From: Eledone cirrhosa
Taxonomy: Eukaryota
DNA length: 64,000 nt
Direction of reading: 5' to 3'
NCBI GenBank assembly: GCA_964016885.1
Contig: OZ024743.1
Location: 78,430,001-78,494,000 of the forward strand
The position numbers and the translations under genes are program-made. Positions within the stretch are counted from its first letter, which is position 1, and every line of letters begins with the position of its first letter. Below are positions 1 through 64,000 of this stretch, piece after piece. Under the pieces are notes generated by a model, which ran no database searches, was not told the DNA's origin, and worked only from the letters and a program-made list of their open reading frames with translations.

Positions 1-176
1 TTTGTGCCTCTCCTTTGTTCTGTCCTACGCCATCTTGTTTTTGTGTGTGTTGTGTGCTTAGTTTGCGCATGTGTTACATCCGGGTGTCTGTGTGTGTTTT
101 TATTTGTTTATTTATTTGTTTATTTACATGTTACTGGTTGGTTGTTTGTTCTATGTGTGTGTGTGTTTTCATTTTG
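1..176 (-). mobile_element. PLE 3' UTR/pseudo-LTR fragment, inverted copy of 13274-13449
   Basis: Reverse complement matches 13274-13449 with few mismatches; that segment lies directly after the GIY-YIG ORF stop at 13270. Confidence 0.85.
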
Positions 177-177
177 C

Positions 178-260
178 ATTATTTGTACTGGCCCTTTACA
201 TTTGGAGTTTAAATCCCACCGATGTAAATTTTGTCTTTCATCTTTCCAGGATCGATTAAA
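178..260 (+). mobile_element. Partial tRNA-derived SINE (Meta-domain-like family)
   Basis: Near-identical to 705-782: B-box-like gagtttaaatccc followed by ctttcatctttccaggatcgat. Confidence 0.7.
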
Positions 261-350
261 TATACATATATACACATACATATTTATATGCATTTATGTG
301 TTTAAATACACATATATGTAGATAAATGTATATATATATATATATATGTC

Positions 351-383
<33 letters not shown>

Positions 384-662
384 CTGTATGTGTATATATA
401 TGTGTGTGTGTGTATGTGTATATGTATGGATATATAAACAGATCTGTATATGTACTTAAATATATGACCATAGATCTTATGCTGATATATATACACATTT
501 CTACAGAATTATCCAATGTCCAAAATATTCAGAATTATTGTTTACCAATATTTTCGAAACCACCATTTTCCTCTTCATCATTGTCAGGACTTATTCTTAT
601 TATAATTTGAATTTTTATTATTATATTTATTATTATTATGATTATTATTGTTGTTATTATAT

Positions 663-850
663 TTTGACAGAATTGGTAGAGCGTCGGATATAATGCTATT
701 GTGGTATTTGTACTGGCCCTTTACATATGGAGTTCAAATCCCACCGATGTAAATTTTGCCTTTCATCCTTCCAGGATCGATAAAATATAATACCAGTTAA
801 ATACTGTGGTCAACATTATTGACTTTCCACTTCTCCCAAATTACTGGCCT
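663..850 (+). mobile_element. tRNA-derived SINE (Meta-domain-like), interrupted near its 3' end
   Basis: A-box-like ttgacagaattggtagagc, B-box gagttcaaatccc, central gcctttcatccttccaggatcgataaaat..taccag; about 12 related copies in the window. Confidence 0.8.
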
Positions 851-1200
851 TAGCGGGAAGTGTTGCCTTCCAGCCAGTTTGTTGAAAGGTGGGTGAGAGA
901 GGCAAGAATGACCCGTGTGAATGGGCCTGCCCTGAGCGTATGCCTGTAGTATCGTAGGAGGAAAACTGGAAGAGGGCGCTTGCCCTAGCGGTCAGGGTAA
1001 TGGTGGCTTTTTTGTGGGCTTTCTCCACGAGTGACCCTCGGAAGTCTCCCCCCCCCCCCTATTGGGGAATTTTTCCTTGTTTCATTTTTATGCATATTTT
1101 TTTTTTTTTTTACATGCAGAAAAGCCCATCTGTACCGTCTTGTATTGTCCCGTGCTGTCCTTAATGTTATACTTTATGTCAACCCTTGTGATTAATAAAG
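851..1200 (+). mobile_element. Probable L1/Tx1-type LINE 3' end (ORF2 tail plus 3' UTR)
   Basis: Reads REVLPSSQFVERWVREARMTRVNGPALSVCL* (FxxRW-type C-terminus) and ends in AATAAA; the 3' UTR recurs at ~61595-61760. Confidence 0.5.
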
Positions 1201-1206
1201 AAAACA

Positions 1207-4200
1207 TTATTATTATTATTATTATTCCTTGAATCTCAGTCATTGATGTTGGTTAACTGGAAAGTCCGTTGGAATGAATATCAAGCCACTACCTGCAGCC
1301 TCAGATATTCAGGACGTATTTGAGGGTTCTTGCTGTTCCCAGCAAGCATGCCTTTTGAAGCGTTCCAAAAAGCATGAAGGGGCCGATTTTCTTTAACCAT
1401 CCCTGGAAACTTTTGGAGATAGTCCCCAGTGCGCCTATGACAATAGGGATCACTTTGACTTCATGGCAGTTCCAAATCCTTTTTACCTCCCACTTTAAGT
1501 CTTGGTATCGGTTAATTTTCTCCCTCTCCTTCTCTTGCACTCTCGTGTCGAATGGGCAGGCCACATCCACAATCAGACACGCTCTTTTTTCTTTGTCCAC
1601 AACCACCAGGTCAGGTCTATTGTGTTCCAGTTTCTTGTCCGTCTGTATCCTAAAATCCCACAGCACCTTCACTTGATCGTTCTCCATCACCACCTCTGGC
1701 CTATGCTCATACCATTTCTCAGAATGTGGTAAATTGTTTACTTTGCATAGGTGCCAGTGGATCACCCTGCCCATCACATCATGTCTCCAGCCCTTATAGT
1801 GGGTCTGGGCTAGGTGTTTACACTCGGATACAATGTGAGCCACAGTCTCCTCTCTCTCTCCACAGATCCTGCACAGTGGGCTAGCCTCCTCCTTGTAAAT
1901 ATGGTGTTTCAGCCACTTCGTTTTGAGGGCCTGCTCCTGCGCAGCCATTAACATTCCTTCTGTAGCCTTTTTGAGGTCTCCTCTTCTCAACCAGTTCCAT
2001 GTCTGTGGATCTCTAAATTCAGTTTTCTCAAAGAAGGTACTATGAAGGGATTTTTCCTGAAGGCTGCTCTTTCTCCTTGATGTTATTTCCTCCTTGGACA
2101 TCCCCTGACCTACTGTCCCCTCCTTCAGTACAGTTCTGAGCATTGGCTCCTTACTATAGGTCACGTATTTGTATGAGTTGTTTTTCTCCATCTGAACACA
2201 GTCCTCTATGCTGATAAGACCTCTTCCACCCTCAGATCTCCTTAGGTAGAGTCTATCGACATCACTCCTCTTGTGGAACATGTTGTAGATAGTCAATAGC
2301 TTCCTAGTCTTCCTATCCATTTCTTTTTGTTCAGCAACATTCCATCTCAGAATTCCCGCACTGTACCTAATAATAGACACAGCTCGGGAATTTACTGCGC
2401 TTATGGCATTTCTGCTGTTCAGGTGTGACTTCAATACGCTCCTTATTCTCCGAATGTATTCAGTTCTTAACAATTCCTTCATTTTTTTGTTCTTTATGCT
2501 ATCAGCCTCCAGAACGCCCAAATACTTGTATCCTTCCTCAGAGTCAATTTCCTTTATCATCTCACCCGTTGGTATCTGGATTCCGTTACTTCTGCTCAAC
2601 CTACCCCTCCTCATCACAATGACTCCACACTTACTAATACCAAACTGCATACATATATCACAGCTGAAAATGCGGACAGTGTCAACAAGCACATCCAACT
2701 CCTTCTCACTCTTCCCGAAGAGCTTAAGATCGTCCATGAAGAGGAGGTGATTGATGGTAAGCTCTCCCTTTCCCAACTTGTATCCTGCTCTCACTTTTCG
2801 CAGCATAATGGTCAAGGGCATCAGGGCAAGGACAAACAACAGAGGGGACAGGCTATCTCCCTGGAAGATACCTCTCTTGATCTTCACGCTTCCCAAGGAT
2901 TCTCCAGTTGATGTCAACTCTGTCTCCCAGGACCCCATACTCCTGCCCAGCAACTGTCTGATGTTATCTGCCACCTTGAAGATCTCCAGGCTTTTGGTGA
3001 TCCAAGAGTGAGGCACCATGTCAAATGCCTTTCTGTAGTCTATCCATCCCATGGCAAGATCAGTGTGTCTCCTCCTGCAATTCCCCATTACCATCTTATC
3101 AATAAGTAACTGGTCCTTTGTACCACGTGACTTCTTTCGGCATCCTTTCTGTTCGTCCGGTAACAAGTTGTTTGTGTGGAGGTGATGGTAGATTTCCTCA
3201 GACACAATGCTCGTCAACAGTTTCCACATTACGGACAGACATGTGATAGGTCTATAGTTGGTAACATCATTACCCTTGATTCGGTCTTTCATTATCAGAA
3301 CTGTGGTACCTTTTGTCAACCACTCTGGCACCTCACCCGACACCAAGCAGTCATTGAACATGGCCGTCAGCTTCGGGTGGAGGGATGTTAAATGTTTAAT
3401 CCAATACCCCTGCACACCATCTGGGCCTGGTGATTTCCAGTTGGTTAGTTTTTTGGCCTGCCCCTTAAGAGTTTCAACTGTGATACTCAAATCAGTTTGT
3501 TGTTGTGCCTGCTCACCGATCTCCCTCTGTACTGTCTCAATCCACCCTGCCTGGGCATTGTGTCTAACATCCTGCTCCCATATTCCTCTCCAGAATGTTT
3601 TAGTTTGCTCCGCCCCAGGGATCAAGTCGTTGCCTCTTTCTTTCCCCTCAAGCTGTCCAAACAGCATCTTCTGGTTGTTGTCGAACATGCGGTTCTGTTT
3701 ATACTGACTGACTCTGTTCTCGTATCGCCTGATTTTTGCACTCTTTGCTACAATGCGTTGCTTCAGTTCCTCTATGATAATATTTAGCTTTTTACTCCTA
3801 GTTTTGTATTTTATTTCCAGTCTATTTTTAGTGCCTATGTTTTTTAGTGTCCCATTCAGTAGTGACTCAAGCTTTCCTATGTCATTTCTCATTTCCCCGA
3901 TTTGCCCACTCAGTCGCTTCTTCCACCACGGCTCTGCTCTTTCTTGTCTGTTGTTTCCTCTCGCTTTTATACCAAGTAGTTTCCTCACCGTATTTGCTGC
4001 TGCTTTGAGGATATTGTTGCACTGGTGAAGGCTTCTCGCCTCAAGGTATGGGATGACTTTGTTTACCTTAGCTGTTGTTTCTTTTAACTTTTTCCTGTCT
4101 ACAAATCTTAGGTTCATAGGTCTCCCACTATCATTGTTCAATTCATCTACCACTAAATTTAGGATGTCAACCGAATCTTGTCCTAGCCCGTCAGCATTCA

Positions 4201-5739
4201 TCTCCTCAGTGGCCGTATCTCTGTTCCAGGTATTATTTATCTCAGTATTCAGATCATTGTCTGCTTCGGGTGGTTCCTCCGTTCTCAGGACCTCTTCACC
4301 TTCATTTCCCACTGGCTCGCTTGTCTGGCATACTACACCCGCCATCTCCAAGCCATTCTCTCTGCTCAGTTCCTCCAGTTCCAGCTCGCTTATCCATCCA
4401 TTAGTTCTTATTACCCGAGCCTGCCCGGCCAATTTTTGTTCATCTAATTTAAATAAACCAATCTCGTTCCAGATGTTATGCATCCGTCTCCTGTAGCCCC
4501 TCTCCTTGGGGTTACTTTTCAGGTAACATTGCATAACAGTTCTATTCAATTCTTTCGTCCAGTTGGTTCTGGCCCCTTTCCTTCTTCTCCTTCCTCCAAC
4601 ATCAGCAGTATTTGGTTGACAGTCAGGTTCCTGCTGCTGAGCCAGGGGGCACCTGTTGGGTGAGAGTCTGTCACATGACGTTCTAGTCTCCATTTCACCG
4701 TTATTCGAACTGTTTATGTTCGATATTTAAACACTCTTATCGAGGATTGGCGAATGTATGGTTACATATCCATCTGTGGATCCGCCATTCCACTTGGCCC
4801 TTGTGTGGCATTATCACCACGCTGTATACGAACACACATAAACAAACAAACACACGGGCAGAAAGGGCCCCAAAAATGAATAAGCATAAGTTTCATTGTA
4901 ATGTAGTGTTCGAATGTCTGACTTAGTTTTTGTTTTTTAAGTTTTAGTTTTTCCCCCCTCTTCTCTGTCCGTCCGCCTGCTTCTCTCTTCATTCTTATTT
5001 TCTTTACGTTTTTGGGGTTTCTTTTTTTGTTTTTGTTTTTCTCTGTTTGCTTTTCTCGTTTTTGCTGTTGTTGCTGTGCTGCTTTGGTTTTGTTGTTTGT
5101 TTTTTCTTTTTTCTTTTGAGTCTATCTATATATTTTGATGTCTTCCTCTTTGTTAGTAGTAGGAATTCTATAATGTGGAAGTAGCAGCCAGCAGGGAGAA
5201 GTGGGAGACTGGCGGCGGTAGCGATACTGAGACAGTGGTGGTGGTGATGTCGATACCGAGGCAGTGGTGGCGGTGATGTGACCGTATTACTGTAGTGATG
5301 GTGCTGTAGCGGTGGCAGCAGTGAAGGAGTGAAGAGGTGGTGGCGGCGGTGATGGGATAATGGTGGTAATGATGGCCGTAGTGAGCGGTTGAAAATGCCG
5401 TTATCTGGCTGTTGTGTTTAGTGTACACAGATGATGGGGTGGGTGGTGTATCTAGTTTCTGGTGTTGGTGAGTTTGGCTGTCCTATATAGTGTAGACAGA
5501 GGAGAGGAGGGGGGGGGGGGGTTCTTCTTCCATTTATAGCCATTTTCTTTTTTGGATATACAGTGTACAATACAAAATTGAATATTTGAATATTTGAGCC
5601 TTATAACAATATATTTTGGGTCTGAATTTTTTGGGGGCTCAAGCCGGGTGCGTTACGTAGCATTTGTACTAAGAGTTGTTATTTCACAAATGATTTAAAT
5701 ATGTTAAAAATTCAAAACTTACGGGAGCGATTTCATGAC

Positions 5740-5740
<1 letters not shown>
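1207..5740 (-). mobile_element. R4/Dong-like LINE, possibly full length (5' boundary uncertain)
   Basis: Short 3' UTR then (AAT)n tail at 1207-1227; another (ATT)n tract at 5741-5795 may mark the 5' junction. Confidence 0.6.
1301..4693 (-). CDS. R4/Dong-clade non-LTR retrotransposon ORF: reverse transcriptase, CCHC zinc knuckle and restriction-like endonuclease
   Basis: Uninterrupted 1130 aa; NYRPITCL, EQKG, WIDYRKAFD, GIFQGDSLSPLLF, LFMDD, GGRGL, CRICGEREETVAHIVSEC, RHD, RPDLV..IVDVACP..EKINRY. Confidence 0.93.
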   Translation of the reverse strand: METRTSCDRLSPNRCPLAQQQEPDCQPNTADVGGRRRRKGARTNWTKELNRTVMQCYLKSNPKERGYRRRMHNIWNEIGLFKLDEQKLAGQARVIRTNGWISELELEELSRENGLEMAGVVCQTSEPVGNEGEEVLRTEEPPEADNDLNTEINNTWNRDTATEEMNADGLGQDSVDILNLVVDELNNDSGRPMNLRFVDRKKLKETTAKVNKVIPYLEARSLHQCNNILKAAANTVRKLLGIKARGNNRQERAEPWWKKRLSGQIGEMRNDIGKLESLLNGTLKNIGTKNRLEIKYKTRSKKLNIIIEELKQRIVAKSAKIRRYENRVSQYKQNRMFDNNQKMLFGQLEGKERGNDLIPGAEQTKTFWRGIWEQDVRHNAQAGWIETVQREIGEQAQQQTDLSITVETLKGQAKKLTNWKSPGPDGVQGYWIKHLTSLHPKLTAMFNDCLVSGEVPEWLTKGTTVLIMKDRIKGNDVTNYRPITCLSVMWKLLTSIVSEEIYHHLHTNNLLPDEQKGCRKKSRGTKDQLLIDKMVMGNCRRRHTDLAMGWIDYRKAFDMVPHSWITKSLEIFKVADNIRQLLGRSMGSWETELTSTGESLGSVKIKRGIFQGDSLSPLLFVLALMPLTIMLRKVRAGYKLGKGELTINHLLFMDDLKLFGKSEKELDVLVDTVRIFSCDICMQFGISKCGVIVMRRGRLSRSNGIQIPTGEMIKEIDSEEGYKYLGVLEADSIKNKKMKELLRTEYIRRIRSVLKSHLNSRNAISAVNSRAVSIIRYSAGILRWNVAEQKEMDRKTRKLLTIYNMFHKRSDVDRLYLRRSEGGRGLISIEDCVQMEKNNSYKYVTYSKEPMLRTVLKEGTVGQGMSKEEITSRRKSSLQEKSLHSTFFEKTEFRDPQTWNWLRRGDLKKATEGMLMAAQEQALKTKWLKHHIYKEEASPLCRICGEREETVAHIVSECKHLAQTHYKGWRHDVMGRVIHWHLCKVNNLPHSEKWYEHRPEVVMENDQVKVLWDFRIQTDKKLEHNRPDLVVVDKEKRACLIVDVACPFDTRVQEKEREKINRYQDLKWEVKRIWNCHEVKVIPIVIGALGTISKSFQGWLKKIGPFMLFGTLQKACLLGTARTLKYVLNI

Positions 5741-5793
<53 letters not shown>

Positions 5794-5811
5794 TATTTTC
5801 ATAAAAATTAT

Positions 5812-6815
5812 TAACAAATCAGTAAAAATCGGTAAAGGAGCAAACTAAATACCTTGTGGCATAAATTTACTTGTCTTTACTGTCTGAGTTCAAATCTCAC
5901 TAAGGTCAACTTTGTCTTTCACCCATCCAAGGGTCAATGAAATAAGCTGTGGCTGAATGAAAGTCCCCATCCAACCTAATTAAAAAAAAAATTGTATTAG
6001 ATTTCATTATATATCTCTTATATTTCATTTTACTAGCTGATGATAAAATAAATAAGTCAAGTATTGGGAGCATTAGTAAGTAATCAACTGTGACCCTTTC
6101 CAGAATCTCTGGTCTTGTGCCTTTATTTGAAACTACTAGTTGTAATATCATTTTGAAATTAATTAAGAATTTGGAGTTATTTAATTAACTTTCCCATTAA
6201 GCTGGAATTTGAAACAAATTTACAGTGGATTCTACATAAAATTATGATAGAAGATTTTTAGATAAATATAAACACTCAGGGATCAGAGAGTCATTCCAGG
6301 TAGAGCCTCTACTTCTCCAAATTGAGAGATCATAGCTTCGATTCTATGGGCATGTGGTTAGAATGTCTCAGAAAGGAATCGGTGGACAGATTTTACAGGC
6401 AAAACCAGCCGACAGGAGACCCAGGGGTAGACCCTAAGCAAGATGTTCAAATTCCGCCGAGGTTGGTTTTGCCTTTCATGCTTAGTGTTGATAAAATAAA
6501 ACATCAGTAATGCACTGGGTCGATTTAATCGACTTTCAAATCCTCCTAAATTGCTGGGTTTGTGCCTATAATTGAATTATTATTATTAGTTGGGTGGTGA
6601 AGTGCCAAAATTATTTAACGTGTTGAACAAAACACATTTTTATTCTGGCTGTTTAAATTATGAGATCAAATCTTATCTTGGTTGACTTTGCCTTTCATTC
6701 TTCCAGAATTGATAAAATAAAGTACCAATGAAGTACTGATGTTGATATAATCAACTACACCCCTCCTCCAAGTTTCAGGTCTTGTTCCTATGTAAGAAAT
6801 CATAACTATAAAGTA
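5812..6815 (+). mobile_element. Cluster of degenerate Meta-domain-like SINE copies (~5812-5960, 6040-6150, 6420-6590, 6590-6815)
   Basis: Repeated gttcaaat..aggt..actttg.ctttca..gataaaataaagtacc..ttgtgcct motifs. Confidence 0.7.
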
Positions 6816-7004
6816 CCAGTAATATACCAAGGAAGACACACATATATATCCTATACAAAGGTGGCCCCCTTATCTCTACTCAAGAGAATTCATACTCATA
6901 AGCATTGTTAATAATAATTGATATATTATCTCTCTCTCATACATATGCATACACAAATACACACACATGTGTGTATTTGTGTGTGTGTGTGTATATATAT
7001 ATAA

Positions 7005-9107
7005 CGACTCAACGACAGACTCAAACTCGACATAGAGGCCAACTTTTGTCGAGCCGCTTACCAACTTCAATGGGTGACCGCCACCAACAGCACCACAGAA
7101 AATAACAGCGCCCACGCAACCCACCCAAGTTCCCCACTTACCGCCCCGACAACCCACTCCACCCCCCACCCACAAACCAAGAACTCGACACTAAACTCAT
7201 CAGGCTAAAACACTCCATCTCGGATATACTTCACAAACACACACACGCACAACACACAACCTCACCAAATCTCAACTCACCACTCTCTCCAACCTAAAAT
7301 CGAAGAACCTCATCTACCTCCTCTTCGACAAGGGAAAATAATTCTGCGTCATCAGCAGAGAGGCCTACAACACCCTGGCCCTCCAACACCTTGACGATGA
7401 CAACCTCTACTCCAAGGTCACGGGAACCACTCCCGCGCAGATAGAGGAGCACATCAACGCCGCCTGGACCAACATCTGCGACCGGCGGAAGCTCCCGAAG
7501 AAGCTGAGATACAACCTCCTCACGAGGAACAGCAGACTACTCGCCTTCTATCACCTCGTGAAAACACACAAACAGGGACCCGACCTGAATATCAGGCCCA
7601 TTGTATCGAGCGTGGAAGGACCGCTCTACAAAATTTCATGGCTCCTAGCCAGAATACTCAAACCAATCTTAGACACCTTGACGGGACCCATTAACAGCTC
7701 CGAGGAGGTGTTGAAGCGCCTGCATCAAATGGATCCCGACACCAGAAAGGATAACAGATATACCTTCAGCCTTGATGTAGTCGCTCTCTACACCTCGGTC
7801 CCGGCACTCCGGCCGTTAATATACTGATGGAACGCGTCCACTCCACCGACCTACACTGCCTCGGGCTCACCACCACTGACATCCACCAACTTTTATCCAT
7901 CGTCGTCGACAACACCTACTTCGGATTCCTTAACCAAACATACCAGAAAACCTCGGGACTGCCCATGGGATCAAGCCTATCGGGTGTGCTAGCGATCTCT
8001 TACATGGACAGCCTCGAGCGCAAGGCACTCAACGCCTGCCACCCCAACGTCGTCGCCTTTTTCTCAAGGTACGTGGACGATATCCCCATCCTCACATCTT
8101 CCCAAGACATGGCGAACAGAATCTATGAGACGTTCAACAACATGGACGAGAACATTGACTTCAGTGTTGAACACCCCAACGACGACGAGTCACTTGCCCT
8201 CCTCGACTTCCGAATCAACATCACAGAACAGGGAGGGATCCACTGCAACTTCTGCCGAAAGGCAGCCTGCAGCGACCTGTTCATCCGCTACAAGTCCGCC
8301 CTCCCTAACAGTGCCAAAAGAGGATCATCACGAACGAGATCGCGCGAATCAAAAACAGATGCAGCGATCCCGCGAGTGGTGTCACTCATACCAAGCGATT
8401 CCTCGAGGTGCTGGAGACGAACGGGTACCCTACCTCGCTCACAGACAGAGTAGGAGACACCAGACACAAGAGACAGAGAGGCACCCAAGGCAAGTGCTTC
8501 CTTAAAATGCCACACCTGAGCGAGAATACCACCAACGCTATCCGCAAGGCTATACGGAGGGAGGGCCTCGACATCCACCTGGCCCACTCGGGCCCCTCCC
8601 TGCGAAGATGCCTCTCCAGGAAACCCGGGAAATCAACTGACGCGTGCTCCCTCAGAGACTGCCCGATGCGCCATGCGAACTGTTGCCTACGCACATACGT
8701 CGTGTATAAGATAGAATGTAAAAAGTGCAACCAATACTACATAGGTAGCACAATCCGGCCGCTGCACATCCGGATCAAGGAGCACACTAACACCAGGGCC
8801 TCGTCTTTCCGGAAACGCATAGCCAAATGCGGAAACAAAGACGGAAGGCCCATTGTCACAATTCTAGCGACAGAAGAAACGTCGGCACATTACGTATCAA
8901 GGAAGCACTTTGGATCAAACGCCTAGGGCCACAATTAAACAACCGATCCGAGAGAAGCGAAATGAGGTGGTTGGTTTAAGTTAACAAACGATGCAGCAAC
9001 ACACACACACACACAAGCGAGACAGCAACACAAGCACACACACACACACACAGTAGCATTCCATACGAACATACTACACTGCCAATACAGAGGAACAAGG
9101 CAACAAC

Positions 9108-9191
<84 letters not shown>

Positions 9192-9735
9192 AAGCGAGAC
9201 AACACACGCACACACACACACAGTAACATTCACCAAACAGGCAGAGAATACTATGGACTGACAGCTAGCGCCACCCCACTCCCACAATTGAAAGAACTAT
9301 TTCTGCCGCTGACCTCTGCTTGACCAACCCCATTTCACGCGCACGTGCGCTCTGCTGAATATCTCAGATATTCAAAACAACGAACAGCGGAGGACTCGTT
9401 TCGCACCTTTCCGACAGACAACCCCCCCCCCCCGGAAAACTCCAGTTGATGGATGTGAATCCGAAATATATAGGGACAATTAAATCTCTCCCAAGGTAAC
9501 TCTATCTCGTGTTATTATTTTTATTTTTATCATTTACGCTCTTTCCTACATTCTTCTACACGCTACAGTCTACTACACGCCACGCATCTCAACGAACACC
9601 CACTTACATCTCTTTCTCCACCACCGGATCTTGTTATCCGGAGATTTACCCATCTGCATTGTCGAGGCTTCCAAACGACTTAAAGAAATTTACCTTATTA
9701 TTCCACAATGCTTCAAGCAAACTTCACTACTCTCT
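7005..9735 (+). mobile_element. Penelope-like element (RT plus GIY-YIG), frameshifted, with 3' region and degenerate hammerhead
   Basis: KTHK..IRPIVSS, SLDVVALYTSVP, GLPMGSSLS, RYVDD, LLDF, VVYKIECKKCNQYYIGSTIRPLHIRIKEH across ORFs 7558-8926. Confidence 0.92.
9441..9476 (+). ncRNA. Degenerate type I hammerhead ribozyme
   Basis: Stem II GGAT-gtga-ATCC, GAAA, tata, TA and stem I tcc/gga are intact, but CUGANGA has decayed to agttga. Confidence 0.5.
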
Positions 9736-9759
9736 TATATATGTATATATATATATAAA

Positions 9760-10040
9760 GGTGCACAACTTAATGACTAGCATGTTGGACTTATAATCGT
9801 AATGTCATCGATCGGTCTGATTCTTGGACTGGGTGGTGTGTTGTGTTCTTAAGCAAAACACCACATTTCACATTGCTCCAGTCCACTCAACTGGAAACGA
9901 GTACCAGCAGTTGATGGGGGCTAATTTTGTGATGGACTGGTGTCCTGTCCAGACGAGTGTCTTGTATTCTCAGTTGCTTAACACTAATGAAACTGGGATA
10001 AGCTTTTGTCTAATGTGCCTCTGGGCTTGAGACAGACTTG
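9760..10040 (+). mobile_element. Old CORE-like SINE
   Basis: ttgtgttcttaagcaaaacac..ttcacattgctccagtccactcaactg; related to 11175-11660 and 50478-50652. Confidence 0.55.
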
Positions 10041-10384
10041 GCAATCTGTAAAAACTCAGAATAGTAATAGAGAGGAATCTCAGTAATATAATACTCTCTA
10101 CTTCGGTATTGAGCACTTTTTCCTTGGGAGATGGACAGCAGAAGGATTTCAGATAAGAATCTATCCTCTCCCATCCTGCCACTGGACTGGACCACATAAC
10201 ATGACTCCTGGGTGTTCCAACTTCAAACAAAAGCTTTACATTCTCAGTTCTAATCCAACCAACATCTACTTTGATCTACACCTTTCTGGTAGGAGGAAGA
10301 ATATTGATAAAATAGGTGTTATGTCAAAATAATTGACTACATCTATCCTATGAATATTCATTGATTTATGCCTGTGTTAGACAT

Positions 10385-10965
10385 AGAGAGTCGTACACTA
10401 TGCTTTGCAGTATAGAGTTACGACCCTTAATGTTCTGAGTCCAAATCCTGTTGAGGCTAGCTTTGCCTTTTATCTTTACGGGGTCGATAAAATAAAGTAC
10501 CAGTAACGCACTGGGGTCGATTTAATTAACTTTCTTCTCCCCCCAAATTGTTGGGCTTGTGGCTAAATCAGAAACCATTATTATTAGGAGGAGGGTGGTG
10601 GATGGACACTTTCGGTAGAGCATCAGATAAACGTTTTGTAACTTTCTATGTGTTGAGTTAAAATGCTACCATGACTGACTTTTCCTGATTCTTTGAAGGG
10701 GTCGATAAAATAAAGTACCTGTCAATATAATCAACTTTCTCTTCTTTCAAATTGACAGCCTTATGCCATTGTTAGAAACAATGGCAGTATCGCTAAAGGG
10801 CGGATGCCGTGCTTTGCAGCATAGAGTTACGTTCCTTTATGGTTTGAGTTCAAATCCCGTCGAGGTTAACTTTGCCTTTCATCGTTACTGGATCAATAAA
10901 ATAAAGTACCAGTAATGTACTGGGGTAATTGCTGACCTTGTGCCAAAAGTAGACACAATTAATAT
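10385..10965 (+). mobile_element. Three head-to-tail Meta-domain-like SINE copies
   Basis: gtcgataaaataaagtacc-type core at ~10483, ~10701 and ~10890, each followed by an agaaac(c/a)att-type end. Confidence 0.8.
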
Positions 10966-11174
10966 TTACTGAAATTGTACAGTACACTCACTATATTGTT
11001 ACATCATTCCAGAGAGAAAAAAAATTATTGTATGTATATATATACACACAGACACACATCTATATAGACACTTAAATACATAGACTTATATGTATACACA
11101 CACTTGCTCACAAATACACACCTTCAGACATACAATATATACACCACATTAACATAGCCTATACAAACTTGCAC

Positions 11175-11660
11175 TGTGTGAGTCAAAGAGGGAGTATTTA
11201 GATTGTCTGACTTACTAGAAATAGCAACCAAATCTTCCCTTACTCAAATCACTCATTCATTACTAGAACTGCACATAAGATAGTGTAGTCCTGGATAAAT
11301 CATGTCAGAAAAAAGAAATAGAATGCTTATGGTTAGGAAATTTTGATTACAAGTGTGCCTGATCTGAGCTGGCCTAGGACTTTGTGTGTTAAACAATAAA
11401 GCCAGTGTGAAATTAATGTGTAAGTGCCCTAGCATTCCACAAACATGTGTAGCTTTAATGTTATTCTCAAGTATATACAGCATAACATAATGTATGACAA
11501 GGCTGATCCTTTGAATAGCAGATACAACTCATTTTTGCCAGCTGAGTAGACAGGAGCAATATGAAATAAAGTGTCTTGCTCAAGGACACACTGCCATCTG
11601 CAATTGAACTCATGACCTTATGATTGTGAGATGAACACCATAACCACTCAGCCACAAACC
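11175..11660 (-). mobile_element. CORE-like tRNA-derived SINE
   Basis: Minus strand: gtggctgagtggtt (A box), gagttcaattgc (B box), tgtgtccttgagcaagacactt (CORE-like). Confidence 0.7.
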
Positions 11661-12009
11661 TCATCTACAGCCCCTCAAACACACACACGCTCACACCTTT
11701 ATACACACACACAAGCACATCCACTCACACCTATATACACACACAGACACATCTTATGTATGTTAAAAGTCTATTTCATCGTCCTAATGTATGTTTCTTT
11801 TTTTGTCAGTTTTATTTTTTGTTGTTATTGTTTGTTTTCTATGTTAATATTCAGTTGTTTATATTTCTAAGCCGTGTTTCTTTCATTGATCATAAATAAA
11901 CACCATTGTAAGAGGAACCTTTTGTTTTTGTTACTCAAATATTATTTTGTTTATTTCTAGTTTTTTTTCTTTTCCTCGCACTCCCCTGTTTTTATTTTTA
12001 TTTTTATTT

Positions 12010-12545
12010 ACAAGGGTTGCAGTGGGCAGTCTCCAAACCACTGCACACTAATCCCAGAGCTCCATCAAACTCTCCTACAGCACCACACCTAACTTCGCAC
12101 AAAACATCGTTTCCTCAAACAACAAAAACTCAACCCCTATGTAAGAAATAACCTAGACATCAGTGGAGAGCCGACCAGGAGGTGTAACTGCCCTGATAGA
12201 TCTACGTGCCCCCTCAATAACAAATGCCGAGAACGTAACGTGATCTTCCAGTGCAACGTGAGGACAGACACCTCCAACAAAGCTTATATAGGAATAACTT
12301 CAAGACCCGGCTCTACCGACACCGACATACTTTCCGAAACCCGGTCCGGCGACATGCCACTACACTTTCGGGTCACATCTGGGACATCCAAGATAGTAAT
12401 ATAACCTACAATTTCACTTGGAGCTTACTGTCCAGAGCTAACGCTTACACGGGAGGACGCCGTCCGTGTAACTTATGCTCGGAGGAAACATTACAAATGC
12501 TGTTTTCGAAGGACCAACTCCTAAACAAGAAAGACGAACACAGAT
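12010..12545 (+). mobile_element. PLE GIY-YIG C-terminal fragment (Neptune-like)
   Basis: IKLSYSTTPN, CNCPDRSTCPLNNKC, AYIGIT, then frameshift to FKTRLYRH..TTLSGHIW..CNLCSEE..LLNKKDE. Confidence 0.85.
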
Positions 12546-12599
12546 TGCGTAGGACTTACCTCGCCCTCAAACCCCATAACGACCAAATGGGGAAAACCA

Positions 12600-13560
12600 A
12601 ATGGGGAAAAATGGTAAATAATGACATAAATGGGACCTGTCCCTTGTATAGGAGCAAATTTTGGAATAGAATAGAAAGAACTAGGAATAAGGTTAATAGA
12701 ATAAACTCATGGTATGATAGCAATAAATACCAGAGTGTAATGTTCATCGATACAACCCCTAGAGGTGAATTTTACAAATTTAGAAGGGCCCTAGATAAAC
12801 ATAAACTCAATATTAAGATAGTAGAAAGACCAGGTACCTCCATAAAAACACTTATTAGCAATACATACCCTTTTCAAAGACCTCCCTGTATAGATAAGAA
12901 ATGTATAATCTGTAAATTAAGCCCTCATATTAACTGTAAAACTAGAAATGTAGTATATAGCATAAGATGTACTGAAGGACAATGTAGAGATAAGAATATA
13001 GTGTACATAGGTGAGACAGCTCGTAGTATAGGGGAACGGATAAATGAACACTGGCGAGACCTTCATGATAGTAAAGAATCATCTGTACTCTACCAACATG
13101 CTAAAATAGAACATAAGGGTAAATTAGAGAACATAGAAATAAAAATAGAATCTACACACAGAAAAGACGCAATGTTTAGACAAATCACAGAGGCAATAAA
13201 CATAAATGAACTCCAACCAAAATTAAATAGAAAACATGAATGGAACAGCAAAATCACCACTTACAATTAAGGACAAAATGAAAACACACACGCACATAGA
13301 ACAAACAACCAACCAGTAAAATGTAAATAAACAAATAAATAAACAAATATAAACACACACAGACACCCGGATGTAACACATGCGCAAACTAAGCACACAA
13401 CACACACAAAAACAAGATGGCGTAGGACAGAACAAAGAAGAGGCACAAAAAACAAAGAAAAGAATCCCCAGTCACTGAAGAGGTCACAGAATGTGTTACG
13501 AAAGAACTTTGACAATATCTAAACAATCATCTGGTTGTGGAACCAACCAACCAACCGGAA
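12600..13560 (+). mobile_element. Second PLE 3' fragment (probably Naiad-like): GIY-YIG, 3' UTR and hammerhead
   Basis: PLYRSKFWNRIER, VMFIDTTPRGE, CxxxxCxxC, VVYSIRC..YIGETARSIGERINEH, RQITEA..PKLNRKHEW; stop at 13270. Confidence 0.85.
13471..13513 (+). ncRNA. Minimal type I hammerhead ribozyme
   Basis: gtca-CTGAAGA-imperfect stem II (caca/tgtg)-GAAA-gaac-TT-tgac. Confidence 0.65.
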
Positions 13561-13720
13561 ATTTATAAATTCCTAAATTTATAAAATTATAATAAATTGA
13601 AGTGAAAGCAACTGGTGCGTGTGTTTCTTATTGGCAACATGACCCTCCCAAAGTATAACAATATCGGTTTCAACACACATTTTCAGATAAAGAATCTTGC
13701 TAAACAAATTCAGAAACGAA

Positions 13721-13804
<84 letters not shown>

Positions 13805-13808
13805 TATA

Positions 13809-13904
13809 TATTTCATTAATATGGTTTTCGTAACATAATTTTAAAAATGGTTCTTACGTAAAATTGTTGAAAAATTTTAATTTATCTAGGAACATTTTAA
13901 AGTG
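13809..13904. repeat. ~96-bp inverted repeat arm pairing with 17969-18064
   Basis: Reverse-complement match with a few differences. Confidence 0.85.
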
Positions 13905-14213
13905 ATCATTTCTTAGGACGGCTTGTATATGTGAAGGTATGTATATTTCCTCTGATAATTTGTAATATTTTTACATAGATCTATATGATATACATACCAA
14001 CACACATATACATCTTAGAAACGATCGTAAAATGATGAATTTTTTAATATAAGGAACTTGTTCTTTGTTTTTATTTCATTGTTTTTATTAATTTATCTTG
14101 ACTCTGTTTTCCTATGATTTTTATCGAACATTTTTGAATGCATCTTCTCTTTTCATGATATTTGGATTACATTGAGTTCTTCATACGGATTGGACACTAC
14201 CGTATATTTTGGT

Positions 14214-14268
<55 letters not shown>

Positions 14269-14270
14269 TG

Positions 14271-14321
14271 AGATTCTACAGGACTAGAACTGTTTCATTC
14301 TTTAGAAATCATCAGGAATCT
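14271..14321 (-). ncRNA. Type I hammerhead ribozyme (inverted twin of 17423-17473)
   Basis: agattc-CTGATGA-tttctaaagaat-GAAA-cag..ctg-TA-gaatct. Confidence 0.85.
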
Positions 14322-14449
14322 GGCTTTCCAAAATAAATGTTGTGGTATTTATATCTTTTCAGGTTGTAGGAGAGGGTGGGGAGTGGGATGGGTGGAGGTC
14401 ATTGGTTGAAAGAAAAGGGAATTCATTAAAAGATAATTTTTTAAGGCTG

Positions 14450-15378
14450 TAATTTTTACAAGTGTGTAACCACACATAGCTAGGTAGGTAACTAAATAAA
14501 GTTGACAAGAACTTCAAAAATAGATACCTTATAATATGATTAATCTTCCCCATTATAAGATATCTATTTTTGAAGTTCTGGTCAACTTTATTTAGTTACC
14601 TACCTAGCTATGTGTGGTTACACACTTGTAAAAATTATCTCCTGTGTTTATTCATGTTTATTTATATGTTAATCAATTTCTAGTTATAAAATGCTCGGAC
14701 CTACTCGTTAGAATCTTCGAGCTTAATTTGCGGGTGATATGGTACATGTCTTTCTGGCATGACACCCATAATTTTGATTTAGATTAAATTCATTTGATTT
14801 ATCTTAATTTTGGATATAGATATATAAATACGGTTCCTTAATTGTAGAGCTAACTCTGTTGAAAGGACTCGACTGCTGTTTCTAGTTGTCGATAACCCTA
14901 TTCACGCCACTGGGACGAAGCTAGTATGATGTATGTATTTCTAGTAGATATAGCACGTGTTGCTGGCCAGTCGCTGATTTGAACTTGAAGTGTAAACACG
15001 GATCGCTGGAACTCCTTCCTTGTTGAAAATCCAAGTATCCACTTCCGTGGTTTACCATCCGATTAATTGGTGAAATATATTTCTTTAATGGAATATATAC
15101 AGGGAAGATTAATCATATTATAAGGTATCTACTTTTGAAGTTCTGGTCAACTTTATTTAGTTACCTACCTAGCTATGTGTGGTTACACACTTGTAAAAAT
15201 TATCTCCTGTGATTATTCATGTTTATTTATATGTTAATCAATTTCTAGTTATTATAAAATGCTCGGACCTACTCGTTAGAATCTTAGAGCTTATTTTGCG
15301 GGTGATATGGCGCATGTCTTTCTGGCATGACACCCATCTTTTTGATTTAGATTAAATTCATTTGATTTATCTTAGTTT

Positions 15379-15380
<2 letters not shown>
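14450..15380. repeat. Inverted plus direct repeat module (pLTR-like geometry)
   Basis: 14450-14534 pairs with 14553-14637; 14553-14812 is repeated directly at ~15118-15380. Confidence 0.85.
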
Positions 15381-15472
<92 letters not shown>

Positions 15473-15548
15473 AATGAGCGGAGCAAGCAATTATCAAACA
15501 ATCTTTTAAATAAATTAAAAAACGATTTCAATATTCACCTGCTCTATT

Positions 15549-15628
15549 GCGGTTACCGACGGTTTCACTAATCCAAAGATTGGAAATCCAGAGAATTTCC
15601 AATGGAAAGAATTAGATCTTCAGACAGC
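15549..15628 (-). ncRNA. Type I hammerhead ribozyme with long stem II
   Basis: gctgt-CTGAAGA-~50 nt hairpin-GAAA-ccgtcgg-TA-accgc (one stem I mismatch). Confidence 0.75.
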
Positions 15629-15897
15629 TTATTTCCATACCATAAGGGTGCAAATCTCATAGTAAGTCAATATTTCGCTTCCTGCCCGATGCATGCGGTC
15701 AAGCCGTTAAAGTGACACACACGCAAAATTAGGCCACAAGTAAAAGCTGGTTATTATAAACTTGTTGATCATGCCACTAAAAATAGCAGCGCGATACAAC
15801 GTTTTGTTCTCTACATAAGGAGGAAAATCATAAAAGGGTATGGATATTCCAACAGGCACTAGGTTCCTATAGAAATCACACACACATACATATATAC

Positions 15898-15970
<73 letters not shown>

Positions 15971-16096
15971 AAGTTTTATTTAAATTGTTGGGTTACAACG
16001 AGTAAATATTTATAACTGATATAAAAGCACTCAACAAGTATTTGGAGTATATTTACGATATTAAATAAATGGAAACTATATTTATAAAACCATATT

Positions 16097-16162
16097 TATT
16101 TCATTATATATATTTCAGGGATATCATATTAAAAATATGGTATGCCTTCTTCAGACAAAATA
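16097..16162 (-). ncRNA. Type I hammerhead ribozyme
   Basis: tattttgt-CTGAAGA-agg..cct-GAAA-tatata-TA-atgaaata. Confidence 0.75.
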
Positions 16163-16287
16163 CAATATAAACAGTCTTATAAATAGATAGATTTGACATA
16201 CCTTACAACTTCAACTTCCATTTAAAAAGTTGATTTGAATATATATATATATACATATATATATATTCATATACATATATATATACA

Positions 16288-17120
16288 CACACTTCGACCA
16301 GGTTTGATGGTCTTTATTCTCTCTCGTCCACGATTTCACAGAACTTATGTTCATCGATTTCAGGGACTTGACTCCTTCTTCCTCACCTTTCGTTGCATTA
16401 CCATCTTTGTTTGTTTACTGTCTCGTTCGTACCCCTATTTACGTGTCCCAACGACTTTCTTTAACCGTTGCTCGCACCAACCAGAGGTATATGGTCTTTA
16501 AAGCAATGAAATACCAATGAAGGCTGGAAGATCACTGATGAAGGACTAAATTTATTCATATGTAACCCATTTGCAACCACGCAGCACGCCATGTTTTCAT
16601 ATTTTTCATATATATTTCCTCCATTGTGACCCGTCTGTTTCTTTCTTACTGCTTCCCCTTTTCTCTGTATCTCTCACTTCCTTTTACCCCCTCTACCAGT
16701 CACTCTCTCTGTTAGCCTCTTCCTCACACTTTCACTCACTCACTCTCTGCTATTCCCTCTCCTACTTCCTCCCGTTTCACCTGTGCAAGATTCTTTCCTC
16801 ACTCACACTTCGACCAGGTCGGATGGTCTTTATTCTCTCTCGTCCACGATTTCACAGAACTTATGTTCATCGATTTCAGGGACTAGACTCCTTCTTCCTC
16901 ACTTTTCTTTGCATTACCATCTTTGTTTGTTTACTGTTTCGCTCGTTCTCCCTATTTACGTGTCCCAACGACTTTCTTTAACCGTTGTTCGCACCAACCA
17001 GAGGTATATGGTCTTTAAAGCGATGAAATACCAATGAAGACTGGAAGATCACTGATGAAGGACTAAATTTATTCATATGTAACCCATATCCAACCACGCA
17101 GCACGTCATGTTTTCATATT

Positions 17121-17132
<12 letters not shown>
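16288..17132 (+). repeat. ~330-bp direct repeat pair (16288-16615, 16804-17132) around a pyrimidine-rich spacer; pLTR-like
   Basis: Near-identical copies 516 bp apart, each with gatcaCTGATGAaggact; flanked by (TA)n. Confidence 0.85.
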
Positions 17133-17161
<29 letters not shown>

Positions 17162-17323
17162 CACATACACACATATATATATATACATGTACATATATAT
17201 ACACACATTATACACACATATACATATATATATACACACACATATATATATATATAGACACACATATATATATATAAACACATATATATATACACACATA
17301 CGCACATATATACATACATATAT

Positions 17324-17400
<77 letters not shown>

Positions 17401-17422
17401 ACAACATTTATTTTGGAAACCC

Positions 17423-17473
17423 AGATTCCTGATGATTTCTAAAGAATGAAACAGTTCTAGTCCTGTAGAATCT
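17423..17473 (+). ncRNA. Type I hammerhead ribozyme, predicted GUA cleavage after 17467
   Basis: Perfect 6-bp stem I, CTGATGA 17429-17435, GAAA 17448-17451, stem III Acag/ctgT. Confidence 0.85.
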
Positions 17474-17655
17474 CATCTATATTAAAACTTTTATACTCTG
17501 CTATGTATTGAGTACCTTACTTACTGTGGTTACCTCCGATTCAACCCGGAATAACTTACTATATATATATATATAACGAAGGAAATGTGGTAAGGAACCA
17601 GGTGGACCATAACGCACCAAAGTACTCAATACTTAGGGTAGTAGAGTGGGTAATC

Positions 17656-17762
17656 GGAACGAGTAGGACCCCGACGGCTGAGCTCAAGCCGTTTCGACGG
17701 CTAATTCTGGACGAATTAGCCGTCGAAACGGCTTGAGCTCAGCCGTCGGGGTCCTACTCGTT

Positions 17763-17764
<2 letters not shown>
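17656..17764. repeat. Perfect 52-bp-arm palindrome built from a hammerhead 3' half
   Basis: Arms 17656-17707 and 17713-17764 are exact reverse complements; each reads GAAACGGC-ttgagctca-GCCGTC. Confidence 0.9.
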
Positions 17765-17851
<87 letters not shown>

Positions 17852-18162
17852 TGTATATATATATATACTGCAATGTAGTGCAGCTGTAATAAGGAATATG
17901 TATTTTATTCTCGCAAGCCTCTTGATTCCGTCCTCGCCAAGACTGTCTGTTGTTTTAAGTAACAAAACCACTTTAAAATGTTCCTAGATAAATTAAAATT
18001 TTTCAACAATTTTACGTAAGAACCATTTTTAAAGTTATGTTACGAAAACCATATTAATGAAATAATTAATATCTTTTGTGAATCGCTGCAAATTTTTCAT
18101 TAATTCACCTGGAATATATTTCATTAAAAATAATATAGTTGATATACATAGACCCTGAGCAA

Positions 18163-18222
18163 GATGGTTGGATAACATACTTGATGTTTGGATAACATAC
18201 TTGATGGTTGGATAACATACTT
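18163..18222. repeat. 20-bp tandem repeat, 3 copies
   Basis: gatggttggataacatactt units. Confidence 0.85.
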
Positions 18223-19230
18223 GGTTGGTCACACTTGGGGATCCAGCCGGATCAATTGGAGACGGTTGCTTCTGACAGGATCCTCTGGAAGGTGTGTTAC
18301 AGGATTCTGCCTCCACGACCCTCTCAGGATTAAGCAGGAAAAGAAGAACATACGCAGTATCTTTCTATTAAGTTATGTAACAAAAACCATCTTAATGAAA
18401 TAAGTGATATATTTAGTAATTCTTCATTAATTAATTCCAAACTAAGATACTTCATGAGAAATACACTAATGAAGGAAGTTGATTACATATAGAAAATGAA
18501 TGATAGATTATTAAGGAAAACAACTGTATTGCTGTTTATTTTAACGAAAGGAATACAATTTATTGAGTTCATATATCTTATTAATTAGATGAATGAAATT
18601 AATTAGCTAAATTATTGCTAATCTTTAAAGTGTTATAATCTCCTTTGATAGATTCCATTAAATCTGTTTCACTACTGTTGTGTAGTTGTGGATTGTTGCC
18701 AAGTGTTGTTACAAGCTTTACTGTGATGGAGGGAATATATTGCACCATACTTTATATTACTACATGTCTATATTACACTAGTTCTTATATAACGTCAGTG
18801 TCATGTTGACCATGATGATGATGATGATGATGAGGAGGAGGAGGATGAGGGGGATGCTACCACCATCGACATAATCATCGTCGTCGTCAGCATCGCTACC
18901 TCCACCATCACCATCATCATCAACATCAACATTACCATCATCATCATCCTAGTCGTCGTTACCATCGTCACCAGCACAAAACATTAAACTCTTAATATTA
19001 GGGATGAAACATGTAAATTAAGATATAGTTAGCAGTGTTTGGTTTTATTTTCCAAATTATTTCCTACTCCACGTGAATTCATAAACGTTCATTTGATACC
19101 TTTGTATGAAATATTTTGTCGCCTGTAGTACAGTTTATTGTGATAAATCTCGTGTTTTTTAGCTTTGTAACTTCTTCACCTACAATTATCTGTTTTCATA
19201 TTTGAAAACGTATTAATTTATACTATACTA

Positions 19231-19306
<76 letters not shown>

Positions 19307-19357
19307 AAAAGAAATAAAAAATGCAACTGGGGTCTTTTTAGGAATATCTATTTATTT

Positions 19358-19395
19358 CCTTTACCGGTTTCACAGTTCTTATGCTTTTCAAAAGG
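19358..19395 (-). ncRNA. Minimal type I hammerhead, U3-A8 core variant
   Basis: cctt-TTGAAAA-gcataagaactgt-GAAA-ccgg-TA-aagg. Confidence 0.75.
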
Positions 19396-19403
19396 GGAAT
19401 TAT

Positions 19404-19660
19404 AGTTATATTGGTGCTACTTCTTCTAAATTTAAAGAAAGGTGGAACAGCCATCACCACTCGTTTAAAAGAAAAGATAAAAGATTTAGCACGCCTCTCT
19501 CTGAATTTATTTGGTCGCTTAAAAATAATAATATTGAATATTCCCTTTCTTGGCAGAAACTTTCTAGTGCTTTGCTTTATGAAAATATATCTATATCTAA
19601 GGAATGTGACCTCTGTACCACAGAGATTCTCCACATCATTCAAAATAGGCAATTAATTGT
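19404..19660 (+). mobile_element. PLE GIY-YIG fragment (not in the ORF track frame) with an inverted pLTR at its 5' side
   Basis: Manual translation: SYIGATSSKFKERWNSHHHSF..STPLSEFIWSLK..W..ECDLCTTEILHII. Confidence 0.85.
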
Positions 19661-20788
19661 ATATATATATATATATATATACATAAATGCTCGGAAATCT
19701 TCTATTTTTGTATTCATAAGTTTAGCAGAACGTTTCATAAGATATTTAATTAAATTTTAAATAAAATTTAATAGACTATTAAATAAATAATATAAAACTT
19801 TCTTTATATATAGTTTTTCTGCTTTTTTTGTTTATTTATAAGCTAAATAAAACAAATAATTATTATAAAATTTTTTCATCATAACTTTTACATCTATTTT
19901 AACTTTAATTAGTATTTAAACGAATTAATTTTAATACAAATTGACATATTAGTCTATAATACATGCATTTTTCGTTCTAAATAATTAGGCCAGAACAAAT
20001 AAATCTTTTCTTTTGAACCAATATATTAATCCCATTTAATGATAACCTAGCCTGTTAAAAGTTAACAAATTGTTAGATATTGTTTCCACTTGTTTATTGA
20101 ATGAAAATAACATTACAAATGCGTAAATAACATTATAAATATAACAAATATGTTTTAAATATATACATAAATAACATTACACATGCTTAGAAAACATTAT
20201 AAATTGCTCGCGATTCTTTCAGAAGGATATATTCTTTTAATGTTGCAATATTAAAGAAAATGTAAAGGAAGGGGTGAACAGCCGAGCCAACACCAGAGCA
20301 AAAGACAGCAACGTCGCGAGGAATACTGGACAACCTCTCTAATGATATTTGAGGCAAGCCTGCACACTCGCAGTGTTACCTCGGGTGATGGTGAGGCTAA
20401 TGCACTAGAACAACCAAGCGCCCTCGCGAGATTCGTCAGTTACCTCTATTAGGCGAGCCGACAATGAAGAGAGGAGCCTCGCAGTCAGCCGCCCGACTTC
20501 CCCAAACGTCTCGAAAGCCACATAATGAAAATACTGGCCGACACATCACAGTATTTGAGGGTCTTACTCCGCTCGGCTGCGGAAGATGTGGCTCTCGTCC
20601 TAACCGCAGCATCCAGGATGTGGGAAAAAACAAAAAGTCACTAACAGTGACGTCCCAGAGAAGACACCTGCCACTCTAATAATATTTACTAAATAAAATT
20701 GTTTACTTAAATTACGATAAATTGTCTACGAAATTTATAATTTCTTCATTTTTCTTTATTATATAGTTACATTATTAATTTGCATCTT

Positions 20789-20961
20789 GGATTGGCAGTA
20801 TCGGTAGAGGGTCGGACGCCATGCTTTCCAGCATAGTTACGTCCCTTTACGAGTTCAAATCCCGCCGAGGTTAACTTTGCCTTTCATCCTTACGGGGTCG
20901 ATAAAATAAAGTACCAGTAATGTACTGGTAATTTGCTGGCCTTGTGCCTAAAGTAGAAACA
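20789..20961 (+). mobile_element. Young SINE with 18-bp target site duplication
   Basis: attattaatttgcatctt at 20771-20788 and 20962-20979. Confidence 0.9.
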
Positions 20962-21336
20962 ATTATTAATTTGCATCTTCGAATATATATTTTTTAGTAT
21001 AGTATCTAATTTAATCTAACTTAAGTTATAAATAAATAGACGAACGGTCAATATTTGTTTTTGTTTTGATTTTTCAACCAATCCGGTATCATCATAATCT
21101 CGCCAGTTTGTAAACGTCAAAACCAACTGTAATATTTCTCCCACTCATATAATACCTTCTGTGTTGAGGATTTTATATCTCATATGCTTGTTGACTACAG
21201 ATCTGAACAGCTCGTCTGACCGCCTGCATATCAAATGACTACTACATCTCCAGTGAACATATTTTGGTTTGTGCTATACACAAGCCTTGCATCTTTGAAA
21301 TACCTATAATAAAATAAATGGTCAAAAGTAACTATC

Positions 21337-21409
21337 GCCTCTGTGGCCCAATGGATAAGGCACCGGCCTCCTAAGCCGGGGATTGCGGGTTCGAGTCCCG
21401 TCAGAGGTA
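21337..21409 (+). tRNA. tRNA-Arg(CCT): tRNA-Arg, anticodon CCT
   Basis: 73 nt; acceptor GCCTCTG/CAGAGGT, anticodon arm ccggc-CTCCTAA-gccgg, T arm gcggg-TTCGAGT-cccgt; T5 run just downstream. Confidence 0.95.
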
Positions 21410-21514
21410 TATAAATTTTTGTTATTTACTGGGTGGGCTATTGAGCCACTATTTTTTTCAGTGACTTTGTGGGCGTAGCATAATCGAATCGCTAAGAATT
21501 TCGTATTGTAAATG

Positions 21515-21692
21515 GGTAGAGGGTCGGACGCCATGCTTTGCAGCAAAAGAGTTACGGCCCTTTATGGTCTGAGTTCAAAAGCCGCCGAGGTTAACTTTGC
21601 CTTTCATCCTTACGGAGTCGATAAAATAAAGTACCAGTAATACACTGGTTAATTTCTGGCCTTGTGCCAAAAGTAGAAACAATTATTATTAT
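21515..21692 (+). mobile_element. SINE, same subfamily as 20789 and 50663
   Basis: ggtagagggtcggacgccatg..gagttcaaa..gtcgataaaataaagtaccag..agaaacaattattatt. Confidence 0.85.
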
Positions 21693-21875
21693 AATAAAAC
21701 TAAGGTTAAACATATACCGTTGAGTGCTTGAAATTTTTTATATATGAGTCAGCTGATCATTAATCAACTAACTCTTTTGCATTGAACAAATATATATATA
21801 TATATATGTTTATATATATATATATATATACGTGTGTGTTTATTATATATATATATATGTTTATATATGTTGTGT

Positions 21876-21941
<66 letters not shown>

Positions 21942-22073
21942 GTGAGGTTTTTTTTTACAAAATGAAAAATAACCGAGGTGTCCTACACGAGTGAAAGTAT
22001 AAAGAAAAAGAGATGAAATCGAAAATGCAACTGGAGTCATATTTTTTTTAAAAATATATATATTTATTTAGTT

Positions 22074-22111
22074 CCTTTACCGGTTTCGCAGTTCTTCTGC
22101 TTTTCAAAAGG
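22074..22111 (-). ncRNA. Minimal type I hammerhead, U3-A8 core variant
   Basis: cctt-TTGAAAA-gcag-aagaa-ctgc-GAAA-ccgg-TA-aagg. Confidence 0.8.
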
Positions 22112-24403
22112 TGAGTTGAGATGGAGGGTCTGTGCTTTTTCTCACATCTGGTTGGTCTCTGAATGTTACTTGTTTTATATGGAAAAAGTGGCTCGAAATG
22201 CCAGGTTTTTCGAGAAGTAATTTGATTGGTTTGTCAATAATTATAATAAATTTCGCGCCAGTTCGCGTTACAATAGTTCTTCAAATAAGAGAGGGGGGGG
22301 GGGTGTCACAGGTTGTTTTTTCATATATGAGTGTTTGAATTTCTTTTTACTTGAAAAAAGGAGGCTCACGAAGGCTTTTTTTTGGTTGGTTATAAATGAA
22401 ATTTGGCTGTCACGTGAACAAGTTTTCATTACATTTTTGCGCCCTTATTTGGAAAACTATTCTGTAGTCTTTATAGTGAATGTTATGACAATGGAGAGAT
22501 AGTGGTCAAGAGAAAAGTGATTGGGAGAAATGTTCTGGTTCAGTGAATATGGCCAGCTCGCCGGGGTGTCAGAGTTCAGATTTTCTATTGAAGTGAAGAT
22601 ATGTATGTTTATTTGTGTGCTTGTGTGTGTGTGTGTATGTGTGTATTGGAAGATGATTCTATTAGTAGAGATGGGGGAGGGAGTTGTGTGTGTGTGTATA
22701 TGGGTGTTATGTGTGTGTGTGCGAGTATGTTAAGATGGAGAGAATATATATTTTGTGTGTGTGTATATATATATGTGTGTAGGAAAGTGGTTCTATTAGT
22801 AGAAATGGGGAGGGAGTTGTAGGTGTGGGGGTTGTTATGTGTGTGTATGGGTGTTATGTGTGTGGGAGTATGGTTAGCATGTTAAGATGAAGAGAATATA
22901 TATATATATATATTGTGTGTGTGTGTGTGTGTGTAGGAAAGTGATTCCTTTAGTAGGAATATTTTTGAATGAACATATTTTCCTTACTTTTTCGTGTTTG
23001 CTGTTGTATTGCCAGTGCAATCGTATGTTAAGGTTTATTTAGTTCGGGTTTTTATTTTCTAAAGTAGAAGGTGTTATGTGTGTGTGTGTGTATGTCATAT
23101 TGTGGTGTTGACATAATGTATATTAAACCTTATTTAATGTTGGTCTATATTTTTGAATAAACATATTTTCCTTATTTATTCGCATTTGTTCTGTTGTATT
23201 GTTAGCGCAAAGGTAAAATGGGAAGACTTGGAATTTGGGTGTCTTACTACTTGCGCAAATGTCTAGATGTGCACTTAGTGGTATCTGTCTCGTGGTTGGA
23301 TCTCGTAATTGTTGGCGATGAACTGTCATTCTGTTTCTGAGTGTGAATTTAGTTTGTCCTATATAATCTTCATTTCATCCTTTAAATTTAATGGCATAAA
23401 GTAGATTTTTTGATGAGCAAGTGAAGTGATTTTTTTACAGTAAAATTTTGTCCTGATTTAAATGTATACGTGTTGCCTTCAATGAGGTGAGTGCAGGTTC
23501 CACAATTAGAGCAACCACATTTTTTGATACTTGGTTGTGGGTTTGTGGTAGGTAATTTGGCATTGGTGAGTAATGTTTTCAGTGATTTTGGTTGTCTTTT
23601 GCTTTTGATTATTTTGTGTGTTTCAAGGGCTTTTTTCATTCTTGGGTTTTGTTTTAGTAGTGGGATGTTATTGTGAATAGTGTTGTAAGCTTCCGCATTT
23701 CTTGGGTTGTGTGTTGAGATATATGATAGAATATTGGACGTACCTTGAATTTGTTTCTGTTTCCGTAATTCATCAATGCCTATTGCTTTAGCCCTTTCTA
23801 TTCCATTATTTATTAGTAATAGTGGGTACTCTCTCTCGAGTAGAATTTCCTTTAATTCTTGAAGTCTTTTATTTCGCGTTTCATAATTGGAGACAATTGT
23901 GCAAATTCTTCTTGCTAGGTTAAAAGGAATGTTCGTCTTCGTGTGCTTTGGATGGTTGGAGGTGAATAGCAGATATTGTTTGGAATCTGTTGGTTTGTAG
24001 TGTATGTCAGTTTCGATATTTGTGTCATTTTTTGTGATTAAGATGTCCAGAAATGGGAGTTGATCTTGGCTGTATTCCAAAAATGTAATGAAAACTTGTT
24101 CACGTGACAGCCAAATTTCATTTATAACGAACCAAAAAAAAAGCCTTCGTGAGCCTCCTTTTTTCAAGTAAAAAGAAATTCAAACACTCATATATGAAAA
24201 AACAACCTGTGACAACCCCCCCTCTCTTATTTAAAGAACTATTGTAACGCGAACTTGCGCGAAATTTATTATAATTATTGACAAACCAATCAAATTACTT
24301 CTCGAAAAACCTGGCATTTCGAGCCACTTTTTCCATATAAAACAAGTATCATTCAGAGAACAACCAGATGTGAGAAAAAGCACAGACCCTCCATCTCAAC
24401 TCA

Positions 24404-24441
24404 CCTTTTGAAAAGCAGAAGAACTGCGAAAGCGGTAAAGG
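24404..24441 (+). ncRNA. U3-A8 hammerhead, inverted copy with a stem III substitution
   Basis: cctt-TTGAAAA-gcagaagaactgc-GAAA-gcgg-TA-aagg. Confidence 0.7.
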
Positions 24442-24510
24442 AACCAAATAAATATATATATTTTAAAAAAAAATAAGACTCCAGTTGCATTTTCGATTTC
24501 ATCTCTTTTT

Positions 24511-24569
<59 letters not shown>

Positions 24570-24695
24570 GTAGGAGGTGAGTTTTATTGTAGTACAATAA
24601 AGCAATGCAGATATCGGATAAGAAGCACTCTACAGTTTGTGGGACTGGAGTATGCATAATATAAGATCAAAAGATGGTTAAAGGAGTTCCATATA

Positions 24696-24762
24696 TTTTA
24701 TTATGCGCATTTCAAAAACAAACATCATCAAGCAATAATATTTGTGTTTTCATCAGATAAAA
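24696..24762 (-). ncRNA. Type I hammerhead ribozyme
   Basis: ttttat-CTGATGA-long stem II-GAAA-tgcgca-TA-ataaaa. Confidence 0.8.
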
Positions 24763-25049
24763 CAGGAGAACATGATATGAAGGCTAAAAAACACTTGTTG
24801 ATAGTGCAGTTTTAAATCAACATATGTTGATGATGTTTGTTTTTGAAATGCGCATAATAAAATATATGGAACTCCTTTAACCATCTTTTGATCTTATATT
24901 ATATATATATATATATATGTTTATATATGTGTGTGTTTATATATATATATATGTGTGTGTGTTTATATATATATATGTGTGTTTATATATATATATATAT
25001 GTTTATATATATATGTGTGTGTTTATATATATATATATATGTTTATATA

Positions 25050-25096
<47 letters not shown>

Positions 25097-25129
25097 TATG
25101 TGTGTGTATATATATATATATATATATGT

Positions 25130-25172
<43 letters not shown>

Positions 25173-25269
25173 TTTGTTTATATATATATATATATATGTG
25201 TTTATATATATATATATGTTTATATATATATATGTGTGTGTTTTTATATATATATATATGTGTTTATGA

Positions 25270-25445
25270 TCATCATCATCATCATCATCGTTTAACGTCC
25301 GTGTTCCACGCTTGCATGGGTTTGGACGGGGGTTTTCCCACTTGAGGCAAGAGTGATTGTCTTGCTCGCATAGGACTGTCTGGCGGGTTTTCTACAGCTG
25401 GATGCCCTTCCTAACACCAACCACATTTACAGTGTGGGGCTGGGA
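25270..25445 (-). mobile_element. RTE-associated SINE or 3' end with (GAT)n tail
   Basis: Minus strand: ggtgttaggaagggcatccagctgtagaaa..catgcaagcgtggaacacggacgttaaacgatgatgatg. Confidence 0.55.
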
Positions 25446-25639
25446 GGTTTTTACCGTGTTGCCTACACGGCCACATTACAGCGTGGACTATCTGTTTTTT
25501 TGTCGTGACACCTACACGATCTCATTTGTTTCGGCCTGGATAGTGTGGCACCAACATAACTTTACATTGAAAGGGGCGGTGTGGATGAGGTGGGGGTGGT
25601 GGGACGGGGTGTATTTTGTTAGAGATGCCTACTGACTGT

Positions 25640-27139
25640 AGTAGGTTTTACTTTGTATTTAGGTAAGGCGGGTCTTCTCTATTACTGAGTACCGCCAAAG
25701 GTCTCGGTCCAGTGACATTGTCTTGGAGAGGTGTAAGTGTGTGAGGTCGGAATTTATCAGGTCGTCCCAGGTTTTTCTGGGTCTGCCTACTCCGTAGCTA
25801 CCGTCTATCATTATTGCCCTGCACTTTGTTATACAGCTGTCGTCTTTCATGCGCATCACGTGACCATACCAACGTAGCCTTCTCTCGAGTAAACAACATC
25901 TGATCCCTCTTATTTCTAATTATTTCCTTAGTTCGCTTATGCTTTGCCGTTCACGTATATTACTATTACACATCCAGCGGAGCATGCAAGCTTCGTTCCT
26001 CTCTAGTCTGCGTATATCCTCTGCACACAATGCCCAGGTCTCACTGCCATGCAACATTGCTGTTCGTCTGCAGGTATCATACAACCTGCCTTTCATTTTT
26101 AGGGAGAACCCTTTAGTGGCTAATAGTGGTATAAGCTCTCTGAACTTTTTCCATCCAGTTCTGACTCTAGCTACTGTACTTTCAGAGCACCCTCCCACAC
26201 TGCTGATTTTGTCACCCAGGTAACGGAAGCTGTCCACTATTTCTATAGAACCCTCTGCGCAATTGAAGAGCTAGTATTTTGTGAGCACTTGCTGCTACTT
26301 ATTGCACCAGAGCACCGGCCACATGTAAAATCTATGTTCTTAGTTAGCTTACCTGTGATCCCACTAGATCTTTTATGCACCCATACTTTGCATTTGGGAC
26401 ATAAAATGGAGTTTCTACCTACGCCTTTCCTATACAGTGAGCATGGCCTTTTTTCCGGAAGGGACCGTCGCCTTATTTTCTTTCCTACAAACTAGAACTT
26501 TAGTCTTAGCCAGGTTAATTTTAAGCCCTTTTGATTCTAGGCTATGCTTCCATGTTTGGAATTTCTTATCTAGCTCGGCCATTGATTCAGCTATGAGCGT
26601 TAGATCATCTGCGTATAGGAGTTCCCATGGTCTTGAACTCCACTGTTATAGCCTGAAGGGCAATAATAAATAGTAGGGGGCTAAGAACAGAGCCCTGATG
26701 TACACCAACTTTTACACTAAACTCTTCACTATATTCGCTGTTAATTCTAACCTTGCTGACTGTTTCTTCATACATGGCTTGTATAGCTCTCAGAAGCCAT
26801 TCGTCAACACCTAGTTTTCTAAGAGCCCACCAGATAATGGAACGGGGGACTCTGTCGAAGGCTTTCTCCAAGTCAACAAAAGGTAAGTATAGGGGTTTAC
26901 TTTTAGCTAGGTACTTCTCCTGTAGTTGTCGTACAATGAAAAGAGCGTCTGTGGTACTTTTGCCTGACACAAAACCGAACTGCATTTCATCTAGATCAAT
27001 TCTCTCTCTGATTAGTTGCGCTATAACCTTTTCCGTGACCTTCATGACCTGGTCGATTAATTTAATGCCTCTATAGTTACTCCTATCTAGGGCATCTCCT
27101 TTACCCTTGTAACAGTTAATGATGATGCTGCTACGCCAG

Positions 27140-27140
<1 letters not shown>
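25640..27140 (-). mobile_element. 5'-truncated, frameshifted RTE-clade LINE (RT region)
   Basis: NYRGIKL, QFGFVSGKSTTDA, DLEKAFDRVPR, GVHQGSVLSPLLF, LLYADDL, FRYLG, MLHGSETW, GRPRKTW. Confidence 0.92.
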
Positions 27141-27234
<94 letters not shown>

Positions 27235-27444
27235 ATATATATATATATACACACATATATATATACACATTGCATCATAGTTTATATAAACTTATTTATC
27301 CCATTTTCTAATGACCATCAAGTTAGTCATGTAAGGACGAAACTTTGAAATTCTGTCTTGTAGAATTTTATTGTAAAATATAATACTGGACATAAGTGGT
27401 AACTTTAAACATCCGTCCTATGATTAGAGATGTAGTTATAGTTT

Positions 27445-27698
27445 GGGATGTAGTGTAGCTGTGGGGGTTGTGCTTGTAGTGTAGCTGTGGTTGTTGTGGC
27501 TGTAGTGTAGCCGTGGTTGTTGTATATATGTACTTGTTGTGGTTGTAGTGTACCTGTGGTTATTGTGGTTGTAGTGTAGCTATGGTCGTTGTGGTTGAAG
27601 TGTAGACGTGGTTGTAGTATATCTGTGATTGTTGTGGTTGTAGTGTAACTGTGGTTGTTGAGGTTGTAGTGTAGATGTGGTCGTTCTGGTTGTAGTGT
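27445..27698. repeat. ~26-bp GT-rich minisatellite
   Basis: tgtagtgtagctgtggttgttgtggt units, about 9-10 copies. Confidence 0.85.
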
Positions 27699-27700
27699 AA

Positions 27701-30700
27701 CACACTACATTGGATCTCTATATAGACCATACACCATTAACATTACTACATTAGACCTCTATATAGACCATACACCATTAACACACTACATAAGACCTCT
27801 ATATAGACCATACACCACTAACACACTACACTAGATGTCTATATAGACCATAGACCATTAACACACTACATTAGACCTCTATATAGACCATACACCACTA
27901 ACATTACTACATTAGACATCTATATATACCTTACCCACTAAAATTACTACATTAGACGATTATATAGATCATACACCACTAAAACACTACATTATATACT
28001 ATATAAACACTACACTATATAGATCATACACCACTACACTATATAGATCATACACCACTAACACACTACGTTAGACCTCTATATAGACCAAACACTACTA
28101 ACATTACTACATTAGACCTCTATATAGATCATACACCACTAACACACTACGTTAGACCTCTATATAGACAAAACACTACTAACATTACTACATTAGACCT
28201 CTATATAGACCATACACCACTAACACACTACATTAGACCTCTATATAGACCATACACCACTAACACACTATATTAGACTTCTATAAAGACCAAAGACCAT
28301 TAACACACTACGTTAGACATCTATATAGATCATACACAACTAAAAAACTACATTAGACATCTATATAGAGCATACACCACTAACAATACTACATTAGACC
28401 TCTATATAGACCATACACCACTAACACACTACATTAGACCTTTATATAGACCATACACCACTAACGTTACAACATTAGACCTCTATATAGATCATACAGC
28501 ATTAACACACTACATTAGACCTCTATAAAGACCATACACCATTAACACACTACTTTAGACTTCTATATAGACAATACACCACTAACAATACTAGATTAGA
28601 CCGCTATATAGAACATACACCATTAACAATACTACATTAGATCTCTATATAGACCATACACCACTAGCTTTAGTACAGTAGATCTCTATATAGACCATAC
28701 ACCACTAGCACACTACATTAGACCTCTATATAGACCATACACTACTAACATTACTACATTAGACCTCTATATAGACCATACACCACTGACTTTAAAACAT
28801 TAGACCTCTATATAAACCATACACCACTAACACACTACATTAGACTTCTATATAGACCATACACCACTAACAATACTAGATTAGACCTCTATATAGACTA
28901 TACACGAATAGCATTACTACATTAGACCTCTATATAGACCATACACCACTGACATAACTAAATTAGATATCTATATAGACCATACACCACTGACACACTA
29001 CATTAGCCCTCTATATAGACCATACACCATGAACACACTAAGACTTCTATAAAGACCATAGACCATTAACACACTACGTTAGACGTCTATATAGATCATA
29101 CACAACTAAAAAGCTACATTAGACATCTATATAGAGCATACACCACTAACAATACTACATTAGACCTCTATATAGACCATACACCACTAACACACTACAT
29201 TAGACCTTTATATAGACCATACACCACTAACATTACAACATTAGACCTCTATATAGATCATACAGCATTAACACACTACATTAGACCTCTATAAAGACCA
29301 TACACCATTAACACACTACTTTAGACTTCTATATAGACAATACACCACTAACAATACTAGATTAGACCGCTATATAGAACATACACCATTAACAATACTA
29401 CATTAGATCTCTATATAGACCATACACCACTAACTTTAGTACAGTAGATCTCTATATAGACCATACACCACTAGCACACTACATTAGACCTCTATATAGA
29501 CCTTACACTACTAACATTACTACATTAGACCTCTATATAGACCATACACCACTGACTTTAAAACATTAGACCTCTATATAGACCATACACCACTAACACA
29601 CTACATTAGACTTCTATATAGACCATACACCACTAACAATACTAGATTAGACCTCTATATAGACTATACACGAATAGCATTACTACATTAGACCTCTATA
29701 TAGACCATACACCACTGACATAACTAAATTAGATATCTATATAGACCATACACCACTGACACACTACATTAGCCCTCTATATAGACCATACACCATTAAC
29801 ACACTACATTAGACATTTATATAGACCATACACCACTAATACACTACATTAGACCTCCATATAGACCATACAACACTAACAAAACTATGTTAGACCTCTA
29901 TATAGAACATACACAATAAACACACAACATTAGACCTCTATATAGACCATACACCACTAACGTTACAACATTAAACCTCTATATAGACCATACACCAATA
30001 ACACACTACATTAGACCTCTATATAGACCATACACCATTAACACACTACATTAAACCTCTATAAAGACCATACACCACTAACATTACTACATTAGATTTC
30101 TATATAGATAATACACCACTAACATTACTAAATTAGACCTCCATATAGACCATACACCATTAACACACTACATGAAACCTCTATATAGACCAGACATAAC
30201 TAACATTACTATATTAGATCTATATATAGACCATAAACCACTAACATTACTACATTAGACCTCTATATAGACCATACACCACTAACACAATACTTTAGAC
30301 CTCTATATAGACCATACACCTCTAAGAATACTAGATTAGACCTCTATATAGAATATACACCAATAGCATTACTACATTAGACCTCTATATAGACCATACA
30401 CCACTGCCATTATTACATTAGACCACTATATAGACCATACACCATTAACAATACTGCATTAGACCTTCATATTGACCATACACCATTAAAACGCTACATT
30501 AGACCTTTATATAGACCATACACCACTAGCGTTACTACATTAGCCCTCTATATAGATCATACATCATTAACACACTAGATTAGACCTCTATATAGACCAT
30601 ACACCAATAACACACTACATTAGACCTCTATATAGACCATACACCACTAACACACTACATTAGACCACTATATAGACCATACACCACTAATACATTACAT

Positions 30701-33700
30701 TAGACCTCTATATAGACCATACAGCAATAACAAAACTACATTAGAGCTCTATATAGAACATACACCATTAACACAGTATATTAGACCACTATATAGACCA
30801 TACACTAGTAACGTTACAACATTAAACCTCTATATAGACCATACACCATTAACACACTACAGTAGACCTCTATATAGACCATACACCACTAACAATGCTA
30901 GATTAGACCTTTATATAGACCATACACCATTAACACGCTACATTAGACCTTTATATAGACCATACACCACTAATACACTACATTAGACCTCTATATTTAC
31001 CATACACCACTAACATTACTACATTAGACCTCTATATAGAGCATACACCATTAACAATACTACATTAGACCTCTGTATAGACCATACACCAATAACACAT
31101 TACATTAAACCTCTATAAAGACCATACACCACTAACATTACTACATTAGATTTCTATACAGATCATACACCATTAACATTACTACATTAGACCTCTATAT
31201 AGACCATACACCACTGACATTACTACATTATACCTCTATATAGACGATACACCACTAACACACTACATTAGACCTTTATATAGACCATACACCACTAATA
31301 CACTACATTAGACCTCTATATAGACCATACACCACTAACGTTACAACATTAAACCTCTATATAGACCATACACCACTAACATTACTACATTAGATCTCTA
31401 TATAGATAATACACCACTAACATTACTACATTAGACCTCTATATAGACCATACACCACTGACATTACTACATTAGATTTCTATATAGATCATACACCACT
31501 AACATTACTACATTAGACCTCTATATAGACAATACACCACTGACATTACTACATTAGACCTCTATATAGAACATACACCATTAACAATATTACATTACAC
31601 CTCTATATAGACCATACACCATTAACACACTACATGAAACCTCTATATAGACCAGAGATAACTAACACTACTACATTAGATCTATATATAGACCATACAC
31701 CCCTAACATTACTATGTTAGACCTCTATATAGACCATACACCACTAACACACTACTTTAGACCTCTATATAGACAATACGCCACTAGGAATACTAGATTA
31801 GACCTCTATATAGAATATACACCAATAGCATTACTACATTAGACCTCTATATAGACCATACACCACTGCCATTACTACATTAGACTAGTATATAGACCAC
31901 ACACCATTAACAATACTACATTCGTCCTCTATATAGACCATACACCATTAAAACGCTACGTTAGACCTCTATATAGAGCATACACCACTAACAATACTAC
32001 ATTAGACCTCTATATAGACCATACACCACTAACACACTACATTAGACCTTTATATAGACCATACACCACTAAAGTTACAACATTAGACTCTATATAGACC
32101 ATACATCATTAACACACTAGATTAGACCTCTATATAGACCATACACCAGTACATTTACTACATTAGACCACTATATAGACCATACACCAATAACACACTA
32201 CATTAGACCTCTATATAGACCATACACCACTAACACACTACATTAGACCATTATATAGACCATACACCACTAACACACTACATTAGAACTCTATATAGAC
32301 CATACACCACTAATACACTACATTAGACCTCTATATAGACCATACAACAATAACAAAACTACATTAGACCTCTATATAGCACATACACCATTAACATAGT
32401 ATATTAGACCTCTATATAGACCATACACCACTAACGTTACAACATTAAACCTCTATATAGACCATACACCATTAACACACTACAGTAGACCTCTATATTT
32501 ACCATACACCACTAACATTACTACATTAGACCTCTATATAGAGCATACACCATTAACAATACTACATTAGACCTCTGTATAGACCATACACCAATAACAC
32601 ATTACATTAAACCTCTATAAAGACCATACACCACTAACATTACTACATTAGATTTCTATATAGATCATACACCATTAACATTACTACATTAGACCTCTAT
32701 ATAGACCATACACCACTGACATTACTACATTATACCTCTATATAGACGATACACCACTAACACACTACATTAGACCTTTATATAGACCATACACCACTAA
32801 AGTTACAACATTAGACTCTATATAGACCATATATCATTAACACACTACGTTAGACCTCTATATAGACCATACACCAGTACATTTACTATATTAGACCACT
32901 ATATAGACCATACACCAATAACACACTACATTAGACCTCTATATAGACCATACACCACTAACACACTACATTAGACCATTATATAGACCATACACCACTA
33001 ACACACTACATTAGAACTCTATATAGACCATACAACAATAACAAAACTACATTAGACCTCTATATAGAACATACACCATTAACACAGTATATTAGACCTC
33101 TATATAGACCATACACCACTAACGTTACAACATTAAACCTCTATATAGACCATACACCACTAACGTTACAACATTAAACCTCTATATAGACCATACACCA
33201 TTAACACACTACAGTAGACCTCTATATAGACCATACACCACTAACATTACTACATTAGACCTCTATATAGACCATACACCATTAAAAATACTACATTAGA
33301 CCTGGGTATAGACCATACACCATTAACACATTACATTAAACCTCTATAAAGACCATGCCACTAACATTACTACATTAGATCTCTATGTAGATCATACACA
33401 ACTAACATTAGTACATTAGACCTCTATATAGACCATACACCACTAAAAAAACTACTTTAAACCTCTATATAGATCATACACCACTAACAATGCTAGATTA
33501 GACATCTATATAGACTATACACCAATAGCATTACTATATTAGACCTCTATATAGACCATACACCACTGACATTACTACATTAGACCACTATATAGACTAT
33601 ACACCATTAATAATACTACATTCGACCTCTATAAAAACCATACACCACTAACAAAACTACATTACAACTCTATATAGAACATACACCACTATCACACTAC

Positions 33701-36700
33701 ATTAGACCTCTATATAGACCATACACCATTAACACACAACATTAGAAATCTATATAGACCATACACCACTAATAATAGTAGATTAGACCTCTATATAGAT
33801 CATACACCACAAATATTACTAAATTAGACCTCTATATAGACCATACAGCACTAACACACTACGTTAGACCTCTATATAGACCATATACAACTAACACACT
33901 GCATTACACCTCTATATAGAATATACACCACTAACAAATCTACATTACACCTCTATATAGAAGATACACCACTAACACACTACATTAGACATCTATATAG
34001 ACCATACACCTCTAACACACTACATTAGACCACTATATAGACCACACACAACTAACACACTACATTATACCACTATATAGACCATAAAACATTACCACAC
34101 TACATTAGACCTCTATATAGACCTTACACCACTAACACACTACATTACACCTCTATATAGACCATACACCATTATCACACTATATTAGACCTCTATATAG
34201 ACCATACACCATTACCACACTACATTAGACCTCTATATGGACCATACACCACTAAAACACTACATTATACCACTATATAGACCACCACCACTAATACACT
34301 ACATTAAACTTCTATATAGACCATACAACACTAACATTACTACATTAGACCTCTATATAGACCATACACCAATAACATTACTACATTAGACCTCTATATA
34401 GACCATACACCACTAACACACTATATTAGACCACTACATAGACCATAAACCACTAACACAATGCATTAAACCACTATATAGACCATACACAACTAAAACT
34501 CTAGTTTAGACCTCTATATAGACGATACACCACTAACAATAATACATTAGATCTCGATATAGACCATACACTACTAATACAATACATTATACCTCTATAT
34601 AGACCATACACCACTACCACACTACATTGGACCCCTATATAGACCATATATAACTAACACACTACATTAGACCACCATATAGACCATGCACCATTACCAC
34701 ACAACATTTGCCATCTATATAGATCATACACCATTACCACAATACATTACAGCTCTATATAGACCAAGAACCATCATCACACTACATTAGACCTCTATAT
34801 AGACCATACACGACTAACACACTATATTAGACCTCTATATAGACAAAACAACACTAACACACAACGTTAGACCTCTATATAGACCATACACCAATAACAT
34901 TACTACATTAGATCTCTATATAGACCAGACACCACTGACACTACTAAATTAGACCACTATATAGACCATTCACCATTAACAATACTACATTTGACCTCTA
35001 TATAGAACATAGACCACTAGAAAAATTACATTAGGCCTCTATATAGATCATACACCATTATCACACTACATGAGACATCTATATAGACCATACTCAAATA
35101 ATGTTACAACATTAGACCTCTATATAGACCATACACCATTAACACACTACATTAGACCTCTATATAGATCATATACCACTAACATTACTACATTAGACCT
35201 CTATATAGACCATACACCACTACCACACTACATTAGACCTCTATATAGGCCATACACAACTAACACCCTACATTAGACCTCTATATAGACATTACACCAC
35301 TAACATTACTACATTAGACCTCTATATAGACCATACACCATTAACAAACTACATTAGGCCTCTATATAAACCATACACCACTAACATTACTACATTAGAC
35401 CTCTATAAACCCATACATTACCAGCACACTACATTTGACCGCTATATAGACCATATACCACTAACAATACTACATTAGACCTCTATATAGACCATACACC
35501 ACTAACACACTACATTAGACCACTACATAGACCATACACCACTAACACACTACATTAGACTTCTATATAGACAATACACCACTAACATTAATACATTAGA
35601 CCTCTATATAGACCATACACCAATATCATTACTACATTAGACCTCTATATAGACCATACACCACTAACACAGTACATTAGACCTCTATATAGACCATACA
35701 CCACTAACATTACTACATTAGACCTCTATATAGACCATACACCAAAACACAGTACATTAGACCTCTATATAGACCATACTCCACTACCACACTATATTAG
35801 ACCACTATATAGACCATACACAACTAACACAATAGATTAGACCACCATATAGACCATACACAATTTCCACACTACATTAGACTTCTATATAGACCATACA
35901 CCATTACCACACTACATTAGTCCTCTATATAGCCCATACACCTCTAACACACTACATTAGACCACTATATAGACCACACACAACTAACACACTACATTAT
36001 ACCACTATATAGACCATACACCATTATCACACTACATTAGACCTCTATATAGACCATACACCATTACCACACTACTTTAGACCTCTATATAGACCATACA
36101 CCATTACCACACTACATTAGACCTCTATATGGACCATACACCACTAAAACACTACATTAAACTTCTATATAGACCATAGACCACTAACACACTATATTAG
36201 ACCACTACATAGACCATACACCACTAACACAATGCATTAAACCACTATATAGACCATACACAACTAAAACTCTACTTTAGACCTCTATATAGACGATACA
36301 CCACTAACAATAATACATTAGATCTCGATATAGACCATACACTACTAACACAATACATTATACCTCTATATAGACCATACACCACTACCACACTACATTA
36401 GACCCATATATAGACCATATATAACTAACACACTACATTAGACCACCATATAGACCATGCACCATTACCACACAACATTAGACATCTATATAGATCATAC
36501 ACCATTACCACAATACATTACACCTCTATATAGACCAAGAACCATCATCACACTACATTAGACCTCTATATAGACCATACACGACTAACACACTATATTA
36601 GACCTCTATATAGACCATACACCACTAACACACTACATTAGACCTCTATATAGACCATACACCAATAACATTACTACATTAGATCTCTATATAGAGCATA

Positions 36701-39700
36701 CACCACTGCCATTACTAAATTAGACCACTATATAGACCATTCACCATTAACAATACTACATTTGACCTCTATATAGAACATAGACCACTAGAAAAACTAC
36801 ATTAGGCCTCTATATAGAACATACACCATTATCACACTACATGAGACCTCTATATAGACCATACTCAACTAACGTTACAATATCAGACCTCTATATAGAC
36901 CATACACCATTAACACTCTACATTAGACCTCTATATAGACCATATACCACTAACATTACTACATTAGACCTCTATATAGACCATACACCACTACCACACT
37001 ACATTAGACCTCTATATAGGCCATACACCACTAACATTACTACATCAGACCTCTATAAACCCATACATTACCAACACACTGCATTTGACCGCTATATAGA
37101 CTATACACCACTAACAATACTACATTAGACCTCTATATAGACCATACACCACTAACACACTACATTAGACCACTACATAGACCATACACCACTAACACAC
37201 TACATTAGACTTCTATATAGAACATACACCATTAACATATAATACATTAGACCTCTATATAGACCATACACCAATAACATTACTACATTAGACCTCTATA
37301 TAGACCATTCACCACTAACACAGTACATTAGACCTCTATATAGACCATACACCACTAACACACTACATTAAACTTCTATATACACCATACACCACTAAAA
37401 TTACTACATTAGACCTCTATATAGACCATACACCAAAACACAGTATATTAGACCTCTATATAGACCATACTCCACTACCACACTATATTAGACCTCTATA
37501 TAGACCATACACCACTAACACAATAGATTAGACCACCATATAGACCATACACAATTTCCACACTACATTAGACTTCTATATAGACCATACACCATTACCA
37601 CACTACATTAGTCCTCTATATAGACCATGCACCTCTAATAAACTACATTAGACCACTATATAGACCACACACAACTAACACACTACATTATACCACTATA
37701 TAGACCATAAAACATTACCACACTACATTAGACCTCTATATAGACCTTACACCACTAACACACTACATTACACCTCTATATAGACCATACACCATTATCA
37801 CACTACATTAGACCTCTATATAGACCATACACCATTACCACACTACTTTAGACGTCTATATAGACCATATATCACTAACACACTACATCAGAACTCTATA
37901 TAGACCATACACCATTATCACACTACATTAGACCTCTATATAAACCATCGACCACTAACATTATTACATAAGATCTCTATATAAACCATAGACCATTAAC
38001 ATACTACATTATACCTCTATATAGACCATACACCACTAGCACATTACATTAGACCTCCATATAGACCATACAACACTAACATTACTACATTAGCCCTCTA
38101 TATAGACCATACAGCATTAACAATACTACATTAGACCTCGATATAGACCATACACCACTAACACACTACATTAGACCTCTATATAGACCATACACCATTA
38201 ACACACTACATTAGGCCTATTTATAGACAATATACCACTAACACACTACATTAGACCTCTATATAGACCATACACCACTAACATTACTACATTAGACCTC
38301 TATATATACCATACACCACTAATGATAATACATTAGATCTCTATATAGACCATACACCATGACCACACTACATTAGACCTCTATATAGACCATACACCAC
38401 TAACAATACTACATTAGACCTCTATATAGACCATACACCACTAACACACTACATTAGACTTCTATATAGACCATACACCACTAACATTAATACATTAGAC
38501 CTCTATATAGACCATACACCAATAACATTACTACATTAGACCTCTATATAGACCATACACCACTAACACAGTACATTAGACCTCTATATAGACCATACAT
38601 CACTAACATTACTACATTAGACCTCTATATAGACCATACACCAAAACACAGTACATTAGACCTCTATATAGACCATACTCCACTACCACACTATATTAGA
38701 CCACTATATAGACCATACACAACTAACACAATAGATTAGACCACCATATAGACCATACACAATTTCCACACTACATTAGACTTCTATATAGACCATACAC
38801 CATTACCACACTACATTAGTCCTCTATATAGCCTACACACCTCTAACACACTACATTAGACCACTATATAGACCACACACAACTAACACACTACATTATA
38901 CCACTATATAGACCATACACCATTATCACACTACATTAGACCTCTATATTGACCATACACCATTACCACACTACTTTAGACCTCTATATAGACCATACAC
39001 CATTACCACACTACATTAGACCTCTATATGGACCATACACCACTAAAACACTACATTAAACTTCTATATAGACCATACACCACTAACACACTATATTAGA
39101 CCACTACATAGACCATACACCACTAACACAATGCATTAAACCACTATATAGACCATACACAACTAAAACTCTACTTTAGACCTCTATATAGACGATACAC
39201 CACTAACAATAATACATTAGATCTCGATATAGACCATACACTACTAACACAATACATTATACCTCTATATAGACCATACACCACTACCACACTACATTAG
39301 ACCCATATATAGACCATATATAACTAACACACTACATTAGACCACCATATAGACCATGCACCATTACCACACAACATTAGACATCTATATAGATCATACA
39401 CCATTACCACAATACATTACACCTCTATATAGACCAAGAACCATCATCACACTACATTAGACCTCTATATAGACCATACACGACTAACACACTATATTAG
39501 ACCTCTATATAGACCATACACCACTAACACACTACATTAGACCTCTATATAGACCATACACCAATAACATTACTACATTAGATCTCTATATAGAGCATAC
39601 ACCACTGCCATTACTAAATTAGACCACTATATAGACCATTCACCATTAACAATACTACATTTGACCTCTATATAGAACATAGACCACTAGAAAAACTACA

Positions 39701-42700
39701 TTAGGCCTCTATATAGAACATACACCATTATCACACTACATGAGACCTCTATATAGACCATACTCAACTAACGTTACAATATCAGACCTCTATATAGACC
39801 ATACACCATTAACACTCTACATTAGACCTCTATATAGACCATATACCACTAACATTACTACATTAGACCTCTATATAGACCATACACCACTACCACACTA
39901 CATTAGACCTCTATATAGGCCATACACCACTAACATTACTACATCAGACCTCTATAAACCCATACATTACCAACACACTGCATTTGACCGCTATATAGAC
40001 TATACACCACTAACAATACTACATTAGACCTCTATATAGACCATACACCACTAACACACTACATTAGACCACTACATAGACCATACACCACTAACACACT
40101 ACATTAGACTTCTATATAGAACATACACCATTAACATATAATACATTAGACCTCTATATAGACCATACACCAATAACATTACTACATTAGACCTCTATAT
40201 AGACCATTCACCACTAACACAGTACATTAGACCTCTATATAGACCATACACCACTAACACACTACATTAAACTTCTATATACACCATACACCACTAACAT
40301 TACTACATTAGACCTCTATATAGACCATACACCACTAACACAATAGATTAGACCACCATATAGACCATACACAATTTCCACACTACATTAGACTTCTATA
40401 TAGACCATACACCATTACCACACTACATTAGTCCTCTATATAGACCATACACCTCTAATACACTACATTAGACCACTATATAGACCACACACAACTAACA
40501 CACTACATTATACCACTATATAGACCATAAAACATTACCACACTACATTAGACCTCTATATAGACCTTACACCACTAACACACTACATTACACCTCTATA
40601 TAGACCATACACCATTATCACACTACATTAGACCTCTATATAGACCATACACCATTACCACACTACTTTAGACGTCTATATAGACCATATATCACTAACA
40701 CACTACATCAGAACTCTATATAGACCATACACCATTATCACACTACATTAGACCTCTATATAAACCATCGACCACTAACATTATTACATAAGATCTCTAT
40801 ATAAACCATAGACCATTAACATACTACATTATACCTCTATATAGACCATACACCACTTGCACATTACATTAGACCTCCATATAGACCATACAACACTAAC
40901 ATTACTACATTAGCCCTCTATATAGACCATACAGCATTAACAATACTACATTAGACCTCGATATAGACCATACACCACTAACACACTACATTAGACCTCT
41001 ATATAGACAATACACCATTAACACACTACATTAGGCCTATTTATAGACAATATACCACTAACACACTACATTAGACCTCTATATAGACCATACACCACTA
41101 ACATTACTACATTAGACCTCTATATATACCATACACCACTAATGATAATACATTAGATCTCTATATAGACCATACACCATGACCACACTACATTAGACCT
41201 CTATATAGACCATACACCACTAACAATACTACATTAGACCTCTATATAGACCATACACCACTAACACACTACATTAGACTTCTATATAGACCATACACCA
41301 CTAACATTAATACATTAGACCTCTATATAGACCATACACCAATAACATTACTACATTAGACCTCTATATAGACCATACACCACTAACACAGTACATTAGA
41401 CCTCTATATAGACCATACACCACTAACATTACTACATTAGACCTCTATATAGACCATACACCAAAACACAGTACATTAGACCTCTATATAGACCATACTC
41501 CACTACCACACTATATTAGACCACTATATAGACCATACACAACTAACACAATAGATTAGACCACCATATAGACCATACACAATTTCCACACTACATTAGA
41601 TCTATATAGACCATACACCATTACCACACTACATTAGTCCTCTATGTAGCCCATACACCTCTAACACACTACATTAGACCACTATATAGACCACACACAA
41701 CTAACACACTACATTATACCACTATATAGACCATACACCATTATCACACTACATTAGACCTCTATATAGACCATACACCATTACCACACTACTTTAGACC
41801 TCTATATAGACCATACACCATTACCACACTACATTAGACCTCTATATGGACCATACACCACTAAAACACTACATTAAACTTCTATATAGTCCATACACCA
41901 CTAAAACACTACATTAAACTTCTATATAGACCATACACCACTAACACACTATATTAGACCACTACATAGACCATACACCACTAACACAATGCATTAAACC
42001 ACTATATAGACCATACACAACTAAAACTCTACTTTAGACCTCTATATAGACGATACACCACTAACAATAATACATTAGATCTCGATATAGACCATACACT
42101 ACTAACACAATACATTATAACTCTATATAGACCATACACCACTACCACACTACATTAGACCCATATATAGACCATATATAACTAACACACTACATTAGAC
42201 CAACATATAGACCATGCACCATTACCACACAACATTAGACATCTATATAGATCATACACCATTACCACAATACATTACACCTCTATATAGACCAAGAACC
42301 ATCATCACACTACATTAGACCTCTATATAGACCATACACGACTAACACACTATATTAGACCTCTATATAGACCATACACCACTAACACACTACATTAGAC
42401 CTCTATATAGACCATACACCAATAACATTACTACATTAGATCTCTATATAGAGCATACACCACTGCCATTACTAAATTAGACCACTATATAGACCATTCA
42501 CCATTAACAATACTACATTTGACCTCTATATAGAACATAGACCACTAGAAAAACTACATTAGGCCTCTATATAGAACATACACCATTATCACACTACATG
42601 AGACCTCTATATAGACCATACTCAACTAACGTTACAATATCAGACCTCTATATAGACCATACACCATTAACACTCTACATTAGACCTCTATATAGACCAT

Positions 42701-45700
42701 ATACCACTAACATTACTACATTAGACCTCTATATAGACCATACACCACTACCACACTACATTAGACCTCTATATAGGCCATACACCACTAACATTACTAC
42801 ATCAGACCTCTATAAACCCATACATTACCAACACACTGCATTTGACCGCTATATAGACTATACACCACTAACAATACTACATTAGACCTCTATATAGACC
42901 ATACACCACTAACACACTACATTAGACCACTACATAGACCATACACCACTAACACACTACATTAGACTTCTATATAGAACATACACCATTAACATATAAT
43001 ACATTAGACCTCTATATAGACCATACACCAATAACATTACTACATTAGACCTCTATATAGACCATTCACCACTAACACAGTACATTAGACCTCTATATAG
43101 ACCATACACCATTACCACACTACTTTAGACGTCTATATAGACCATATATCACTAACACACTACATCAGAACTCTATATAGACCATACACCATTATCACAC
43201 TACATTAGACCTCTATATAAACCATCGACCACTAACATTATTACATAAGATCTCTATATAAACCATAGACCATTAACATACTACATTAGACCTCTATATA
43301 GACCATACACCACTAACACACTACATTAGACCACTACATAGACCATACACCACTAACACACTACATTAGACTTCTATATAGAACATACACCATTAACATA
43401 TAATACATTAGACCTCTATATAGACCATACACCAATAACATTACTACATTAGACCTCTATATAGACCATTCACCACTAACACAGTACATTAGACCTCTAT
43501 ATAGACCATACACCACTAACACACTACATTAAACTTCTATATACACCATACACCACTAACATTACTACATTAGACCTCTATATAGACCATACACCAAAAC
43601 ACAGTATATTAGACCTTTATATAGACCATACTCCACTACCACACTATATTAGACCACTATATAGACCATACACCACTAACACAATAGAGTAGACCACCAT
43701 ATAGACCATACACAATTTCCACACTACATTAGACTTCTATATAGACCATACACCATTACCACACTACATTAGTCCTCTATATAGACCATACACCTCTAAT
43801 ACACTACATTAGACCACTATATAGACCACACACAACTAACACACTACATTATACCACTATATAGACCATAAAACATTACCACACTACATTAGACCTCTAT
43901 ATAGACCTTACACCACTAACACACTACATTACACCTCTATATAGACCATACACCATTATCACACTACATTAGACCTCTATATAGACCATACACCATTACC
44001 ACACTACTTTAGACGTCTATATAGACCATATATCACTAACACACTACATCAGAACTCTATATAGACCATACACCATTATCACACTACATTAGACCTCTAT
44101 ATAAACCATCGACCACTAACATTATTACATAAGATCTCTATATAAACCATAGACCATTAACATACTACATTATACCTCTATATAGACCATACACCACTAG
44201 CACATTACATTAGACCTCCATATAGACCATACAACACTAACATTACTACATTAGCCCTCTATATAGACCATACAGCATTAACAATACTACATTAGACCTC
44301 GATATAGACCATACACCACTAACACACTACATTAGACCTCTATATAGACCATACACCATTAACACACTACATTAGGCCTATTTATAGACAATATACCACT
44401 AACACACTACATTAGACCTCTATATAGACCATACACCACTAACATTACTACATTAGACCTCTATATATACCATACACCACTAATGATAATACATTAGATC
44501 TCTATATAGACCATACACTATGACCACACTACATTAGACCTCTATATAGACAATACACCACTAACAATACTACATTAGACCTCTATATAGACCATACACC
44601 ACTAACACACTACATTAGATTTCTATATAGACCATACACCACTAACATTAATACATTAGACCTCTATATAGACCATACACCAATAACATTACTACATTAG
44701 AACTCTATATAGACCATACACCACTAACACAGTACATTAGACCTCTATATAGACCATACACCACTAACATTACTACATTAGACCTCTATATAGACCATAC
44801 ACCAAAACACAGTACATTAGACCTCTATATAGACCATACTCCACTACCACACTATATTAGACCACTATATAGACCATACACAACTAACACAATAGATTAG
44901 ACCACCATATAGACCATACACAATTTCCACACTACATTAGACTTCTATATAGCCCATACACCTCTAACACACTACATTAGACCACTATATAGACCACACA
45001 CAACTAACACATTACATTATACCACTATATAGACCATACACCATTATCACACTACATTAGACCTCTATATAGACCATACACCATTACCACACTACTTTAG
45101 ACCTCTATATAGACCATACACCATTACCACACTACATTAGACCTCTATATGGACCATACACCACTAAAACACTACATTAAACTTCTATATAGAACATACA
45201 CCACTAAAACACTACATTAAACTTCTATATAGACCATACACCACTAACACACTATATTAGACCACTACATAGACCATACACCACTAACACAATGCATTAA
45301 ACCACTATATAGACCATACACAACTAAAACTCTACTTTAGACCTCTATATAGACGATACACCACTAACAATAATACATTAGATCTCGATATAGACCATAC
45401 ACTACTAACACACTACATTAGACCCATATATAGACCATATATAACTAACACACTACATTAGACCACCATATAGACCATGCACCATTACCACACAACATTA
45501 GACATCTATATAGATCATACACCATTACCACAATACATTACACCTCTATATAGACCAAGAACCATCATCACACTACATTAGACCTCTATATAGACCATAC
45601 ACGACTAACACACTATATTAGACCTCTATATAGACCATACACCACTAACACACTACATTAGACCTCTATATAGACCATACACCAATAACATTACTACATT

Positions 45701-48700
45701 AGATCTCTATATAGAGCATACACCACTGACATTACTAAATTAGACCACTATATAGACCATTCACCATTAACAATACTACATTTGACCTCTATATAGAACA
45801 TAGACCACTAGAAAAACTACATTAGGCCTCTATATAGAACATACACCATTATCACACTACATGAGACCTCTATATAGACCATACTCAACTAACGTTACAA
45901 TATCAGACCTCTATATAGACCATACACCATTAACACTCTACATTAGACCTCTATATAGACCATATACCACTAACATTACTACATTAGACCTCTATATAGA
46001 CCATACACCACTACCACACTACATTAGACCTCTATATAGGCCATACACCACTAACATTACTACATCAGACCTCTATAAACCCATACATTACCAACACACT
46101 GCATTTGACCGCTATATAGACTATACACCACTAACAATACTACATTAGACCTCTATATAGACCATACACCACTAACACACTACATTAGACCACTACATAG
46201 ACCATACACCACTAACACACTACATTAGACTTCTATATAGAACATACACCATTAACATATAATACATTAGACCTCTATATAGACCATACACCAATAACAT
46301 TACTACATTAGACCTCTATATAGACCATTCACCACTAACACAGTACATTAGACCTCTATATAGACCATACACCACTAACACACTACATTAAACTTCTATA
46401 TACACCATACACCACTAACATTACTACATTAGACCTCTATATAGACCATACACCAAAACACAGTATATTAGACCTCTATATAGACCATACTCCACTACCA
46501 CACTATATTAGACCACTATATAGACCATACACCACTAACACAATAGATTAGACCACCATATAGACCATACACAATTTCCACACTACATTAGACTTCTATA
46601 TAGACCATACACCATTACCACACTACATTAGTCCTCTATATAGACCATACACCTCTAATACACTACATTAGACCACTATATAGACCACACACAACTAACA
46701 CACTACATTATACCACTATATAGACCATAAAACATTACCACACTACATTAGACCTCTATATAGACCTTACACCACTAACACACTACATTAGACCTCTATA
46801 TAGACCATACACCATTACCACACTACTTTAGACGTCTATATAGACCATATATCACTAACACACTACATCAGAACTCTATATAGACCATACGCCATTATCA
46901 CACTACATTAGACCTCTATATAAACCATCGACCACTAACATTATTACATAAGATCTCTATATAAACCATAGACCATTAACATACTACATTATACCTCTAT
47001 ATAGACCATACACCACTAGCACATTACATTAGACCTCCATATAGACCATACAACACTAACATTACTACATTAGCCCTCTATATAGACCATACAGCATTAA
47101 CAATACTACATTAGACCTCGATATAGACCATACACCACTAACACACTACATTAGACCTCTATATAGACCATACACCATTAACACACTACATTAGGCCTAT
47201 TTATAGACAATATACCACTAACACACTACATTAGACCTCTATATAGACCATACACCACTAACATTACTACATTAGACCTCTATATATACCATACACCACT
47301 AATGATAATACATTAGATCTCTATATAGACCATACACCATGACCACACTACATTAGACCTCTATATAGACCATACACCACTAACAATACTACATTAGACG
47401 ACTACATAGACCATACACCACTAACACACTACATTAGACTTCTATATAGACCATACACCACTAACATTAATATATTAGACCTCTATATAGACCATACACC
47501 AATAACATTACTACATTAGACCTCTATATAGACCATACACCACTAACATTACTACATTAGACCTCTATATAGACCATACACCAAAACACAGTACATTAGA
47601 CCTCTATATACACCATACTCCACTACCACACTATATTAGACCACTATATAGACCATACACAACTAACACAATAGATTAGACCACCATATAGACCATACAC
47701 AATTTCCACACTACATTAGACTTCTATATAGACCATACACCATTACCACACTACATTAGTCCTCTATATAGACCATACACCTCTAACACACTACATTAGA
47801 CCACTATATAGACCACACACAACTAACACACTACATTATACCACTATATAGACCATACACCATTATCACACTACATTAGACCTCTATATAGACCATACAC
47901 CATTACCACACTACTTTAGACCTCTATATAGACCATACACCATTACCACACTACATTAGACCTCTATATGGACCATACACCACTAAAACACTACATTAGA
48001 ATACTATATAGACCACACACCACTAATACACTACATTAAACTTCTATATAGACCATACACCACTAACACACTATATTAGACCACTACATAGACCATACAC
48101 CACTAACACAATACATTAAACCACTATATAGACCATACACAACTAAAACTCTACTTTAGACCTCTATATAGACGATACACCACTAACAATAATACATTAG
48201 ATCTCGATATAGACCATACACTACTAACACAATACATTATACCTCTATATAGACTATACACCACTACCACACTACATTAGACTCATATATAGACCATATA
48301 TAACTAACACACTACATTAGACCACCATATAGACCATGCACCATTACCACACAACATTAGACATCTATATAGATCATACACCATTACCACAATACATTAC
48401 ACCTCTATATAGACCAAGAACCATCATCACACTACATGAGACCTCTATATGGACCATACTCAACTAACGTTACAATATCAGACCTCTATATAGACCATAC
48501 ACCATTAACACTTTACATTAGACCTCTATATAGACCATATACCACTAACATTACTACATTAGACATCTATATAGACCATACACCACTACCACACTACATT
48601 AGACCTCTATATAGGCCATACACCACTAACACCCTACATTAGACCTCTATATAGACATTACACCACTAACATTACTACATTAGACCTCTATATAGACCAT

Positions 48701-50350
48701 ACACCATTAACACACTACATTAGGCCTCTATATAAACCATACACCACTAACATTACTACATCAGACCTCTATAAACCCATACATTACCAACACACTGCAT
48801 TTGACCGCTATATAGACTATACACCACTAACAATACTACATTAGACCTCTATATAGACCATACACCACTAACACACTACATTAGACCACTACATAGACCA
48901 TACACCACTAACACACTACATTAGACTTCTATATAGAACATACACCATTAACATATAATACATTAGACCTCTATATAGACCATACACCAATAACATTACT
49001 ACATTAGACCTCTATATAGACCTTTCACCACTAACACAGTACATTAGACCTCTATATAGACCATACACCACTAACACACTACATTAAACTTCTATATACA
49101 CCATACACCACTAACATTACTACATTAGACCTCTATATAGACCATACACCAAAACACAGTACATTAGAGCTCTATATAGACCATACTCCACTACCACACT
49201 ATATTAGACCACTATATAGACCATACACAACTAACACAATAGATTAGACCACCATATAGACCATACACAATTTCCACACTACATTAGACTTCTATATAGA
49301 CCATACACCATTACCACACTACATTAGTCCTCTATATAGACCGTACACCTCTAATACACTACATTAGACCACTATATAGACCACACACAACTAACACACT
49401 ACATTATACCACTATATAGACCATAAAACATTACCACACTACATTAGACCTCTATATAGACCTTACACCACTAACACACTACATTAGACCTCTATATAGA
49501 CCATACACCATTATGACACTACATTAGACCTCTATATAGACCATACACCATTACCACACTACTTTAGACGTCTATATAGACCATATATCACTAACACACT
49601 ACATCAGAACTCTATATAGACCATACGCCATTATCACACTACATTAGACCTCTATATAAACCATCGACCACTAACATTATTACATAAGATCTCTATATAA
49701 ACCATAGACCATTAACATACTACATTATACCTCTATATAGACCATACACCACTAGCACATTACATTAGACCTCCATATAGACCATACAACACTAACATTA
49801 CTACATTAGCCCTCTATATAGACCATACAGCATTAACAATACTACATTAGACCTCGATATAGACCATACACCACTAACACACTACATTAGACCTCTATAT
49901 AGACCATACACCATTAACACACTACATTAGGCCTATTTATAGACAATATATCACTAACACACTACATTAGACCTCTATATAGACCATACACCACTAACAT
50001 TACTACATTAGACCTCTATATATACCATACACCACTAATGATAATACATTAGATCTCTATATAGACCATACACCATGACCACACTATATTAGACCACTAT
50101 ATAGACCATACACAACTCAACACTACATTAGACCACTATATAGACCATACACCATTATCCCACTACATTAGACCTCTATATAGACCTTACACCATTATCA
50201 CACTATATTAGACCTCTATATAGACCATACACCACTAACACACTACATTAGACATCTATATAGACTATACACCCCTAACATTACTACATTAGACCTCTAT
50301 ATAGACCATACACCACTAACAATAATACATTAGACCTCTATATAGACCAA
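27701..50350. repeat. 22.6-kb satellite of 40/41-bp monomers (~560) with higher-order repeats
   Basis: Consensus acactacattagacctctatatagaccatacaccactaac; rare variants recur every ~2.6-3.3 kb from ~34 kb onward. Confidence 0.98.
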
Positions 50351-50364
50351 ATACAAAATCTATA

Positions 50365-50430
50365 TACGAGGGCCGGCTGAAAAATTCATAAGCTGACGAA
50401 GATAATTTCATGGAATGACCAAATGACATA
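50365..50430. mobile_element. Possible solo mariner-type terminal inverted repeat
   Basis: TA-cgagggccggctgaaaa resembles mariner TIR starts; no partner seen. Confidence 0.35.
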
Positions 50431-50477
50431 TATTTTGTCCAAAAGTAACTCGAAGGCCCCGATCAAGTCAAGTGCCA

Positions 50478-50652
50478 TGACAGCTTGGCACAAGCGTCAT
50501 CTCACTTTGTTGTAGCTGAGTGGACTGGAGCATCGTGAACACAATATGAACACAACGTGAACACCACATGAATACAACATGAACTAAACATGCCACATGT
50601 TTCAGAAATCGAACTCATGATATCGTCGTTGTGATCCAACACTGTAACCACT
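50478..50652 (-). mobile_element. CORE-like SINE remnant
   Basis: Minus strand: gagttcgatt, gctccagtccactcagct. Confidence 0.5.
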
Positions 50653-50670
50653 ATTATTATTAGGGCGGTA

Positions 50671-52353
50671 GATTGGCAGTATAGGTAGAGTGTCGGACGC
50701 CATGATTGGCAGTATCGATAGAGGGTCGGATGCCATGATTGGCAGTATCGGTAGAGGGTCGGACGCTATGATTGGTAGTATCGGTAGAGGGTCGGATGCC
50801 ATGATTGGCAGTATCGATAGAGGGTCGGATGCCATGATTGGCAGTATCGGTAGAGGGTCGGACGCCATGATTGGCAGTATCGGTAGAGGGTCGGATGCCA
50901 TGATTGGTAGTATCGGTAGAGGGTCGGACGCTATGATTGGTAGTATCGGTAGAGGGTCGGACGCCATGATTGGTAGTATCGGTAGAGGGTCGGATGCCAT
51001 GATTGGTAGTATCGGTAGAGGGTCGGATGCCATGATTGGTAGTATCGGTAGAGGGTCGGACGCTATGATTGGTAGTATCGGTAGAGGGTCGGATGCCATG
51101 ATTGGCAGTATCGATAGAGGGTCGGATGCCATGATTGGCAGTATCGATAGAGGGTCGGATGCCATGATTGGTAGTATCGGTAGAGGGTCGGATGCCATGA
51201 TTGGTAGTATCGGTAGAGGGTCGGACGCTATGATTGGTAGTATCGGTAGAGGGTCGGACGCCATGATTGGCAGTATCGGTAGAGGGTCGGACGCCATGAT
51301 TGGTAGTATCGGTAGAGGGTCGGACGCCATGATTGGTAGTATCGGTAGAGGGTCGGATGCCATGATTGGTAGTATCGGTAGAGGGTCGGATGCCATGATT
51401 GGTAGTATCGGTAGAGGGTCGGACGCTATGATTGGTAGTATCGGTAGAGGGTCGGATGCCATGATTGGCAGTATCGATAGAGGGTCGGATGCCATGATTG
51501 GTAGTATCGGTAGAGGGTCGGATGCCATGATTGGTAGTATCGGTAGAGGGTCGGATGCCATGATTGGTAGTATCGGTAGAGGGTCGGATGCCATGATTGG
51601 TAGTATCGGTAGAGGGTCGGACGCTATGATTGGTAGTATCGGTAGAGGGTCGGATGCCATGATTGGCAGTATCGGTAGAGGGTCGGATGCCATGATTGGT
51701 AGTATCGGTAGAGGGTCGGATGCCATGATTGGTAGTATCGGTAGAGGGTCGGATGCCATGATTGGTAGTATCGGTAGAGGGTCGGATGCCATGATTGGTA
51801 GTATCGGTAGAGGGTCGGACGCTATGATTGGTAGTATCGGTAGAGGGTCGGACGCCATGATTGGTAGTATCGGTAGAGGGTCGGATGCCATGATTGGTAG
51901 TATCGGTAGAGGGTCGGATGCCATGATTGGTAGTATCGGTAGAGGGTCGGACGCTATGATTGGTAGTATCGGTAGAGGGTCGGACGCCATGATTGGCAGT
52001 ATCGGTAGAGGGTCGGACGCCATGATTGGTAGTATCGGTAGAGGGTCGGACGCCATGATTGGTAGTATCGGTAGAGGGTCGGACGCCATGATTGGTAGTA
52101 TCGGTAGAGGGTCGGACGCCATGATTGGTAGTATCGGTAGAGGGTCGGACGCCATGATTGGTAGTATCGGTAGAGGGTCGGACGCCATGATTGGCAGTAT
52201 CGGTAGAGGGTCGGACGCCATGATTGGTAGTATCGGTAGAGGGTCGGACGCCATGATTGGTAGTATCGGTAGAGGGTCGGACGCCATGATTGGTAGTATC
52301 GGTAGAGGGTCGGACGCCATGATTGGTAGTATCGGTAGAGGGTCGGACGCCAT
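50671..52353 (+). repeat. 51 x 33-bp tandem array of a SINE 5' head
   Basis: Unit gattggYagtatcgRtagagggtcggaYgcYat equals the head of the SINE at 20789; 50671 to 52321 is exactly 50 periods. Confidence 0.97.
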
Positions 52354-52508
52354 GATTGGCAGCAAAGAGTTACGGCCTTTGCCATTCTGAGTTCAAATCG
52401 CACCGAGGTTAACTTTGCCTTTCATCCTTACGATGTCGATAAAATAAAGTACCAGTGATACACTGGGTGATTGCTGGCCTTGTACCAAAAGAAGAAACAA
52501 TTATTATA
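52354..52508 (+). mobile_element. Body and tail of the SINE whose head is amplified
   Basis: B box gagttcaaatc, central domain, agaaacaattattat. Confidence 0.9.
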
Positions 52509-52624
52509 GGTATTATGGGGTTTGTTGAAATGATAGAACATCATGAAGAGACTCTAGTGATTGCTGTTTACATCTCTGGTTTGGTGGCCTTGGAGGAACA
52601 TAACGTAGCAATGACGTCATAGGT

Positions 52625-53050
52625 GTAGTGGAGGTGGTGGTGGAGGTGGTGGTGGTAGTAGGGATGGTGGTGGTGGGGGTGGTTGCGGTGGTTGTGGTGG
52701 AGGTGGTGGTGGTGGTGGTAATGGTTGTGGTAGTGGTGGTGGTGGTGTTGCTGGGGGTGGTGGTAGTGGTGATGGTTGTGATGGTGGTGATGGTGGTGGT
52801 GGTAGTGGTGGTGGTGGTGTTGCTGGGGGTGGTAGTGGAGGTGGTGATAGTGATGATGGTTGTGATGGTGGTGGTGGTGGTGGTGATGGTGGTGGTAGTG
52901 GTGGTGGCGGTGATGGTGGAGGTAGTGGTGATGGTTGTGATGGTGGTGATGGTGGTGGTGATGGTGGTGGTGGTGGTGGTGGTAATGGTTGTGGTAGTTG
53001 TGGTGGTGGTGATGGTAGGATGATGGCGGCTGTGTTGTTTGTGATGGTGG
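52625..53050. repeat. Degenerate (GTG)n
   Basis: Low-complexity triplets. Confidence 0.9.
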
Positions 53051-53131
53051 TATCATATATATATGTGTGTGTATATATATATATGTATATGTGTGTGTGT
53101 GTTTCGGGATATGTACACACACACACACAAC

Positions 53132-53162
<31 letters not shown>

Positions 53163-53351
53163 GGGGTGTTAAGCGGTAGGATGTACTAGCTGTACAATAG
53201 GGAGCCACTAATTAAAGAGTTATTGTGGGGTGTGAAAGAGAAATAATAGAGACTTCATAATTAGCTCCTTCAGATTGTTTAGTGTTGGAGGAAGTGGGGC
53301 TCTTAATTAGATGACGTGTGGACTATACGGGATCATTGTAGGCATTGATAC

Positions 53352-53886
53352 TACCAACACCACCACCAACACCAACACCACCACCACCACCACCAACACC
53401 AACAAAAACACCACCAACAACACCACCAACAACAACACCACCACCAACACCAACACCAACAAAAACACCACCAACAACACCACCAACAACACCAACACCA
53501 CCAACACCACCACCAACACCAACACCACCAACACCACCACCACCAACACCAACACCAACAACAACACCACCGCTACCAACAACAACATCACCAACACCAA
53601 CACCACCAACACCACCAACACCACCACCACCACCACCAACACCAACAAAAACACCACCAACAACACCACCAACAACAACAACACCACCGCTACCAACAAC
53701 AACATCACCAACACCAACACCAACACCACCAACAACACCACCACCACCACCAACAACAACAACAAAAACACCATCAACAACACCACCAACAACAACAACA
53801 CCACCGCTACCAACAACAACATCACCAACACCAACACCACCACCACCAACAACAACACCACTTCCGACAACACCAACAACACCACC

Positions 53887-53917
<31 letters not shown>

Positions 53918-54378
53918 CCACCAACAACACCACCACCACCGCAACCAACAATAACAACACCACCACCACCACCAACACCAACAACAGCACCAATAACAAC
54001 AACACAACCACCACCAACACCAACAACACCGCCACCACCACCAACACCACCACCACCACCAGCAGCACCACCACCACGACCACCACCACCAACAACACCA
54101 CCACCACCAACAACAACAACAACAACACCACCACAACCACCACCAACAACAACAACACCACCACCACCAACAACAACAACAACAACAACACCAACAACAA
54201 CACCAACAACGACAACACCACCACCACCACCAACAACAACACCTCCACCAACAACAACACCGCCGCCACCACCACCACCACCAACAAAACCACCACCACC
54301 ACCACCACCACCACCACCAACAAAACCACCACCACCACCACCACCAACAACAACAACAAAACCACCACCACCACCACT

Positions 54379-54410
<32 letters not shown>

Positions 54411-54415
54411 TATAA
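53352..54415. repeat. Compound (CAC/AAC)n with internal longer repeats
   Basis: Triplet tract with recurring accgctaccaacaacaacatcacc blocks. Confidence 0.9.
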
Positions 54416-54499
54416 TGAACACCAAAAAACAAATTAAAGTTATTTTTCTTTCTTTTTAATAAGTTTCCTTTATCAATAGTTTCAGTAATTGTACTTTAG

Positions 54500-56132
54500 A
54501 AGTATGGTAGCACATTAATGTAGTGAGGTATGGTAGCACATTGGTGTAGTTAGGTATGGTAGCACATTGGTGTAGTTAGGTATGGTAGCACATTGGTATA
54601 GAGGTATGGTAGCAAATTGGTATAGTGAGGTATGGTAGTACATTGGTGTAGAGAAGTATGGTAGGACATTGGTGTAGAGCTATGGTAGCACCTTGTTGTA
54701 GTGAGGTATGGTAGCACATTGGTGTAGTGGGGATGTGGGAGCACACTGGTTGGTGTAGTGGGGGTATGATAGCACATAGCTGTAGTGAGGTATGGTAGCA
54801 TATTGGGTACCTAGGTATGGTAGCACATTGGCGTAGTGAGGTATGGAATGACATTGGTGTACTGAAGTATGGTAGCACATTGGTGTAGGGAGGTATGGAA
54901 GGACATTGGTGTACTGAAGTATGGTAGCACATTGGTGTAATGAGGTATGGAATCAGATTGTTGTAGATGTACGGTAGCACATTGGTGTAGAGGTATGATA
55001 GCACATTGGTGTACTGAGGTATCGTAGCACATTGATGTATTGAGGTATGGTAGCACATTGGTGTATTGAGGTATGGTAGCACATTGGTGTACTAAAATAT
55101 GGTAGCAGATTGGTGTAGTGAGGTATGGTAGACCATTGGTGTAGAGGTATGGTAGCACCTTGTTGTAGTGATTTATGGTAGCACATTGGTGTAGATAAGT
55201 ATGGTAGCACATTGGTGTAGTGAAGTATGGTAGCACATTGGTGTACTGAAGTATAGTAGCATATTGATGTAGTGAGGTATGGTAGCACATTGGTGTAGTG
55301 AGGTATAGTAGCACATTGGTGGAGTGAGGTTTGGTAGCATCCTGATGTAGTGAGGTGTAGTGGTATGGTAGCACTTTGGTGTAGTGAGGTATGGTTGCAC
55401 ATTAGTGTAGTGAGGTAAGGTGGCACATTAATGTACTGAAGAATTGCAGTACATATATATCAGATATATATAGAGAGGTACAGTATTGTTATAGAGGTAT
55501 GGTAGCACATTGGTGTAGAGGTATGGTAGCACATTGGTGTAGTGAGGTATGGTAGCACATTGGTGTATTGAGGTATGGTAGCACATTGGTGTATTGAGGT
55601 ATGGTAGCACATTGGTGTACTAAATATGGTAGCAGATTGGTGTAGTGAGGTATGGTATCACATTTGTGTCCGGAAGTATGGTAGCATATTGATGTAGTGA
55701 GGTATGGTATCACATTTGTGTCCGGAAGTATGGTAGCATATTGATGTAGTGATGTATGGTAGTACATTGGTGTACAGAAGTATGGTAGCACATTGGTGTA
55801 GTGAGGTATGGTAGCATATTGGTGTAGTGAGGTATGGTAGTACATTAGTGTAGTGGTATGGTAGGATATTGGTGTAGGATATTGGTGCGGTAAAGTGTCA
55901 CATAAATGTGCTGAAGTACTGGTGTACAGATATATTAGATATATATAGAGAGGTACAGTATTGTTATAGAGGTATGGTAGTACATTGGTGTAGAAGTAAG
56001 GTAGCCCATTTGTGTAGAGGTATGGTAGCACATTGGTGTAGTGAGATATGGTAGCACATTGGTGTAGAAGTGTGGTAGTGCATTGGTATTGAAGTATGGT
56101 AGCACATTGCTGTAGAAGTATGGTAGCGCATT
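54500..56132. repeat. 23/26-bp minisatellite
   Basis: tgtagtgaggtatggtagcacattgg units, about 60 copies. Confidence 0.95.
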
Positions 56133-56204
56133 GTACAGTTACATTTCTGCTGTTCTATAAATACGTGTAAGAAATTGAGTAGGAAACGGTTTTGTAAGGT
56201 GGCG

Positions 56205-57290
<1,086 letters not shown>

Positions 57291-57364
57291 GTCAGAATTG
57301 TTAAACGGTTTAACCGACTTTTTAACTCTTCATGGACCAGTTATCATAGGTTTTATTATTATTA

Positions 57365-57580
57365 ATTGGCAGAATCGGTAGAGCGTCGGACACCATGTTT
57401 TATAACATTGAGTTACGGCCCATTATGATCAGGGTTCAAATCCCACCGAGGTTACCTTTGTCTTTCATCCTTACAGGCTTGATAAATTAAAGTACCAGTA
57501 ATACATTGGTGTCGATTTAATACATTTTTACCTCTCCCCCAAATTGTTGGCCTTGTGCCTATATAAGTAACCATTATCAT
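57365..57580 (+). mobile_element. Full-length Meta-domain-like SINE
   Basis: tggcagaatcggtagagc A box, ggttcaaatccc B box. Confidence 0.85.
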
Positions 57581-57618
57581 CATCATCATCATCATCTGCA
57601 GCTCAGGGGTTTACGAAA

Positions 57619-57805
57619 GAAGGGAGGTAACTCCCAGCTGTCCACAATGTTCCCTAATAAGGGAGGTAACTACCAGCTGTCCACAGTGTTCCCTAATAAG
57701 GGAGGTAACTAACAGCTGTCCACATGGGTTCCCTAATAAGGGAGTTAATTACCAGCTGCCCACAGTGTTCCCAAATAAGGGAAGTAACTACCAGCTACCC
57801 ACTGT
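57619..57805. repeat. 39-bp tandem repeat, about 5 copies
   Basis: aagggaggtaactaccagctgtccacagtgttccctaat. Confidence 0.9.
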
Positions 57806-57878
57806 ACCTACTCAATAATTTACTGTCCCTCTTTATCATGCAGCTTAAATCATCCTTGAACAGGGGTTTCTGAATTAG

Positions 57879-58240
57879 TCACGAGGCCAACAATTAGGGG
57901 GGAGGGGAATGTCAATTAAAAGTCGACCCTAGTATATTACTGTTACAATATAATACCCTAGTCTATTACTGTTACTATATTAAACCCTAGTCTATTACTG
58001 TTACTATATTAAACCCTAGTATATTACTGTTACTATATTAAACCCTAGTATGTTACTGTTAAAATATTAAACCCTAGTATATTACTGTTACTATATTAAA
58101 CCCTAGTATATTACTACTACTATATTATATCATAGTATATTACTGTTATTATATTATACCCTAGTATATTACTGTTACTATATTATACCCTAGTATATTA
58201 CTACTACTATATTATACCCTAGTATAATATAGTAGTAGTA
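57879..58240 (-). repeat. SINE 3' part running into a 29-bp minisatellite derived from its internal segment
   Basis: accctagtatattactg is the reverse complement of the SINE cagtaat..actggggt segment; about 10 units. Confidence 0.8.
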
Positions 58241-58249
58241 ATACTGCAG

Positions 58250-59848
58250 AAAGTGTCGCCGCAAGTGGCTTACCAGACGAGGTGTTTGCCACCGTGGAAC
58301 GGGAAAATGGTCATGCCATCTGGCCTTTTGCCGTCCCCTCGCTCCAGCCCAACCGGCTCGAGCTAGGAAGGGAAGCCTGCAGCGACCAAGCCATGCTTTA
58401 TGACCTCATTGAGGGCAGCATGGCGTGGAATACGGCCGGCACTGTGGCGACAGGAAAGCGGATGGAGGCCGAAAGATTCCACGGTGGATCCACAGCGACA
58501 TTGGTGTGGTTCGCAGATCCGGAGGCCAAGCCTCAAGGAAACGCCGATTCGCAGGCTATGGTTGTCTAGCTGCGTGCCAGTGGAGAAGGGGGGCAGGGCA
58601 TGGAGCCAGGAGCAACTGTGGGGTCTGGAGGCCGCACGAAAACAGGCAAGGCGGTGCTGGTCGAGCCGGCGCGTGAGCCTGTCTGAAGCCAGGCTGCACT
58701 GGATGGCATCCCAAGTGCTTTGGGAGGACTTCACGTCAGCAGAGGTAGAAGGAGGAAGGACGTCTACTGGGGTAAGTCCCAGCCGGTCCCACGTCTCTCA
58801 GGCGGCCTCACATTCTCTGAACAGAGGGTTCTATTGTGTTTTGGAGAACACTGCTAGCGAGGACGCGGCATGAGGTTACAGACGAAAGAAATGCCGACAA
58901 AGCCAGTGAGATCGGGGACCGGAAGCCAAGGCCGCCATACCTGACAGGTAAAGTCACCTGTTGGCATCCAATGACGTCAAACCTGACATTGCATATCTCC
59001 TCGGTTGCTGCTCGGATACAAGTATCGAGGTCAGCGAGGAGAGATGCGTGGGTGTAGCACGGAGCGCTGCGAAGGGTATAGAGGAGCTTCGGCATGGCGA
59101 AGCAGTTCCGTCGATCAAACCCAGTCGGCTCGTGAGGGTCTGGAACTGTTGAAGCCTGGACCTGATGGTGGAGCGGATGGATCGGTGACCCGAGGATGAG
59201 GACATCCTCTTTGGGGGTCACCTGTACCTGGCGGTGAATGGACCGCACGCCCGAGACGGAGGCTGCAAAGATCTCAGCATCGTGGCTGACATTTACCACT
59301 TCCGACTTGGCCGAGTTGACCTGGAGGCCGATTCCCACCAGGGCAGGAACCTCCGATTGTAGGTCATGGCAGATAGTCTGTACAGGCCCGCCCAACATAG
59401 CATCATCCAGATACCAAACGTTGAGATGGGCCATGATACTCCGGACGATGTGGTCTATGACCGTATCAGCAGCAAGGAGCATGCTCGGGGCTCCATACGA
59501 GAGGTAGGCCAGCGGGTAGGCAGAGGGGGCTCGGCTGAGGCAGGCATCGAGCAGATGGTCTCGCCGTATGCAGTTAAAAGCATTCCCCATGTCAAGCTTG
59601 ACAATGAGGTGCCTGAAGTCCCTGGATGCCGATTCCGGTGGGGAGCTGTTGAAGAACCGTCTGGTTGCATGTGCGGCCCCCTCACAGCCATCGGACACGC
59701 CGACACCCAGTTGCACCGGACTGAACTCCTCACCCAGTTCGGGTGTTATGGACCTGCAGACCACCTTGGCAGCCAGCCTCCGGAAGACATTGCCCACAAC
59801 GATGGGGCGTATGCCACCCTCTTTCTTCCCGAGAGCGGTGAGGCTAGC
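58250..59848 (-). mobile_element. CRE-clade non-LTR retrotransposon fragment (RT, zinc knuckle, RLE), decayed
   Basis: GGIRPIVVGNVFRRLAAK, QLGVG, KLDMGNAFN, WYLDD, LPVRYGGLG, WLHALP, LRLG..CRCG..HPLSC..RHAALN, GKRPDG; QGDP motif region deleted. Confidence 0.9.
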
Positions 59849-59957
59849 CGAAACACTTATTATTTTACATTACTCTGGAGTGAACAAACTAACCTGCGTA
59901 CTTCGTTGAGTGCTCCTAACTGCATACTGAGGTGTCGGTAAACAACCAACACATACT

Positions 59958-59992
<35 letters not shown>

Positions 59993-59996
59993 ATAA

Positions 59997-60099
59997 AGAG
60001 TGGCGACCCGACAGCTGAGCGCTTGCCGTTTCAACAGCTAGTTCTCGACTGGAAGTAGCTGTTAAAACGGTAAGAGCTCAGCCGTCAGGCCCCGACTCT
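59997..60099. repeat. Imperfect palindrome homologous to 17656-17764
   Basis: ccgacagctgagc..ccgtttcaacagcta / tagctgttaaaacggt..gctcagccgtc. Confidence 0.8.
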
Positions 60100-61594
60100 A
60101 TAATATAACCATAGTCTACTATCCCAAGTACCGAGTACTCTGTTGAGTAATGGTTTAACTATTTTATCTGGTTCTATTCTGATATATCCTATGTTATAGC
60201 TCAACCTACCTTTTCCTATCGAAAACCGTAACATCAGTAACAAGTTTGACCTGATCTCTAAGATTTCATGTGTCATTTATACAACCACAGGAGCCAGTCA
60301 GAACCAACGACTTGTTTGACATTCTTACATCAGTTCAGTTTTCCAGCACCTTCCTTACGATCCTTGCGATTCCTATTAATGTGGTTTTCTATAATATATT
60401 TGTTGGAATTTCGATCCCAATATTCCAATATTGCTCGTGTTTCCATTAATAAAAAATGGTGGAGTGTGGGGTAGATTGTATTGTTCCAATTGGTGGAATG
60501 TACTTATTCCATCTATCTGTCTGGCATCTGATGGAAGCAGTTATCATTTACCAAACATCTGTTGGTCTAAATTATTCCAAGGAACGGGCAGACATATCAC
60601 ATTACTGTATTACTGTCAGCCTCATGCAATAAGATTATAAATGATTAAAGTTGCTGTCAGCTAGAGATAGTTTTACTAACCCAACTCTAATCCAGCAACT
60701 GCTTCTTATCTGCATTTGTTAACCAATCTATCTTGCACATTTTCCTTTCTTATATATTTACTCAAGATTTTTAACGTCTATTTTTTTGGTTCGTTTTTTT
60801 TTTTATTTTGGTTCGTATTTCTAATTTTTGTCTTCTTTCAAAAATTCTTTTTTCGGTGGTTCTTCTGTCTAATATTGGTTTTGATTGGTTTTCCAAGTAA
60901 AAGTGGCGATAATTAAAGAATTGGTGATTCTATTTAAGGAAGTACTTCGTTACATGAAAAAAAATAGAAAACTTTACTGAAACATTCTAATGGTAAAACA
61001 GAAGCAGGAAGTGACAGATAGGAACGAGAATTAAAACATCCGCACTGATGATACATACATGTACAGAAACAGGTACACACTGTATAGAAAGTCACACACA
61101 CATATATCCATGTACAGAAACATGTATACATTGTACACACTGTATAGAAAGTTACACACACACACACACGCACACACGCACATATACATATATATATATA
61201 TGTGTGTGTGTAGAGAGAGAGAGGGGGAAGAAGGAAAGAGAATGATGAATTTATATATATATATATGTTTGTATATACATATATTTACGCAAATACACAC
61301 ATACACTCACATACACACACACATATATGTGTGTGTGTGTGTAGAGAGAGAGGGGGGGGGGAGAAAGAAAGAGATAGATGAATATACATATATATGTTTC
61401 TGTATATATATATATATACATATATTTACGCAAATACACACAAGCTCGCGCGTAGATATAGAAACATTCGTTACACAGAAACATACATTCACATAGATAT
61501 AGGGAGGAATACAGACGACCATATATATACACACATAGAGGGTGTATAAATTTATATACATTCAAAATAGTTTGAATTCTCTGGTGAAAACTGA

Positions 61595-61760
61595 GAGAGG
61601 GTGCTTGCCCTGGTGGTCAGGGGCCCGTGGTCTTCGCCACGAGTAAACCTCGGAAGTTTCCCCCCTATTGGGGAATTTTTGTTGTTTGAATTTTTTTGAT
61701 ATTTCTATCTTCTTGTTATAACCTTTTTACACGGCCAAAACCCACTTTGAATCGTCCTGT
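61595..61760 (+). mobile_element. Second copy of the 3' UTR repeat at ~970-1140
   Basis: gcttgccct..ggtcaggg..ccacgagt..cctcggaagt..ccccctattggggaatttt. Confidence 0.7.
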
Positions 61761-62086
61761 AATATAGGTCGGTAGAGTTTATACTATTGATCTAATTCCT
61801 CTTTATAACGCTCTGATATAAAGTTATCCCGGTGACCGCTTAAGTATGGTATCAACCAAAGTGAATGTAAGCAGAGTCAGATGAAGCGATCATATAGTGG
61901 AACTCCATGTATCCATCACAGTATGGCGACAAGTGTTATAAGTGGCGTTCAAATGCAATTTATCTGTGTGGTTCACAGAACATATAGGTCGCTAAAGCAA
62001 AGCGTAGTGGAAGCAGGTGAAAGCAATCATCATATATATCAGTAGAACATAACGTTTGCGTGTGTGTATGTGTGTAAGTCTACATA

Positions 62087-62149
<63 letters not shown>

Positions 62150-63153
62150 ATACATGTATCTACGTGTTCCACTCGTCCGTGTTATCCCTTATGATTACAA
62201 TATCATCTACTCCAGTCTCATGCCGTGATCAATACCTCCGCATCATAGCTGTGGGGCTGTGAGTCTATGCAATCCTAAGTTTCCCAGCATACCACGTGGT
62301 GTAATAAATAACTCAAATTATCCAAGTCATATAGGTATAGATGTAACTATACATATCGAGCTGTAAGGTACATTCGGCGCATCCACAGTATCGCTTACTA
62401 TATTCCAACCTGCTACAATCGTAATCCAATATGCTTAAATTTAATTAATTAAATCAAATCAATTGACCGTTTAATTCCAGTGTTTACAGCGTTCAGGCGC
62501 TTCTGTGTTCTTCAGTTTGCCCACATTCAAAGATCAACACTCAGAATATGATGACGTAGTAAACATTTCGAGTGGACATCATAACGCTCCTAGCAGGCCG
62601 GCCATTCCCTTGGGGGTAGAGTAAGGGAGGTCAGTCTGGCCGTCTATTTACGAAGATACATATTAAATCATTCCGTGAAAAGGGAGACAACTCTAGATTG
62701 TACCCATTTTTACCAAACCCGCCAGGGACAATCAACGCAATATCAAATACCCCCCTGGTATGAGCTGCTCACGCACACTGAGGCCGGTTATGGCATTAAT
62801 GTCAGGTTCACCCATAGCACGAGATATTAATAATCACTATAGTCTGCTATAGGAGCAATCCTTTTGCGACCCATACATATATACCACTGTTGTTCGCCGT
62901 ATTTCTACATTGATTGATCTCTATGAACGCAGGGTGATCTTACCACACTAAGATGTAGCATTCCTCAAATTCAGGTCAAATCCAGCGAGATCGAAGTTGG
63001 GGTCCCCCTTCATACCAGTTGGGTGCGGGAACATTAAGGGGTATGCAAGTTGAAGAGATAAATGAGTGCTAAAGAAAAGAAAAAGAAAAATAACCTAAGT
63101 TAAGAACGGCTTATCTAGATACACGGCTTAAAATAGAAGAAATAGCTTAGGAT

Positions 63154-63392
63154 TCAAAATATCTCAGATTTCCTATTGAGCAGGTTTTGTCTGGAGTAAA
63201 CTATGGCATGAGTTTCCAGAAGGCACAGGTTACACATTTTGCTCGGTAGGCGATAAGGTGCAGACTTACCCACCTGTCTCCAATTAAGAGTATAGGAGGT
63301 GACGGCTTTTTTTAAAACAGAAATATAGCCTGCCAACGAGGTTGTATTCTTAAGCCTATCATGCCTAAAGGTGCTTCTATGTGAGTTATATA
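63154..63392 (-). mobile_element. PLE GIY-YIG C-terminal fragment
   Basis: YNSHRSTFRH..TSLAGYI..W..PY..CNLCLLE..LLNRKSEI. Confidence 0.85.
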
Positions 63393-63552
63393 TATATAAT
63401 AACAACAATAGTAACAACAACAACAATAGTAAGAAGAACAGTAAACAAATTAGACAAGAGTAGGTAACTAACAAGGAAAAGGATGTATTATTTCTGGGTG
63501 TATTGCAGAGAAAAGACAGCTTGAGATAACATTGTGTTTACCACATATTGAT

Positions 63553-63553
63553 G

Positions 63554-63607
<54 letters not shown>

Positions 63608-63625
63608 CGTGTGTGTGTGTGTGTG

Positions 63626-63699
<74 letters not shown>

Positions 63700-63902
63700 A
63701 GTGTGTGAGTGTGTGAGTGTGTGAGTGTGTGTGTGAGTGTGTGTCTGTGAGTGTGATGTGTGTGTGAGTGTGTGTGAGTGTGTGTGAGTGTGTGTGAGTG
63801 TGTGTGTTTGTGTGTGTGTGTGTGTGAGTGAGTGTCTGTGTGAGTGTGTGTGTTTGTGTGTGTGTGTGTGTGTGAGAGAGAGTCTCTGTGTGTATGAGTG
63901 TG

Positions 63903-63992
<90 letters not shown>

Positions 63993-64000
63993 TGTGTGTG
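63553..64000. repeat. (TA)n then (TG)n/(TGAG) microsatellite
   Basis: Direct reading. Confidence 0.95.

Follow-up and report, generated by a model that had tools for sequence, protein, structure and literature searches.

The palindromic element at positions 17576-17764 of the window, by which we mean the whole analysed stretch of 64,000 nt from Eledone cirrhosa (contig OZ024743.1), is best explained as a stump-sized head-to-head insertion of a Penelope-like element (PLE). With a probability of about 0.75 it arose from two separate target-primed reverse transcriptions on a cut (TA)n repeat, which ran off and were subsequently end-joined.

The perfect inverted repeat reported in the initial annotation was recovered in full: the arms at 17656-17707 and 17713-17764 are complementary at 52 of 52 positions and are separated by a 5-nt spacer, and the next-longest perfect inverted repeat in the window, microsatellites aside, does not exceed 22 bp. 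The predicted RNA fold of the palindrome reaches -130.6 kcal/mol (z -16.3; equalled by 0 of 200 shuffles). Both strands read the 3' strand of stem II, GAAAC, stem III, GTC and GGGGT, i.e. each strand corresponds to the 3' half of a type I hammerhead without its 5' half. As had been claimed, no CTGANGA is found on either strand of 17576-17764, and an Rfam gathering scan of the window returned tRNA only and no hammerhead. The (TA)n borders expected on both sides are present as well, on the left at 17560-17575, where the last ATA also fits the long end of the element (TAT in the parent), and on the right at 17765-17867. The outline drawn between them encloses a real element, but one that is not symmetrical, since 17576-17655 is not flank but an 80-nt tail (minus strand) attached to one arm only. 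The long, tailed arm (17656-17712, minus strand) follows as the 3' half of the hammerhead, with GAAA at 17695-17692, GTC at 17675-17673 and the 3' strand of stem I at 17672-17668. Its last five nucleotides (17708-17712, minus strand), which form the apparent loop of the palindrome, are a piece of loop II present in the long arm and absent from the short one. The short, tail-less arm occupies 17713-17764 on the plus strand; its stem II 3' strand (17714-17724) is followed by GAAA (17725-17728), stem III, GTC (17745-17747) and the 3' strand of stem I (17748-17752), and its short end lies at 17764. Neither microhomology nor inserted bases occur at the junction 17712/17713. The proposal that the palindrome is centred on stem II needs correction: the centre adjoins this stem, but it sits 1-6 nt inside the 3' edge of loop II and not in the stem itself. 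The long arm ends 17 nt upstream of GAAA, one base before the putative RNA start discussed below. Furthermore, the C at 17655 is private to the window copy (A in 6717 of 6820 first-mate-plus reads of run X20) and costs the inverted repeat about 3 bp. Judged from its sequence, the insertion cannot act as a ribozyme, because neither strand holds both halves of the core, and if transcribed it would give a long hairpin. Nothing in the analysis suggests selection on it; taken singly, the window locus is an ordinary dead insertion.

The suggested retrotransposon origin was confirmed, the long arm together with its tail (137 nt, 17576-17712) being 95.6% identical to the pLTR of a PLE at a locus that we call L095. 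The parent with an intact core could be found, although not by the proposed search with CTGANGA. That search gave 39 matches, which we read as junction chimeras and not as parents, because the parent core is TTGANAA; two of these chimeras led to the genuine upstream sequence of the parent, and a search with the latter yielded 4,392 arms carrying the whole hammerhead. The parent hammerhead consists of stem I (ACCCC/GGGGT), the core TTGANAA (UUGANAA in the RNA), a stem II of 10 pairs and a loop II of approximately 34-38 nt. The alignment fits a type I fold with 91.8% of the cells paired, 40 of 43 distinct arms have U3:A8 instead of C3:G8, and position 7 is freely variable. Compared with a diverged subfamily, stem II shows three compensatory pairs, which represent few independent events. 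The type I fold, the compensatory pairs and U3:A8 all indicate that the parent pLTR carries a hammerhead, and the U3-A8 variant is known from PLEs according to the accessible text of PMC4209133.

Locus L095 contains, in this order, an inverted truncated end with tail, a tandem pLTR, a 719-aa ORF and a final tail-less pLTR. The RT motifs FDI, MG and YRDD as well as a C-terminal VIY/YIG region were recognised in the ORF. A direct Pfam scan of the ORF gave 0 families and a PDB sequence search gave no match; its Atlas look-alikes (0.96-0.99) carry GIY-YIG, HTH_animal and RVT_1 on some members only, and 2054 relatives at E<=1e-20 were obtained among 8000 scored. The available sections of PMC8557442 characterise the Hydra clade of C-terminal EN+ PLEs by RWK, DKT, a CxCx5C linker, CxxC and CxH around E and N, the absence of CCHH and insertion into (TA)n. 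The ORF displays RWR (RWK in most of the 20 aligned relatives), DKT, CNC-x5-C, CNLC and CKH, no CCHH motif was seen in its 719 aa, and the family is inserted in (TA)n. Hence, parent and clade are alike in the RWK-type motif, DKT, CxCx5C, CxxC, CxH, the missing CCHH, the (TA)n target and the presence of a hammerhead, whereas the parent core with U3:A8 and a long loop II is not a canonical hammerhead, and the unit of about 3.1 kb between tandem cores slightly exceeds the size given there for the clade ('generally <3 kb'). The parent is an endonuclease-bearing (EN+) PLE with Hydra-clade protein motifs.

The arms of the family end at two sites of the parent, a short one at +58 and a long one at +138, and at both TAT comes next in the parent. 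The tail is the parental sequence from the short to the long end, which continues into the 5' UTR. Among 97 head-to-head pairs, fetched with patterns that placed no condition on the arm 3' end, 91 combine a long with a short arm, while two are long+long, one is short+short and three were unclassified. In the raw reads of an independent DNA run, loose ends in TA repeat were found at both element ends in like numbers (3089 and 2924). The spacing between paired arms runs from 1 nt to more than 5 kb, and hence the window element represents the short end of a published continuum of inverted insertions. A partner within 140 nt was present for 94 of 138 arms, which makes the minimal form the commonest product in our samples of arms and junctions, drawn from the start of contig C1 only. 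Moreover, the two arms of a pair are alike in subfamily type in 55 of 60 pairs, compared to 19% by chance, which indicates that a single RNA, or RNA of a single source, usually gave rise to both copies.

Such a one-sided tail could also result from self-priming in general, i.e. the cDNA started at the long end reaches the 5' end of the RNA, folds back and is copied to the short end, with later deletions producing the asymmetry. This possibility, which we regard as unlikely, has been put forward in the literature for palindromic PLE junctions (accessible text of PMC3846280); it would account directly for the long+short rule and is in line with the uniform subfamily type of most pairs. It is also compatible with the window copy, in which the long arm is the longer one as fold-back would give, and among 30 copies read that share the exact junction of the window element, 20 carry the extra bases on their tailed arm and 7 tailed pairs carry them on the tail-less one. 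However, fold-back needs the short arm to be contained within the long arm. Among 65 closely spaced long+short pairs, 25 have a short arm that extends beyond the long one, 24 show the opposite, and 16 are ties; thus, 25 of 49 resolvable junctions break this rule, and the short arm is also the longer in five kilobase pairs (L100, L101, L102, L106 and L107). For 13 of the 138 arms the long partner does not even reach stem III, and in six of these cases it ends within the tail, with no sequence in common. These 13 remain from 15 flagged rows after one with an internal deletion and one overlooked by the regular expression had been removed, and two of them probably represent a single local duplication. 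Furthermore, 5 of the 60 pairs differ at subfamily sites, and at L031, L033, L046 and L053, loci that came from a chimera-selecting pattern, the end of this family is fused to heads from other PLE families. Loss of sequence from palindromes after their insertion might account for some of the asymmetric junctions, but hardly for half of them. End joining generally leaves short overlaps, blunt joins and inserted bases including copies of nearby sequence; the 65 junctions comprise 28 with 1-4 nt of overlap, 11 blunt ones and 26 with inserted bases, some copied from nearby sequence. The reversed loop in L024 was also considered as the result of a parvovirus-like flip-flop, but this idea was dropped because either arm can be the longer.

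For the analysis of where the arms end, 118 arms were used, 20 of the 138 having been dropped for want of a close parent. Counted upstream of GAAA, 82 arms end at 12-18 nt, 10 at 19-22 nt and 2 at 23-59 nt; 14 arms possess the full core and 10 end less than 12 nt from GAAA. The modal end is spread over 12-18 and is not sharp at 18. At offset 18 stands the A of a TTAGT (or TCAGT) motif in loop II, and TTAGT at offsets 16-20 is common to the diverged subfamily, the loop II of which otherwise differs. From the sequence we consider it likely that the RNA 5' end lies at this A. The motif resembles the arthropod initiator; no match to a downstream promoter element is present at +28 to +32 of the parent. 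Where both arms are full length and one base stands between them, this base is G:C in 46 of the first 50 of 164 junctions (hand count). The parent base there is T, and none of 27 non-T full-core arms has G, against roughly 29 in 100 of the 4,392 (hand count). At two-base junctions (n=40) the first base after the cDNA end is C in 14 and G in 13, with 0 cases of the double-cap form CG, which speaks against a pure cap reading, while in 14 of 22 rows with an insertion a G stands before the start (both hand counts). The extra G:C is possibly a cap copy, as an untemplated G has been read in L1 (PMC9341517, in part), and for Penelope an internal promoter within the pLTR has been described (accessible part of PMC2377424).

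It is slightly less probable than fold-back that two primings took place but that the centre was set by a stall of the RT or a break of the RNA at stem II/loop II and not by the transcript start. The hotspot begins exactly where the RT exits the 3' strand of the 10-pair stem with its compensatory pairs, the extra base has mixed polarity, and TTAGT could be a tertiary-contact motif. Against this stand the non-templated G:C precisely at the A of TTAGT and the small number of arms that end in the following 35 nt. In addition, a second hammerhead family centres its palindromes in the genome mostly upstream of its whole core; hence, stem II is no general stop. Two further readings of the hotspot were rejected. 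Its CAG was considered as a splice acceptor, which was dropped because arms often run past it, and ribozyme cleavage as the source of the 5' end would cut at +41 and not at the hotspot; only two long arms (C1:1021995 and C1:11206542) stop at about +41.

The family is large. A DNA search with the window element gave 1379 candidates, and 39 of 40 scored were near full length at 95-100% identity. The flanks of 30 loci that we read are all different and nearly all (TA)n, and their centres vary. By exact pattern, the genome contains 48,542 stem-III arms and 16,184 palindromes in which the two stem II 3' strands lie no more than 30 nt apart, two counts from patterns of unequal stringency that are not usable as a ratio. 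When the symmetry centre was mapped across copies, as the initial annotation had advised, it varied by locus, and the exact centre of the window element was found in only 53 of the 16,184, which belong to several subfamilies and occur in both orientations. Therefore, the palindrome is built anew at each insertion and is not amplified as a fixed unit. Short inverted arms, high copy number, TA flanks and near-identical copies would superficially fit a MITE-like unit re-amplified as a fixed palindrome, or an artefact of the assembly, but both are very improbable given the variable centres, the differing flanks and the arms, which are the pLTR of the parent and not terminal inverted repeats of a DNA transposon; independent DNA runs contain both ends of the element, and one contig crosses the centre (17630-17751). 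Its head-to-head half cores likewise separate the element from non-LTR retrozymes, which consist of head-to-tail monomers with complete hammerheads. Finally, self-priming of the cDNA on the stem II hairpin, as initially proposed, is hardly credible: the centre adjoins stem II and both arms hold its 3' strand, but the product should retain, between its arms, both the loop of about 36 nt and the stem II 5' strand, as is the case in 0 of 7 exact-pattern matches compared to 16,184 palindromes without them. Moreover, the arms stop short of the 5' strand, so that the cDNA is unable to form this hairpin.

Hence, we return to two primings as the preferred explanation. The RT-endonuclease of the element would nick both strands of the self-complementary (TA)n repeat, and one target 3' end would prime at the short site (+58), the other one at the long site (+138); in most cases the two would share one RNA template or use RNA of the same source. 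If priming takes place on the 5' copy of the repeat, both cDNAs would stop at the transcript start, the A at offset 18 from GAAA, and be joined after a loss of 0-6 nt, so that each cDNA would serve as second strand for the other; the missing ribozyme half would never have been part of the template RNA. Priming on the 3' copy would lead to the longer inverted insertions. A further step is tentative, and we give it somewhat less than even odds: PLE integration may be intrinsically two-handed, with an asymmetric RT dimer that primes both target strands on one RNA, mostly from the 5' repeat, at two sites 80 nt apart and with a capped start in loop II. If this is true, promoter-initiated RNA would lack the ribozyme upstream of its start, and the mechanism would be recorded base by base in about 16,000 'double strong-stop' hairpins.

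The surroundings of the element are rich in other repeats. It lies in the (TA)n at the end of a copy of the second hammerhead family, which has a complete type I hammerhead with CTGATGA and its own tail, and of which two arms, 97.8% alike and 3 kb apart, are located at 17423-17559 (plus strand) and 14262-14354 (minus strand). The tails of both elements have the motif GTATTGAGTAC in common, and short palindromes exist in the second family too, mostly centred just upstream of its core (13 rows). Around both lies a 96-bp inverted pair (13809-13904 and 17969-18064, 99% alike), which may mark the two termini of a larger, nested inverted insertion. At 60007-60154 (minus strand), at the end of an apparent other retroelement, there is a diverged version (73%) of the palindromic element with its centre at the same place. 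A 5'-truncated relative of the parent ORF with about 80% aa identity over the endonuclease is located at 12055-12592 (plus strand), and weaker PLE fragments at 19398-19640, 23886-24116 and 63160-63384. By eye, the open frames at 1304-4726 (1141 aa) and 58811-59869 (353 aa), both on the minus strand, look like other non-LTR retroelements. The window also holds a tRNA-Arg(CCT) at 21337-21409 (plus strand) and a 22.6-kb satellite (27698-50349) of about 562 copies of a 40-bp unit with strong strand skew, followed downstream by arrays with 33-, 26- and 29-bp units. Elsewhere in the genome, the end of the parent family appears, also by eye, head to head with other hammerhead-bearing families at L031, L033, L040, L045, L046 and L053, and the partner end at L033 includes a GIY-YIG coding stretch on the opposite strand.

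The geometry as such, which was initially thought to be undescribed, is already published. Head-to-head truncated PLE copies with a tail at one end are reported in the accessible parts of PMC8557442 (Fig. 2 legend), PMC3846280 and PMC2377424 (Fig. 1C), and our family resembles them in the one-sided tail, the palindrome at the junction, the pLTR with hammerhead and the microsatellite target. It differs by a tail of 80 nt instead of the 30-40 nt mentioned there, by the minimal form being the commonest, and by centres that pile up inside the ribozyme loop; moreover, its junctions disfavour the self-priming by which PMC3846280, in its accessible part, explains the inverted copies. Our literature search found the general inverted geometry but neither the miniature form nor the pairing rule in the open literature apart from the supplements of PMC8557442, the family and hammerhead lists of which may include the parent family. 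A retrozyme preprint (10.64898/2026.07.22.740005) deals, in its available part, with tandem units and does not describe the head-to-head half-hammerhead form. It is the pairing rule and the hotspot that bear on the mechanism of PLE integration. The origin of the inverted repeats with a one-sided tail is stated as unresolved in the available text of PMC8557442, and about 16,000 natural junctions in one family discriminate between integration models, the more so as the family gives exact predictions for the start site, the two priming sites and the TAT pairing. Furthermore, such elements are prone to be mis-annotated as MITEs, and ribozyme searches with CUGANGA miss them.

With regard to the ribozyme, the closest counterparts are the Cercyon hammerheads of Schistosoma (PMC4209133, in part), which share the U3-A8 covariation, a short helix I, a palindromic loop III and a long helix II whose 5' end contains unpaired bases, and which also form opposite-strand pairs, 100-700 bp apart. 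Compared to these, helix III of our family has 4-5 pairs, and the window element is devoid of the whole 5' half. With regard to integration, the nearest system is the protein of Poseidon from Anolis (PAc), which in vitro cuts and extends both strands of AT-rich DNA, starts reverse transcription at two internal RNA sites bounding the tail and does not need ribozyme cleavage (PMC11167929, in its available sections); priming at two sites and on two strands by a PLE protein has so far been shown in vitro only. In these sections Frangieh et al. report no difference in start sites between the strands, whereas the long+short pairing in our family is near strict, and hence this rule is not explained by their data. 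Both systems are alike in the two internal start sites that flank the tail. However, PAc belongs to another clade and starts inside the ORF, away from target homology, whereas the starts in the parent family fall in the 5' UTR, at TAT triplets that match the (TA)n target.
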